Below, in pieces: positions 1 through 64,000 of a DNA stretch of 64,000 bases; positions within the stretch are counted from its first letter, which is position 1; every line of letters begins with the position of its first letter. The translations under genes were made by a program, and so were the position numbers. This DNA comes from Waterburya sp. Lineage in GTDB: Bacteria; Cyanobacteriota; Cyanobacteriia; Cyanobacteriales; Xenococcaceae. The notes beneath the pieces are model-generated. The model was not told the DNA's origin. It made no database searches and saw nothing but the letters and a program-made list of their open reading frames with translations. Location: the NCBI GenBank assembly GCA_965217895.1, contig CBDCJV010000002.1, positions 1,696,001-1,760,000 on the forward strand, given 5' to 3'.

Positions 1-190
1 CGATCGTCTTGCTACCCAAGATCTAAAGATGACGGTGTTTATCTTTGCTCATACTTTAGAATCATTGTGTCATGCTGCCGTGATTGAAGATGGACAGTAT
101 ATGGAGAATGATGATTTTGAACGAGAAGTTTGTCGCCTGCTTCTTTCTTGCTTAATTGGCGATCGCCAACTAAGCAAGAGGTTCATTTAA
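1..190 (+). CDS. 3' end of a probable TetR/AcrR-family regulator (partial, runs off window)
   Basis: Frame 2 is open from base 2 to TAA at 188-190: DRLATQDLKMTVFIFAHTLESLCHAAVIE...FEREVCRLLLSCL. This resembles TetR C-terminal domains, and the gene converges on an efflux operon. Confidence 0.55.
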   Translation, partial: DRLATQDLKMTVFIFAHTLESLCHAAVIEDGQYMENDDFEREVCRLLLSCLIGDRQLSKRFI

Positions 191-237
191 TTCTGCCTAG
201 CTACTTACCTTGTTAAATGGAAAAAACTTAAACTGGT

Positions 238-1815
238 TTAATGTGCAGCAGCGTTAGCACCAGCCTTGACTTTTTTACAGAAAATTAAAGCCAAACCGCA
301 GATTAAAATAGCAAATCCCATGAGATAAAAGCAGTCGTTGTAAGCCATTACATTGGCTTGTTGGCGGACGATATTATCGATCTGGGCGATCGCCTGTTGG
401 TTTGCCGTTACGGCATCGCTACCTTTATTAATAAAGCTTTGGGTTAACTCACTGAGTCGTTGTTGAGTTTGGGGATCGTATAGGGATACGGCATCACCGA
501 TGCGATTTGAATGAAACTGCTCTCGCCGTGAGAGTATAGTTGATAAAGCAGCAATACCCGTCGAACCACCCAAGTTACGCATCACGTTAAACAAGCCAGA
601 AGCCGAACCCGCCTGTTCTGGTTCTATATTACCTGTAGAGATCGTAGTTAAGGGTACAATCATCAGAGGTTGTCCCAATGCCCTAACTAGCTGCGACCAC
701 TTTAGTTGGGTAATATCGGTCTGGCTGGTCATATTAGAATTCATAAAGCAGCTTATGGCAAAAATACTAAAGCCGACGGCAGCGATAAACCTAACATCAA
801 AACGCTGCATCAGTTTGGGAACCAAAGGAATTAATACTAGCTGGGGCAAACCAGACCACATAATTACTTCCCCAATTTGCAATGCCGTATAACCTTGAAT
901 CTGAGCTAAATATAAAGGCAAAATATAAACTGAGCCGTATAAACCTAGTCCCAAACCCATTCCCGCAATACTGCCGATTCCGAAGTTACGTCGCAGCAAC
1001 AGACGTAGATTGATAAAAGGTTGACGACGAGTTAGCTCGATCCACAAGAAAATAGCGATAAAAATTACGGCAAAGATAGCGCAACGGGTGACTAACTCCG
1101 AACCAAACCAATCTTTGCGATTACCTTCTTCTAAAAATATGGTTAAAGAACCCAACCCGATCGCCATACTAAGAATACCCCACCAATCGCCTCGCTTGAG
1201 TAGATGAAGCTGCATTGGTTTAGGGGGAATGGCATAGGCGATCGTTGCTAACATAATTACTCCAGGAATTATATTGAGATAAAAGATATATTCCCAGCCA
1301 AGATGATCTGTTAGCCAACCGCCAATAGTCGGGCCAATTGAAGGTGCGAAAGTGGCAGTGATGGCAAACATCGCCATGCCCACAGCCTGTTTGGACTTGG
1401 GTAAAAAAGTCAAGACGATGGTTAACGCCATGGGAATTAAAACTCCCCCCGTAAACCCTTGGCAGCCACGAAGAACAATCATCATCCCCAAGCTAGTTGC
1501 CTGGGCGCAAGCAGTAGAAAAACAGATAAATAAAGCGACGTTGACTAAAAGATAGCGACGCACCGAAAATACTCCCGACAGCCAGCCTGAAATCGGAATT
1601 ACAACAACTTCGGCAATTAGGTAAGCCGTAGAAATCCAAGAACCTTCGTCTAAAGTTGCGGCTAAAGCTCCTTGAATATCTTGTAATGACGAGTTGGTAA
1701 TTTGAATATCTAGCACCGCCATAAATGCGCCTAACATGGCACCGATGACACCGATCCAAGTTTTGAGACTGACTGTATCTTCTTGTTGTTGTTGTTTGAC
1801 TTGAGTTTGAGACAT
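238..1815 (-). CDS. emrB: DHA2-family (EmrB/QacA) MFS efflux permease
   Basis: Motifs GAFMAVLDIQITN, WISTAYL, APSIGPTIGGWLT, WEYIFYLNI and RNLGGS; many TM helices. Confidence 0.93.
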   Translation of the reverse strand: MSQTQVKQQQQEDTVSLKTWIGVIGAMLGAFMAVLDIQITNSSLQDIQGALAATLDEGSWISTAYLIAEVVVIPISGWLSGVFSVRRYLLVNVALFICFSTACAQATSLGMMIVLRGCQGFTGGVLIPMALTIVLTFLPKSKQAVGMAMFAITATFAPSIGPTIGGWLTDHLGWEYIFYLNIIPGVIMLATIAYAIPPKPMQLHLLKRGDWWGILSMAIGLGSLTIFLEEGNRKDWFGSELVTRCAIFAVIFIAIFLWIELTRRQPFINLRLLLRRNFGIGSIAGMGLGLGLYGSVYILPLYLAQIQGYTALQIGEVIMWSGLPQLVLIPLVPKLMQRFDVRFIAAVGFSIFAISCFMNSNMTSQTDITQLKWSQLVRALGQPLMIVPLTTISTGNIEPEQAGSASGLFNVMRNLGGSTGIAALSTILSRREQFHSNRIGDAVSLYDPQTQQRLSELTQSFINKGSDAVTANQQAIAQIDNIVRQQANVMAYNDCFYLMGFAILICGLALIFCKKVKAGANAAAH

Positions 1816-1849
1816 TTTTTTTAAAGGATGAGGAACTAATAACTAATAA

Positions 1850-3439
1850 CTAATGAACTCCAGACGCACTCGCTTTTTTGTTTCCTTTACCAAGAAGCAA
1901 CAGCAAAGGCAAGGTACAAATAAAAACAATACCGACGATTTTAAAAATGTCTTCAAAAGATAAAATCGATGACTGAAGATCGAGGGTCTGAGAAATGACT
2001 GCTAATGCCTGTTGATGGGCAGTATGGGCATCCATACCGCGACTTTGAAACGCACCAGTTAAGGCATCAAGACGTTGATTGGTTGCTGAATTATAAAGAC
2101 TAACGTTATTGCTTAAAATGTCACGATGAAAAGCTTCTCGTCGGGCTAAAAGGGTAGAAAGAATCGCAATGCCAATGCTGCCTCCCAATTGACGGGTGAG
2201 ATTGTAAAAACCAGATCCTGCGGGGATATCGCTTTTGGGCAGTGAACCTATGGTAGCCAAACTCAAGGGTAAAAACATTAACACTGTGCCGACTCCCCGC
2301 CAGAGTAACGGATAAAATAAGGCTTCTGTTCCCGTGTCGGGATTGATTTTTGCCAGTTGAAACATGACCAAGCTGGTAATAATTGCACCACTACCAATTA
2401 ATAGTCTAGAGTCGATTTTGCTCGTTACCTTACCCAAAATAGGCATCATAATTCCTGCTGCTAAAGCCCCTGGAAACAATAGCATCCCCGTTTGCATTGC
2501 GGTAAAGTGCAGCACGTTTTGGGCGAAAATTGGCACGGCAAATAACGTGCCATAAAGTCCCATCCCCATAACTGCTGAATAGAGACTGCCAGCAGCTAAA
2601 GAACGGTGACGCAAAACCCGCAGATCGACTGCTGGTCGCTTAGTAGTAAGTTCGCGCCAGATAAACAATCCCAGCCCGATCGCAGCTACAATTCCGAAAG
2701 TAACGATGAAGCTAGAATTGAACCAATCGTCCCGTTCTCCTTCTTCTAAAAAAGTTTGTAGGCTACCAACGGCGATCGCCAATAGCCCGATTCCTAACCA
2801 ATCGACTTTTCTACTAGATTGCCCTGTTGCCTTAGAATCAGGTGGCAGAAACAACCAACACATAATTACGGCTAATATTCCGAAGGGTATATTGACAAAA
2901 AATATCCATCGCCAGCCGACGCTATCGGTTAAATAACCTCCCAGGGTTGGGCCAATAGCAGGGCCAACGATTACACCCATGCCAAACACTCCTTGCGCAG
3001 TTCCTTGTTCTTCGGAGGGAAAAGTCTGAAATAAAATTGCCTGAGCTTTTGCCAGTAGCCCACCGCCACAGAGTCCCTGAAGAATGCGCGAAATTATTAG
3101 AAATGGCAAAGTAGGAGCAAACCCGCACAGCACCGAAGCAATTGTAAATCCGACTAGGGAAAAAATAAAGTAGCGTTTTTGACCGAACTGTTCGCCCAAC
3201 CAGGCAGTCAACGGGATAACAATTACATTGGCGATCGCATAACCAGTTACCACCCAACCAATTTCGGTAATTGTTGCCCCTAAATTAGACTGCATATCGG
3301 GTAGTGCCACATTAACGATACTGGTATCGATAACTTCAAGGATTGCTCCTAAAGCGACGGTAATGGCGATCGCCCACTTGAGAAAGTTAGGGTTCAAGCG
3401 ATCGGTAACGAAGTTTTGGGATTTATTGGTTTGAGTCAT
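1850..3439 (-). CDS. emrB: Second DHA2-family (EmrB/QacA) MFS efflux permease
   Basis: Motifs LEVIDTSIVNVALP, GPAIGPTLGGYLT, WRWIFFVNIP and RQLGGSIG. Confidence 0.93.
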   Translation of the reverse strand: MTQTNKSQNFVTDRLNPNFLKWAIAITVALGAILEVIDTSIVNVALPDMQSNLGATITEIGWVVTGYAIANVIVIPLTAWLGEQFGQKRYFIFSLVGFTIASVLCGFAPTLPFLIISRILQGLCGGGLLAKAQAILFQTFPSEEQGTAQGVFGMGVIVGPAIGPTLGGYLTDSVGWRWIFFVNIPFGILAVIMCWLFLPPDSKATGQSSRKVDWLGIGLLAIAVGSLQTFLEEGERDDWFNSSFIVTFGIVAAIGLGLFIWRELTTKRPAVDLRVLRHRSLAAGSLYSAVMGMGLYGTLFAVPIFAQNVLHFTAMQTGMLLFPGALAAGIMMPILGKVTSKIDSRLLIGSGAIITSLVMFQLAKINPDTGTEALFYPLLWRGVGTVLMFLPLSLATIGSLPKSDIPAGSGFYNLTRQLGGSIGIAILSTLLARREAFHRDILSNNVSLYNSATNQRLDALTGAFQSRGMDAHTAHQQALAVISQTLDLQSSILSFEDIFKIVGIVFICTLPLLLLLGKGNKKASASGVH

Positions 3440-4808
3440 TGTCGTTATGCTGTGGTAAATCTACATGAACGACTGCCGACATACCAGGGCTGATTCGCGA
3501 CTCGTAACCTTTAATACTTTGAGGATCGAGAACAATTTTCACAGAAATACGTTGTACTACTTTGGTAAAGTTACCTGTGGCATTATCAGGAGGTAGTAAA
3601 GCAAATTGCGCTCCCGAACCTGGGGCAATGCTGTTGACCTTCCCTGTAAAGGTGCGCCCGTCAAAAGCATCAATTTTGACTTCTACGGTTTCTCCTGGCT
3701 TCATTTCTCCCAGTTGGGTTTCTTTAAAGTTAGCCGTAACCCAATAATCGTCCCCGACAACTGCCATTAATGGTGTTCCTTGCTGGACTCTTTGTCCTAC
3801 CTCTACTGTTTTATTACCAACTTTACCCCCAGTTGGAGCGGTAATATTAGCATAAGAAAGCTGCAAACGTGCATTTTCAAGAGTGGCTTCAGCTTGGGCA
3901 ATATCGGCTTGAGCAGCAGCATACTGGGCGCGATTAGCTTCGGTTTGTCGTCCACTAGCTAATACTTGTTGCAGTTGACTTTTTGTAGAAGCTAGTTTGG
4001 CATTAGCACTATTTACCCCTTGTTGAGCCTGTTCTAACTGTGCCTGAGCTTGGTCTACTCCCCGATCGGCTGCATTCTTTTTAGCCAGAGCGACTTTATA
4101 AGCTGCTTGTGCATTATCTAACCGTTGAAGGGTAACTGCTCCCTCTTTATAAAGAGTAGAATAGCGATTGTAATCTTTTTGGGCATTGTTTAAATCGGCA
4201 TCGGCTTGGGCTACTTGAGCTTGTGCTGAGGCTATTCCTGCTTTGGCTCCAGATACTGCTGCTTTGGCAGTAGAAATATTGGCAGTGGCATCGCTGATGT
4301 CTCCCTTAGCCTGAGCAGATTTGGCATCAGTTGTATCTGATGCTAGAGCAATATTTGCCTGTGCTGCTTTAGCCTGACCTTGGGCGGTTAATAATGCTGC
4401 TTCTGCTTTTGTTACCGCGACTTGAAGATCGCTCTTGTCGAGCTTGACTAGCAATTCTCCTTTTTTGACTTCTTGGTTATCGTTGACTTCTACGTCAGTT
4501 ACAGTTCCAGAAATACGGCTGCTTATCGGGTGTACGTGCCCTGCGACATAAGCGTCATCTGTGCTTGCGTGGGTAGAAGCATAGTGCCACCAGCGATAGC
4601 CGAATACACCTGCGGCGATCGCGCCAACTCCTACTGCTACCCAAATCAATGCTTTTGGTAGTTTTTTACGGGGTTTTTTAGGAGCCTCTGTTTCTTCTGG
4701 CTTAAGATTATCTTGTGGCTTATCTACTAAAGGTTCTGTCACTAAGACTCGATCCTTAGCCTGTATATTTAGATCTCGATCTGCCGATCTACCGTTTAAA
4801 GTTTTCAT
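3423..4808 (-). CDS. emrA: HlyD/EmrA-family periplasmic adaptor (membrane fusion protein)
   Basis: TM anchor, STDDAYV, long coiled coil, ANFKETQL and PPDNATGNFTKVVQR. ATG at 4808 preferred over TTG at 4835. Confidence 0.93.
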   Translation of the reverse strand: MKTLNGRSADRDLNIQAKDRVLVTEPLVDKPQDNLKPEETEAPKKPRKKLPKALIWVAVGVGAIAAGVFGYRWWHYASTHASTDDAYVAGHVHPISSRISGTVTDVEVNDNQEVKKGELLVKLDKSDLQVAVTKAEAALLTAQGQAKAAQANIALASDTTDAKSAQAKGDISDATANISTAKAAVSGAKAGIASAQAQVAQADADLNNAQKDYNRYSTLYKEGAVTLQRLDNAQAAYKVALAKKNAADRGVDQAQAQLEQAQQGVNSANAKLASTKSQLQQVLASGRQTEANRAQYAAAQADIAQAEATLENARLQLSYANITAPTGGKVGNKTVEVGQRVQQGTPLMAVVGDDYWVTANFKETQLGEMKPGETVEVKIDAFDGRTFTGKVNSIAPGSGAQFALLPPDNATGNFTKVVQRISVKIVLDPQSIKGYESRISPGMSAVVHVDLPQHNDNDSNQ

Positions 4809-4867
4809 TTGCTTCTTTCCTTTATTTAATTTCAATATGTTCAGCTAATTAATAAGTAGTCTTTTAT

Positions 4868-4883
4868 TTCGTATGCGTACTAT
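4868..4883. promoter_or_regulatory. Putative MarR operator upstream of emrA
   Basis: TTCGTATGCGTACTAT is an imperfect palindrome that shares TGCGTACTAT with the site upstream of marR. Confidence 0.5.
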
Positions 4884-4944
4884 CGATCTTCACAAACCCA
4901 TCTAGAAAAGATATCTCTCTAAGGATGGATTATAACCTATGGAT

Positions 4945-5418
4945 TTATGACATATTAGCGATCGCGCGATCGATTAGTTGGGAAAACTGCTTTTGTTCGC
5001 TGGCTGAAAATCCAGTCATAACACGTTCTTGCAAGCCTAAAACAATTGGAGGCAAAACTGTTTCGAGTTCTTTACCCGTATCTGTCAGCCAGATTCTAAC
5101 CATGCGCCGATCGGTGCGATCGCGCTGGCGACGAATCAATTTTCTTTCTTCCATACGGTCTAAAACTCCTGTCAGAGTTCCTCCGACCTGTTGCAATTTT
5201 TCTCCAATTGCTGAAGTCGCCAAACCATCTTCTGACCAAAGACAGCATAAAACCACCCAGTGAAAAGGAGTCAAATCCCAAGGTTCTAGTAGTTCATTAA
5301 AATTACGAGCTGCAAGCTGAGATAGCAGTTTAATACGATAGCCAATACTGCATGGAGCTAAAATTTCCCGATATTGTTGAGAACTTAAATTACTTAAATT
5401 TGCAGATTTAGTAGGCAT
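4945..5418 (-). CDS. MarR-family transcriptional regulator
   Basis: Winged-helix motif TLTGVLDRMEERKLIRRQRDRTDRRMVRIWLTDTGK. Confidence 0.93.
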   Translation of the reverse strand: MPTKSANLSNLSSQQYREILAPCSIGYRIKLLSQLAARNFNELLEPWDLTPFHWVVLCCLWSEDGLATSAIGEKLQQVGGTLTGVLDRMEERKLIRRQRDRTDRRMVRIWLTDTGKELETVLPPIVLGLQERVMTGFSASEQKQFSQLIDRAIANMS

Positions 5419-5430
5419 TTGGCAAAATAC

Positions 5431-5446
5431 TTAGGGTGCGTACTAT
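5431..5446. promoter_or_regulatory. Putative MarR autoregulatory operator
   Basis: TTAGGGTGCGTACTAT lies just upstream of the marR start and has the same core as 4868-4883. Confidence 0.5.
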
Positions 5447-5667
5447 TATTATAGATATTTTAGAAAACTTTTGCAAGCTGATTAGCTGTAATGAGTTCTA
5501 AAGTACAATTTGCTAAAGCTTGAAAATATTGATAGGAAAAAACTTCATACTTCATACTTGCTGTAGATCACACCTAGCTTAGATATCTCCATGCTACTAA
5601 TAGAATATATTAAAAAATTCAAAGTATCTATATATATTTCTATAACTCAAGTTCGAGCCATATAGTA

Positions 5668-7596
5668 ATGAATCAAGCAACCTTCGTTGGGCAAAAGCCC
5701 CATTTATGTAGCAACAATATTTTAATTGTAGATGATACTCCTGATAACCTACGTTTGCTATCGCAAACTTTAATTAAAGAAGGTTATGAAATTCGCTGTG
5801 CTGTCAATGGAGCTATGGCGTTATTAACTATAAAAGCGAAGCTTCCAGATCTAATTTTACTAGATATAAATATGCCAGAGATGGACGGCTTTAAAGTTTG
5901 TGAGACATTAAAAGCATCAGATTTAACCAAAGATATTCCAATTATTTTCGTCAGTGCTTTGGACGAAATATTTGATAAGATAAAGGCTTTCGAGGCAGGA
6001 GCAGTAGATTATATCAGCAAGCCTTTTCAAATTCCCGAAGTTATTTCTAGAGTTAATAGTCAGCTAAATCTACAAAACTTGAGAAAGCAGCTAATGCAAA
6101 AAAATCAGCTTTTGCAAATAGAAATTCAAAGCAGAATTGCTGCCGAGGAAGAAATTATTCAGTTTAATTCGGAACTAGAAAAGAGAGTCGAAGAAAGAAC
6201 TTTTCAATTAAGATCTGAGATTAGCGAACGACAACAAATTCAGAATAAATTAGAATACCTAGTTTGGAATAATTCCTTAACTGGATTACCTAATAGATTA
6301 TGGCTAATTGAAAAACTAAAAGAAATACTGGCTTTAAAAGCTAAGGAAGGAAAGAGTCGGTTTGCCATAATTATTTTAGACTGTAATCGCTTTAAAATAA
6401 TTAATGATTCTTTAGGTCGTCAAGCAGGAGACAAGCTGCTAGCTATGGTAAGTGAGAAATTAAAATCAGAAGTAATTAACCCCAGCATACATTTAACTCA
6501 CTTTGGCGAAGACAAATTTGCCGTTTTGCTAGAAACAATCAACAGTGAGCATTATGCGATCGCCTTAGCTAAGAAAATACAGCAATCTTTGGGTGCAGCA
6601 TTTGTATTTGAAGCCAGAGATATCTTCATGAGCTTTAATATGGGAATTGTAACTGATAACTCTAGCTATTCCCAGCCAGATGAAGTTTTTAGGGATGCAG
6701 ATTTAGCGATTCAAAAAGCCAAAACCTCTAGCGGTCATTTTTATCAAGTTTTTAACTCGACAATTCAGAATAATACTCTGGAAATTCTCGAACTGGAAAC
6801 AGATTTACGTATCGCCCTAAAACGTCAAGAATTTTATCTCAACTATCAGCCAATTATCTGTTTTCAGTCAGAGAAAATTGTTGGCTTTGAGACTTTGGTA
6901 CGTTGGCATCATCCCAAAAAAGGCTTTATTTGCCCTGGAAAATTTATTCCTGTTGCCGAACAAACAAATCTGATTTTACCTTTAGGAATGTGGATTCTCA
7001 ATCAAGCCTGTCAGCAAATTCGTATTTGGCAAGATCGGCTCGATCATCAGCTAGAAAATTTTAGCGTTAGCGTTAATATTTCTGCCAAACAGTTTGAACA
7101 AGAAGACTTTATTACTCAACTAGATCGAATAATTAAAGATACGGGAATCAATATTCAACATCTAAAGCTAGAAATTACCGAATCTTTATTGATGAATAAT
7201 GCCGAAATCGCCGATCGCGCTTTCAGTCAATTAAAAGCACGAAAAATTAAGCTGGCAATTGATGATTTTGGTACGGGGTATTCTTCCCTTAGCTATTTAG
7301 ATCGCTTTCCTGTAGATACTTTAAAGATAGACCGTTCCTTTGTCAGTCGTCTTAACGAGAAAAACCAAGCCTGCACTATCGTTAAAGCAACATTAGATTT
7401 GGCTCACAATTTGGGTTTCAATGTTGTGGCTGAAGGAGTAGAAACAATTGAACAGGGGGAACAATTAAAAGCTTGGGGTTGTGAATTTGCCCAAGGATAT
7501 TTTTACGCCAAACCATTAAACAAAGACGCTGCTTGGCAGTTTATGATGGAGAACTTGGCTAATCAACGCCAGTTTAGGTTAAGACAATTAAACTAG
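5668..7596 (+). CDS. REC-GGDEF-EAL c-di-GMP signalling response regulator (likely phosphodiesterase)
   Basis: Receiver domain (IVDD, LLDINMP, SKPF); degenerate GGDEF (FGEDKF); EAL domain with ETL and DDFGTGYSSL. Confidence 0.9.
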   Translation: MNQATFVGQKPHLCSNNILIVDDTPDNLRLLSQTLIKEGYEIRCAVNGAMALLTIKAKLPDLILLDINMPEMDGFKVCETLKASDLTKDIPIIFVSALDEIFDKIKAFEAGAVDYISKPFQIPEVISRVNSQLNLQNLRKQLMQKNQLLQIEIQSRIAAEEEIIQFNSELEKRVEERTFQLRSEISERQQIQNKLEYLVWNNSLTGLPNRLWLIEKLKEILALKAKEGKSRFAIIILDCNRFKIINDSLGRQAGDKLLAMVSEKLKSEVINPSIHLTHFGEDKFAVLLETINSEHYAIALAKKIQQSLGAAFVFEARDIFMSFNMGIVTDNSSYSQPDEVFRDADLAIQKAKTSSGHFYQVFNSTIQNNTLEILELETDLRIALKRQEFYLNYQPIICFQSEKIVGFETLVRWHHPKKGFICPGKFIPVAEQTNLILPLGMWILNQACQQIRIWQDRLDHQLENFSVSVNISAKQFEQEDFITQLDRIIKDTGINIQHLKLEITESLLMNNAEIADRAFSQLKARKIKLAIDDFGTGYSSLSYLDRFPVDTLKIDRSFVSRLNEKNQACTIVKATLDLAHNLGFNVVAEGVETIEQGEQLKAWGCEFAQGYFYAKPLNKDAAWQFMMENLANQRQFRLRQLN

Positions 7597-7683
7597 TAAA
7601 CGGCAGAATTAAATGTAAAACCGAATAATTCGTTTTTTAGGAGCTAATAACTAATAGCAGACTTCGGAGCAAGTTTTAGACAT

Positions 7684-7998
7684 TCAATTAACAACATCCA
7701 AAATAGCCTGTAAACGTTTGCGAAATTCTCCTTTAGGATGACCACCTTTAACTTCACCAAGAATTTCAAAATCTGCTTCAGGAGAGTCACAAACTATATA
7801 TGTTGGCCATCCCATTTCTTTTTTATCGGGGTACTGCGCCATCAAAATTTGGCGATATTGACGATAGGTAGCAGTATCCTGCATTTTGACATCTATAAAT
7901 TCTAAATTTAGCTCATTAGCAACTTTGGCATCATAAAAAGACATCTTGTGGCAGACACCACAGTCTTCGGAAGAAAATTTGACAACGGCTTTAGTCAT
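7684..7998 (-). CDS. Thioredoxin-fold protein
   Basis: CGVC motif and GWPTYIV cis-Pro segment. Confidence 0.75.
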   Translation of the reverse strand: MTKAVVKFSSEDCGVCHKMSFYDAKVANELNLEFIDVKMQDTATYRQYRQILMAQYPDKKEMGWPTYIVCDSPEADFEILGEVKGGHPKGEFRKRLQAILDVVN

Positions 7999-8359
7999 TT
8001 TAAATATTAATGTTTAAATGTCCTGGTTTGGATGCAAAATGTAGAGATATTAATTTGTCGTTGTTGCTAATAACGTTAACCATAGCAGCTTTTTTCACTG
8101 ACTACTCTATCAATTCATGGTTAGAATTGGGATTATAAATTTCTTCTAAGAGAATTTTAGAACCATTTCTTGTTTCTAAATAGACATCTATTAAATTCTT
8201 TCCATTACAATCAATTATTATTAGCTTCGCTCTTCAGTATCCCTTAATTCTTAAGTATGCCGTTTGCCCTGGCAATAATCACAGTATAAATTATAAATCT
8301 ATCTCAAATTCGGGTTATACTAGGAAACTGTGTGTTTATATTGATACCAATAAATTTTT

Positions 8360-8662
8360 ATGGCTAAGAAAGCTATGGTCGAGCGAGAAAAAAAGCGCGC
8401 TCACTTAATTGAAAAATATGCTGATAAAAGAGCAGAATTGAAAGAACGTTTGCGTACATCCAAGTCCGCAGCCGAAAAGCTTGATATTAGTCGTCAAATC
8501 CAAAGGTTACCTAGAGATAGCTCTGCTACTCGTAAACGTAATCGCTGCATGATAACTGGTAGATCTAGAGGATATTACCGCGATTTTGGTTTATCTCGCA
8601 ACGTTTTGCGCGAATGGGCGCATGAAGGTTTACTACCTGGAGTAGTTAAATCTAGTTGGTAG
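8360..8662 (+). CDS. rpsN: 30S ribosomal protein S14
   Basis: [13 protein letters not shown]...[26 protein letters not shown]...PGVVKSSW. Confidence 0.98.
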
Positions 8663-8759
8663 ATTTAAATTAATTTAACTGACGTTACGTAAGACAACGA
8701 AAGAGACAGTTTGTTTATTAAAGGGCGATGTATCGAAAATGATATTTCTGAGGAAGAAC

Positions 8760-9105
8760 GGGCAAGTATCACTGCTTCTAAGTTGGATACAGTCGCCCAT
8801 TCCTCATCTAAATCGCTTTGGCAAGCCCGTATAAGTCACCATTTTTGCTTCATCTTCATTCAAGCATCTTTGACTTTTTTCAGCAGATGCTAGCCATTTA
8901 GTAGGATTCTTTTTCTTCTATCGGTTGCTTTTGATAGTTTCTCTTCTCTTTATTTTGATGATTGAAGTTTCTAGTTCATAACTGTATAGTGCTTAATCCC
9001 AATGGGAAACCAATCTGACTATCTACAATTAACGTCGGATGAATACAAAATCATACGTCTTGATTGTTTCCTGCCACACCTAAACCTATTTGTTCGAGTG
9101 TATTT
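8760..9105 (-). pseudogene. Decayed IS4-family (IS50/Tn5-like) transposase fragment
   Basis: The minus strand reads, across stops and frameshifts, GLGVAGNNQDV*FCIHPTLIVDSQIGFPLGLSTIQL*TR...KWLASAEKSQRCL...SDLDEEWATV, which is typical of IS50-like transposases. Confidence 0.7.
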
Positions 9106-9259
9106 CGGCTTATTTGGCAGACATTAACAAATAGTCTATTCAAAAAGGATCGGGCAATGGATAATAGACAGGACAAAGAATAAGCAAATCTAGCCATATT
9201 CTTGGCTGATAATCAGTAATTAGTTAAAAGCGAACAAGCCTTTCGCCCGTAAAGTAATC

Positions 9260-9874
9260 ATGAATGAATCTACAGTTAGTAACGAACAGCACAAGCAGAA
9301 GATGCAACGTCGCCAAGAGGTTCAGGAAAAACGCTTAGCTGAGAAAAATCAAGAAAAAGGTCTAATTGTCGTTAATACGGGCAATGGTAAAGGCAAAACC
9401 ACCGCTGCTTTGGGAATGGTAATGCGATCGCTTGGTCATGGTTACAACGTGGCAATTGTACAGTTTATAAAAGGAGCATGGGAACCTGCCGAAAAAGCAG
9501 TATTAGAGAAATGGTCAGATCAGTTAAAATTTCACGCCATGGGCGAAGGATTTACCTGGAATACTCAAGATCGAGATCGAGATATAGAAATGGCGACTGC
9601 TGCTTGGGAGAAGGGATTGAGCTATATCGTTGACCCCGAATATAGATTAGTGCTGCTAGATGAGGTTAATATCGCCTTAAAGCTAGGGTATTTAGACGTT
9701 GAGACTGTAATTGCAGGCTTAAAACAAAAACCAGCAGATTCTCACGTAATTTTGACAGGCAGAGGCGCACCTGAAGAATTAATTGCGATCGCTGATTTAG
9801 TAACGGAAATGACGTTAGTTAAACATCCATTTCGTGAACAAGGAGTTAAAGCCCAACCTGGAATCGAATTTTAG
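9260..9874 (+). CDS. cobO: Cob(I)yrinic acid a,c-diamide adenosyltransferase
   Basis: TGNGKGKTTAALG, VQFIKG, LLDEVN, LTGR and HPF...GIEF. Confidence 0.96.
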   Translation: MNESTVSNEQHKQKMQRRQEVQEKRLAEKNQEKGLIVVNTGNGKGKTTAALGMVMRSLGHGYNVAIVQFIKGAWEPAEKAVLEKWSDQLKFHAMGEGFTWNTQDRDRDIEMATAAWEKGLSYIVDPEYRLVLLDEVNIALKLGYLDVETVIAGLKQKPADSHVILTGRGAPEELIAIADLVTEMTLVKHPFREQGVKAQPGIEF

Positions 9875-9963
9875 GCATTTGAGGATTGGGACTATAAGAC
9901 TATAATTAGATGCAAATTTTTGTAAATTTGTTTTTTGTCCCTCATCCTTTTAAAAATCACTTA

Positions 9964-10740
9964 ATGAGTAGTACCTTCAATGACAGATTTCAGATTTGGC
10001 TACAACGTTCATTAGCGGCATTGTTTCTTACAGGACAAGTTGTTGTTCATTTGCTCAAAGGAAAAATAAATCGCCGCAACACCATAGAACAAATGGTAAT
10101 AGTTGGACCAGATTCTTTAACAATTGCTTTGGCAACAGCAATTTTTGTCGGCATGGTATTTACAATACAAGTCGCTCGCGAGTTTTTAAACTTTGGCGCA
10201 GTACGGGCAATTGGAGGTGTTTTAGCTTTAGCCTTAAGTAGAGAACTAGCTCCTGTACTAACAGCGGTAGTGCTAGCTGCTAGAGTTGGTTCAGCATTCG
10301 CAGCCGAGATTGGCACTATGAAAGTCACCGAACAAATTGATGCTCTGTACGTGCTAAAAAGTGATCCCATCGACTATCTCGTGATTCCTCGTCTGCTGGC
10401 TTGCTGTCTGATGTTACCGATGCTGACTATGCTTTCTTTAGTTGTTGGTTTAATTGGAGGTATTTTGGTTGCAAATAATTTTTACAATATTTCTCATGTA
10501 ATCTTTATCGAGTCCATACAAAGTTTTATTCAGGTATGGGATATAGTTAGTGCCTTAATCAAAGCAGTTGTTTTTGGAGCATTAATTGCTATTGTTGGCT
10601 GCAATTGGGGATTGACCACTATAGGAGGAGCTAAAGGAGTGGGCGAATCAACTACTACGGCGGTAGTTATGGCATTGAGCGCAATTTTTATTTCTAACTT
10701 TTTTATGTCCTTGCTAATGTTTCAAGGTTTGGGTCGTTAG
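9964..10740 (+). CDS. mlaE: MlaE/Ycf63 lipid-asymmetry ABC permease
   Basis: RELAPVLTAVVLAARVGSAFAAEIGTMKVTEQIDAL and GGAKGVGESTT. The start could be 9910. Confidence 0.93.
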   Translation: MSSTFNDRFQIWLQRSLAALFLTGQVVVHLLKGKINRRNTIEQMVIVGPDSLTIALATAIFVGMVFTIQVAREFLNFGAVRAIGGVLALALSRELAPVLTAVVLAARVGSAFAAEIGTMKVTEQIDALYVLKSDPIDYLVIPRLLACCLMLPMLTMLSLVVGLIGGILVANNFYNISHVIFIESIQSFIQVWDIVSALIKAVVFGALIAIVGCNWGLTTIGGAKGVGESTTTAVVMALSAIFISNFFMSLLMFQGLGR

Positions 10741-10746
10741 TTTCTT

Positions 10747-10818
10747 AACGTCAGTTCGGGTTACGAACATGAAATAATAGCTCTACTCTTCCACGCGAAT
10801 CTTATCCCAAACTCACGT
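10747..10818. repeat. Short MITE-like inverted-repeat element
   Basis: Imperfect terminal IR AACGTCAGTTCGGGTTA ... TTATCCCAAACTCACGTC directly after the mlaE stop. Confidence 0.5.
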
Positions 10819-10873
10819 CAGCTAAAATTTGGGTCGTTGTAAAATAGAAACTATTAATCAGTAACTAATTTAA

Positions 10874-11278
10874 ATGACTGCTAATATCAAAACTAACAAT
10901 CCTAACGAAGTCGTCGAACTTTCACCAAGCTATAGAATACCTCTATTTTTAATGGTGGGAGCTTGTGCTTTAGCTTTAGTTTCCCTTTGGTTGGCTGGAG
11001 TTTGCGCTTTACTTGGTCTATTTTTAACAATACAAACAATTTTAATTAGACTGCAATTTACGGATGAAGCTCTAAACGTCCTGCGCTCGGACAAGGTTAT
11101 TTTAAGATTTCCCTATAGTGAATGGTTGAATTGGGAAATCTTTTGGTCGCCTATTCCTATCCTGTTTTACTTTCGAGAAGTTAACAGCATTCATTTCTTG
11201 CCAGTTATTTTTGATTCTAAAACTTTATTAGATTGCTTAAATAAATACTATCCTCGTGAAAGACAATTATATTCATAG
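10874..11278 (+). CDS. DUF3119-family membrane protein
   Basis: FPYSEWLNWEIFW..PILFYFREVNSIHFLP motif; usual position after mlaE in cyanobacteria. Confidence 0.85.
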   Translation: MTANIKTNNPNEVVELSPSYRIPLFLMVGACALALVSLWLAGVCALLGLFLTIQTILIRLQFTDEALNVLRSDKVILRFPYSEWLNWEIFWSPIPILFYFREVNSIHFLPVIFDSKTLLDCLNKYYPRERQLYS

Positions 11279-11318
11279 TCTTTAACTGTAAACTGTAATA
11301 CTTACTCTTAGCGTTCTC

Positions 11319-12890
11319 ATGAATTCTGAAAACCCTTATATTCCCGAATCAGACAATACCAATTCTAAATCTATCGAGCTAGACACTGAACTACAACCAG
11401 ACCAAAAAGAATCAATTTCCCAAAGCTATACTGATGCTTGGTCTGAACAAGACGATGTGATTGATGTGACTATAGATTCAGAACTTTCAGCCGATGATTC
11501 TCTCCCAGTGGATAATTCTCAGGGTAAAGTTGAACCTTTGGATGTTTTAGAGCAGTCAGAATTAAATCAGGACGAAATATCAACTAAACCCAGCAGTGTC
11601 AATAGTGAACAGTCAACTACTAGCTTAGAATTAGCCGAGTCAGAGATTAGTTTGCCGTACAATGACGAAGTAATCTCCGAGCGGTGGTCAAGTAATGCTG
11701 ATAGTGAGCCAGAATCTACTGCTGCAAAAAGCTCTAAAGCTGAACCAGAATTATTTGTAGATAGCTGGTTAGATGAACCTGAGTCAAACATATCAGCCAA
11801 CGGCAATCCCGTTAAAGAAAATCAGACTTCAGATGATCGAGAGATAATCAGCTTAAAAGAGCAAAAAGCTAATCTGCAAAGTGAAATCAAAGCATTACAG
11901 CAACAAAAAGAAAAATTACTGTTACAGCAGGTAAAAGATATCCAACAAAGCATCGGACAGATGATTGAAGAGGGAACAAAAGAACTACATGAGCGCAAAA
12001 CGACTCTGCAAATTGAAATTGAAAAACTAGAACGGCGTAAAGAAAGAATCAATCAGGAGATGAGACGTAATTTTGCAGGTTCATCCCAAGAGTTAGCCCT
12101 TAGAGTTCAAGGGTTTAAAAACTATTTGGTCGGTAGTCTGCAAGATTTAGCCACAGCAGCAGAAAAACTAGAGTTAGAACCCAAAGAGGTTTCTTCCTCT
12201 AGAAGCCGTGGAAGAATTAGCGACAGAGAAAGAGATAATGCTCGCAGAGATGAGCCACAAAGAGATAGAGGTAGGCGAGGCGAGAGGGAACTTCGCCGAA
12301 CCAGAAACACCTCAGACCAAGCAGCCTCTGCACAAGCTCAGTTTTCTGAACCCACTTTTAGCGATCAAAGTAGGCGCATTCGTCAACTATTGGATAAATA
12401 TCGTAACAGTCCCGATTATTATGGCTCTCCTTGGCAATTACGCCGTACATTTGAAGCCACTCACGCCAAAAGAGTCCAAGATTGGTTTTTCTCTCAAGGT
12501 GGTAGAGGTACAGTTGACAGTATGGGAAGCCGTCTGCAAAATATTCTGGTAGCCTCAGCAGTAGTTTCAGTTCTCCATAGTCTGTATGGGGATAGCTGTA
12601 GAGTTCTGGTGTTGACAGATACGCCCGAAAACTTAGGTGAATGGCGTAAAGGATTACAAGACTGTTTAGGTATTTCGCGAAGTAGCTTTGGTGCTAATCG
12701 AGGCGTAGTGTTGTTTGATTCTCCCGAAGTTTTGGTTCAAAGAGCCGAGCGTTTGATTCAAGACAAGTTATTACCGATGATTATCATTGATGAGACTGAA
12801 GAAATATTGAACTTATCTGTTCTCAAGTTCCCTCTTTGGCTAGCGTTTGCTTCTGGGGCTAAGTCAACATCTTCTAATTATTTGTATTAA
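11319..12890 (+). CDS. DUF3086-domain protein (acidic N-terminus, coiled coil)
   Basis: RVQGFKNYLVGSLQDLA, PDYYGSPWQLRRTFE and WRKGLQDCLGISR. Confidence 0.85.
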   Translation: MNSENPYIPESDNTNSKSIELDTELQPDQKESISQSYTDAWSEQDDVIDVTIDSELSADDSLPVDNSQGKVEPLDVLEQSELNQDEISTKPSSVNSEQSTTSLELAESEISLPYNDEVISERWSSNADSEPESTAAKSSKAEPELFVDSWLDEPESNISANGNPVKENQTSDDREIISLKEQKANLQSEIKALQQQKEKLLLQQVKDIQQSIGQMIEEGTKELHERKTTLQIEIEKLERRKERINQEMRRNFAGSSQELALRVQGFKNYLVGSLQDLATAAEKLELEPKEVSSSRSRGRISDRERDNARRDEPQRDRGRRGERELRRTRNTSDQAASAQAQFSEPTFSDQSRRIRQLLDKYRNSPDYYGSPWQLRRTFEATHAKRVQDWFFSQGGRGTVDSMGSRLQNILVASAVVSVLHSLYGDSCRVLVLTDTPENLGEWRKGLQDCLGISRSSFGANRGVVLFDSPEVLVQRAERLIQDKLLPMIIIDETEEILNLSVLKFPLWLAFASGAKSTSSNYLY

Positions 12891-12892
12891 AT

Positions 12893-13004
12893 AACTAATG
12901 TTACGCAAATCAATGAGAAATCAATAGTTTGAACAAGGTATGAAAAAAGATCCATAAACCCCTTTTCCCAATCTTAACAAATACATTAGTGCGTAACATC
13001 AGTT
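12893..13004. mobile_element. MITE, AACTGATGTTACGCA-TIR family
   Basis: Terminal IR AACTAATGTTACGCA ... TGCGTAACATCAGTT, between convergent stop codons. Confidence 0.7.
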
Positions 13005-13013
13005 AAATAAAAA

Positions 13014-14669
13014 CTAAAAACTAAAGGTAGTCCTAATTGTGCCAACAACCAAATCGTCAGAGTTAAGAATATCGGTATCGGGTTTGGTAATCCAAACTAC
13101 CCCTGGAGTAATAGCAATATTGTCATTAACCTGATATTGATAAAAAGCTTCTAGATGTAGGGAGCGTTGACTATCTTCGCCAAAACTATCCGTGTTGATG
13201 GTTGAATTGGTTACTGTCGATTCTGAACCCACTATAATTCCTGCCAAGTTACCCTCCTTGCCTAAGTCTGGTAATGCCAAGGTTGCAGCCCAGTTCCAGA
13301 TATTTTGAGTGCCACGCTCAATTTGTTGATTGAGATTGCTAAGATTATTAACCTTACTAAATCCTCCCCAGCCACCAAAGACTAGGCGATCGCTAATTGA
13401 CCAAGATAGCTCTAGCCCATAGGAATTGCTGACCGTTTGTGCTTCCTCGCCCAGTAATTTTGCAGTTTGAGATTGCAAATTAGCTCGATTGGTTCCTGTT
13501 TCGGTGTCGCTTTGATCGTAACTATGAATATAGGTGGCAGCCAATTTTAGACTGTTTATTGGGGCGATCGCAATTTGTCCCAGCGCGCTATATGAACCGT
13601 TAAACAAGCCACTGCCTGGATTTGAGTCATCAGTGTTAGAAGCCAAATAACCCGCACTAATTTCAATTTGCTCAATCGGACGACCCACAATCCCTAACCC
13701 CGCATTTTTAGATCGATTGTAAATAGGATTGCGAGTACCGAATCTGGAAATTGCACCCGAACCTCCATCTCCATCTAAGACGTTTATTGTATTGGCAATA
13801 TCCTTTGCCTCTATTCCTGTTGCTCCTAAAATAAAGTCAACTTTATCACCTATGCCAAAAGTATATTGCAAGACTTCCAATTGAAAATCATCTTGTTCTG
13901 GCTCGGTAAAAGCCAATTCACCCTGAAAAGTGCCAATTTCCTCGGAAAAGCCAGGAAATTGCGCACTAGACAATCTAGTTAATAGTAGATCGTCTCCCCC
14001 AAAGCTAGTTTCTATATTTAATCGTAATCTACTACCTAAAATCGTACTGTTCTCGCGATCGCCAGATAAAAGGCTACCTAGCCCAAAAATCGCCTCTCCC
14101 TGAAGTTTACTGGTAGTAGAAAATTGCGTAGCTTCTAAATCTTGCAATCTTGCCTGAGAGCCGTCTGTTTTCCCTTTAAGAATGGCTAAATCTGACTGAA
14201 ACTCCTGCATTAACTGTAAAACAGTATCTACATCTGTTTGAGGAATGCTGTCAGAATTGCTAATTAAACTTTCGATTTTATTTAAACAACTATTTAATCC
14301 TGCTGCAAACTCAGAACGAGAAATAGGTTGTTCGCCTCGAAAAGTGCGATCGCTATATCCGCTAATGCAACCGTAACGTTCGGTCAAGTTTTTTAATGCT
14401 GCGTAAGCCCAATCTGTAGGCTTGATATCTCGTAATCGATCGACACTATTAATTTGAGTCAACAACAATGTCCTAGTGTTTTTTTCTGAGTAAAAATTGC
14501 TAAAATTTTCTGCTTGACGGTGCAAAATTTGTGGAATAGATTGTTTTTGCTGACTTAAATTAACGTCGAGCAACTCTGGTAATTCAGCAGCTTCAACACT
14601 CGAAGATAACGATAGATAAGTAGCACAAATAGGCACTATTAGCCTAGTTTTTAACCAAAATCTAGACAT
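13014..14669 (-). CDS. Cyanobacterial SLH-domain outer-membrane porin (OprB / iron-uptake porin family)
   Basis: SLH motif DIKPTDWAYAALKNLTERYGCI, TQFSTTSKLQGEAIF, and C-terminal GTIRTTFSF. Confidence 0.93.
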   Translation of the reverse strand: MSRFWLKTRLIVPICATYLSLSSSVEAAELPELLDVNLSQQKQSIPQILHRQAENFSNFYSEKNTRTLLLTQINSVDRLRDIKPTDWAYAALKNLTERYGCISGYSDRTFRGEQPISRSEFAAGLNSCLNKIESLISNSDSIPQTDVDTVLQLMQEFQSDLAILKGKTDGSQARLQDLEATQFSTTSKLQGEAIFGLGSLLSGDRENSTILGSRLRLNIETSFGGDDLLLTRLSSAQFPGFSEEIGTFQGELAFTEPEQDDFQLEVLQYTFGIGDKVDFILGATGIEAKDIANTINVLDGDGGSGAISRFGTRNPIYNRSKNAGLGIVGRPIEQIEISAGYLASNTDDSNPGSGLFNGSYSALGQIAIAPINSLKLAATYIHSYDQSDTETGTNRANLQSQTAKLLGEEAQTVSNSYGLELSWSISDRLVFGGWGGFSKVNNLSNLNQQIERGTQNIWNWAATLALPDLGKEGNLAGIIVGSESTVTNSTINTDSFGEDSQRSLHLEAFYQYQVNDNIAITPGVVWITKPDTDILNSDDLVVGTIRTTFSF

Positions 14670-14885
14670 TGCAAACGATCCTCACTTACACCAACATAAA
14701 TCAGAATTCTTTAGCTATTAATAATCAGCAACTACTAAAGAATTTTGATGATTATTTCATCTCAAACCATTTTGGCATTGCTATAAACTAATTGGGAGAA
14801 AAAAGTAGAATTATACATTTATTTTTGTGGACAAACATAGATTCTGCGATCGCAAATCTAAAAATATGCAGCTAATTGTTAATCT

Positions 14886-15617
14886 CTATTCTGTTTGCGG
14901 ATAACGTTGCCATAAATCTGTTTTTTGCCTGAGACTTTGATGATCGCCATTACCTAAGATTAAATGATCCAATAGCGGAATATCCAAACATTGCGAACCC
15001 TGGAGTAATTGTTCAGTCAAATAAATATCTTCACTCGAAGGCTCTAAGTTCCCAGATGGATGATTATGAGCAATAATCAGCTTAGTTGCACCTTGTCGTA
15101 TAGTCTCTCGAAAAACTTCACGAGGATGAATCAATGTCTCTGTAGCTGTGCCAATAGTTAAGATTTTCGTCGCCAGCAAACGATTTTTTACGTCCAGCAT
15201 CACTATGGCAAATCGTTCTTGATCTTGCCACATTAAGTCATTACTTAAAACCGCAGCAGCCGAAGCGGGACTATCGACGGCGACTCTTTCATTGGGTCGA
15301 AATTTAAAGGTGCGTTTGCCTAACTCCACAGCAGCAACAATAGTCGCAGCTTTAGCAGGGCCAATGCCAGGAATACGCATCAACTCGCGAGGATTCACGT
15401 CTCGCAACATATCCAAAGGCGATCGCTGGTATTTACCTAATTCTTGTAATATGTGTTGCCCTAAGCCAATTGCTGATAAATTACCTTTTGTTTGTCCAGT
15501 ACTAATCAAAATAGCCAAAAGTTCTGCTTCAGTTAGATTTTTCGCGCCTACAGCCATTAACCTTTCACGGGGACGCTCACTGATAGGCAAGTCAGCAATT
15601 CTGAGGCTATAGGTCAT
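14886..15617 (-). CDS. radC: RadC-family JAB-domain protein
   Basis: ERPRERL, GIGPAKA, HPREVF, AHNHPSG and LLDHLILG. Confidence 0.95.
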
Positions 15618-15693
15618 GACAAATTTTTAAATCAGATAATATTTTTGTAACATAAATATAGCTTACAAAATACTAGCCTTCAATTTTCCTCAT

Positions 15694-16230
15694 CTAATCT
15701 TTAATTAATTCCACCGCATCCCTGCCATCAATTTCATTGACATAAACCTTGACTTTTTCTTCTGAGGCGGTAGGCAGCATTTTGCCAACAAAGTCTGGAT
15801 GGATGGGTAATTCGCGATGTCCCCTGTCTACAAGTACCGCTAATCTAATTACTTGAGGTCTACCATATTCAGTGACGGCATTTAGCGCAGCACGAATAGT
15901 ACGACCTTTATAGATTACATCATCGATTAGCACCACAGTTTTACCCGTTAAGTCAAGAGGAATTTTGGTTTGGGCGGGAATACGAGTCCGAATCTTATCT
16001 AGATCATCACGATAGAAGGTAACATCGATCGCACCAACGGCAACGGAAGTGTTTTCTAAAATCTCAATCTGATTGGCTAACAAGTGAGCTAAAGGAACAC
16101 CTTTGGTATGAATACCCAACAAAACTACGTTAGATAAATCCCCTGATTCTTCAATAATTTGCGAAGCCAAACGATTTAAGGTACGGCGAATTTCTTCAGC
16201 AGATAAAATTGTAACGACTTTGGCTGACAT
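15694..16230 (-). CDS. pyrR: Bifunctional pyrimidine regulator / uracil phosphoribosyltransferase
   Basis: [25 protein letters not shown] and [16 protein letters not shown]. Confidence 0.96.
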
Positions 16231-16315
16231 TTATTAAGAGTGAACAGCGAACACTTGCTATGGTATTTATGGATTTATTATATAGCTCACCTGTTGGCTA
16301 ATTGTAGAACTCCCA

Positions 16316-17329
16316 ATGAATCAAACAAAACAAGTAGTCCTTAATTCGCCCTTAGATATGCACCTTCATTTTCGCGAGGGAGTAATGGCGCAAACAGTCA
16401 TTCCCCTTAGTTCATACTCGTTTGCAGGTGGGGTAGTAATGCCCAACCTTGTTCCTGCGGTGAATAATTTAGAGCGGTTGCAGGGATATATAAAGGAAAT
16501 TAAATCAATTATTGGCAAAGATGTATTTGAACCCTACATGACGCTGTTCTTTCAGGAATATAGCTATCAAGAGCTTGAGCAACTTAAGCCGTATATTCTT
16601 GGAGTCAAGCTTTATCCTGCGGGAGTTACCACCAATAGCGAAGATGGAGTATCTACCTTGAGTCAGGCAGAAACTACAATTAAGCATTTAGAAGAGTTGG
16701 AAATCCCGCTAATGGTACACGGGGAAACTCATGGCTTTGTGATGGACAGAGAAAAACTGTTTCTGCCTATCTTTGAACATCTGGCACAGAAATTTCCTAA
16801 GCTAAAAATTATCATGGAGCATATTACCACTGCCGATGCAGTTTTATTGCTAGATAATTATGAGCATCTTTATGCCACCGTAACCCTTCATCACTTGATC
16901 ATTACCTTAGATGACTTAGCAGGGGGATTACTTAGACCTCATTTATTCTGTAAACCCATCGCCAAACGTCCTGAAGACAGAGAAGCTTTAGTCAATGCAG
17001 CCATCAATGCCCATCCTAAACTAATGTTTGGTAGCGACTCCGCACCTCACCCGATTGATAAAAAAGAAGCTTGTGGCTGTGCTGCGGGGATTTTTACTGC
17101 GCCGATCGCACTACAGGCTTTGGTAGAATTATTTGAACAGCATAATGCGATCGCGAACTTACAAGCTTTTGTTTCTGATAATGCTCAACGTATCTATAAT
17201 ATTACGCCACCACAAAAATCTGTCACCTTAGAGCCTTTAGCCTATAAAGTTCCTAACCAGTATGGCAAGGTTGTACCCATGTTTGCTAATCAAGAGCTTC
17301 CTTGGTCTATTACCAAGGTGTCAATTTAA
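16316..17329 (+). CDS. pyrC: Dihydroorotase (type II)
   Basis: [29 protein letters not shown] and GSDSAPH. Confidence 0.96.
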
Positions 17330-17633
17330 GAGACTACGCTGTTTATCAACTAGTACTAAGCTTTTAGCCTTTAGCTATTAGCTCTTAGCTTTTTAATCGG
17401 TATGAACTGTAATTTCCCATTTTCTTAGGTTGGGGATAAAAGTAAAAGACGTATACTAAATTGAATTTCTAAAACTTTTTACATCTATTCAGCCTAAATT
17501 TGCAATATTTAAATGGGGCTAATGTATAAAAAGCATATCTGATTAATTATTATTGAGCTTTAGTAAGTTTTGCTACAAAATTTAGCCTAAACCAATGTCA
17601 TTCTGGGATAAAACAAGTTAAAGAAACCCAGAA

Positions 17634-17783
17634 ATGAGAAATTTAGCACCATATTTACTTCCCTCAATTTTAGGACTAGTCGCAGGCATTGGACACGGTA
17701 TTACTTCTCACAATCAAAATCTTCCTTTTTCTTTAGCAGACCAAGTTATTGAATCAGTCTCGCCACATCAATCTTTCAATTAA
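17634..17783 (+). CDS. Small (49 aa) putative membrane protein, missing from the ORF track
   Basis: MRNLAPYLLPSILGLVAGIGHGITSHNQNLPFSLADQVIESVSPHQSFN*, with an N-terminal hydrophobic helix. Confidence 0.5.
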   Translation: MRNLAPYLLPSILGLVAGIGHGITSHNQNLPFSLADQVIESVSPHQSFN

Positions 17784-17873
17784 GTAAATTTTTGTAAAAA
17801 GTAGCGGTTGTTACAATTATTTCTGTAATAATAAAAGATACAGAAATAATTTAGAACTGTGAGGCTTCGATCA

Positions 17874-18080
17874 ATGAATGTACAGACATCCCGCGAGAAT
17901 ACATCTGTTTTAGATAGAGTAATTGGATTCTCTCTAGCAGCTTTTTCTATGTTTGTAGTAGGATACACTGCTACTCGTGCTTATTTAGATCAACCTCAGA
18001 CTCAAAATGTAGCACCTGCAAACTCTGATCTTGTGATTCCTCATCAAGCTCAACTATGGAGTGAGTTTGGAAGTAGGTAA
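17874..18080 (+). CDS. Small (68 aa) single-TM hypothetical protein
   Basis: MNVQTSRENTSVLDRVIGFSLAAFSMFVVGYTATRAYL...; GAGG upstream of the ATG. Confidence 0.6.
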   Translation: MNVQTSRENTSVLDRVIGFSLAAFSMFVVGYTATRAYLDQPQTQNVAPANSDLVIPHQAQLWSEFGSR

Positions 18081-18187
18081 TTTATCATTCTAGCTATTAA
18101 GAATACTATTAAAAGCTGAGAGCGATCGCATTTCTTCAACTGCGATCGTTTTTTAATAAGCTAAGATTTGTAATTTAGCTTAGAAAA

Positions 18188-18676
18188 ATGGGTAAAGAAA
18201 TCGAAAGAAAGCATCTAATCAAAAAAGATGAATGGCAGTCTTATAAGCAATATTCATCAGTTACAGGAACAAAATACTGTCAGGGTTACATCCCTACAGG
18301 TAACACGACGACAGTTAGACTGAGAACTATTGATAAGCAAGGCTATATAACAATCAAAGGTGAAACCACAGGCTATACTCGTTCAGAATTTGAATATCCT
18401 ATCCCGCTAAAGGATGCTGAAGAGATGCTAAGTACCTTATGTCTTAAACCCTTGATCGAAAAGATTAGGTATAAAGTCAATCAGAATAATTTAACTTGGG
18501 AAATAGATGAATTTTTAGGAGACAATGCGGGATTAATTATCGCCGAAGTAGAATTAGAAAGCGAAGACCAGCAAATAGATTTACCTCATTGGATCGATAA
18601 AGAAGTCAACGATAAAAAATATTTTAATTTCAGCTTGGCTAAATATCCCTATAGTCAATGGCAAGATAAATCATAA
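18188..18676 (+). CDS. CYTH-domain (triphosphate tunnel) protein
   Basis: EIERKHL, YCQGY, RSEFEYPIP, IEKIRY, WEIDEF and AEVEL. Confidence 0.92.
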   Translation: MGKEIERKHLIKKDEWQSYKQYSSVTGTKYCQGYIPTGNTTTVRLRTIDKQGYITIKGETTGYTRSEFEYPIPLKDAEEMLSTLCLKPLIEKIRYKVNQNNLTWEIDEFLGDNAGLIIAEVELESEDQQIDLPHWIDKEVNDKKYFNFSLAKYPYSQWQDKS

Positions 18677-18776
18677 ATAACGTTTTGTTGTTCTAAACAT
18701 CTAAAATTTTAGAAAACCCAAGCTCAATTAGGACTTACGCAGTCTAACGAGTTTCGCCCCCCCAGACCCCCTGCTG

Positions 18777-20256
18777 GGTAGGGCTGTTTCATTCTAGAGC
18801 TAAAGTGCGGTAAATTGATATAAAACCTAATTTAACCGCTCAATAACTTTAAAAAACTTTGATAAAAGCTTAATTGACTATTTGAAACAAATACCTGATG
18901 AGCGAAAAGCAGGTGAATGAATGAGCATCTCAGTATACTCACAATAGTCAAGGTCAATGGATTGCAATTGATGGCAAAAGTTTGAAAAATACTGTCAACG
19001 ACTGTTATGGACAACAGCAAAACTTCGTCATGATGGTTTCGGCTTTGACTCATGAAGGCGGGGAAATTTTAGGCATAAAAGTTAGGGAAAATAAGAAATA
19101 AAGTGAGATTGTCGCCGTGCAAGACTTATTAGAATTGCTGCATTTAAAAGGAGTGGTGTTCACGATGGATGCTCTACATTGTCAAAAAAAACAGTCTCAG
19201 CAATTATCGACAGTGGTAATAACTACCTAATTGTGGTTAAAAGAAATCAAAAAACATTACATCGGCAAATTGAGCGGAGGAAATGCGTGGGTTTCCCGCG
19301 CTTATTCCACTCCGCTGTTGAATTTCAAGCAACAAGTACAAAGGCGATTAGTTGCTTTGAGCAGATCGAGAAGACGAGAAATCGACTAACTCATCGAACT
19401 GTAGAAGTATTGGCTCCTCCATCAAACATTGATTCTCAATGAGTTGGAGTTCATAGTATCATCAAAATTTTCCGTTCGCGAACAAGAGGTAATCACGATT
19501 ACGAATCGGATTCGGCGACTTATTATATTAGTTCTTTACCCAACTCCTTCGGAGTTAAGTAGCAAGTAGCAGCCGCTCCACGCGGCTCGACTTTCCTTCG
19601 CAAAGGCGGCGAACGACCCGTTCGCGCAGATAGCAATTAAGAAAAACTCCGAAGTTGGATATGCAGCCTCTTCATTGATGAGGAAAAGGTGAAAAAATAA
19701 TTCAACTCTTGAATACATGCGGGCAAGCCCTTTGTCTGACACAGGAGCTATCGCTCCATGTCGTCGTCTTCGACGACTTTGCAAGCTTTGCTTGCTGTGG
19801 CAGAGGTTGAACTTGCAGACGCGCTTCGCGTCTGGCCGTTGCGGAGCAACGTCGGCAGCCTCCAGGCTGCGCTACTTGTTATCTGCTACTTGTGAACAGC
19901 AACTTCTTGGCTTATTCCCCAAGGTATTGGCCGACATTGGGGTATCGAGAATCGTTGGCATTGGGGAGGCACTCAATACGGCGACGCAGGTTCGCCGTAT
20001 TGAGTGCCGTTTAAGGATGTCGTAACGAAAGAAGATAACAGCCCTCAACTTCACGGCAAAGCATCCACAAACATCTCTTTGATTAAAAGTTGGGTTATTA
20101 ACCTACTGAGAGTTCATGGTTTCGATTCTATGACTGAGGCAATCAGTTATTTAAGCCATAATTTGCCATTATTACTTTCTTTGTGTCACTGATAGGTGTA
20201 GTGAATAGATTTATTCGCGATCGCATCTTCTATTTTGAGAATGAAACAGCCCTACC
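18777..20256 (+). mobile_element. ISAs1-family element, copy 1 (transposase pseudogene)
   Basis: 19-bp TIR GGTAGGGCTGTTTCATTCT / AGAATGAAACAGCCCTACC. Fragments WIAIDGKSLK, MDALHCQKK, VKRNQKTL, YYISSL, RHWGIENRWHW and KDVVTKED. Start codon mutated to ATA; internal deletion, stops and insertions. Confidence 0.9.
19541..19897. other. Structured multi-hairpin insert within the ISAs1 transposase (copy 1)
   Basis: Interrupts YYISSLP|ATSW. GC-rich chain of more than 10 short hairpins; the same insert is present in copy 2 at about 37511-37864. Confidence 0.8.
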
Positions 20257-20307
20257 AAACTTGGGGGGCTAGGGGGGCAAAACTCGTTAAACTGCGTAAG
20301 TCCTATT

Positions 20308-20578
20308 AAAATAGAAAAAGAATAATCATTCAAAAAATTATCGACGAACTAAACGAAATTCCTGAAGAAAAACTCACTCATACCAACTCTCTATGACAAT
20401 GCATTAAATAAAATCTACCCCCTTAGCGTCTTTGCGTCTTTGCGAGAGTTTTAAGCTCAAATACTTAAGTGCAACTTCAAGGAGAAATGGTATCAGATTT
20501 ACGAATTGATACATTTTTTTCGTCTTGGAGTAAACCAACAAAACGATCAACCTCGAACTCCTGGGTTACTCCAAGGCA
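20308..20578 (+). pseudogene. Disrupted small DUF2281-like antitoxin gene
   Basis: Reads IIQKIIDELNEIPEEKLTQ|IYELIHFFRLGVNQQNDQPRTPGLLQG once the MITE at 20381-20492 is removed. Confidence 0.55.
20381..20492. mobile_element. MITE (TACCA...TGGTA TIR)
   Basis: TACCAACTCTCTATGACAATGCA ... TGCAACTTCAAGGAGAAATGGTA with TCA target duplication. Its removal restores the host reading frame. Confidence 0.75.
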
Positions 20579-20724
20579 GAGGGCAGAAGGTTTTGAATCT
20601 CGTTAAGACTCTCATCTAAAAAGTGTACTTTGAGAATCAAATTTATAGTCATTCCAATTAATTTCCTTATAGTAGTTTCGTATTGATTGTCAGGTTGAAT
20701 ATTATTTGTTACTTGCTATATACG

Positions 20725-20772
20725 AAGCGGTTATCCGAAGGTGTCCTAAAGGATGCCTTCGGATAACCGCTT
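20725..20772. repeat. Long near-perfect palindrome
   Basis: AAGCGGTTATCCGAAGG-TGTCC-TAAA-GGATG-CCTTCGGATAACCGCTT, with a 17-bp perfect stem. Confidence 0.85.
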
Positions 20773-20911
20773 TAGGGATCGGACACCCTACAGCGATCGC
20801 CTGTAGCCCAAGAATTCTCTCTAAAAGCGATCGCAAAAATAGCCGTAGGTATCTTCAATAAAATAGAATATAGTCAGACTAGGTCAAACTACTTTGTTCT
20901 CAAACCAAACA

Positions 20912-21148
20912 ATGAAAGTATATTCTGTTACCGATGCCAAGGCTAAGTTCTCTCAGGTAATAGAGAGTGTTTTACAAGGAGAAGAAATAATTGTTACTAA
21001 AATGGGCAAGGCAGTCGTCAGAATATCTGCTTATGAACCTTTTATAAGCAATCAACGGTTAGGTTTAATGAAAGGTCAAGCAACAATACCAGATGATTTT
21101 GGAGAATGGGATGAGTCAGAAGCTAAATCGTTGAGAATAATCGAATAG
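20912..21148 (+). CDS. Phd/YefM-family antitoxin
   Basis: VYSVTDAKAKFSQVIESVLQGEEIIVTKMGKAVVRI and RLGLMKG...PDDF; upstream palindrome TAGTCAGACTA at 20871-20881. Confidence 0.88.
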   Translation: MKVYSVTDAKAKFSQVIESVLQGEEIIVTKMGKAVVRISAYEPFISNQRLGLMKGQATIPDDFGEWDESEAKSLRIIE

Positions 21149-21149
21149 C

Positions 21150-21527
21150 ATGAAGTTTTTGCTCGATACTCACAGTTTACTCTGGACAGTTTTTGAACCA
21201 GATAAGCTCTCAACAGAAGCTCAAAAAATCATAATTGACCACAATAACATTATTTGTGTCAGCTTAATCTCTCTTTGGGAAATTAGTATTAAACAAAATA
21301 TCGGTCGTTTAGATATACCAAAAGAATTTTTTGAGGTTGTCAACAAAGGAGGGTTTGAAATGCTTGGGCTGACTATAGATCAAATCGAAAAATATCGAAC
21401 ATGACCTTTGCATCATCAAGATCCATTCGATCAGATGTTGATAGTTCAAGCAAGACAGCAAAAACTAATTTTTATTACCCGTGACTCAGAAATTAGCAAG
21501 TACGATGTAGAGATTGTCAAAGCCTAA
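21150..21527 (+). pseudogene. vapC: VapC/PIN toxin with an internal nonsense codon
   Basis: LLDTHSLLW...SLWEISIK. After TGA at 21402-21404 the frame continues PLHHQDPFDQMLIVQA...ITRD to TAA at 21527. Confidence 0.85.
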
Positions 21528-21631
21528 TGTGGGATTGATTGTTTCTATAGTTAAAAATATAATGCGATCGCCTAGAATCCAACTAATTTTAGTTTCACTA
21601 AAACTGACCCAGAACCTTAATATCGCTACAA

Positions 21632-23485
21632 TTAGTGCGTAACATCAGTAAGCAGATGTAACCAACGGCGTATTCTGCCTCTGGCGATCGCCGATAACAT
21701 TTTAAGATAGGTAATCGGATTAGTATATCTCTGGAACAACCCCGTTACATCACTCTTTTTAACGTCACTTAGATACCACTGTGACCAAACCTCCAAACTA
21801 CCGTCAAGAAACATGGCTTTGCACGCACTACGTTGAACTTTGCCACTAGAAGTTTTAGGTATACGTCCTGGTTTGAGCAAGACAATGCTGTAAATGTCGA
21901 TAAAATGTTCTTGAAATATCTGCCAACGGATAGCTGCTACCACCTCATCCATAACTAAAAATTGGCGATAAGTGCGCTCTATTTCTTGAGCAACCACTAA
22001 TCTTGCTTTTCCCTCCACCTCAATCGAGAAAGCAGCACCACAATTAGGTTTTAATCCAGGATGACATTGTTCTACCGTTTGTTCAATCTGCTGCGGATAA
22101 TGATTTAAGCCCCAAAAGACCAGCACATCATGAAGACGACCAGTAATATATAATTCTCTATTATCAATAAAGCCTAAATCTCCAGTACGTAGATATTTAC
22201 CTTGACCATTTAAACTTGCCTGAAAAGTCTCTTGGGTTTTGGCTGGTAGCTGCCAATATCCTTGTCCTACACTGGAACTAGAAAACCAAATTTCTCCGAT
22301 TTTATTTGCTGCACATTCTGTTAGAGAATCAGGATCGGCGATCGCAATTGTGCCATCCAACCAAGGATAACCCGCGCTAACTATCGTAGTTGTTCCTGGC
22401 TGATTATCGGCAATAACTACTTTGTTTTCTTCTAAAGCAATCTTGTCTAAATACTTCACCGTCGGTGACTTGGCTTTATCTCCCCCTGTAATTATTAGAG
22501 TAGCTTCCGCCATGCCATAGCAGGGATAGAATGCCGTTGATTTAAAGCCACAGCTAGCAAATTTACGGCTAAACTGCTTCATAGTTGCCGTTTGCACTGG
22601 TTCTGCGCCACAAAACGCTACCTCCCAACTACTGAGGTCTAATTGCGCTGCTTGTTCTTCCGTGACGCGATCGCATAATAAATCATAGGCGAAGTTGGGC
22701 GCACCGCTAGTAGTTGCTTGATATTTACTTATCGCCTGTAGCCAACGAATTGGCTTTTGCACAAAGCTAATGGGAGAGATCATCACACAATATGCACCCA
22801 TGTATATCGGTTGGATCACGTTACCAATTAAGCCCATGTCGTGAAACAAAGGTAGCCAACCCACACCTACTAAATCTTTGGTATGACCAAAAGCCTGTTT
22901 TAGCATCTCTTGATTTTGCATCAGACACCCGTGAGTAATCATTACTCCCTTTGGTTCGCCTGTAGACCCAGAGGTATATTGTAAGAAAGCCAAAGTATCG
23001 GCATTTATCTTTGGTGGAGTCCAATCATCAACTTTCTGATTGATTTTGTCTGTATTTAAACAATGTAGCGAAGCGTGTCCCCACTTAGATAGCTGAGTTT
23101 TTAGCTTGCTAAACAAACTAGATTCAGTTAGCACTACTTCTGCACCCGCAGAGACAATGCGGGTTTGTACTTCTACGGTAGTCAAACGATTTTTGGGCGG
23201 ATGACAGGGTACAGCTACAACTCCCGCGTACAAACAGCCAAAAAAGGCGGTAATAAACTCTAAGCCACCGCTGTAAGGATATACCAGTAAAGCTTTAGAG
23301 CCAGGTAAAACGATTTGCTGTAGTGAAAGCGCGATCGCTTTTGCCTTAGTCTCTAACTCCTGATAGGTCAGTATAATTTCTTTATTCTCACCATCCTTGA
23401 GAAAAATATACGCTGTATCCTCGCCTTGAGATATGGCTCGCTGCTGTAATATTTCGACGATGTTAGAGTTTGGCTGACTAGACAT
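21632..23485 (-). CDS. Fatty acyl-AMP ligase (FAAL)
   Basis: AFLQYTSGSTGEPKGV, WLPLFHDMGLIG, PCYGMAEATL, LRTGDLGF and PKTSSGKVQR. Confidence 0.92.
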   Translation of the reverse strand: MSSQPNSNIVEILQQRAISQGEDTAYIFLKDGENKEIILTYQELETKAKAIALSLQQIVLPGSKALLVYPYSGGLEFITAFFGCLYAGVVAVPCHPPKNRLTTVEVQTRIVSAGAEVVLTESSLFSKLKTQLSKWGHASLHCLNTDKINQKVDDWTPPKINADTLAFLQYTSGSTGEPKGVMITHGCLMQNQEMLKQAFGHTKDLVGVGWLPLFHDMGLIGNVIQPIYMGAYCVMISPISFVQKPIRWLQAISKYQATTSGAPNFAYDLLCDRVTEEQAAQLDLSSWEVAFCGAEPVQTATMKQFSRKFASCGFKSTAFYPCYGMAEATLIITGGDKAKSPTVKYLDKIALEENKVVIADNQPGTTTIVSAGYPWLDGTIAIADPDSLTECAANKIGEIWFSSSSVGQGYWQLPAKTQETFQASLNGQGKYLRTGDLGFIDNRELYITGRLHDVLVFWGLNHYPQQIEQTVEQCHPGLKPNCGAAFSIEVEGKARLVVAQEIERTYRQFLVMDEVVAAIRWQIFQEHFIDIYSIVLLKPGRIPKTSSGKVQRSACKAMFLDGSLEVWSQWYLSDVKKSDVTGLFQRYTNPITYLKMLSAIARGRIRRWLHLLTDVTH

Positions 23486-23614
23486 TATAGCTATCTTTAA
23501 CTCGATGCAAATTAAACCATAATATAACTTGGGTTTAATCCTATATGAAAATTAAAAAGTGAGAAAAATAAGTTTCTCTACCTCAATCAACTTTTAAATA
23601 GTTAATGTCGTGCT

Positions 23615-24463
23615 TTAATACTTTGCTGGCACAAAGTTTTGAGTACTAATTGGTGGACGTTCATAGTCTATTGCTTTTTGGCGTGGAGGTAATTTAATTT
23701 TTTTAGCGGGCAAATCTTCGTAGGGAACAGTTTCTAGAAAATGACTAATACAGTTTAATCTTGCCTTTTTCTTATTGTCAGCCTCAACTACATTCCAAGG
23801 AGACTCAGGAACATCGGTAGCTGCAAACATATCATCTTTGGCTCTAGAATATTCTACCCATTTCTCCCTAGCCTTTAGATCCATAGGGCTAATTTTCCAG
23901 CGTTTTGTCGGATCTTCAATTCGATCTTGAAAACGTTTTTCCTGTTCGCGATCGCTAACCGAAAACCAATATTTAATTAAGATAATACCCGATCGCTGGA
24001 TCATCATTTCAAACTGGGGACATGAGCGCATAAACTCGTTATACTGTTCATAGGTGCAAAAGCCCATGACTTTTTCTACCCCGGCGCGGTTATACCAGCT
24101 ACGGTCAAACAGCACTATTTCTCCTGCTGCGGGGAGATGAGCCACATATCTTTGAAAATACCACTGAGTTTTTTCGCGATCGCTGGGTGTACCTAAAGCC
24201 ACCACTTTACAAACACGGGGATTTAAGTATTTAGTGATGCGCTTAATTGAGCCTCCCTTTCCTGCTGCATCTCTACCTTCAAAGACAACTACAATCTTTA
24301 AGCCTTTGTGTTGCACCCATCTTTGCAATTTGACCAACTCAATTTGCAACTTTTTTAGTTCTTTTTTATATACTTTTTTGCTTAATTTTTTGGATTTATC
24401 TTTATTTTTTTTATTATCTTTTTTTGATTTAGCAGCTTGGTTATTTAAATCTTTTTTGCTCAT
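23615..24463 (-). CDS. ppk2: Polyphosphate kinase 2
   Basis: FEGRDAAGKGG, WYFQRY and FDRSWYNRAGVEKVMGF. Confidence 0.96.
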   Translation of the reverse strand: MSKKDLNNQAAKSKKDNKKNKDKSKKLSKKVYKKELKKLQIELVKLQRWVQHKGLKIVVVFEGRDAAGKGGSIKRITKYLNPRVCKVVALGTPSDREKTQWYFQRYVAHLPAAGEIVLFDRSWYNRAGVEKVMGFCTYEQYNEFMRSCPQFEMMIQRSGIILIKYWFSVSDREQEKRFQDRIEDPTKRWKISPMDLKAREKWVEYSRAKDDMFAATDVPESPWNVVEADNKKKARLNCISHFLETVPYEDLPAKKIKLPPRQKAIDYERPPISTQNFVPAKY

Positions 24464-24641
24464 ACTTATTATTACTCTTGCTCGCTATTTAAAGAATATT
24501 TATAAACTGAACAAAAAGCAAGTTGCTGTACAAAACTTTGCTATTTCTAGATTCAGTAAAAAATATTTAGTTAAGTAAATTGATTTTGCAGGTTATAACG
24601 AGATAACATTTTTATATAGTTTGTGTATTTGAAAGCTGTAA

Positions 24642-24968
24642 ATGAAAAAGCTGCATTTAGCAATTTCCACTAACGAGATCGAAGCAACGATTAAAGACTA
24701 TAGTAAACGATTATCAGCAAAACCCTGCTTAGTCATTGCTGGCGAATATGCTCTGTGGCGAACAGAAACTCTCAATGTTTCTATTAGACAAGATGAATCT
24801 TGCCAACCAGGAAAATTAAGACATTTGGGATGGGAAGATTCTACTGTTTTAAGTATGTCTGCTGAAACCGACGTTAACGGTATTGTTTGGGAAAATTTTA
24901 CCGCTAGTCAACAGGCAGAAGAAATTAACGAAATATGGTCAGAAGCTAATTATCAACCAGAATCTTAA
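24642..24968 (+). CDS. Hypothetical protein, glyoxalase/VOC-like
   Basis: LHLAISTNEIEATIKDYSKRL...LRHLGWED...DVNGIVWE pattern resembles the VOC fold. Confidence 0.55.
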   Translation: MKKLHLAISTNEIEATIKDYSKRLSAKPCLVIAGEYALWRTETLNVSIRQDESCQPGKLRHLGWEDSTVLSMSAETDVNGIVWENFTASQQAEEINEIWSEANYQPES

Positions 24969-25163
24969 ATTGATGCTTGTTTGCTATTTAATGTTTACAG
25001 ATTAATTATTTCTCAAAAACCTATTAATTATCGCTTACTGTGCTTTTCAGTTGAGTAGAACACGCAAGTTTAATTTGAAAAGCTAAAAGCTAAAAACTGA
25101 TAGCTAAAAACCAGTTAATCAACAACGTAGTCTATCCAATTAAAAACTGCTGTATTACCTAAA

Positions 25164-26393
25164 TCAACCTTCCTCCAAACAATCAGGAGAATTAAGAGCA
25201 GCTTCAATTTCTAAGACAACCTGATCTCTGTTTTCATAGAGCATGATTAAGTGATCTTTTGCTCTTGTTATCGCTGTATATAAACCCGCTTTAGCTTCAA
25301 AACTAATTTCTTTGTCTTCTGATTTATATGCAGATAAACTATCTATTCCTGCAATAATTACCGCATCAAATTCTACACCTTTTAAAGCATTCCAAGAATC
25401 AACAATTACAAAAGGACGATTAACAACATTGCGATCGCGATCGCCTGAAGTTTCAGGAGCATGATGTTCTAAATTTAACTTGGTTAATTCTTTGCTTATT
25501 TCTTGTTTTAAATCTTTAGCTTGGGGATGCACCAAAATACCAATTGAAGATTCACCATGAACCTCTAAAGCCTCTTGAACTTGAGCGGCAATTTTATCTG
25601 GCATATCTTCATAATAAACTTCGAGTAATAAAGGCTTAATACCTGAACTACGGGAAGGTTTTTTCTTAGGTTCAATTACACTACTAATACTAGGAGTATG
25701 AACCACTTTTCCTGTTTCATCTCGTTCTTTTTTCTCTACTTTTATTTCGGCTGTAGCTAAGACTGGGGCAATAAACTTCCAGGCAAGTTCCAAAATTTCG
25801 GGAGAATTACGATAATTAAGCTCAAAAACTTGCGCTCGTCCTCCAGGAATATTAATGCCTAAACTTTTCCAACTCCAATCTGATTTGCGTCGATGAAATT
25901 GTCCATAAACCGATTGAGTATTGTCGTAAACAATAAATAAAGCGTTAGTTCGCTTATCTAAAACTTCTAATAAAGCTTGAAACCATTCATCAGGAAAATC
26001 TTGCGCCTCATCAATTAAAATTGCTTGATATCTTTTTGGACATTTACGAGCCAATTCTACCAGTTTGCTAACATCATTATCGTAACTATATTTTAAATTT
26101 CTATATGCCCATTGATGAAAAGTTAAGCATTCAAACTTCTTAACTTGATTAGCTTCTAAATTAGATTTCAACCAGCTATTCATAAAGCGATTGTAGGTCA
26201 AAATCAAAATTCTATCGTAATCTTCAGCTAATTTTTTAACTCTATTTCTTAATACTAGAGACTTACCAGATCCCGCAACACCTCTGACAATTGCTGCACC
26301 TTTAGAACGCAAATTCTTAGACCTATCTTGTTCTTGATTTAACTGTTCGAGTTCTAATCTTTGCCCTACACTTTGTTCAAAATTAATCCACAT
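25164..26393 (-). CDS. Compact superfamily-1 (UvrD-like) helicase/ATPase
   Basis: Walker A GVAGSGKS, DEAQDF, NYRNS, KGVEFDAV and LYTAITRAK. Confidence 0.88.
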   Translation of the reverse strand: MWINFEQSVGQRLELEQLNQEQDRSKNLRSKGAAIVRGVAGSGKSLVLRNRVKKLAEDYDRILILTYNRFMNSWLKSNLEANQVKKFECLTFHQWAYRNLKYSYDNDVSKLVELARKCPKRYQAILIDEAQDFPDEWFQALLEVLDKRTNALFIVYDNTQSVYGQFHRRKSDWSWKSLGINIPGGRAQVFELNYRNSPEILELAWKFIAPVLATAEIKVEKKERDETGKVVHTPSISSVIEPKKKPSRSSGIKPLLLEVYYEDMPDKIAAQVQEALEVHGESSIGILVHPQAKDLKQEISKELTKLNLEHHAPETSGDRDRNVVNRPFVIVDSWNALKGVEFDAVIIAGIDSLSAYKSEDKEISFEAKAGLYTAITRAKDHLIMLYENRDQVVLEIEAALNSPDCLEEG

Positions 26394-26617
26394 TTTAAAA
26401 TTATTAAAATCTTTATTTAGATCCTATGCGGATTTTTTGGCAGCGTCTCTACTGAAAACTACCTAGAATCTGTCTGCATGAACCTCATAAAGTTTAATTG
26501 GGTAGGCTGAGAAGATAAGGCGATCGCTAAAGTCAAAAGTCAAAGCTTGCGGTGGGGGTCTTCCTCCATGAGCAACTGAATCAACAAAGGCTTAAGCCGC
26601 ATATAGCGATCGCTCTA

Positions 26618-27274
26618 TCAAAGATTATTTTTCGCTTCTTTAGCAACCTGTTCAAATTCATCATCTGCCAACTTGGTAATTATTGTCTTGGCTTCTTCTC
26701 CCCCTAATCTACCTAAAGCCTGTACAAGACGGTAACGTATTTGCCAGTCTTCATTATCGGCAAAGGGAGCAAGTAAATGAATAGCGCGAGTGTCGCCCAA
26801 TTCTCCCATTGAACCAATGGCTGCGGTTTGCAGGAGGTTATTATCCGAGTGAAGAGCCTCTTTTAAGAGATCGAAGCCACGAGGATCGCCTAATTCGCCC
26901 AAAGCAGCAATAATGCTAAACTGCACTAACCATTCTGATGTATCGTGATAGATATTGGCTAAATCTTCATAAGCTTCAACAAGCTTTAAACCGCCAATCG
27001 CATCTGCTGCTGCTGCTTGTACATCTGGCTCTGGATCGTTAAACAGGCGATCGCGTAAGATTTCTAGAGCAGCATCTTTATTATTTATTCCCAGAGTATC
27101 TAGCTGACTAACTGCTGCATAGCGCACGCGGGTATTATCATCGGTAATCATGGGCTGCACCATGGCAAAGGCTGTTTCTGTGTCAATTTGACGTAGTTGA
27201 TTTAAGCCTCTAATCCGCTCGCCAAAATCTTCGGAATTTAGCAGAGTCTTAACTGATTCTGGGGTAATAGTCAT
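26618..27274 (-). CDS. nblB: HEAT-repeat phycobilisome degradation protein, NblB-like
   Basis: MTITPESVKTLLNSEDFGERIRGLNQLRQ N-terminus followed by PBS-lyase HEAT repeats. Confidence 0.75.
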   Translation of the reverse strand: MTITPESVKTLLNSEDFGERIRGLNQLRQIDTETAFAMVQPMITDDNTRVRYAAVSQLDTLGINNKDAALEILRDRLFNDPEPDVQAAAADAIGGLKLVEAYEDLANIYHDTSEWLVQFSIIAALGELGDPRGFDLLKEALHSDNNLLQTAAIGSMGELGDTRAIHLLAPFADNEDWQIRYRLVQALGRLGGEEAKTIITKLADDEFEQVAKEAKNNL

Positions 27275-27337
27275 GATTAATTAAAATTATTAGATTTAAA
27301 GTTGGTTTTAAACAGAGAAAAAATAAGGCTTTAATAG

Positions 27338-27796
27338 CTATTCGGCTGCCATCATCTTAATTACATCACCTTGAGTAATCATGCCGATTAACTTGGAATT
27401 ATCATCTATCACTGGCAAACGCCGTACTTTTTTTTCGTGCATGATCCTAGCTGCCTCTCCCACTAGCTGATTGCCTTTCACCGTTGTCGGGCGATCGCTC
27501 ATAGCTTCAGCCACGGTTTGCCCTAAAGCCTTATGTACTTCTTGATTATGCTTGGCGGGATTTTGCAGATAAATTACGCTATCGAGAAACATAATATAAG
27601 GCGGTGCTTCTACTCCTGAAGCTTGCCAAGTTAAATCAGTCTCGGATATTACTCCCACTAGCTCTCCCTGCTTATTTACCACAGGTAAACCGCTAATATC
27701 TTTTTCAGCTAGAATTTGGATCGCTTCTTCTAGAGATGTCTCAGGAGATACCGTAGTTGGATTGGCTGTCATAACGTCAGCAACAGTTTTGCTCAT
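27338..27796 (-). CDS. CBS-domain pair protein
   Basis: TVADVMT, ISGLPVV...GVISETDL and RRLPVID...GMITQGD. Confidence 0.92.
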   Translation of the reverse strand: MSKTVADVMTANPTTVSPETSLEEAIQILAEKDISGLPVVNKQGELVGVISETDLTWQASGVEAPPYIMFLDSVIYLQNPAKHNQEVHKALGQTVAEAMSDRPTTVKGNQLVGEAARIMHEKKVRRLPVIDDNSKLIGMITQGDVIKMMAAE

Positions 27797-27972
27797 CTTT
27801 TTGCTCTTGGGTTTATCGTATAATTGGCTACCACTACCTGATTTAATCTATCGCAAATTGCCACCTTCTAAGGTAAAGCTGTCACTATATTTAATTTTTA
27901 TATTTTTCTCTAATTTTGTAATATACGCTTGGTGTGAATTAGCTTCGTTGATATTAAACGTTTTAAGCTTTA

Positions 27973-28031
27973 AGCCCTTCGGGTTCGGGCGCGTTCCCTT
28001 GCGTCTTACGCCGACGCGGGGTCGCCCTCAC
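27973..28031. repeat. GC-rich structured small dispersed repeat inside heptamer (TTTAGCT-like) repeats
   Basis: AGCCCTTCGGGTT hairpin followed by GGGCG..CCCTTGCGTC..GACGCGGGG..CGCCC-TCAC, flanked by TTTTAAGCT and TTTTAGCTT. Confidence 0.6.
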
Positions 28032-28272
28032 TTTTAGCTTTTAGGAGTCAGGTTGTGTTGTCGGTGGAGTAGTAAAGAATACTAAAACTAGAAACAACAT
28101 CTAAAAAGCTCATAGATTGTGGCTTATAGCTTATGGCTAAAGAGCGAATCACTTGATTTTCTGGCGTTGCTGAATCGGAATATGAAAGTAAATTGATTAC
28201 TTTTGTAATCTAACTCCAAAATCAGAATAACTCAATATTTTTGGCTACTACGGGAAACCAGATTAGCTCAAA

Positions 28273-28290
28273 TGTTATACTTGTATAACA
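28273..28290. promoter_or_regulatory. Probable TA-operon operator
   Basis: Perfect IR TGTTATAC-TT-GTATAACA about 25 nt upstream of the RHH antitoxin start. Confidence 0.65.
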
Positions 28291-28314
28291 ACTTGGTTTT
28301 CAAGGAGTCGTTTT

Positions 28315-28539
28315 ATGGAATCTCAATCAATTGCTGTTAGGCTTAACAAAGAACTACATCAGCGTCTTAGCGATCTTGCTGCTCAAACAGGTCGCTCAAA
28401 AAGCTTTTACGTCAAACGTGCCATAGCGCAATATCTGGAAGATATGGAAGATACCTATCTTGCAATAGACAGAATAGAAAACTCTGAAGGGAGAGTTTCG
28501 ATGGAAGAAGCAAAGAGGATTCTTGATGTGGAAAATTGA
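28315..28539 (+). CDS. Ribbon-helix-helix antitoxin (RelB/StbD-like)
   Basis: IAVRLNKELHQRLSDLAAQTGRSKSFYVKRAIAQYLEDMED; overlaps the downstream toxin. Confidence 0.88.
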   Translation: MESQSIAVRLNKELHQRLSDLAAQTGRSKSFYVKRAIAQYLEDMEDTYLAIDRIENSEGRVSMEEAKRILDVEN

Positions 28540-28789
28540 ATGGGAAAGAAAAGCTCTTAAAGATGCAGAGAAACTTGATAAATCTGCTCGTCAAAGAATA
28601 GTAAATTATCTTGAGGAGCGGGTTTTAGTAGATCAAAATCCCTATCAATTTGGAAAGCCATTAAAAGGCAGCAAATTAGGACTCTGGCGTTATAGGGTTG
28701 GTGATTATCGAATTCTATGCCAAATAGAAAAAAACCGATTAGTCGTGTTAGTGGTTGCTGTGGGTCATAGAAAAGATATTTACCTTTAA
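28526..28789 (+). CDS. relE: RelE/StbE-family toxin
   Basis: GKPLKG..GLWRYRVGDYRILC...VVAVGHRKDIY. Confidence 0.92.
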   Translation: MWKIEWERKALKDAEKLDKSARQRIVNYLEERVLVDQNPYQFGKPLKGSKLGLWRYRVGDYRILCQIEKNRLVVLVVAVGHRKDIYL

Positions 28790-28830
28790 AGGTTTTTTCT
28801 TTCCACATAATTCAACGTTTTGTGAATTAT

Positions 28831-28917
28831 GATGATTGGACGCATGGGATTAAAAAGCAGCCAAACACTGGTTCGCGTATCAGCTTGACATGGAGAGCAT
28901 TTACTCAAGCTAGCTAG
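28831..28917 (+). pseudogene. C-terminal remnant of an AlkB-like 2OG-Fe(II) oxygenase
   Basis: DDWTHGIKKQPNTGSRISLTWR matches the distal His / RISLTFR motif. Confidence 0.5.
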
Positions 28918-29029
28918 CCAGTAAATAATTGATTTTTATGAATAGCGATATTTAGCCATACAATTAAATAGCTAAGTTAAGATTTAGTTTATAGATTTAG
29001 CGTCTATTAATTTCATCTAGCTACTCAGC

Positions 29030-29941
29030 TTAAAAATCCACTGTATAAATCCAGTCTTGATATTTTGATTCTTTATTTTGAGTTATTGCTGTTAGCTTGT
29101 GCTTTATTTTCTCAGTAATGGGTCTATTAGTTGTTAGGTGATAACTTTCGATTTGTTTTACAGGAGTTACCTTAGCTGCTGTACCACTTAAAAATACTTC
29201 ATCGGCAATTAATAATTCAGTTTTATCGATCGCTCTTTCCTCTGTTTCTATATCTAAATCTTTGGCGATAGTTAAGATGCTATCTCTGGTAATGCCCTCT
29301 AAAATGTCTTGATTAAAGCCAGGCGTGATTAATTTACCATTACGCACCATAAATATATTCATTCCTGAAGCTTCACAAATTTTACCTTGGGAGTTCATTA
29401 AAATCGCTTCATCAAAACCCGATTCTACGGCTTCAGTTTTAGCTAAAGAAGAAGTAATATAAGCACCGCTAATCTTACCCCGTAATGGCAAACTGCGATC
29501 TTCCTGGCGATACCAAGAACTAATCCGACAGCTAATCCCTTCAGGAGGTAAATAGTCCCCAAGTTCTAGACCATAAATAAAGAAATCTTTGGCAATTTTA
29601 TGCAGTCGGGGTGCAATACCTAAATCAGAAGTATAAACAAAAGGTCGAATATAAAATGGTTTTTTGGGCTTATTCTTTTGGACAAAATCAATAATTATAT
29701 GCTGTATTTTATCTGCGGGTAAATCATAATTTAGTAGTTTGGCACTTTCGCTCAATCTTTTACAGTGGCGATCGAGTCTAAATAATAATATTTGCTCAGG
29801 ATTCTCTGGGTTAGGAATACCTCTCATCCCACCAAAAGCTCCTGTTCCGTAGTGTAGAGCGTGGGTAGCAATAGAAACATTTGCTTCTTTAAAAGGAACA
29901 AACTGATTTTGAAAATAAGCGATTTCTAAAAAATTGTGCAT
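29030..29941 (-). CDS. ilvE: Branched-chain amino acid aminotransferase
   Basis: ALHYGTGAFGG, GKISGAY, GFDEAI, ILEGITR and EVFLSGTAAKVTPV. Confidence 0.95.
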   Translation of the reverse strand: MHNFLEIAYFQNQFVPFKEANVSIATHALHYGTGAFGGMRGIPNPENPEQILLFRLDRHCKRLSESAKLLNYDLPADKIQHIIIDFVQKNKPKKPFYIRPFVYTSDLGIAPRLHKIAKDFFIYGLELGDYLPPEGISCRISSWYRQEDRSLPLRGKISGAYITSSLAKTEAVESGFDEAILMNSQGKICEASGMNIFMVRNGKLITPGFNQDILEGITRDSILTIAKDLDIETEERAIDKTELLIADEVFLSGTAAKVTPVKQIESYHLTTNRPITEKIKHKLTAITQNKESKYQDWIYTVDF

Positions 29942-29973
29942 AATTGCTTGATTATTATTGATTCTTAATTACT

Positions 29974-30034
29974 TGGTGGGCATTAATAAGTGTATTTTTA
30001 TAACGAGCAGAACTGTATTTTATGCCCACCCTAC
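29974..30034. repeat. GTAG-type REP doublet
   Basis: TGGTGGGCA ... TGCCCACCCTAC; same family as 41478-41537, with a half site near 40299-40310. Confidence 0.65.
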
Positions 30035-30062
30035 AAATTGATCGTTGGTCATCGATCATTGA

Positions 30063-31835
30063 TTATTGTTCCCCAAGCCACCCAGTTAAATTTTGTTGCT
30101 GTATTTCTGTCAAGTTACTTTTAACTGCTACTTCATAACGGCTAGGTTGGGATTCACTTAAGGTAACGGGCAAAGTTTTAAGTTGATCTTGATGAAAAAC
30201 TGTAATTTCGATTGTATCTTTAACCTGATAGTCTTTTAACCGTTCATTAAGAGATTCAGCAGTAACTTTAGTTCCGTCGATCGCTAATAGTTCATCATCA
30301 GCATCAATTCCCGCTTTGCTTGCAGGAGATTCGGCAGCAACAAATTTAATTACTTCTCTATTATTCTCCGACTGTACCCTGATTCCCATGTAAGGCGTGT
30401 CTGATTCGGTAATAGTTTTCAAGTATAAACCAAAGGGTTCAAAGTAGTCATCAAAAGGTACTTCTTCTGTGGTTTCGATATAGCGAAAGAAAAAATCATC
30501 TAGGTTTGTCTCGGCAACTTCGGCTATCATTTCTCTTAACTGAGTTTCACTAAAGCCTATTTCATCCTGTCCAAAACGCTGCCACATTAGCTGCATCACA
30601 TTATCAAGCGATCGCCTATTATTATGTTTAGCTCGAATTATTAGATCTAGCAGCAGGGAAACAAATTGCCCTTTGAGGTAATAGGAAATCTGATTATTAT
30701 CGCTATTGGCATCACGGCGATAAAGCTTAATCCAGGCATCATAGCTAGACTCTCCCAAGGGCTGCACTTTACGTCCAGGGGTATTAAGATATTTGGTAAG
30801 ATCTTTACTCAGGTTTTTTAAACAGGTTTGACGATTATATATTCCTGCCCGTAGAGGAATTAAAAAATCGTAATAGCTAGTTGTTCCCTCGCAAAACCAC
30901 AGAGAAATAGTGTAGTTTTCTCCTTCGTAATCAAATACTTCTAAAGCTTTGGGGCGGATGCGCTTTACGTTCCACAAATGGAAAAATTCGTGGGCGACTA
31001 ACTGCATAAAACGTTCGTATTTCTCGCGATCGCGAAACCCAAATCGAGGATAATTTAAAGTACAGCTATCTTTATGTTCTAAACCTCCGTAGCCACTTCC
31101 TGAGAGGTGTAGCAGAAACAAATACTGTTCATAAGGTAAACCGCCAAACATCTCGGCTTCAACCTCAATTACTTTCTTAGTATCGGCAATTATTTGTTCA
31201 GGGTTGGCGTTACCTTCACTCCAAATAGCTAAAGAATGAGGCTTATCTAACACCTCAAAACTATATACCTGCTGTGTCCCCACTTCTACGGGAGTATCAA
31301 CCAACGTATCAAAATTTGGAGCAACAAAAGTATTGGTTTCTCCTTCTACCTTGGGCAAGGTTGTCGTCACCTGCCAATCTGACTGTGGAGTTATAATTTT
31401 GACTGTAATTGGCTGTTGTTCTAATCCAGGCACATAAAAGAACAAGGCTGCACCATTAAAATAGCCATGAGTAGCATCTAAATGATTAGTGCGTACCGTT
31501 AAATCATTGGCAAAGATACGGTAGCTAACTATTATTTCCGAACAGTCTTGTGTTGCTACCTGCCAATGATTTTTACTGATTTTTTGGCAAGTTAAATTCT
31601 GTTTGTTGCTATCTTGCGCCACAAAATCTTGTACGTGTCTAGCATATTCTCTTACTAAATAAGAACCAGGAGTCCAGACTGGCATTTTGAGATCCAAGCT
31701 TGTTGACTGCCAATTTTTTACTTGTAAGCTGACTTCAAATAGGTGGGAAGCAGGTTGAGACATGGCAACTTGATAAAACAAGGTTGCTTTTTTTTGAGTA
31801 GGTTGTGGCTGACGAGTAGCCGTGGCTTCAGTCAT
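30063..31835 (-). CDS. M61 glycyl aminopeptidase with C-terminal PDZ domain
   Basis: MPVWTPGSY, GGLEH, AHEFFHLWNVKRIRP, WFCEGTTSYY and ISYYLKG; PDZ segment SPASKAGI. Confidence 0.93.
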   Translation of the reverse strand: MTEATATRQPQPTQKKATLFYQVAMSQPASHLFEVSLQVKNWQSTSLDLKMPVWTPGSYLVREYARHVQDFVAQDSNKQNLTCQKISKNHWQVATQDCSEIIVSYRIFANDLTVRTNHLDATHGYFNGAALFFYVPGLEQQPITVKIITPQSDWQVTTTLPKVEGETNTFVAPNFDTLVDTPVEVGTQQVYSFEVLDKPHSLAIWSEGNANPEQIIADTKKVIEVEAEMFGGLPYEQYLFLLHLSGSGYGGLEHKDSCTLNYPRFGFRDREKYERFMQLVAHEFFHLWNVKRIRPKALEVFDYEGENYTISLWFCEGTTSYYDFLIPLRAGIYNRQTCLKNLSKDLTKYLNTPGRKVQPLGESSYDAWIKLYRRDANSDNNQISYYLKGQFVSLLLDLIIRAKHNNRRSLDNVMQLMWQRFGQDEIGFSETQLREMIAEVAETNLDDFFFRYIETTEEVPFDDYFEPFGLYLKTITESDTPYMGIRVQSENNREVIKFVAAESPASKAGIDADDELLAIDGTKVTAESLNERLKDYQVKDTIEITVFHQDQLKTLPVTLSESQPSRYEVAVKSNLTEIQQQNLTGWLGEQ

Positions 31836-32214
31836 TAAGCTTTCTTTTGGTAGACAAAATCAAATACAGATAGGAATGCAAGTCTATATTTTATCTATAT
31901 CTTGTAGATTGCCCAAACTAAACAACGTATCAAATTCAAATTATGGATGCCGTTGCTTTATAAGTTACGTAACTATGCTATAAATATTAAGGATTATGAA
32001 ATTAAAGCAATATTTTGTAATATTCCTAGAATAGTCTCAGATTAACTCGCTGTTGCTATCAGGAATCGCATATTTGTTCTTCTTCTCACGCATTTTTTTG
32101 AGTGGGACGGTTTTCATGCACATAAGTAAACAAACGTTCTTAGAGACAAATTGTTCGGTGAGATCGTCTACAGGCGATTAAAAACACAATATTTAGATCA
32201 TTAACACAGATTCT

Positions 32215-33288
32215 ATGACAGCAACATTACCAGCATCGCCACAAAGTTTAAAATCGACCCAATTAGACGACAATATCAAACTTAGAGATATTATCAATAC
32301 ATTACCTAAAGAAGTTTTTATTAAAAATCCTCGTAAGGCATGGTCAAAGCTAGTTATTAATGTCTTGTGTGTTGCTTTAGGCTACTGGACAGTGGCAGTT
32401 TCACCCTGGTACTTACTACCTGTTGCTTGGATATTTTTAGGCACAAGCTTACAAGGCTTATTCGTCATCGCCCATGATTGTGGTCATCGTTCCTTCTCTA
32501 ACCGTATTTGGGTAAACGATTTAGTGGGACACGTTATGACTCTGCCAATTATTTATCCCTTCCATGCTTGGCGTATTTTACATAACTATCATCACAAGCA
32601 TACAAATAAGCTGGATGTAGATAATGCCTGGGCTCCTTTTACTCCTGAGACGTATGATAATTGTTCTCCCACTATACAGTGGCTATATCGTCGAATGCGA
32701 GGTTGGTTTTGGGGGTTTGGTTCAATTATACATTGGGCAAAACTACACTTTATTTGGAGTAAGTTTGAAGGTAAACAAAGAGAACAGGTTCGCTTATCGG
32801 TACTAGTAGTTTTAATTGGCGGTGGTATTATTTATTCCACTTTGTTTATCACTACAGGATTTGTTGGCTTAGTTAAGTTTTGGCTTATGCCTTGGTTGGT
32901 ATATCATTTCTGGATGAGTACCTTCACTATGTTTCATCACACTATGCCTGAAATTCCTTTCAAGGCAGAAAATGAATGGAATGAAGCTCGCGCTCAACTA
33001 TCGGGTACGGTAAACTGCAAGTATCCTTGGTGGGTAGAGTTTCTTTGTCACGATATTAATGTGCATATCCCTCATCACCTAACTACGGGGATTCCCTGGT
33101 ATAACTTGCGTTTGGCTCACGATAGTTTAGTAGAAAATTGGGGTGATTATCTTTATCCTGACTGCACCTTTAACTGGAAACTAATTCAGAAGGTAACTAA
33201 AGACTGTCATCTGTATGAAGAAAAAAATAACTATCAAAGTATAGAAAAGTATTACTTGTCTAAATCAAACTATGCTAACGATATTTAG
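32215..33288 (+). CDS. desA: Acyl-lipid delta-12 desaturase
   Basis: His boxes HDCGH, HNYHHKH and HIPHH; cyanobacterial DesA-like sequence. Confidence 0.88.
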   Translation: MTATLPASPQSLKSTQLDDNIKLRDIINTLPKEVFIKNPRKAWSKLVINVLCVALGYWTVAVSPWYLLPVAWIFLGTSLQGLFVIAHDCGHRSFSNRIWVNDLVGHVMTLPIIYPFHAWRILHNYHHKHTNKLDVDNAWAPFTPETYDNCSPTIQWLYRRMRGWFWGFGSIIHWAKLHFIWSKFEGKQREQVRLSVLVVLIGGGIIYSTLFITTGFVGLVKFWLMPWLVYHFWMSTFTMFHHTMPEIPFKAENEWNEARAQLSGTVNCKYPWWVEFLCHDINVHIPHHLTTGIPWYNLRLAHDSLVENWGDYLYPDCTFNWKLIQKVTKDCHLYEEKNNYQSIEKYYLSKSNYANDI

Positions 33289-33357
33289 GACTTGTGGGAT
33301 ATGGTAAATACTGTATCCTTTTTTTTTACTCTTTTGGTAGGTCGAAACGATTGAAAA

Positions 33358-34797
33358 CTAATTGGACTTTAAACGATTAGTTAACCTTGCTTTCAATTCA
33401 GATTTAATACGATTGAGAATTGATTCTTCATCTAAAGAATCAAGAATTTTTTGGACTACTACCTTAGGACTTTGTTCTCCCCAGGATGCTCCATTGGCTA
33501 GATAGGTTTTTGTTACCTGCCCAATAGCGTAAGAAGATACGCCTCCTACTCCTCCTTGAGCGATCGCCACAGACAAATAGGGAGCAAGGGACAAACCTCC
33601 CGTGGCAGGAATAGCCAAGCCTAAAATTCCTTTAAGAGAGCTTAATCCTAGAGTGGCAAGCAGTTCGCTGGCACTAATTCCTCCCATGCTCAAAGCAATG
33701 CTCTTTAGAAGTTTTACTGCTCCTGATTGAGTCATGGTAATGCCATACAGACGGGATAGAGAAATAATTATCCCCACATCAATAATCGCTCCAGAGAACA
33801 AATCGATCGCCGTTACGGGATTAAGAGCGATCGCCATCGCTTTGACCATCATTCCCTTATTAATAAGCTCATTGGCAGCCTGATCGCGAATTGCCAGTTT
33901 ACGCTGTAGTAACTGCTCGTTTACTTCGTCAGCAAACAGCATACTGTTAAGAGCCACCAGAGATTTTCCTTCACGGTGTAATAATTCCAGAATTTTAAGC
34001 TGCAAAGATGCTACCTGTGGTTTGCCTGGAATCCGCTGCACTTTAATTCTGCCTGCTTTGTCTTTTATCCCTCTAACTTCAATCGGCGATGCAGCCACCA
34101 TAATAATTTCATCGGGGGAAATTAATTCTTTAACTCTCTCTTCTTTGATTTTTTGGTAGATAGCTAACCTGTCGGCTTGGGGATATTGATCGATTTTGTT
34201 AAACACCAACAGCATTGGTTTACCTGCTTCTCTGAGCTTTGCTAAAGCACGATATTCCACCTGGGTAATATCCCCTGAAACCATAAATAAGATTAGATCG
34301 ACTCGTTTAGCCAAATCACACGCCAAAGCTTCTCTGGCTTCGCCGTTAACCTCATCAATTCCTGGAGTATCGATTAGTTGAATTTGTCCTGCTTTGCCTG
34401 GGACGATCAGGCGTTGAAGATTTTCAGAAGTTTCGGCAATTTGTTCTGGGGTTAGGTGCCATTTTATAGTATCTATACTGCGAGTTACTCCGTGAAGCGC
34501 GCCTGTGGGAAAAATATTTTGCCCTACTAAGGCATTTAGGACAGAAGATTTGCCTCTACCTACCATGCCAAAAGCTGCAATCTGCACTACCGAATGCTCT
34601 AGTTTATCAAGCATGAAACTTAAGCGATCAATCTCTGATTCTAAGCCAGCTTGTTCTTCAGCAGTTAGATCGATATTACTAATTACATCCCGTAAAGAAT
34701 TCTGAGCTTGACGATAATTTAACTCAGCAGTAATTTCTTCAAAGCTAAAAAGCGTTTGTTTCAACTCTGTCTGATTTTTAGCTTCTTTTTTTGACAA
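33358..34797 (-). CDS. Era-like GTP-binding protein with DUF697 C-terminus
   Basis: GMVGRGKSS, DTPG and NKID motifs; hydrophobic C-terminal region. Confidence 0.88.
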   Translation of the reverse strand: MSKKEAKNQTELKQTLFSFEEITAELNYRQAQNSLRDVISNIDLTAEEQAGLESEIDRLSFMLDKLEHSVVQIAAFGMVGRGKSSVLNALVGQNIFPTGALHGVTRSIDTIKWHLTPEQIAETSENLQRLIVPGKAGQIQLIDTPGIDEVNGEAREALACDLAKRVDLILFMVSGDITQVEYRALAKLREAGKPMLLVFNKIDQYPQADRLAIYQKIKEERVKELISPDEIIMVAASPIEVRGIKDKAGRIKVQRIPGKPQVASLQLKILELLHREGKSLVALNSMLFADEVNEQLLQRKLAIRDQAANELINKGMMVKAMAIALNPVTAIDLFSGAIIDVGIIISLSRLYGITMTQSGAVKLLKSIALSMGGISASELLATLGLSSLKGILGLAIPATGGLSLAPYLSVAIAQGGVGGVSSYAIGQVTKTYLANGASWGEQSPKVVVQKILDSLDEESILNRIKSELKARLTNRLKSN

Positions 34798-34887
34798 TTC
34801 ACAATCCCTCCTATTGGCAGTTAGTAATTAATTATCAGCGATCGCCAGCTTGAAGCAACCAAATTGTATTGATATATGGTGCAACGT

Positions 34888-35550
34888 CTAATTTTCTTCT
34901 AAACGCTTTAAGGATATTTCTGCTGCTTCTTTTACTTGGGGGTGTATATCTTTAGCTAAAAACTTCAAGGCAGATGTGCTTTTCTCTGTTTTCAAATTAC
35001 CGAGTGCTTCTGCTAACCTTTGGCGAATTAACCAATCTTCTGAACCAGCAAAATTAAGAATTTTATCTACTGCTTCAGTGGCGTTGATTTCTCCTAAAGC
35101 AGCGATCGCAGCCTGCTGAAGAATTACTTCCTCACTATCTAAAGCCTCCATTAACAATTCCTTGGCGCGAATATCCTGCAAATTACCAAGAGAAACTGCA
35201 GCACTAAATCTGACTAGCCAATTATCATCTTCATAAAATGCCCTCACTAGATGTTCAAAGGCACGAATATCATTTAAGTAGCCTAATGCCCCTGCTGCAT
35301 CCGCTCGAATGCCATAATCTGGATCGGTTGCCAATAAATCGATTAGCAGTGGAAAACATTCCTTGGTTGGCTTTATCCCTAGAGCAAATACCGCCATCGA
35401 ACGCACAGGAAGTATTTCATCATTTAAAACTTTTTTAATTAAGGGAACAGCATCTTCTGGTGCAACTTGTCTCAAGGAAGTTAAAGCCAATAAACGATCC
35501 TTAGAATTAGGGCTTTCTAGCTGCCTGGCAATCTTTTCTAAATCTGGCAT
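34888..35550 (-). CDS. PBS-lyase HEAT-repeat protein (NblB paralog-like)
   Basis: HEAT repeats DPDYGIRADAAGALG, WLVRFSAAVSLG and WLIRQRLAEALG. Confidence 0.85.
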   Translation of the reverse strand: MPDLEKIARQLESPNSKDRLLALTSLRQVAPEDAVPLIKKVLNDEILPVRSMAVFALGIKPTKECFPLLIDLLATDPDYGIRADAAGALGYLNDIRAFEHLVRAFYEDDNWLVRFSAAVSLGNLQDIRAKELLMEALDSEEVILQQAAIAALGEINATEAVDKILNFAGSEDWLIRQRLAEALGNLKTEKSTSALKFLAKDIHPQVKEAAEISLKRLEEN

Positions 35551-35721
35551 TTGGATGATAGTTAGTTATTAAATCAGTACTATTTTTATCTTAGAGGGTT
35601 TAAATAATAATACTTAAGAGACTTTCCCTACTTGCCAACTGTAGATATTTGGTATAGAGAACGCCTGATGTGAATTACTTCTTTCAGATTCATTGGTTTT
35701 CAGCTATTAGCTCTTAGCTAC

Positions 35722-35852
35722 TATAGCGTTTCTCTTATTTACGAGATGCACCTTAGTTGTGTCTGGTTAAGGGGAAAAGGCAAAAGGGCAAAGGTTTTGC
35801 GCTTTTTTCCAGAACTTAGTTAATGTACCTCATTGATTTGAGAATTGCTATA
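35722..35852. mobile_element. MITE (TATAGC...GCTATA TIR)
   Basis: TATAGCGTTTCTC..GAGATGCAC ... ATGTACCTC..GAGAATTGCTATA, with internal AAAGGG(G/C)-type heptamers. Confidence 0.65.
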
Positions 35853-35873
35853 CATGAATTTCAACCAGCAAAA

Positions 35874-36320
35874 CTATTTTCTCATCTTCTTATGAGTTGA
35901 AGATTCTTCAAATACAGTAAATCCTAATCTTGCATATAATTTCTCAGCAGGATTACCTTTAACGATTTTTAACCACAATTTTTTGTTTTGTGATTGTGCT
36001 TGCTTAATAATTGACTGGATCAGATTCGTTCCTATTCCTTGTTTTTGATGTTGCCTATCAATCTGAATCTCTGCTAAATAAATATCTGTTTTTGAAGTAA
36101 CAACTTTGATAAAGCCTAAGATTTGTCTTTTCTTTTCAATTACTTGATAGTTTTCTGGAATGAAACAAGCGCGAAAAAGCTGAGGATTCCAAGGATAAAC
36201 TTTTTCAACATAGTTTCTCATATTTTCAGCGTGGATTTTATCTAATAGTTCGATATCATCTGCTTTAGCTTGGCGAATTATATATCGTTTAGAATCATCA
36301 CCCCATTTGTCTGTCTTCAT
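35874..36320 (-). CDS. GNAT-family N-acetyltransferase
   Basis: HQKQGIGTNLI and NPAEKLYARLGF. Confidence 0.88.
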   Translation of the reverse strand: MKTDKWGDDSKRYIIRQAKADDIELLDKIHAENMRNYVEKVYPWNPQLFRACFIPENYQVIEKKRQILGFIKVVTSKTDIYLAEIQIDRQHQKQGIGTNLIQSIIKQAQSQNKKLWLKIVKGNPAEKLYARLGFTVFEESSTHKKMRK

Positions 36321-36390
36321 CTGTTAACTCTAATTAATTCAATTTAATTGAAAACAATGTCTAGAAAAGTTCTTAAACGATAATTATTAA

Positions 36391-37035
36391 TTAGAGAATT
36401 TCTAACAAATGATCTCGCGTGTACACTACTCTCGAATGTCTTAAGTTTCCTTTATTCCAAACTAGATAAAGATTGTTACGAGGATAAAATTCTGTCTGAT
36501 GTAAAAGACGGAGATTGCCAGTCTGTAGCTTTTGTTCACACAGATATTTTGGTAAAACAGTATAACCTTGACTAAAAGATACAAGCGATCGCACTATTCT
36601 TAAATCAGCAACAGTCACCGTCGCCTGAATATCTAGTTGAATTTGAAATACCTCGGCAAAATATTGACGAACTAATGGTAAATCTTCATCGTAGGCGATC
36701 AAAGGCAAACTCAATAATTGCCGTGGATCGAATGGTTTAATTAAATGTTGCTTTTCCCAATCAGCAGCAGCAACTAAAATCAAAGTCTCCTGCTCAATTT
36801 CAGCATAATCTAAAGCTTTACTTTGAGGTTGAGATGCGGTGATTGCCAGATCTACTGTGCCATCATCCAATAGTTGATAAATGCGTTCTTTTCCACCTAA
36901 ATGAATTCTGACTTTGAGATCGTGAGCCAATAAAGATGCGATCGCGGGTAATACTTTAGCATCTAAAAATTCGGCTGGGGTTGCCAAATGAATTGTACCA
37001 GCAACGGTTGCAATACGCGATCGCACCGCATTAAA
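36391..37035 (-). pseudogene. 5'-truncated LysR-family regulator (substrate-binding domain only)
   Basis: GTIHLATP, LDDGTVDLAI and GYTVLPKYLC are present but there is no HTH. An in-frame TAG lies immediately upstream, next to the group II intron 5' end. Confidence 0.8.
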
Positions 37036-37045
37036 CTACGAGATG

Positions 37046-39990
37046 GTGCGCCCGTTAAACCAGAATCTGCTCAATCAGAATCTTAGAAGACATCTAAAAA
37101 ATTACTTTCTTACAACCTAATCTCCTAATTTCGCCCCCCCGCCCCCAAGTTTGGGGTAGGGCTGTTTCATTCTCTAAAAAAGAAATGCGATCGCGAATAA
37201 GTATATTTACTATTCCTATCAATGGCACAAAGAAAGTAATAATGGCAAATTATGGCTTAAATAACTGATTGCCTCGGTCATAGAATCGAAACCATGAACT
37301 CTCAGTAGGTTAATAACCCAACTTTTAATCAAGGAGATGTTTGTAGATGCTTTGCCGTGAAGTTGAGGGCTGTTATCTTCTTTCGTTACGACATCCTTAA
37401 ACGGCACTCAATACGGCGACGCAGGTTCGCCGTCCGTACCTCCCCAATGCCAACGATTCTCGATACCCCAATGTCGGCCAATACCTTGGGGAATAAGCCA
37501 AGAAGTTGCTGTTCACAAGTAGCAGTAGCGCAGCCTGGAGGCTGCCGACGTTGCTCCGCAACGGCTAGACGCGAAGCGCGTCTGCAAGTTCAACCTCTGC
37601 CACAGCAAGCAAAGCTTGCAAAGTCGTCGAAGACGACGACATGGAGCGATAGCTCCTGTGTCAGACAAAGGGCTTGCCCGCATGTATTCAAGAGTTGAAT
37701 TATTTTTTCACCTTTTCCTCATCAATGAAGAGGCTGCATATCCAACTTCGGAGTTTTTCTTAATTGCTATCTGCTATTTGCACACGCTGGAGCGTGTCGC
37801 CATCGCGAAGCGATGTCGGCGTTCTCCAGAACGCGCTACTTGCTACTTAACTCCGAAGGAGTTGGGTAAAGAACTAATGTAATAAGTAGCCGAATCCGAT
37901 TCATAATTATGATTACCTCTAATTCCCGAACGGAAAATCTTAATCACACTATAAACTCCAATCCAGCAAGAATTAAGATTTAGTGGAGGCTCAAATACTT
38001 CTACAGTTCGATGAGTTAGTCTGTTTCTAGTTTTTTCCGACTGCTTAAAGCGACGAATCGCAGTCTTATTGAGTGTTTGAAATTCTATTAGAGAAATGCA
38101 ATATCTTTCTCACTTTGTTTCTTATTTTCCCTAACTTTTATGCCTAAAATTTCCCCGCCTTCATGAGTCAAAGCCGAAACCATCATGACGAAGTTTTGCT
38201 GTTGTCCATAACAGTCGTTGACAGTATTTTTCAAACTTTTGCCATCAATTGCAATCCATTGACCTTGACTATTGTGAGTATACTGAGATGCCCATTCATT
38301 AAATACTTGAGTTACTGCCTCATAGTCTAAGCTCATCATTACCCTTCTCATTGTCGAATAAGATGGAACTCTAGCTTGTGGGATTTTGAGCGTTTCAATT
38401 AATTGACGGCGATGCCGTTCGACAAATCTGCCCAAACCTCGATATCCCCAATAACCGCTCATTATGCCTAAAATCGTTATCAATAATATCAGCCACAAAG
38501 AATGCCTTCGACCACCTGCTTTTCGCTCATCAGGTATTTGTTTCAAATAGTCAATTAAGCTTTTATCAAAGTTTTTTAAAGTCATTGAGCGGTTAAATTA
38601 GGTTTTATATCAATTTACCGCACTTTAGCTTTAGAATGAAACAGCCCTACCAGGTGTTGGGGGTAAAAGCACTTCCCCTTCGGTAGAGATTGGTCTTCAA
38701 TCCGAAAAGCGGGGATAAAAGCGGTTCTGACTGGAAGTCTAATCTGGTTCACCGCAAGCAAGAAACCCATGGGTAGCGAAAGCAAAGTATCCTCAAATTC
38801 CGTTACAAACAAATAGCCCAAAAGACTGATAGGCTATTGCCAAAAGGCAACAGGGCAAAACAACAGACATTAAAATATCATCTTTTAATGTTCAACATCC
38901 AAAACCCTCGGAACATAGGATTAGTAAACATCGTTAGTCTGAAACAGCAAAAATAGACTATTGGCTGTAGCCAAAAGGCAATAAATCTAGCTGATTTATA
39001 ATTGTTTATTTCTAAATCCACACCAGCTATAGATTTCGGTGGAAGTTTACACCCTAAAGGTTCCAACCAACGGATATTCGGAACGAGGAAACCCCTCCAT
39101 AACTCTCAGCAATGGTCGAACTTGTTGAGTAGTCAATTAAGACGCAATATCTCTAGAAATAGAGGTTATAGAGGGAGTAGGATTCGGTAAAAAGCTAATG
39201 CTCGTATGTAATGTATGAGATATGCCCACGTACCGACTGTAATTAGGAAGATAGTGAACAAGTAAGCGTAAATATGTCTAAAACTGATTTAAAACAATTA
39301 AATACAGTGGAATGGAACGAGATTGATTGGCGAAAAGTCGAGAAATCTGTTTTTAAGCTCCAAAAGCGAATCTATCAAGCCAGCAAAGATGACAATGTAC
39401 GAAAGTTAAGAAGGAACGTCCTCAAGGAGAATAAAAAATCTCTCTCCCTTATTAGATACGCAGACGATTTCTTGATTATCCATGAAAACCTGGACGTAAT
39501 TAAAACTTGTCAAGAATTAATAGGACAATGGCTCTTGGAAATAGGATTAGAACTCAATCAAGAAAAAACCAAAATTGCACATACCCTCAATAACTACGAG
39601 GATAACAAACCAGGGTTCGATTTCTTAGGGTTCAACATTAGACAATTCCCAGTAGGAAAATACCAATCAGGTAAGAATACCAACGGCGAAAATCTAGGGT
39701 TCAAAACGATTATCAAACCATCAAAAGAAAAGGTAAAAGAACATTACCGCAAGCTAGCCAATATAGTAGACAACCTTAAGGCTGCACCGCAGCACGCACT
39801 GATTTCAAAACTTAACCCAGTGATTAGAGGATGGTATAACTACTACAGAACAGTTTGCAGCAAAGAAACATATTCCAAAATGAATCAATTGCTGTTCTAC
39901 AAACTTATTAAATGGGGATATCAAAGACATTCTAACAAGAGTAAAACTTGGTCTAACAATAAATACTGGCACACAATTGGTATGAATAAC
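37046..39990 (+). mobile_element. Defective group II intron (interrupted by ISAs1, 3' end missing)
   Basis: 5' GTGCG at 37046. AACCAGA/TCTGGTT and TCAGAATC/GGTTCTGA pair across the IS. Intron-like motifs CGGAACGAGGAAACCC and AAGCTAATGCTCGTATGTAATGTATGAGATATG precede the RT ORF. No domain V/VI seen. Confidence 0.72.
37155..38651 (-). mobile_element. ISAs1-family element, copy 2 (transposase pseudogene)
   Basis: Same 19-bp TIRs as copy 1. The N-terminal ORF 38088-38585 is intact (PDERKAGGRRH, PSYSTMRR, IAIDGKSLK). It has an internal deletion and the same structured insert and C-terminal fragment as copy 1. Confidence 0.9.
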
Positions 39991-40038
39991 TTAGTTAGTT
40001 GTTTCGGCTACTTGTTTTATCGTTTTACCCGTCGATAG
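39274..40038 (+). pseudogene. ltrA: Group II intron reverse transcriptase/maturase with large in-frame internal deletion and 3' truncation
   Basis: N-terminal WNEIDWRKVEKSVFKLQKRIY is joined directly to LIRYADDF, then GFDFLGFNIRQ and X-domain LNPVIRGWYNYY. RT motifs 1-4 and the HNH domain are absent. Confidence 0.88.
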
Positions 40039-40276
40039 CAACCAATATTACTTGGTAATGACGTTACTCGCATTACGATACCTGTTTAGTAGTTTTTGTG
40101 TGCTTAAATGCTGACTGAGAGAAAGTTTTTTTGGCATTACTACTTCATTTGAATGGATGCAGTTTTATTTCAATTGATTATCCGTACTTGATATTAGTAA
40201 AGGTTTCAGCCGTTGGCTTTTTTAATCCCGTAAAAAATTACAGTCTCAAAAAATCATACCTTGATTCACCAACGCC
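39991..40276 (-). mobile_element. IS630-family left-end remnant
   Basis: Terminus GGCGTTGGTGAATCAAGGTATGA. From ATG at 40137 it reads, across frameshifts, MPK..LSQHLSTQKLLNRYRNAS...WLLSTGKTIKQVAETT, like IS630 HTH N-termini. Confidence 0.65.
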
Positions 40277-40318
40277 TACTATTCAATAAAATAATTTTGC
40301 CCACCCTATAAAACTGTT

Positions 40319-40819
40319 TTAATTGTCAACCTCCGTTGCTAATACCAAAGGCATTATTTCTGTAGCAGGAGAAAAGCTAATATTGTTAGTAATGCGATCG
40401 CGAATCAATTGAGCAATCATCTGGTTGAGACGATACATCTCTGGACAAGGATTATAGCGATATTTCACATCGACAATACGTTGTTTTTTGCGTGTAATGA
40501 CAGAAGAATTTTTCTTTTTTTCCTCTACTTGTTTACTGCGGTTACGCAGAAAAATATCGGGTTTTTCACTACTGTTTTTCACATCGGGTAAAGTTTCTAA
40601 TGCGGGATTTTGCCAATAGCCCCTGTAGTTTTCACTTTTAGGATTCTTGTATAGCTTAAAGCTGTCTATAGTCGGAATATATAAAGCATAAAATTCTCCT
40701 TCTTTAACTACATGAAAACATCCCCAGTCTTTTTCTTGTCGATTGAGTAAGATATCAAGAGTCAGTCCCAAAGACGGGAGATTATCAAGGTTAGTAGGAT
40801 AATTGTGATGGCTGTTCAT
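40319..40819 (-). CDS. Hypothetical protein
   Basis: 166-aa ORF with normal composition; no recognised motif. Confidence 0.65.
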   Translation of the reverse strand: MNSHHNYPTNLDNLPSLGLTLDILLNRQEKDWGCFHVVKEGEFYALYIPTIDSFKLYKNPKSENYRGYWQNPALETLPDVKNSSEKPDIFLRNRSKQVEEKKKNSSVITRKKQRIVDVKYRYNPCPEMYRLNQMIAQLIRDRITNNISFSPATEIMPLVLATEVDN

Positions 40820-40938
40820 AAACTTCAGAAATAAACTTCAAAATGTTTGTAGTATTGCCAATCAAACCAAGATATGGTCAATTGATTAAAGGCATAGTTT
40901 TATAAATTTTTTACAGGTATTAGCAAAACACTATAATC

Positions 40939-41463
40939 ATGGAGCTAAAGAAATTTCTAGATTTAAGTGAGGGAAGATGGTTTAGTCAGCGTACTAATTA
41001 TCTCTTAGGTGGGGACAAAGCAGACAACAGTAAAGCAGATATCACTATTGAAACCATCTCTGCTGATGATTTGCGAGCCGTTGAGCTATGTCAGAAACAT
41101 CATTTTGACCCTAATCTCATTATTGGTGGTACAGTGCAAAGCTGGGATAATTCTGTAGACTGGGGCAAAGACAAGCAGGTAGGCTCGGCAACTATAGTTT
41201 TGGTTAGTAACCCTGGTAGCGATCGCACTGGCAAAATAATTCGTCCTCAGGATGCTAAAGTATGCGGTCATTACGTTTTAGGCGCAGATGAAGCTTTAAC
41301 CTTGACCATTGAAAATGATCAAATGTACGCTGAAGAGCGTCAATGGTTTGCCAGCGATAACTTTAAAATGCGTACCACAGTTGTCAAATACCATGATGGC
41401 AGAAAACAAACCTCTTTCTATTCAGAAATTCGCAAAGCAGCACCCAAAGACAATGAGCAATGA
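40939..41463 (+). CDS. CpcS/CpcU (CpeS-family) phycobiliprotein lyase
   Basis: FLDLSEGRWFSQRT, EERQWFASDNFKMRT and SFYSEIRK. Confidence 0.88.
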   Translation: MELKKFLDLSEGRWFSQRTNYLLGGDKADNSKADITIETISADDLRAVELCQKHHFDPNLIIGGTVQSWDNSVDWGKDKQVGSATIVLVSNPGSDRTGKIIRPQDAKVCGHYVLGADEALTLTIENDQMYAEERQWFASDNFKMRTTVVKYHDGRKQTSFYSEIRKAAPKDNEQ

Positions 41464-41477
41464 GCATCGAACAAATT

Positions 41478-41537
41478 GTAGGGTGGACATTTTAAGTTGA
41501 CTACAATAAGAATCGCTTATTTAACTAATGCCCACCA
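41478..41537. repeat. GTAG-type REP doublet
   Basis: GTAGGGTGGACA ... TGCCCACCA between convergent genes. Confidence 0.65.
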
Positions 41538-41550
41538 ATCAGTAATTACA

Positions 41551-42198
41551 TTATCTTCTAGAATGTAGCTGGCGGTAGACATCACGGATATCGACGTTAT
41601 GATAAGCCAGAGCAACCAGGGTATGATAGAGTAAATCTGCTACTTCAGAGGCGATCGCCTTACTGTCATTATCTTTACAAGCCATGACTACTTCGGCTGA
41701 CTCTTCGCCAATTTTCTTGAGAATCTTATTATCTCCTCCTGCAAGCAAACTACAGGTATAAGAAGTCTCGCTGGGATGAGCTTGGCGATCGCGAATGACT
41801 CGGTATACTTCTGATAAGGTATCGGCTGGAGGAGCTTTTTTATTTTTGCTTTCGCCTACTTGATGGAAACAGCTTCGCTCTCCCGTATGGCAAGCAATAT
41901 CGCCTACCTGCTCAATAATAACGAGTAAAGCATCACTATCACAGTCATAACGTAATGACTGAACCTTTTGAATATGCCCCGAAGTTGCCCCTTTATGCCA
42001 CAATTCCTGACGCGATCGACTCCAATACCAGGCTTCTTTTGTTTCAAGGGTTTTTTGTAATGACTCCTTGTTCATCCACGCCAACATTAAAACCGTACCG
42101 TCAAGATAATCTTGAGCGATCGCAGGTACTAATCCCTGCTCGTTGTAGCGAATTTCATCCAGAGGAATATTGCAATTATTGATTGTGCTTGAGGACAT
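41551..42198 (-). CDS. hisIE: Phosphoribosyl-AMP cyclohydrolase / phosphoribosyl-ATP pyrophosphatase
   Basis: [34 protein letters not shown] and [10 protein letters not shown]. Confidence 0.96.
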
Positions 42199-42208
42199 TA
42201 TTTATATT

Positions 42209-42424
42209 GTGCAAATTTATATTAGCTCAATTACTAAATTTGAACTTGAATACGGGTTACTCAAAAAGCCTAACTTAAGAAAACCGTTTGGAGGGCAAGT
42301 TGAAGACTTTTATATTGGCGCGATCGCACTACATCATAATTTTACCGTAGTCACAAGTAACATCAGGCATTTTGAGAAAATTCAAGGATTAGAGATTGTA
42401 AGTTGGAGAGTAGGCAATAGGTAA
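42209..42424 (+). pseudogene. Internally deleted VapC/PIN toxin remnant
   Basis: IYISSITKFELEYG fused to DFYIGAIALHHNFTVVTSNIRHFEKIQGLEIVSW. The N-terminal LLDT motif and the middle helices are missing. Confidence 0.7.
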
Positions 42425-42529
42425 GTAGGTAGCCCTAGATTACTCTCCGCCTCACAAAGGTAGATTTTACATTCAATGGTTTTGACTGGCGAGGAGACGA
42501 GAAGCTTTGTTTAGTCAATTTAACGTCTA

Positions 42530-42790
42530 CTAGATTGAGTCTGGCATAATTTGTATCAATTCTCTTAAATTTAATAAAGCAGCTTCTAAAGATTCATCTC
42601 TCATTCTTTCATAACATTCAAGTAAAATTTCAGTTTTTCTCCAATCTTGCTCTGTTCTATTCTGGTTAATATTGATGTCCCAAATAATATCAGTTAACTC
42701 TCTAGCTCGTACCATTTGTTCTAGATTGTCAACAGCTTCAACAATCAACGAATATAATTGTTCTTTATCAGAATAATTTGACTTTGACAT
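42530..42790 (-). CDS. Hypothetical helical protein
   Basis: 86-aa ORF with an ATG start and amphipathic composition. Confidence 0.6.
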   Translation of the reverse strand: MSKSNYSDKEQLYSLIVEAVDNLEQMVRARELTDIIWDININQNRTEQDWRKTEILLECYERMRDESLEAALLNLRELIQIMPDSI

Positions 42791-43474
42791 AGTATTTTTT
42801 TTTCATGTTGGCGTATTTAATGTCAATTTTTTTAGCTACTTCAGGCAAATATTTATGGCAGTAATCTGTGACCTTTGGTCAAACCATTAACGAAAGGTAG
42901 GTTCACAGTTATGTTCCTCATCTTATTTGTCATCGGCAAAACTATTTGTGAAGTTGTAGTTAACGTTTTGTTTATTTTTTACAGCCTCCCCAATTGAAAT
43001 ATTGAGCAAGTCTGTCAACGAATTCATATATAAATATCTTCTCCTCTGTGGAGAAAATAAATTATTAATTCCTAAATCTCTTTCAAACAGCATATTTAGC
43101 GTGTTCTGCAGTTTATAGCTAGTTGAAGCTCAACTAGCTATATTGTCTCCTTCATAAACCCTTTATATAAACTTCATAAGAACTTTATAACCGCAAATGG
43201 GCAAAATGCCTAGTGAAAATACTTAAATTGCCGATTTTAAAATTAAGGTATTGAGGCAAAATGTCTGTATAACTACTTAAAGAGAGTATTTGACATTTTC
43301 AACTAAGCAAAAATTAATTCTTATCCTGCAGAACGAGGCTCTAGGCTCAAGTTTATGAACAAATTTGCGATCGCTAGTATTAGTGAGGCGGTATATGGGC
43401 ATTATTGGTGCTGCGATCGCTTCTACAGGCAGTAGTCATCTAAAGATTGTCACGCAAAAAAGCACAAATTCTAA

Positions 43475-43891
43475 ATGGATTCAGTATTTACCAAAATTAT
43501 CAAGGGTGAGTCCCCACCAGCTTTTCCGATTTGGGAAGACGAGCATTTCATTGCTATTCTTGTTCCTGAACCGATTAATCCTGGTCATACATTGCTTATA
43601 CCCAAAGAACAGATAGATTACATTTTTGATTTGCCAGAAGAACTTTATAATTCTATGTGGCAAATGGTCAAGTGGTTATCTTTGTATATTCAGCAGGCGA
43701 TGAAGTCTAAACGCATTGGTATTGCTGTAGAGGGTTTTGGTGTTCCTCATGTTCATATTCATCTTGTACCTGTAAATTCGGGCAATGAACTAAATCCTGA
43801 ACGAGCTAGTTTAGTTACTTCAGATGAATTAACAATAGTTCAAAACAAGATTCGTAAGCTAATTGATAATTGTGGCGTTGCTGAATTGTAA
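43475..43891 (+). CDS. HIT-family nucleotide hydrolase
   Basis: SVFTKIIKGE, PINPGHTLLIPK and VPHVHIHLVP triad. Confidence 0.92.
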   Translation: MDSVFTKIIKGESPPAFPIWEDEHFIAILVPEPINPGHTLLIPKEQIDYIFDLPEELYNSMWQMVKWLSLYIQQAMKSKRIGIAVEGFGVPHVHIHLVPVNSGNELNPERASLVTSDELTIVQNKIRKLIDNCGVAEL

Positions 43892-43954
43892 TGCTATTGA
43901 GCGATTTTTTATCTCTTTCACAAGAAGCTTGAAGATTGCAAGCTTCTTTTTTAA

Positions 43955-45781
43955 TCAGAGAAAATTATAGTCTAGAGAAAAATAAATCCCATCTTCCTGT
44001 AGAGAATTGCCTTTAGTCTTGACATTGACTAAAGGAATACCCCAGTCTAAACGGGCATTAAAATTAGTGCCAGTAGAAAAGTTCAAGCCAACTCCTATAG
44101 AAGGTAAAGCCGAATTGCTAACCTCAAGATCGTCGCTGTTCCAAACCGTGCCAAAGTCAAAGAAAGGGGCAATTTGAACTATACCATCAATCTTTTTAAA
44201 ATGTAATATAGGTATTCTTAACTCTGCCGAGGTAAATATACCATTGTCTCCTAAAATCAAGTCTTGGCGATAGCCTCTGGCACTATTGACACCACCTACC
44301 CTAAACTGTTCAAAAGGTACTAAAGCACCTCCTGATAACTGAATATCTCCTCGCAGCAGAAAGAGAAAATTTTCACCAAGTTTTCTTACCCATTGGCTTT
44401 GTCCACGCCAAGCAAAAAAGGTACTGTCGGGTTCGCCATCATCATTAATTGTGGCATTAAGAGCATCTACGCCAAAGCTAAATTGCGATCGCAACGCTAA
44501 AACTTTTTGGTCATTGCGATTAACATATTCTTGAAATAATCTAATTGCACTAATTTTTGTTTCCCCATCTTTATCGGCACCACGAGATAGCTGGAAATCT
44601 TTATTCTGTAATGAAATCTCACTTTCAGTACGAGAAAGACTCAAGCCAACGGCAAATTCTTGGTTAGGTTTAAGTATTAAAGGCTGGCGCAAATTTAACT
44701 CGTAATAACGGGATTTTGACTGAATATCTAAGACATTGAAAGGTTCTTCAATAACGTCATTAGAGTTGATCCCAAATTCTGCCTTAATCGTACCGTTTTT
44801 GGAATTTATAGGTAGGGCATAAGCCAGATCAAAACTATTGCTACCGCTAGTATTGGTGTAATTAAAGTCGAAGCGATCGCCAAATCCTAACAAATTACCG
44901 TGGTTCAAACCTACCGAACGTTGGTTTGAGCCGACGCTAGGAGATCTATTATTATTAAAACTAGTGGAAATATTAAATACGTCTGCTTCAGTAATCTTAA
45001 TATCTAGCAAGCTTGTTCCTGGACGAATTCCTGCCGATAGTTCGGCTGAAACATTTTTGATTAAAGGATCGAGACGGAGTAGCTGTAAAGCAGACAAAAG
45101 AGACTCCACATTAACTGGCGTACCAGCAGCAGCTTCAATTCGAGAAGAAATATATTTGTCCGACAGATGTTTTGTACCAGAAACGTTAATTCCTTCCAAT
45201 TTTCCTTCTAAAACGGCAATTTTCACCGTGCCATTATTTAGTTCTTGAGGCGGAATATAAGCACCTGAATTGACGTACCCTTTGTCAGTATAAAGCTTTG
45301 TAATTGTACTGCGGGCTTGAAATAGCTCTGGCAGAGTTAAAGGGCGATCGCAATAAGATTTAATCGCTTTATTTAGCTCTTGTTGACTAAATACACTACT
45401 GCCAACTACCTGAAATTTCTTGACGACAATTTGTTTTGGAACATTAGATTTTTTAGCAGTAAATGATTCTTGATTGTTAAGCTTAGGTGATGTCTGGGCT
45501 TGAGATAGCAAAGAGGATAAATCACCAGCAGTTTTTTGAGGATCGCTTTCTAATGCCTTGGTTGTCTGCTCTTGCTTTAGTAAGGAAACTGTCAGAAGTT
45601 CTGAACTATCTTTTGTGACTCTTGGAGTTGAAGTGAGTTCAACTGCATTTGCCGATCGCAATCCTGTCAAGGTTGCTATCGAAGTTATGAGAAAAACTGA
45701 TAAACAAGAAGTAAATAGACCTGTATTCCTGGGATTAACTAGACTTAATCTTAAATGCCTCAAGGTATCTGGAGTAAACAT
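43955..45781 (-). CDS. ShlB/FhaC/HecB (TpsB, Omp85 superfamily) outer-membrane transporter
   Basis: POTRA segment ITKLYTDKGYVNSGA, SARGYRQD, beta-barrel and terminal GIYFSLDYNFL. Confidence 0.9.
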   Translation of the reverse strand: MFTPDTLRHLRLSLVNPRNTGLFTSCLSVFLITSIATLTGLRSANAVELTSTPRVTKDSSELLTVSLLKQEQTTKALESDPQKTAGDLSSLLSQAQTSPKLNNQESFTAKKSNVPKQIVVKKFQVVGSSVFSQQELNKAIKSYCDRPLTLPELFQARSTITKLYTDKGYVNSGAYIPPQELNNGTVKIAVLEGKLEGINVSGTKHLSDKYISSRIEAAAGTPVNVESLLSALQLLRLDPLIKNVSAELSAGIRPGTSLLDIKITEADVFNISTSFNNNRSPSVGSNQRSVGLNHGNLLGFGDRFDFNYTNTSGSNSFDLAYALPINSKNGTIKAEFGINSNDVIEEPFNVLDIQSKSRYYELNLRQPLILKPNQEFAVGLSLSRTESEISLQNKDFQLSRGADKDGETKISAIRLFQEYVNRNDQKVLALRSQFSFGVDALNATINDDGEPDSTFFAWRGQSQWVRKLGENFLFLLRGDIQLSGGALVPFEQFRVGGVNSARGYRQDLILGDNGIFTSAELRIPILHFKKIDGIVQIAPFFDFGTVWNSDDLEVSNSALPSIGVGLNFSTGTNFNARLDWGIPLVNVKTKGNSLQEDGIYFSLDYNFL

Positions 45782-45907
45782 ATTTATAGGTATGTTTTAG
45801 GAGAGCCGTTGCCCTAACATTCCCCAAAATACGTAGCAAATAACTTCAAAGAGCAAAAAAATTGTAAAATACACGGAGGAGCGAGTAAAGGTTATGGTTG
45901 CAAATAC

Positions 45908-47015
45908 TTACTGTTTAATCTGATAGCGCATTCCTGGTAGCTGAGAAATGAGATCCATTATTTCTAATTGAGACAAAATTGCCAAAATTTTACTGGTATT
46001 TAATTCTGTTTGTTCAGCGATCGCATCTAACGATATTGATTCATGAGTGAGCAAACTATAAATTTTTTCTAGTTCTGGTTCTAAATTGGGTATTGATTTA
46101 GGGATAGACGAGATACGATCTAAACAGGGCATTGTCCCCAGCATTTCTAGTAGGTGTTCGATGCTCAAAATGACGTGCGCCCCAGAATTAAGCAAACCTA
46201 AGCAGCCTAAAGATTGGCTATTATCTAAAGAGCCAGGTAATACATATACATCACGACCAAAATCATTGGCAAAGCGAGCCGTAATTAATGCTCCTGAACG
46301 TTCAGGAGCTTCGATGATGATTTACAGCCCGACATAAACCAGCAATGATGCGATTGCGTGCAGGAAAATGGTTGCGATCTGGCTTAGTTTGGGCTGGGTA
46401 TTCACTAACGATTAAGCCTTGAGTTTTTAAACGTTGATACAAAGAGCGATTACTGTAAGGATAAATTGTATCAACTCCTGTACCTAAGACAGCGATAGTT
46501 CTGCCGTTAGCTTCTAAGCAACTATGATGAGCTACTGCGTCAATCCCTGCTGCCATACCTGAAACAATACCAACACCATGATTTACCAAAGCTTGAGTAA
46601 TTTTATTAGTCCAGCGTTTACCGTATTCAGTCGGATTACGAGTGCCGACAATAGCGATCATTGGCTTAATGCCTTGATTTTCGGTAGAATCAACTACACC
46701 TAAGTAATATAGTAATGGTGGCGGACTAGGGGTTTCTAAAAGCAGTCTGGGATATGCTGCTTCTGCTGGAATCCAAAACTGAGGATTTTGCTTCTTATGT
46801 TCAGATATAAGTTCTACTGAATCAAATTTTGCTCGTCCCTGGTTTAAAGCATTAAAAAACTGACCACTCAAGCCGTCAATCTCGCCAAAAGCGATCGCTG
46901 GGGCGTGCCAAGCTTCTTTGAGAGAACCAAAATGCTGATAAACCTTTTTTAAAGAAACCGCCCCAATCCCCTTAATTTGTGACCACGCCAACCAGTAAGC
47001 TTGTTCTTGTTCCAT
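45908..47015 (-). pseudogene. dprA: DNA-processing protein DprA, frameshifted
   Basis: AIVGTR, VSGMAAGID and FPARNRIIAGL. One extra A at about 46321-46323; removing it restores AVIIIEAPERSGALITARFANDFGRDVY through to the C-terminal winged helix. Confidence 0.85.
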
Positions 47016-47252
47016 AAAGTTTTAAAGTTTACTGATGCGATCGCTTTAGCAATTATTAACCAACGGTCACAAATTATTATTAATCGCCTTTTTTTGATTG
47101 TCAATTTATCAGTCAGGTTTTTGACAGCATCCTGACTGACAAAACTAGGCATTGTTGAATAATGAATAAGGATAAAAGCAAGTAATCTTTAGAGCTAAAA
47201 GCTAAAGGCTAAAAGCGAATAGCTTTTTTTGGTAATGATCGATTCAATTGAG

Positions 47253-47783
47253 CTAAAAGTCGCTTTTCTCTATATAACCACGAACGTCATTAAGGTCTAT
47301 ATAGCGGTCTGTAGCATTGCGTAGTTCTCTAGCGATCATGCCTTCCGTTGAGACTACGGTAATGTGAGTATTTTTTGAGCGCAAAAGTTCGATCGCCCGT
47401 TCAAAATCTCCGTCACCACTAAACAAAATGACGCGATCGTATTGCTCTACGGTGTTAAACATATCCACCACAATCTCAATATCCAGATTGGCTTTTTGAG
47501 AATAACGACCAGAAGCATCATCATAATATTCCTTGAGAATTTTAGTTCTGACCGTATAGCCCAAACTAATTAAGGCATCTCTAAAGCCACGTTGATCCTG
47601 GGCATCTTTTAGCCCCGTGTACCAAAAGGCGTTAATTAAAACCACAGTCGGATCTTTAGTGAAGTATTCTAATACTCTTCTAGGATCGAAAAACCAGCCA
47701 TTTTTCTGTTGAGCATAGAACATATTGTTGCCGTCTACAAATATGGATAGACGGTCTCTCAAGTACTTATTATGAGATTCCAT
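47253..47783 (-). CDS. NYN-domain (LabA/DUF88 family) protein
   Basis: IFVDGNNMFY, QKANLDIEIVVDM and LFSGDGDF. Confidence 0.92.
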   Translation of the reverse strand: MESHNKYLRDRLSIFVDGNNMFYAQQKNGWFFDPRRVLEYFTKDPTVVLINAFWYTGLKDAQDQRGFRDALISLGYTVRTKILKEYYDDASGRYSQKANLDIEIVVDMFNTVEQYDRVILFSGDGDFERAIELLRSKNTHITVVSTEGMIARELRNATDRYIDLNDVRGYIEKSDF

Positions 47784-48225
47784 ATAATTTACCTATAAAA
47801 ACTTAAATATATTTAATGGCTAAAATTGGCAGCGCAACCAACAGCCATAACATTAAATTACGCCATAACAATTAAATGAATAAACCAGTAGCAATAACTA
47901 CGACCAAATATTATTAAATAGAAATTGGGCAATAAGCATCAATTTCTACAGGGTAATACCCGAATAAAATTTAATTTAGGTATATTTCACACACATACCA
48001 GTTTAAAACAAAAAAAACCTGGATAACAACTTAATTTGCTCGCGCAAGATTTTTTTACATACGCCGATTGTAATCTAGCTAACAAAGAGTAAATTTCTTG
48101 GCAAGCAATTGAGATAAATTTATTAAATCTGATAAGAAAAAGTAGTGTTAACGTTCTACTCAATAGCGATCGCCTAATTATCAATAAATTAAAAAAAGAT
48201 GTATTTTTCAGAATGATAGTGATAG

Positions 48226-49623
48226 TTATATAGTGCAGGCGATCGCTTCTGTATCTTCTTCAAAACAAACATAATCTAGACAGTGAGGATTCTCTCTTAA
48301 TAATTTTGCTAATAGCCATCCTGCAACAGTCCAAGTTTGAAATTTGCGGGAAGATTTACCAATTAAACGACCATTTTTGCCATCATAATATTCGGGCCAT
48401 TCATCATTCATCAGGCGAATTTCTGCGATCGCCATGGCTCGCTCTGCGAGATCTTCCCGACCCATTTTTTGACAGGCAGCCATCATCATCCACAACAATA
48501 CAGGCCAGCTACCGCCATTGTGATAAGACCAAGGAGTATTTTTGGGATCGCAGCCAGTAACGATTTTCCAAGTTAGCCCTTCCATGGCAGGATAACAGAG
48601 TTTCAAGGGCATTTTACTCACTAAATCAGACCAGCGATGCTCAATTAAAGTTAATATTTCTTGGGATTGATGTTCGGTGGTCAGCGATCCCATAATTGCT
48701 GCCAAGTTGCCCAGAGCAAAAAAGCGAAAATCCATTTTTCCTGGTCCCAAATTTCCTGCTAAGTAGCCTCCTCGGTCGGGCATCCATTCTGTCAACCAGT
48801 AAGGAATTGATTCAGGGTAGATATTAAATTTATTAACTACCGACTCACCAAACTGCTCGGCGCGATAACGGTGGATTTGATTTAGTTTTTTAAGATCGAG
48901 CCAATAATAATCTCGCAGATGAAAATTCAAGCTGCCTAGACGATTATTAATACTGTCAGCTAAAGCCCGACCTGCTGCGTTTTTAACCAGCATTTCACGG
49001 GCAGCCCGCAAAGCCATATAAAATAGAGACTGTATTTCTAAAGGATGTCCACTTAGTCCCATCGGGCGATCAATCATACACGCACCATCAGGGACAAGCA
49101 GAGTAGGTGTCATTTCAAATTGAGGGCCCAGGCAAATTTCTAGAATAAAGGTCAAAGCTTCCTGAAAACTGCTGCTGTGTGCTAAAGCTTCGTCTTTTGT
49201 TGCTTTGACATAAGCCCGCAATAAAATAATCCACCACAAACAAGAATCGATAGGCGTAACTCGACCAATTGCCTTATCGCCAAAGTCGGCATGAAGGTAT
49301 TGACTATTTCTCTGAGATTCGACTTTAAAGCTAGCTGGCATCAAGCCTGTGGGTGGCTGATAACAGTCAACTCGCCTCTTTTGCTTTTGCAAACCGACAG
49401 TTTCAATCAGAAAGTTATAAACAATCTCTGTTTTGCCCTGAATTAGAAATACCAAGGCTGCGGGGATAAAATCGCGAATAAAACACTGGTCGTAATTTAG
49501 TGCTTCTCTTTCAGAGTCTGTAGCTGCTACTACTCCCACAGGCTGCTGATTATAATAAATAATCGATTCTTCTAAAAGCCGATTTGCCTGCTGTTCGATG
49601 CTTTCCTTTGCTATCAATACCAT
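48226..49623 (-). CDS. Alkaline/neutral invertase (GH100)
   Basis: LNYDQCFIRDF, GLMPASFKV, DSCLWWIILLRAY, WSYHNGGSWP and WPEYYDG. Confidence 0.95.
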   Translation of the reverse strand: MVLIAKESIEQQANRLLEESIIYYNQQPVGVVAATDSEREALNYDQCFIRDFIPAALVFLIQGKTEIVYNFLIETVGLQKQKRRVDCYQPPTGLMPASFKVESQRNSQYLHADFGDKAIGRVTPIDSCLWWIILLRAYVKATKDEALAHSSSFQEALTFILEICLGPQFEMTPTLLVPDGACMIDRPMGLSGHPLEIQSLFYMALRAAREMLVKNAAGRALADSINNRLGSLNFHLRDYYWLDLKKLNQIHRYRAEQFGESVVNKFNIYPESIPYWLTEWMPDRGGYLAGNLGPGKMDFRFFALGNLAAIMGSLTTEHQSQEILTLIEHRWSDLVSKMPLKLCYPAMEGLTWKIVTGCDPKNTPWSYHNGGSWPVLLWMMMAACQKMGREDLAERAMAIAEIRLMNDEWPEYYDGKNGRLIGKSSRKFQTWTVAGWLLAKLLRENPHCLDYVCFEEDTEAIACTI

Positions 49624-49871
49624 GAAAAATTAACTTTTAAAACAAAAATAAAAATTAAGGTGAATATTTAATCTAGATATATGAATAAGACTAATTTACT
49701 ATGTAATCGTATCTTGATATTTGTTTCTTTTGAGTTCAAACCTTACTAAACTCTTAAGTAAGTCTAGTTTTGCCAGTAAAACTGTTACAAAAAACAATCT
49801 TTAAAACTAAAATAAAGATTATAATGAGCAGTTTGGAATTTATCGCCCAGTCTTTAGGAGTTTGTTACACA

Positions 49872-52800
49872 GTGGTAGCTCAAGCAGAAAAAATTACCTT
49901 AGATACCCGCTACGAATCTAAAACCCAGTCTATTGCCCAAGAATTGATCAAAAGTACTAGACAAAAAAACAACATCTTTAATCGGATGCGGGATCAGATG
50001 CGTTGGGACGATAAAGTTTTGGACTGGACGATGGCTAACCCAGGGCTGCGGGTACAGATGTTTCGCTTTATTGATACTATTCCTGCCCTCCAGAGTAAAA
50101 CTGAAATTGCCAATCACTTTCAGCAATATATGAGTACGGAGGAAGTCGAGTTACCAAATGCTCTTAAAGGTATTCTAAACTTTAGTGATGCTGATTCTTT
50201 TCCGGCCCAAACCGCAGCAGCTACTATTACTAAAGCAGTAGAAACTCTGGCATATAAATATATTGCAGGGGAAAACATAGCCGAGGTCATCAAAACCATA
50301 GAACGACTGCGTAAAGAGGGCATGACCTATACTATCGACCTTTTAGGTGAAGCAGTAATTACCGAAGTTGAGGCAGAAGATTATTTACAACGCTACATTG
50401 ATTTAATCGAGCAGCTTGCTCAAAAAGCTCAAGCTTGGAAAAGGAAAGAGGGTATCGACCTAGCTGATGGGATCGAATTACCTCAGGTACAGGTATCGGT
50501 AAAGCTTACGGCTTTTTATTCTCAGTTTGACCCTTTGAATCCTGTAGGTAGTAAACAACAAGTGTGCGATCGCCTGAGAATTTTACTACGCAAGGCGGCA
50601 GAATTAGGCGCAGCAATCCATTTTGATATGGAACAATATCGTTACAAGGATCTAACGCTACAGATCCTTAAAGAGTTACTCATAGAAGAGGAATTTCGTA
50701 GTCGTACAGATTTGGGTATTACTCTCCAGGCTTACCTAAGAGATTCATATCAGGACTTGCAAGGAATTATTGAATGGGTAAAAGAAAGAGGTAATCCTTT
50801 GACGGTGCGGTTAGTCAAGGGGGCATATTGGGATCAAGAAACGATCAAATCTGAGCAAAATCATTGGCAGCAGCCCGTATACAACGATAAAGCAGCAACA
50901 GATTTAAACTACGAGCGTATGACGCAACTGCTGCTGGAAAATCATGAATACTTATATGCTGCTATCGGTAGTCATAATGTGCGCTCTCAGGCTTTAGCTT
51001 GCGCGATCGCTGAAACTTTAGATATTCCCCCCCGTCGCTTTGAAATGCAGGTTTTGTACGGCATGGGAGATAAATTGGCGCAGGCTTTAGTCAAGCGGGG
51101 TCATCGGGTACGGGTATATTCTCCCTACGGCAAGTTACTACCAGGAATGGCTTATCTGATTCGTAGACTATTGGAAAATACGGCAAATAGCTCTTTTATA
51201 AAGCAAAACCAAGAAGAAAAGCCCATTTCCGAATTAATTGCTCCTCCCATTGCTAATAATGAAGACGGTAGAGGCGTTTCGCGAAACGCCCCTACGGATA
51301 ATACCCAATTTGTTTATGCCCCCGATACAGATTACGCTGATACAGAAAGACGCACAAAAGCAGAACAAGCATTAGCTAAAGTCAAGCAAGAATTGGGCAA
51401 AACTTATTTACCTCTGATTAACGGTGAATATGTTGAAACTGACAGCTATCTCGACTCCCTTAATCCTTCTAAAGAAACTGAGTTAGTGGGTAAAGTCGGG
51501 CAAATATCTGTCGAACAAGCAGAGCAAGCAATGAACGCTGCTAAAGAGGCTTTTGGCTCTTGGAAAGCAACCTCAGCAACAGATAGAGCAAATATCCTGC
51601 GTAAAGCTGCCGATCTTATGGAACAGCGACGACATGAATTAAATGCCTGGATTTGTTTAGAAGTAGGTAAAATTATTCCCCAGGCTGATGGAGAGGTTTC
51701 CGAGGCGATCGATTTTTGTCGCTATTACGCCTCGGAAATGGAAAAACTTGCAGCAGGCAAAAATTATGATATCGCTGGAGAAAATAACCGTTACTTCTAT
51801 CAGCCAAAGGGAATTGCGGTAGTAATTTCTCCCTGGAATTTTCCGTTTGCGATCGCCACGGGCATGACCGTTGCTGCCCTGGTTACAGGTAACTGTACTC
51901 TCTTAAAACCTGCTGCCACATCTTCGATAATTGCTGCCAAAATCACCGAGATTCTAGTTGAGGCTGGTATTCCCAAGGGAGTATTGAGCTATGTTCCTGG
52001 TAAGGGTTCCCAAGTTGGCTCATATTTAGTAGAACACAAAGATACCCACGTAATTGCCTTTACTGGTTCAAGAGAAGTAGGCTGTAAAATATATGCGGAC
52101 GCAGCCAAGCTACAGCCTGGACAAAAACATCTTAAGCGCGTCATTGCCGAGATGGGAGGCAAAAACGCTATCATCGTCGATGAAAGTGCTGATTTAGATC
52201 AGGCAGTAGTTGGAGTAGTGCAGTCAGCTTTTGGCTATAGCGGACAAAAATGTTCAGCCTGTTCGCGGGTAATCGTTGCTGCCCCTGTTTATGATGCTTT
52301 CTTAGAAAGATTAGTTGAAGCTACTAAGTCTTTGAATATCGGTGCTACGGATGACCCCAGTATCCAAATGGGTCCTGTAATCGATCCTCAGGCACGCGAT
52401 CGCATTTTAGAATATATTGCCCAGGGAAAAAAGCAGAGTGAACTGGCTTTAGAAATGTCTATTCCCGATGGAGGCTACTATGTCTCCCCGACAATCTTTA
52501 GCAATGTGGCAGCGGATCATACTATTGCCCAAGAGGAAATCTTTGGTCCTGTTTTGGCAGTAATGAAGTCTAATAGCTTTGACGAGGCAATATCTATTGC
52601 TAACGGTACAGATTATGCTCTTACAGGCGGTTTATACTCCCGTACTCCCAGTCATATTGAGCAGGCATCTAGGGAGTTTGAAGTAGGAAACCTTTATATC
52701 AACCGCAACATTACTGGCGCGATCGTTGCTCGTCAACCCTTTGGAGGTTTTAAGCTTTCTGGAGTTGGCTCAAAAGCAGGAGGATCGGATTATCTGCTCC

Positions 52801-52874
52801 AGTTTCTAGATCCGCGAGTGGTGACAGAAAACATTCAGCGTCAGGGCTTTGCTCCTATTGAAGGAGCTGAATAA
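49872..52874 (+). CDS. putA: Bifunctional proline dehydrogenase / P5C dehydrogenase
   Basis: RLVKGAYWD, YLIRRLLENTAN, ISPWNFP, AEMGGKNA, GQKCSACS, EEIFGPV and QPFGG. GTG at 49872 follows AGGAG; the ORF track opens at 49770. Confidence 0.95.
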   Translation: MVAQAEKITLDTRYESKTQSIAQELIKSTRQKNNIFNRMRDQMRWDDKVLDWTMANPGLRVQMFRFIDTIPALQSKTEIANHFQQYMSTEEVELPNALKGILNFSDADSFPAQTAAATITKAVETLAYKYIAGENIAEVIKTIERLRKEGMTYTIDLLGEAVITEVEAEDYLQRYIDLIEQLAQKAQAWKRKEGIDLADGIELPQVQVSVKLTAFYSQFDPLNPVGSKQQVCDRLRILLRKAAELGAAIHFDMEQYRYKDLTLQILKELLIEEEFRSRTDLGITLQAYLRDSYQDLQGIIEWVKERGNPLTVRLVKGAYWDQETIKSEQNHWQQPVYNDKAATDLNYERMTQLLLENHEYLYAAIGSHNVRSQALACAIAETLDIPPRRFEMQVLYGMGDKLAQALVKRGHRVRVYSPYGKLLPGMAYLIRRLLENTANSSFIKQNQEEKPISELIAPPIANNEDGRGVSRNAPTDNTQFVYAPDTDYADTERRTKAEQALAKVKQELGKTYLPLINGEYVETDSYLDSLNPSKETELVGKVGQISVEQAEQAMNAAKEAFGSWKATSATDRANILRKAADLMEQRRHELNAWICLEVGKIIPQADGEVSEAIDFCRYYASEMEKLAAGKNYDIAGENNRYFYQPKGIAVVISPWNFPFAIATGMTVAALVTGNCTLLKPAATSSIIAAKITEILVEAGIPKGVLSYVPGKGSQVGSYLVEHKDTHVIAFTGSREVGCKIYADAAKLQPGQKHLKRVIAEMGGKNAIIVDESADLDQAVVGVVQSAFGYSGQKCSACSRVIVAAPVYDAFLERLVEATKSLNIGATDDPSIQMGPVIDPQARDRILEYIAQGKKQSELALEMSIPDGGYYVSPTIFSNVAADHTIAQEEIFGPVLAVMKSNSFDEAISIANGTDYALTGGLYSRTPSHIEQASREFEVGNLYINRNITGAIVARQPFGGFKLSGVGSKAGGSDYLLQFLDPRVVTENIQRQGFAPIEGAE
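51268..51295. repeat. GTAG-type REP palindrome inside the putA coding sequence
   Basis: GTAGAGGCGTTTCGCGAAACGCCCCTAC, a 28-nt palindrome with one mismatch. Confidence 0.8.
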
Positions 52875-53015
52875 TTATTGAAAGAATTGCTTTATCTGCT
52901 TCTGCTTAAACCTAACTCGCACTAGTTTTACCCCTTTTAGATTGAGCCAGATTCTTTTATTCTCAATATTACAAATACCCCATCTAGTCTTCATTTTTTT
53001 CACTCCCCAGTCATT

Positions 53016-53158
53016 AACTGATATTACGCAGCATGGGGTCATGGAGTAGTGAGTAAGGAGTATAGAGAAGTGGTGGAGTGGTGGAGATAGTGAAGCCAAA
53101 CTACCCCAAACACCCCGCTACCCAGTCTTCATAGATCGATAAATGCGTAACACCAGTT
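53016..53158. mobile_element. 143-bp MITE, AACTGAT-TIR family
   Basis: AACTGATATTACGCA ... TGCGTAACACCAGTT with ATT target duplication; near-identical copy at 62744-62886. Confidence 0.85.
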
Positions 53159-53226
53159 ATTAATGCTGACATTGATAACCCGCTCTCATCTAGCTATCAG
53201 GCTAGGAAGTTCTGTTTTAAGCTGTT

Positions 53227-53655
53227 TTAATTTAATGGTATTGCTTTGACTTTTTTTGTTGCTAGAACTCTAATTTTTACCACTAGCTCATTCTGCATTG
53301 ATTCGCTACTTCCTTCCAAAGCTGTTTGAGGTTTTGCCATCACATCTACTGCCCCAGCCTTCATCACTTCATAGATATTGTCTATATCAGACTTTTGGAC
53401 ACTATTACTCAAAACCAAAATTGGGGTAGGACAATTTGCCATTACCTGCCTGGTAAATTCTAAGCCATCCATTTGAGGCATTTGCAGATCGGTACAAATT
53501 ACATCAGGTTTAAGATGAGAAACTAATTCTAATCCCTGTTTACCATTTTCAGCTTTACCAATTACTTCGATATGGGGAGAAGAAATTAGCATTTTTTCGT
53601 AGATATTGATTGCCACAGAGGAATCTTCGACTAATAAAACTTTGATTTTTGCCAT
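53227..53655 (-). CDS. Stand-alone receiver domain of CheB type (copy 2)
   Basis: LLVEDS, DVICTDLQMPQMDG and GAVDVMAKP; no methylesterase domain. Confidence 0.88.
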   Translation of the reverse strand: MAKIKVLLVEDSSVAINIYEKMLISSPHIEVIGKAENGKQGLELVSHLKPDVICTDLQMPQMDGLEFTRQVMANCPTPILVLSNSVQKSDIDNIYEVMKAGAVDVMAKPQTALEGSSESMQNELVVKIRVLATKKVKAIPLN

Positions 53656-53717
53656 GATATTTACCCTAATTTAATGTATTTATTCTTCGATTTGATCTGT
53701 AAAAAAAGCTTTAAGCT

Positions 53718-54146
53718 CTAAGCTAAAGGAATTGCACTAACTTTTTTTGTTGCTAAAACTCTAATTTTGACGATTAGTTCATTTTGAATTGATTCAGAAT
53801 TACCTCCAGAGGCAGTTTGAGGTTTTGCTATCACATCAACCGCTCCAGCTTTCATCACTTCATAGATATTGTCAACATCGGACTTTTGGACACTATTACT
53901 CAAAACCAAAATTGGAGTGGGATAATGTGCCATTACTTGCTTGGTGAATTCCAAGCCGTCCATCTGAGGCATTTGTAAATCAGTACAGATTACATCAGGA
54001 TTGAGTTGAGAAACCAAATTCAGTCCTTCTTTCCCGTTGCCAGCCTTACCAATTACCTCGATATAAGGAGAAGAATCTAACATTTTTTCGTAGATGTTGA
54101 TTGCCACAGGAGAATCTTCAACTAATAAAACTTTGATTTTAGACAT
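53718..54146 (-). CDS. Stand-alone receiver domain of CheB type (copy 1)
   Basis: Close paralog of 53227-53655. Confidence 0.88.
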   Translation of the reverse strand: MSKIKVLLVEDSPVAINIYEKMLDSSPYIEVIGKAGNGKEGLNLVSQLNPDVICTDLQMPQMDGLEFTKQVMAHYPTPILVLSNSVQKSDVDNIYEVMKAGAVDVIAKPQTASGGNSESIQNELIVKIRVLATKKVSAIPLA

Positions 54147-54147
54147 A

Positions 54148-56616
54148 TTAATAACTAGTTATTAAAGTAGAATGAATTAATTGATTGAGGGTATCAAACA
54201 AAACTTGTTGACTAAAATTACCCTTAGTTAAATAGGCATTTGCGCCTGCTTCGTGACCACGACGTTTATCTTCATCAGATGCCAAGGTGGTGAGCAGCAC
54301 AATTGGTAATTGCTTATATTTGCTGTTTTGGCGAATGCTGGCAGTCATTTCCAAACCATTCATCTTGGGCATTTCCACATCGGAAAGCACAATGTCAAAA
54401 TCTTGTGCTTGAATTTGCTGTAAACCTGCCAAACCGTCTTCAGCAACCACTACATCGTAACCAGCACCTCTTAGAGAACGCTGCATTTGAGTCCGAATAA
54501 TAATCGAATCTTCTACCAGCAATAGTCTATTTTTGGCTATCTTTGTTTCCACTGGGGGAGAAACAGCTTGCCAGCTACCATTTCTCAATGAATGAAGCAG
54601 ATCCCAAGGGTTGAGAATCATACAGACTTCACCACTACCCAAAATAGTTGCTCCTGTAATATTAGGAATACGTTTGAGTAATTTACTTTGGGGTTTAATA
54701 ACTATGTCTTGTTGATCTACTAAGTCATCGACAATTACGCCAAAGCGATCGCTACCAGTTTGGAGAATAATGCAGAATAGATTATTCTTTTTTTGAGTGT
54801 AGTCTTCTAAAGTAGGCAACTGGAGTAAATTTGCCAGCCAAGCTATAGAGGTATGTTGATTTTCAAAGGTAATAGTTGGATTATCTTCAATTTCATATAT
54901 ATCCTGACAAGAAAGAGTAATCATAGTTTGAATGAACTCTAAAGGCAGAGCATAGGTAGTTTGATTGAGATTGACAATCAAAACTTTGGTAGTAGCTAAA
55001 CTAGTGCTTAGGCGTATCTGGAATTTGCAACCACTGCCAGGAGTAGAAGTTACCTGAATTGAGCCTTTTAACCTTTCTACATTGGCTCGAACCACATCTA
55101 AACCGACACCTCTACCAGAAAGCTCGGTAATTTGAGTACGAGTAGAAAAGCCCGAAGCAAAGATTAGAGATTGGATTTCCGATTCACTCATGGCAGCTAA
55201 TTCGGCTTCAGTACGCACTCTTTTTCTAATAGCCGTGGTGCAAATACTTTCCAAATCTAAACCCCGTCCATCATCGCTAATTTCAATCCCGATGCTGCTT
55301 CCTATTTGATAGCCTCTTAAGATTAGGGTGGCTTTTTGGGGTTTACCCTGAGCGATACGTTCTGCTGGAGTTTCAATACCATGATCGATCGCATTGCGAA
55401 CAAGATGCAGTAAAGGATCTTTGATTTCTTCTAATATCTTTTTGTCGGCTTTAGTATCTCCCCCTACAATCACTAGCTCAATTTCTTTGCCCTGTTGTCT
55501 GGCTAAATCCCTTACCATACGGGGATAAATATTAAATACCGTAGACAGGGGTAACTGCCTTAAATCTTGAATTCCTGACTCCAGGCGATCGGCTATAATA
55601 TCTAAACTGGAGACATCTTCATCGGCTCTGACTTTGAGATTATTAACTAAGTTACCCAAAGAGTTTAAACGCTGTTGGTTGCTGTTCAAGAAAGAGCGCA
55701 AGGGTTGAAACTGTTCTGAACTCAGGTTTGGTTCAAGCTGGGCAAAGATCTTGCTCTCATCAGAATTATGCTTACTCCAGCCTTCCCAAAGAGCTAACAT
55801 CTGCTCGATTTCCGTCATCTGCTGAAAAATACGCAGTTTGGTAACTACTAACTCACTGGCTTGAGTCATTAAGGTATCTAGCTTTTGTGGCTCAACCCTA
55901 ATGGTATCAATTTGATAGTCTTTGGCGGTTGTACCTGCTGTTACAGGCTGGTTAAGATTAGCTGCAACTACTACATCTGTATCTTCGAGTGGTTCTGGTT
56001 CGGCTACTGGAGAATCATCGGCAAATAAATCTGCTTCAGAACTAGTGTGATCTTTAAATAAATCAACATTATCTTGCTCGCCAAATAGATCTACTTCAGA
56101 ACTAGTGTGATCTTTAAATAAATCAACATTATCTTGCTCGCCAAATAGATCTACTTCAGAACTAGTGTGATCTCCAAACAAATCATCTTGATCGGCAAAT
56201 AAATCTGCTTCGGAGTTATTAACAGATTCAGAAATATCTGCTGCACCCATCAATGATGCCAGCACTTCAAACGTATTAACTTTTACCTCATCTCCTGTAA
56301 TTGCCTGATGAGAAAGTTGATTGACAGCATCAATACCTTGGTACAGGCGATCGCATAATTGGGCAGTTATTTCGCTTTTTCCTGCTTTAATGCCTTCAAT
56401 ACAGTCTTCTAGCTGATGCACCAGCATCTCGATATCGTTTAACCCCAGCATCCGTGAATCCCCTTTGAGGGTATGAGCTTCCCGCAAAAATTCTTCGATT
56501 GCTAAACTATCCTGGGGATTTTTCTCCAAGATCATTAAGTCGGCTTCTAACTTTTGTAGGTGTTCGCTACTGGAGGTTTTGTAAAGCTCTCTTAGCTCTT
56601 CGTCTTCTATATACAT
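54148..56616 (-). CDS. cheA: Hybrid CheA kinase (Hpt, dimerisation, HATPase, CheW, REC)
   Basis: REAHTLKGDSRM, HLVRNAIDHGIE, SDDGRG, GFSTR..SGRGVGLDVV and C-terminal receiver LSDVEMP. Confidence 0.94.
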   Translation of the reverse strand: MYIEDEELRELYKTSSSEHLQKLEADLMILEKNPQDSLAIEEFLREAHTLKGDSRMLGLNDIEMLVHQLEDCIEGIKAGKSEITAQLCDRLYQGIDAVNQLSHQAITGDEVKVNTFEVLASLMGAADISESVNNSEADLFADQDDLFGDHTSSEVDLFGEQDNVDLFKDHTSSEVDLFGEQDNVDLFKDHTSSEADLFADDSPVAEPEPLEDTDVVVAANLNQPVTAGTTAKDYQIDTIRVEPQKLDTLMTQASELVVTKLRIFQQMTEIEQMLALWEGWSKHNSDESKIFAQLEPNLSSEQFQPLRSFLNSNQQRLNSLGNLVNNLKVRADEDVSSLDIIADRLESGIQDLRQLPLSTVFNIYPRMVRDLARQQGKEIELVIVGGDTKADKKILEEIKDPLLHLVRNAIDHGIETPAERIAQGKPQKATLILRGYQIGSSIGIEISDDGRGLDLESICTTAIRKRVRTEAELAAMSESEIQSLIFASGFSTRTQITELSGRGVGLDVVRANVERLKGSIQVTSTPGSGCKFQIRLSTSLATTKVLIVNLNQTTYALPLEFIQTMITLSCQDIYEIEDNPTITFENQHTSIAWLANLLQLPTLEDYTQKKNNLFCIILQTGSDRFGVIVDDLVDQQDIVIKPQSKLLKRIPNITGATILGSGEVCMILNPWDLLHSLRNGSWQAVSPPVETKIAKNRLLLVEDSIIIRTQMQRSLRGAGYDVVVAEDGLAGLQQIQAQDFDIVLSDVEMPKMNGLEMTASIRQNSKYKQLPIVLLTTLASDEDKRRGHEAGANAYLTKGNFSQQVLFDTLNQLIHSTLITSY
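56014..56213 (-). repeat. 60-bp in-frame tandem repeat in the CheA linker
   Basis: CTTCAGAACTAGTGTGATCT recurs with a 60-nt period and encodes DHTSSEVDLFGEQDNVDLFK. Confidence 0.92.
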
Positions 56617-56695
56617 AGTTTTGCTCAGAAAATTATGGTAAAAAGCTCTAAAAACTAAAGCCTATAGCTTATGGATTAGAGCCTATAGCTACAAA

Positions 56696-58054
56696 TTAAA
56701 CAATCGCTTTTAATTCTTCGGTGAATTTTTTCAGTTGGATTGTCGAAGCCCTGACATTTTCCATATCTGCTGCCGTATCCATTGCACCCAAATTAAGAGC
56801 GTTAACTGCTGCTAGAATTTCTTGAATACCTACAGCCTGTTGTTTGGCTGTGTTAGAAATTTCAGAGGTGTTGGCAAATACACTGTTAACAGCTTCCTTC
56901 ACCCCAATAAATGATTCGGCTGTACCTAGTGCCAACTTAATACTAGATTCGGCGGTTTTCTTCCCTTCATCGGTTACCATTACCGCACTGTTCATTGCTG
57001 CCTGTACATCTGTAACCAGGTTGTTGATTTTGTCCGCAGACTTACGACTTTGATCCGCTAGTTTCCGAATCTCCCCCGCAACTACCCCGAAACCTTTGCC
57101 GTATTCCCCTGCCCGTGCTGCCTCCACCGCTGCGTTGAGAGCCAGCATATTTGTTTGGTTTGCCAAATCACCTACAAGTTCAGATACCCCAGCAATTTGT
57201 TCTGTTTGTTCACTCAGGTTGATAATTTGTTCGGCAATTTCTCTTACTCTTTCTTTTAGGCTTTCCATCCCTGCTCTAGTTTGATCTACTGTTTGCGCTC
57301 CAGTTTCTGCCAGAGAGAGAGCCGTGTTGGCACTTTTTGCCGATTCTTCAGCTTGAATTGCCGAGCGTCTTGAGGTTTCACCTAACAAATCTACCGTAGA
57401 AGTGGTTTGGCTGACGGAACTTGCCTGTTCGTTAGCTACCTTTTCTTGGTTCTCTACTTTAGAGGCAATATCATCAGATGATTGAGCAATATGGTTGGTA
57501 AATTGATCTAAAGTATTGGTAATTCGCCGTGAACCCGCGATAATTATCGCTAGAATGATAAAGTTAAGTAATGCTACCAATAGCTGAATTCTTTTTAACT
57601 GTCTGACACTGGTGGCTGAGTATTCTTCGGCTGCGTTTACTGCTGCGTTGGTTAATTCAAATAATTTTTCGCTCTCTGCCAAAAGAGCAGCACGGTCAGC
57701 TTCTGTAGGTCTGGTTCTTACCTGCTGAATTAACTCTTTACATTTGTTCCACTGTGCTTGAGCCTCTTGCATTCTGGCGATGTAGGCTGTATCTGTAGCT
57801 TGGGGCAGTCCTAATTCTACGTTTCCATTAATTAAGCCATCAATTAGGTTATTTAACTTAGCAATCAGCTTATCATTGGGACTGTTAGAAAGTTCTAGCT
57901 TAATCGCTCTTTGTGTAGCCCCTCGAACCACACCAGACTGGTTAATAACTTTAGAATCAGATTCGGAAGACTTAAGAAAAATAACCCCCAAATTGGCTAA
58001 TACAATAACTCCAATTCCAAATGCACCTGCGGTTAACTGGGTTCCAATTTTCAT
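56696..58054 (-). CDS. Methyl-accepting chemotaxis protein with a PilJ/NarX-like periplasmic sensor
   Basis: [34 protein letters not shown]; two TM helices; P-box-like [13 protein letters not shown]. Confidence 0.93.
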
Positions 58055-58099
58055 GAATTTTCTACCTATATAATTTAATTTAGTTAATAAAATATCTAC

Positions 58100-59143
58100 T
58101 TAAGCTGCTAGTTCTACCGTCAACGCTCCTTGGGCGAGTATTTTTGCTAAGTCAATCACGTTCAAAGGTCGATCTTGATAATTAGCAGTACCTTGGAGAT
58201 AGCTTGCTGTCTGAGAATTGATAGCAGCAGGCACAGATTTTAGTTCTTCTGGACGCAAATCGACTATATTAAAGACCTCTTCTACGGCAATTCCCGCTAC
58301 TATATTGCCAACCTCAATCACTACAGCTTTAAAGGACTGATTATTGTCCATTACCTCTAAATTCAAAGGCTGACGAATATCTACCAAGGTCAGAATCTCT
58401 CCTCTCAAATTCATATTGCCAATTATGTAATTTGGGCAGCAGGGAATAGTCATAACTCGCTCAATTTTGGTAAATTCTCTGACCATGCTGAGATCTAAGC
58501 CAAAATAATCGCCATTGATGCTGACGACTGCCAGAGAAATTAACTCAGTTGGTTCATCGTTATCGATAGCTTCTCCCAGGTTGGCAGCACGTCGAGACAA
58601 AATTTCTTTAGTATTGAGGGAGGCTGCGGGAAAATATCGCTCGTAAAAGCCACTTGCTGAGGATTTTGCTTCTAATTGTGACTCTTGGGCATCAATTAAT
58701 GCTTCCAAAGTATCGGGATGTCGAACAAGATTATCTACATTAAGGAGCATAATGATTTCGTCATCCAGATTAATTACCCCTTCAATAAAAGCTTGGTTAA
58801 TCTTTTTTTCTCGTCCATAATCTAAATCGACTTGAATATATCGATCGTCAATTTCATTAATTGTTTCAACCTGATGAACTACTACTCCTACCTGCAATCC
58901 TTGAGACTCCAGGACAATAACGCTATCGGTAAGATTGCACTGGTTAAACTTATGACCAAAACGGAGATCTAGGTGCATCACTGGCACAAATACAGAATGT
59001 AGATTGAGCAAGCCAACAATATCTGGTGGTGCTTCGGCGACGGCGGTTAATTCTGGTAATAAGAATATTTCCGTAACTTCTTTAGCGGCGATCGCATATC
59101 TGGTATTATGTAAGCTAAAAATTAAATAGGGCTTGGTTGCCAT
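58100..59143 (-). CDS. cheW: Double-domain CheW adaptor
   Basis: Two CheW domains (GLLNLHSVFVPVMHL and GNMNLRGEILTLVDI). Confidence 0.92.
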   Translation of the reverse strand: MATKPYLIFSLHNTRYAIAAKEVTEIFLLPELTAVAEAPPDIVGLLNLHSVFVPVMHLDLRFGHKFNQCNLTDSVIVLESQGLQVGVVVHQVETINEIDDRYIQVDLDYGREKKINQAFIEGVINLDDEIIMLLNVDNLVRHPDTLEALIDAQESQLEAKSSASGFYERYFPAASLNTKEILSRRAANLGEAIDNDEPTELISLAVVSINGDYFGLDLSMVREFTKIERVMTIPCCPNYIIGNMNLRGEILTLVDIRQPLNLEVMDNNQSFKAVVIEVGNIVAGIAVEEVFNIVDLRPEELKSVPAAINSQTASYLQGTANYQDRPLNVIDLAKILAQGALTVELAA

Positions 59144-59166
59144 CTTTTCTTCCTCACCTTCGGTTA

Positions 59167-60354
59167 TTAGTTACTAATGTATTGACGAACAACTTCTCTA
59201 AGCTCATCTGGCTCAAACGGCTTGGTCAAATATTTATTTGTACCAGCGATATGTCCTTTTGCCTTGTTTAATAAACCATCTCGCGCTGTCACCATAATGA
59301 TTGGTAAATCTTTGAACTTAGTAATTTGTCGAACAGTCTTGCAAAACTGTAGTCCGTCAATATCAGGCATTGTTAAATCTAATAACAGTAGCCTGACTGG
59401 CTGTTGATTTAGGATTACCAAAGCGTCAATTGCTTTATCTGCAAGTAAGACATTGTATTGATCTTGCAAAGCGCGTTTAATTGAGGTTTGAATAATTGGA
59501 CTGTCGTCAACAGATAAAATTATTGGTAAATTTTCTCTATCCTGAGATCGATTATCAACAGCAGGGGTAGATGATTTTGATACGGTTGCCGTTTGATTAG
59601 CTGAAATTCCCATCGGAGTTTGAACAAATTTTACCCAGCCATTGTTAGCCCAATCAAAATAATTTTTAGCTACGATCAACGGATCTTTTGTCATCTTGTC
59701 AGCAATATCAATCAAAGTTGATTTGCCATCAACTGAATTTTTTAAATGTTCTATGATTTGAGAATTACCAATCTGTTTCTGTTGAGCAGTAACCACAGGA
59801 ATAGCATTCATGTCAGGAATATGGGCAGCATAACTTTCCCATTTCTGCTGACGTTGAACTAATTGTTTTTTAATCTCAGACCAATTTAAGCCATGATTAT
59901 CTTCGTCGTAATCAAGATCGAAATCTTTGCTTTCTTGCCATTGAGCTATCCCAGAGTAAGGTAAAAATCTTTCTAAAATTAAAATGACTTTATTGGTAAT
60001 AAAAGTTTCTACCTCTTGCCAAGTAAAGACTCTCATTCGACAAAGTAGTCCTACTGACTCTTTAATCGACGTAAAATTGCCAATTTTTTCACTGGCTACA
60101 GACAAGGCAGCATTGATCAAACCAGGATTTAATTCCTCACCCAACATTTTGCACAGTTCTTTGTTGTTTGGAATCTGTGAAATATTTATGTCTCCATAAA
60201 CCAATGCTCCTTCTCGCAATACTAAGATGCAGGATCTTTGATTTTGCCAAGCGTCAACTTGAGTTTCTAAGCTTAAAAACCCACTGGTTTTTTGTTTAAA
60301 TAAGGAGTCGAGAATAGAACTTAGCTGCTCTGATTCATACTTTTTTGAGGACAT
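59167..60354 (-). CDS. PatA-family response regulator
   Basis: N-terminal PATAN-like region plus C-terminal receiver (SVDDS, LLDLTMP, YLTKPF); first gene of the chemosensory cluster. Confidence 0.85.
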   Translation of the reverse strand: MSSKKYESEQLSSILDSLFKQKTSGFLSLETQVDAWQNQRSCILVLREGALVYGDINISQIPNNKELCKMLGEELNPGLINAALSVASEKIGNFTSIKESVGLLCRMRVFTWQEVETFITNKVILILERFLPYSGIAQWQESKDFDLDYDEDNHGLNWSEIKKQLVQRQQKWESYAAHIPDMNAIPVVTAQQKQIGNSQIIEHLKNSVDGKSTLIDIADKMTKDPLIVAKNYFDWANNGWVKFVQTPMGISANQTATVSKSSTPAVDNRSQDRENLPIILSVDDSPIIQTSIKRALQDQYNVLLADKAIDALVILNQQPVRLLLLDLTMPDIDGLQFCKTVRQITKFKDLPIIMVTARDGLLNKAKGHIAGTNKYLTKPFEPDELREVVRQYISN

Positions 60355-60731
60355 TGTTATTTTTTTTTACTTGAGCAAGCAAAAAGCAATTAATAATATC
60401 GATTAAATTAATTATTGCTAAAACTATAATTCCCAAAAAAGCGACAAAAATAACAACATAAACACGCAAATATTCATTGTTGTTATTTTTACTCTACAAA
60501 TAGAATTATTAATAACAAATTGTTATCAATGAGATGCGCTTTAATTAATATTAATTAAGACAATTAAGCAAACATTACAAAATTAGGGCTTACGCAGTGA
60601 AACGAAAACTTTACAGAGTGACAGAAAAAAGATAAGCTTGAGTATTAGGCGATCGCCATAATTAATTTTAGATATTTTTAGAGCGATCCGTAGCCTAATC
60701 GCTCTTTTGAAGACATAGAATCAAAAGCTAT

Positions 60732-61682
60732 TTATTGATATCCGATTAGTTCCTGATTATTCCAATTAAGGGTATCACCGATCTGTTTACCGTCATGATA
60801 GGCAGCTAGTATAACTTCGCTAGTTTTACCCCAAGAAATAGTACCATCAGCAGCGATCGCAATTGCGCCTAAATCTCGATGACGACTGCGAGATTCGCTC
60901 ATAGATTTTTTCATGGCATCGGCTAAAGACATACCATCGGTAACGCGAATCACAATTTTGGCAGCTAAACATTCTTCCATAATGTCTTCACCAATTCCCG
61001 TACAGCTTACCCCAGCCGAGGCATCAGCATAGTTACCTGCGGGCATAGCAGAATCGCTCACTCGACCAATTCTTTCTAATCCTTTGCCTCCTGTGGAAGT
61101 TCCTGCGCTGATTTTACCGTTTTTGTCGAGAGCAACCACACCAATTGTTCCTTTACGTGGCTCGTGAATTAATGCCTGTTCGGCAACTACTCCCGCCATT
61201 TTTTTATCAAAATTCTCATTCCGTTCCTGCATCCATTCTTGCAGGCGAATTTCTACTAAAGGATCGTACTTAGGCACGTGCAGTTCTCGCAGCAGTTCAA
61301 ACGCACCATAGTCCGACAATACGCGATCGTTTTCTCCCTGCAAAAACTTCGCCAGTTCAATCGGATGTCTAACACGGGATACATTAATGATCCCGCTAAA
61401 ACGTTGCTTCGAGCCATCCATCAAACCAGCACTCATACGTATCTGTCCGTCAGACTGAAGTACAGAACCTGTACCTGCATTAAAAATTGGTTGATTTTCT
61501 AACAGTCTACACCCCAAAATAACAGCATCCGTAGCACTAGCTCCATAAGCGAGTAAATCATATACTTCTTCCACAACCGAATGAAGGGCTTGGCGGACTA
61601 CCGCCTCACCCTTTTCACTCCTGATATGCCCTCCTGCGCCACCGTGAATAATTAGCTTGGGCTGTACTTGATTAGCTGACAT
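60732..61682 (-). CDS. Isoaspartyl peptidase / plant-type L-asparaginase
   Basis: IIHGGAG, FNAGTGS, GTIGVVA (catalytic Thr), TSTGG, GRVSDS and SCTGIGE. Confidence 0.94.
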   Translation of the reverse strand: MSANQVQPKLIIHGGAGGHIRSEKGEAVVRQALHSVVEEVYDLLAYGASATDAVILGCRLLENQPIFNAGTGSVLQSDGQIRMSAGLMDGSKQRFSGIINVSRVRHPIELAKFLQGENDRVLSDYGAFELLRELHVPKYDPLVEIRLQEWMQERNENFDKKMAGVVAEQALIHEPRKGTIGVVALDKNGKISAGTSTGGKGLERIGRVSDSAMPAGNYADASAGVSCTGIGEDIMEECLAAKIVIRVTDGMSLADAMKKSMSESRSRHRDLGAIAIAADGTISWGKTSEVILAAYHDGKQIGDTLNWNNQELIGYQ

Positions 61683-61750
61683 AAATTAAATTGCTTTACT
61701 GAAAATTAACAACCGCATTATTGTAGATGGAAGCCCTGCATAAATGCTGT

Positions 61751-61912
61751 TTATGATTCACTATTATCAGATTGTTTGCGACGACGACAGCGATCTGAGC
61801 AATATTTAACGTCGTCCCAACACTTTGACCATTTTTTGCGCCAGGTAAAAGGGCGATCGCATACAGGACAAACTTTTGTAGGAAGATCGGATTTTTGACG
61901 CTGACGAGGCAT
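61751..61912 (-). CDS. DUF2256-type small Cys-rich protein (53 aa), missing from the ORF track
   Basis: [53 protein letters not shown]. Confidence 0.88.
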
Positions 61913-61974
61913 ATTCTAGGGGATATAAGGAAGAAACAGTTTTATTATTACTTAAAAATTGCTAATTTAAAATA

Positions 61975-62745
61975 GTGGAAAACTTGTTGTCGAATATTAG
62001 AATTGTGCTGGTTGAACCTGCGGGAGAATTAAACGTAGGTTCAGTTGCCAGAATTATGAAAAACATGGGTTTGACTAAACTGGTGTTGGTCAATCCTCAA
62101 TGCGATCGCCATTCTGAAGACGCAAGAAGAATGGCAGTACACGCGGTAGATATCTTAGAAAATGCGATCGTTGCCGATAGTTTACCCCTTGCCTTGACGG
62201 GTTGCCAAAGAGCGATCGCCACTACCGTTCGTTCTCGTAGTGTACCAATTAAGCTAGAACCTGCCCCTACAGTACTTCCTTGGCTACTGACACCTAATGT
62301 ACAGTCTGCTTTACTCTTTGGTGCAGAAGAAAGAGGCTTAAGTAACGATGAATTGAAATATGCCCAAAGGTTTATTTCCATTCCGTCTAATCCTGATTAT
62401 CCTTCCCTCAACTTAGCTCAAGCAGTAGCTATTTGTAGCTATGAACTGTATCAGACTTGGCTAAAGCTTAGTCATAGCCCTGAAGAAGCAACGTTTGCCG
62501 ACCAATCTCAAGCTATATTAGAATTAACTCCCAGCCGTGCATCAATAGATGTATTAGAAGGTTATTATCAACATCTCGAATCAGTACTGCTAGAAATTGG
62601 CTATCTGCATCCCCACACCGCCTCTGTGAAAATGGAAAAATTTCGTCGTTTGTATAATAAAGCCAATTTGCAACCAGAAGAGGTAGCAATGCTTAGGGGG
62701 ATTTTGCGTCAGGTTCGTTGGGCAATTAAAAATCAATCTGGATAA
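61975..62745 (+). CDS. trmJ: SPOUT RNA methyltransferase, TrmJ/TrmH family
   Basis: IVLVEP..NVGSVARIMKNMG, FGAEERGLSNDEL and YPSLNLAQAV. Confidence 0.88.
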   Translation: MENLLSNIRIVLVEPAGELNVGSVARIMKNMGLTKLVLVNPQCDRHSEDARRMAVHAVDILENAIVADSLPLALTGCQRAIATTVRSRSVPIKLEPAPTVLPWLLTPNVQSALLFGAEERGLSNDELKYAQRFISIPSNPDYPSLNLAQAVAICSYELYQTWLKLSHSPEEATFADQSQAILELTPSRASIDVLEGYYQHLESVLLEIGYLHPHTASVKMEKFRRLYNKANLQPEEVAMLRGILRQVRWAIKNQSG

Positions 62746-62886
62746 CTGATATTACGCAGCATGGGGTCATGGAGTAGTGAGTAAGGAGTATAGAGGAGTA
62801 GTGGAGTGGTAGAGATAGTGAAGCCAAATTACCCCAATTACCCCACTACCCAGTCTTCACAGATCGATAAATGCGTAACGTCAGTT
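62744..62886. mobile_element. 143-bp MITE, copy of 53016-53158
   Basis: Near-identical sequence; the left TIR overlaps the trmJ stop codon. Confidence 0.85.
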
Positions 62887-63220
62887 AATAATTTATAGTC
62901 ATTGCGATTAATTGCTGACGCTCACTAATCACACCAATATTGACATACTCTATACATCTAAAAATCAGTAATTCTACTAGTGTAATTTGCGAGAGAAACA
63001 TTACATACTATTCATGACCGCAGATTATATCGTTTATCATTCAAAGTGCGGAATATCTAGCTAAAAGAGTTAGACTAAGCAAAATTGAACAATTGTGAAC
63101 CATAATGTCAACTGTTTTTGGCTGATGAATTCTAAGTATTTAGTTAATACACGAGAACTGATATGAACCCCTCATAATCTGGCTAAAGTCATTTTGTAAT
63201 TGTTTCCCCAGGAGTTAAGA

Positions 63221-64000
63221 GTGAATCGCAAAGGCAAAAAGTCTCCTCTTGCCAGAGTAAAAGCCAGCAAATCTAACTTAAAACAACCAGAAAAATCGGT
63301 CATACCTCCAAAGCAAACAAAGCCGAAAGCCAAAGGAGTTGCTGCCAAAAATCCCCGACTCAAAAATAAGTTGGAAGCTTCAAAAAATAAACTTTTGTCT
63401 AATAGCCCTGGCAAAAATAAACGCTTTCAGCAGCAGAAAAAATCGCGATCGCCTTTGTGGCTAGCTGCTTATGCGGTAGCTATCACTGTCGGACTGAGTA
63501 CAATCTTGGGAACAACTATTTCCTTGGCCAACTCTTTTCAGGATTCTGTTGCTGCTAATAATTCGCCTACCGCCAGTAAAGTATCAGCCAATTCTCAAAA
63601 CAAAGTTAAGTTAGAAAAGTTATTTGCGATCGCCTCTTTAGGTAAAGAAATAAGCCCTCTCAAGCTAAAGTTAGAGAATTTGGCACAACAATATCCTGAG
63701 TTAAAACCTGAATTTTTTTTAGTCGATCTTGACACCAAAGGATTTGTCAGTATTGAGGGTGACAAGAGCATTTCTTCAGCTAGTACGATTAAGCTGCCTA
63801 TTGTAGTTGCTTTTTTACAAGATGTTGATCAGGGAAAAATTAGCTTAGATGAACAGTTAACCATGACCAAAGACGTAATTGGTGATGGCTCTGGGAATAT
63901 GCGCTATGAAAAGCCTGGTAGTAAGTTTTCTGCTTTAGAAACTGTTATTAAGATGATGACTATTAGTGATAATACCGCCACAAATATGCTTATTAAACGT
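63221..64000 (+). CDS. Class A beta-lactamase-like serine hydrolase (partial, runs off window)
   Basis: GTG after AGGAG; basic N-terminus and TM helix, then SASTIKLP (SxxK) and ISDNTATN (SDN). Confidence 0.88.
   Translation, partial: MNRKGKKSPLARVKASKSNLKQPEKSVIPPKQTKPKAKGVAAKNPRLKNKLEASKNKLLSNSPGKNKRFQQQKKSRSPLWLAAYAVAITVGLSTILGTTISLANSFQDSVAANNSPTASKVSANSQNKVKLEKLFAIASLGKEISPLKLKLENLAQQYPELKPEFFLVDLDTKGFVSIEGDKSISSASTIKLPIVVAFLQDVDQGKISLDEQLTMTKDVIGDGSGNMRYEKPGSKFSALETVIKMMTISDNTATNMLIKR

Follow-up and report, generated by a model that had tools for sequence, protein, structure and literature searches.

Three-hairpin cassettes of a Pleurocapsa-type cyanobacterial genus sit in place of about five base pairs of target DNA

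The small dispersed repeats SDR1-8 of Nostocaceae, reportedly described by Elhai and co-workers in 2008, are said to be 21-27 nt long and to keep their structure by compensatory change. They reportedly occur in heptamer arrays, in MITEs and nested in themselves. SDRs were not found outside Nostocaceae (PMC5861425), and the insertion point of SDR5 is exact, falling between the third and fourth bases of HIP1 (PMC4390886). The movement of very small structured cyanobacterial repeats has been unexplained since the SDR work. In fungal mitochondria, double-hairpin elements (DHEs) are described as short, GC-rich, multi-hairpin and potentially mobile (Paquin et al. 2000, via PMC10085805), and the GC clusters of yeast mitochondria as undergoing merging and shuffling of units and having 2-3-nt target duplications (PMC4478555).

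The window considered here, meaning the whole analysed stretch of 64,000 nucleotides from a Waterburya sp. (contig CBDCJV010000002.1), contains four copies of a gene-less cyanobacterial DNA element of 52-57 bp, in which a three-hairpin shape is kept while the letters vary. Coordinates and letters of all four are as originally predicted, and a descriptor scan of the genome returned the same coordinates. In the family orientation, read with the G-hairpin first, cassette A1 (19571-19625) and cassette A2 (37782-37834) lie on the minus strand, and cassette B lies on the minus strand at 19817-19870 and on the plus strand at 37530-37583. The proposed common triple-hairpin layout holds for all four, except that the middle hairpin of A1, whose middle 21 nt are flipped, contains one mismatch (C.C). 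The hairpin order first given for A1 required correction, as its "hairpin 1" belongs to the other class of outer hairpin and A1 is opposite to A2. No Rfam family matched the window at gathering score, so the cassettes match no Rfam structured RNA family, and the short heptamer runs are not reported by Tandem Repeats Finder.

The cassettes are housed in two copies of a carrier MITE. The first (19540-19896, plus strand; about 357 bp, with a heptamer array at each end) contains A1 and B, and the second (37512-37865, minus strand) contains A2 and B, with one cassette in each heptamer array of each MITE. The carrier has 23 copies in the source genome (G000), which terminate in GTGAA without target duplication and always lie 3' of TTAC. 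This placement 3' of a fixed tetranucleotide resembles that of IS200/IS605-type elements, whereas Y1 matches in the source genome are only weak. The MITE is carried in turn by a broken ISAs1-family insertion sequence, at 18777-20256 (plus strand) and 37155-38651 (minus strand); in the latter, an N-terminal ORF (38088-38585) matches NF033564 and PF13808. Such ISAs1::MITE composites number eight in the source genome, and MITE-less ISAs1 alleles are present in public contigs. The second ISAs1 copy looks mosaic, with an upstream part that matches a divergent MITE-less allele, and is adjoined by a group II intron reverse transcriptase fragment (39274-40038). The first contains a 48-nt insert (19270-19317) that is missing from other public-contig alleles and is read as another mini mobile element. 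A 45-nt hairpin insert in ISAs1 (19966-20010) is likewise missing from other alleles; its two copies in the window carry the loop in opposite orientations.

Under a general grammar, the descriptor scan found 52 cassettes in the source genome and none in each of five shuffles. The grammar consists of a G..C hairpin (16-17 nt), CGA, a middle hairpin (13, 15 or 17 nt), GCG and an A..T hairpin (16-17 nt), with junctions that allow both orientations of the middle (CG-A/C before the middle hairpin, G/T-CG after it). To avoid circularity, 162 contexts were chosen on the middle hairpin and junction letters alone; both outer hairpins were paired at five or more of six positions in 146 of them, against a chance expectation of 0.0006. 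In five of the 16 misses the first hairpin contains a second, nested cassette, two are likely mis-parses at nested junctions, and in the remaining nine an outer hairpin is weak or disrupted. The 146 contexts contain 111 distinct sequences and 84 arm triplets, with lengths of 52-57 bp and precise ends (first base G and last base T, each in 110 of 111). The absence of further genomic copies and of covariation had been named in advance as what would speak against a mobile element; instead, the 52 copies are accompanied by compensatory pairing.

Pairing was counted by script over 133 distinct sequences, the number reached once later loci had been added. Only 35 of 2261 stem cells are not Watson-Crick, two of these being G.T on the strand read, and several stem positions display all four Watson-Crick pair types. 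The near-absence of G.T pairs means that the stem pairing fits DNA better than RNA. The flipped middle unit (CGC..TCG) occurs in 45 of the 133 sequences and at many sites, so the orientation of the A.G mismatch is not required. A single strand is predicted to fold into three abutting hairpins, and when the CGA strands of A1 and A2 are folded as DNA, the hairpins are predicted to close into a four-way junction (z between -2.2 and -3.7 over six folds). This junction would form when the flanks pair; flank pairing exceeds that of shuffles only at positions 4, 6 and 8, with the first three positions not significantly above them, and does not demonstrate a need for the junction. Cassettes nest within cassettes, and the source genome also has collapsed alleles, joined via two similar loops, and a few degenerate copies. 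The same genome carries GTAG-tagged REP-like repeats at about 45 sites (e.g. C2:3521370), whose 16-nt core hairpin is the G-hairpin of A1; sequence likeness suggests exchange between the two families. A second three-hairpin arrangement, with linkers CA and GATCT, was seen in MITE variants at C2:723191, 2109982, 4116173, 4960826 and 5170406.

Where the element lies, about 5 bp of target are missing and nothing is duplicated. An empty counterpart was found for 51 of 118 flank contexts, the empty alleles coming largely from paralogues or other species rather than from a direct ancestor. Among the 31 non-heptamer contexts the gap is 5 in 20, 4 in three and 6 in five, thus 4-6 in 28, with outliers at -3, 8 and 17; the contexts are not all independent, and when independent non-heptamer events are counted by eye, about 13 of 17 show a gap of 5. 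Heptamer contexts give a gap of 5 modulo 7 in 16 of 20 cases, and insertions of a cassette into a cassette a gap of 5 in four of four. In one orthologous pair, the source genome is filled (C2:4086842) and G020 is empty; the cassette replaces 5 nt, and the flanks are nearly identical. Empty sites have none of the three hairpins. A comparison of filled and empty alleles had been suggested by the original prediction; both were found, and they support mobility as well as the replacement of about 5 bp.

The targets range from heptamer arrays, IS ends and other hairpin repeats to further cassettes and coding genes. They share a weak C-N5-G bias, with C before the replaced bases in 35 and G after them in 37 of 49 site clusters (background 0.195). 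The bias is the same whichever strand is read, which is what a symmetric staggered cut would give. The heptamer setting with GC on both sides, seen in the window as proposed, is not a defining property of the family and represents one target class; the GC..GC flanks arise because the 5 nt between two GCs are replaced. A 2-nt direct repeat flanks just 8 of 49 clusters and is explained as heptamer phase. A two-base target duplication (GC..GC, CT..CT) fits the heptamer sites, fails at others and is overturned by the empty sites. Three further candidates were rejected. For GATT duplication within stems, or stems templated by the target, the empty site of L230 had other letters and L251 (gap 4) was ambiguous. 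Replacement of hairpin loops does not hold, as nested insertions displace arms and junctions as often as loops. Self-targeting via base pairing gave nothing outstanding in 216 flank-to-stem tests (best p 0.007, uncorrected). At L244 and L258 (G013 and G442) a cassette occupies the same site of an apparent gene, with a net gain of 48 bp that is in frame by inspection, and the two cassettes differ by both-arm changes and a flipped middle. The source genome has no clear GC skew.

A1 and A2 had been placed in otherwise identical DNA and taken as a case of stem rewriting, and neither statement survives. The A2 allele has one extra heptamer and the upstream ISAs1 DNA diverges (88% identity over a 979-nt alignment, with mismatches concentrated upstream). 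The two are different, oppositely oriented cassettes, the middle of A1 being flipped. Across the 23 MITE copies, the left array is empty, collapsed, or occupied by A1, A2, B or two further cassette types. A2 is present in seven of the eight ISAs1::MITE composites; the eighth is the first window locus, which has A1 and a MITE almost identical to a free A1-bearing MITE at C2:337666. The contrast is most simply, and probably, explained by gene conversion between MITE alleles.

Cassette swapping and stem rewriting do find support elsewhere, in module exchange and in-place stem change at other shared sites. Eleven of 81 same-orientation site families contain 2-12 different arm triplets, and within these 11 there are 42 extra Watson-Crick pair types versus 15 non-pairing types. 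One multi-copy host in G444 presents all four combinations of first and middle hairpin and all four of middle and last, with five triplets listed. Inverted loops, flipped middles and stems that extend into the junction are frequent. Template switching creates and repairs hairpins (PMC8794818), and the in-place changes match it together with short gene conversion. Exchange of modules at the junction is possibly performed by the mobilising enzyme.

The element is very probably mobile. Its precise ends, together with gaps that cluster at 5 in targets unrelated to one another, argue for an enzyme with fixed geometry. The reading put forward here, to which we give about an even chance, is that of a 52-57-bp three-hairpin element that replaces about 5 bp and is likely inserted by a trans-acting enzyme reading the folded strand and not the letters. 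Such an enzyme would recognise the shape of the folded strand and cut both target strands 5 nt apart to leave 5' overhangs, a geometry deduced from the footprint only. The two 3' ends would receive the element by joining or would prime its copying; the 5' overhangs would then be lost, producing the deletion of about 5 bp. Stems at an occupied site may later change through template switching during replication, giving two-arm changes and flips of the loop or the middle, and through gene conversion over short tracts between copies, and most copies of the source genome would have spread passively within the MITE and ISAs1. A bolder version is tentative and falls below an even chance, namely that the cassette is a minimal transposable DNA of a new class, a folded 54-bp junction swapped for 5 bp by a transposase or recombinase that possibly exchanges hairpin modules.

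A target-site deletion could also be left by a group II intron-type reverse transcriptase (RT) that copies the cassette from RNA and primes at a staggered break, that is, by target-primed reverse transcription with deletion. In LINEs, a 5'-overhang staggered cut with 3'-primed insertion yields such a deletion (PMC6895275), and it is the footprint expected of this route. Matches to PF00078 (RVT_1) occur in 37 of the 39 genomes of the genus, eight of them in the source genome, and some cassettes lie in or near RT genes. However, RT presence does not separate positive from negative genomes, as illustrated by G433 with 22 matches and no cassette; G.T pairs are nearly absent; and both ends are precise, with neither 5' truncations nor tails. 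This route is considered unlikely.

Insertion might otherwise proceed with no dedicated enzyme, through template switching or microhomology-mediated patch repair that copies the folded cassette into single-stranded structured targets. The frequency of repeats, hairpins, IS ends and other cassettes among the targets agrees with this, as does the widespread occurrence of template-switch signatures (loop flips, middle flips and stem extension), and the C before and G after the target are also the commonest flanks of the donors. One base of microhomology per side, however, should not yield exact ends and a gap-5 peak in unrelated targets that include coding genes, and the patchy, bursty distribution is easier to explain by the gain or loss of some factor than by core replication. 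Enzyme-free insertion is for these reasons quite improbable.

True cassettes were found in 14 of the 39 genomes of the genus, at approximate copy numbers of 70 in G444, 52 in the source genome, more than 35 in G019, 14 in G023, more than 10 in G440, seven in G020 and 1-3 elsewhere. On a putA tree, cassette presence requires seven changes and 85 of 500 shuffles do equally well; this tree covers 30 of the 39 genomes, omits nine for which no locus was returned (the positives G009, G013 and G440 among them), and labels as negative G017, which was later shown to carry a variant with a 13-nt middle. As this variant was initially missed, negatives are limited by the search pattern. A tight pattern matched four of 400 other genomes of the phylum, none of them paired, and a looser pattern applied to 401 genomes of the order returned no multi-copy paired family outside the genus among the matches listed, 49 more lying outside the listing. 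Six of the best-looking matches at the level of the order were examined; one is a true single cassette in another family (G455) and five are not cassettes. A GTDB-wide scan gave mostly unpaired GC-rich chance matches among those listed. Viral contigs and plasmids each gave no match, and metagenomes one true cassette. A true cassette also occurs in a record named as an uncultured Pleurocapsa sp. (L096).

These scans bear on the idea that the cassette is a composite of described Nostoc-type SDRs, for example a 21-nt SDR nested between two small hairpins. The middle unit of 21 nt is inside the size range reported for SDRs, and the heptamer and MITE hosts and self-nesting agree with what SDRs are said to do. 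The middle unit alone, however, is not above chance in the source genome, and all three hairpins are missing together from empty sites; in the 401 order genomes, the matches listed include no paired middle unit with several copies outside the genus. SDRs themselves were not found outside Nostocaceae (PMC5861425). A composite origin is extremely improbable.

The original prediction had described a structure-conserved, sequence-variable mini mobile element without its own enzyme, and the family scan, the pairing, the empty sites and the lack of an autonomous parent bear this out; in the source genome, no half-cassette flanks an ORF. It had proposed correlating presence with candidate enzymes (HUH/RAYT, RT, recombinases); Y1/RAYT, RT and IS110 do not track the cassettes. 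Among 70 ORFs neighbouring cassettes in relatives, chosen from 109 cluster representatives, no recurrent family was found, and no transposition intermediates were seen in assembled contigs.

The likeness to REPINs raises the option of an element moved by an HUH Y1 transposase (TnpA-REP/RAYT or IS200/IS605 TnpA). Y1 insertion is not known to delete target bases, whereas about 5 bp are lost where the cassette inserts. The pair of inverted 16-mer palindromes with a spacer between them does recall REPINs (PMC3116915), and HUH enzymes are described as forming 5'-phosphotyrosine links and free 3'-OH ends (PMC8266576). One outer hairpin variant is the core of the GTAG-tagged repeat, and the carrier MITE has the placement noted above. 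GTAG, a feature of the foot of REP/REPIN hairpins, nevertheless adjoins the first hairpin in just 3 of 49 site representatives, all from heptamer arrays, and the junctions are not C|T. Matches to PF01797 (Y1_Tnp) are weak in the source genome (best 7e-6), absent from G020 despite its seven cassettes, and abundant in the cassette-free genomes G432 and G441 (41 matches in the latter). A Y1 mechanism is very improbable. Non-autonomous elements of IS110 have a fixed core dinucleotide at both ends, cause no target loss and occur where an IS110 gene is present. The cassette differs on each count, with no fixed core, loss of target, and no PF01548 (IS110) match in G444 for about 70 cassettes. Divergent IS110-like proteins of 400-470 aa are encoded in the source genome (C2:2845720 and 3923021), and similar weak matches occur in G019, G020, G023 and G017, not in G444.

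In the literature searched, which covered few subscription papers, there was no description of such an element or footprint, and no report of a bacterial enzyme by which a cargo defined by its shape is put in place of target bases. If true, the insertion of shape-defined cargo by target replacement would be a new transposition chemistry. The family offers several handles, namely exact ends, invariant junction letters, natural variation comprising more than 100 sequences and a constant loss of 5 bp from the target. From these, taken together, follow a predicted cut geometry and a defined 54-nt substrate that pull-downs and mobility assays could use.

As SDRs are reportedly characterised, the cassettes resemble them in being very small, gene-less and cyanobacterial, in compensatory structure, in their heptamer and MITE hosts and in self-nesting. 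They differ in being 52-57 bp long with three hairpins inserted as one unit, where SDRs, compared here by description only, are said to measure 21-27 nt. They are multi-copy only in the Pleurocapsa-type genus g1, with one copy in another family (G455), in contrast to the Nostocaceae range given for SDRs (PMC5861425). Unlike SDR5 (PMC4390886), none of the 49 site-cluster flanks is a split HIP1, and about 5 bp are replaced at C-N5-G-biased sites. Judged by the SDR description, the features of size, range and HIP1 insertion are all lacking.

The comparison extends to other elements. DHEs and GC clusters are likewise short, GC-rich, multi-hairpin and potentially mobile, with an enzyme known for neither side (PMC10085805; PMC4478555); the cassette, by contrast, lies on a bacterial chromosome, has three hairpins and fixed 3-nt junction motifs, and loses about 5 bp of target where GC clusters duplicate 2-3 nt (PMC4478555). 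REPINs share two inverted short palindromes around a spacer, non-autonomy and a folded single strand as likely substrate (PMC3116915; PMC8266576), whereas the cassette has neither a GTAG tag nor a C|T junction, its stems vary greatly, and no Y1 gene is linked to it or tracks its presence. R2-type non-LTR insertion has the same target-site deletion footprint of a 5'-overhang cut and 3'-primed insertion (PMC6895275); the cassette, known here from DNA alone, differs in having no ORF, a length of 54 bp, a bacterial host and no sequence-specific site. Against MITEs, it has no terminal inverted repeats (the left end reads G, the right end inwards A, and the arms are unrelated) and, with a gap of 5 at empty sites, no target-site duplication. 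By analogy, the cassette works like the Nostoc SDRs and the fungal double-hairpin elements, as small, gene-less and structure-conserved DNA. The family is a genuine and new variant among the very small mobile repeats, and its footprint is unusual.
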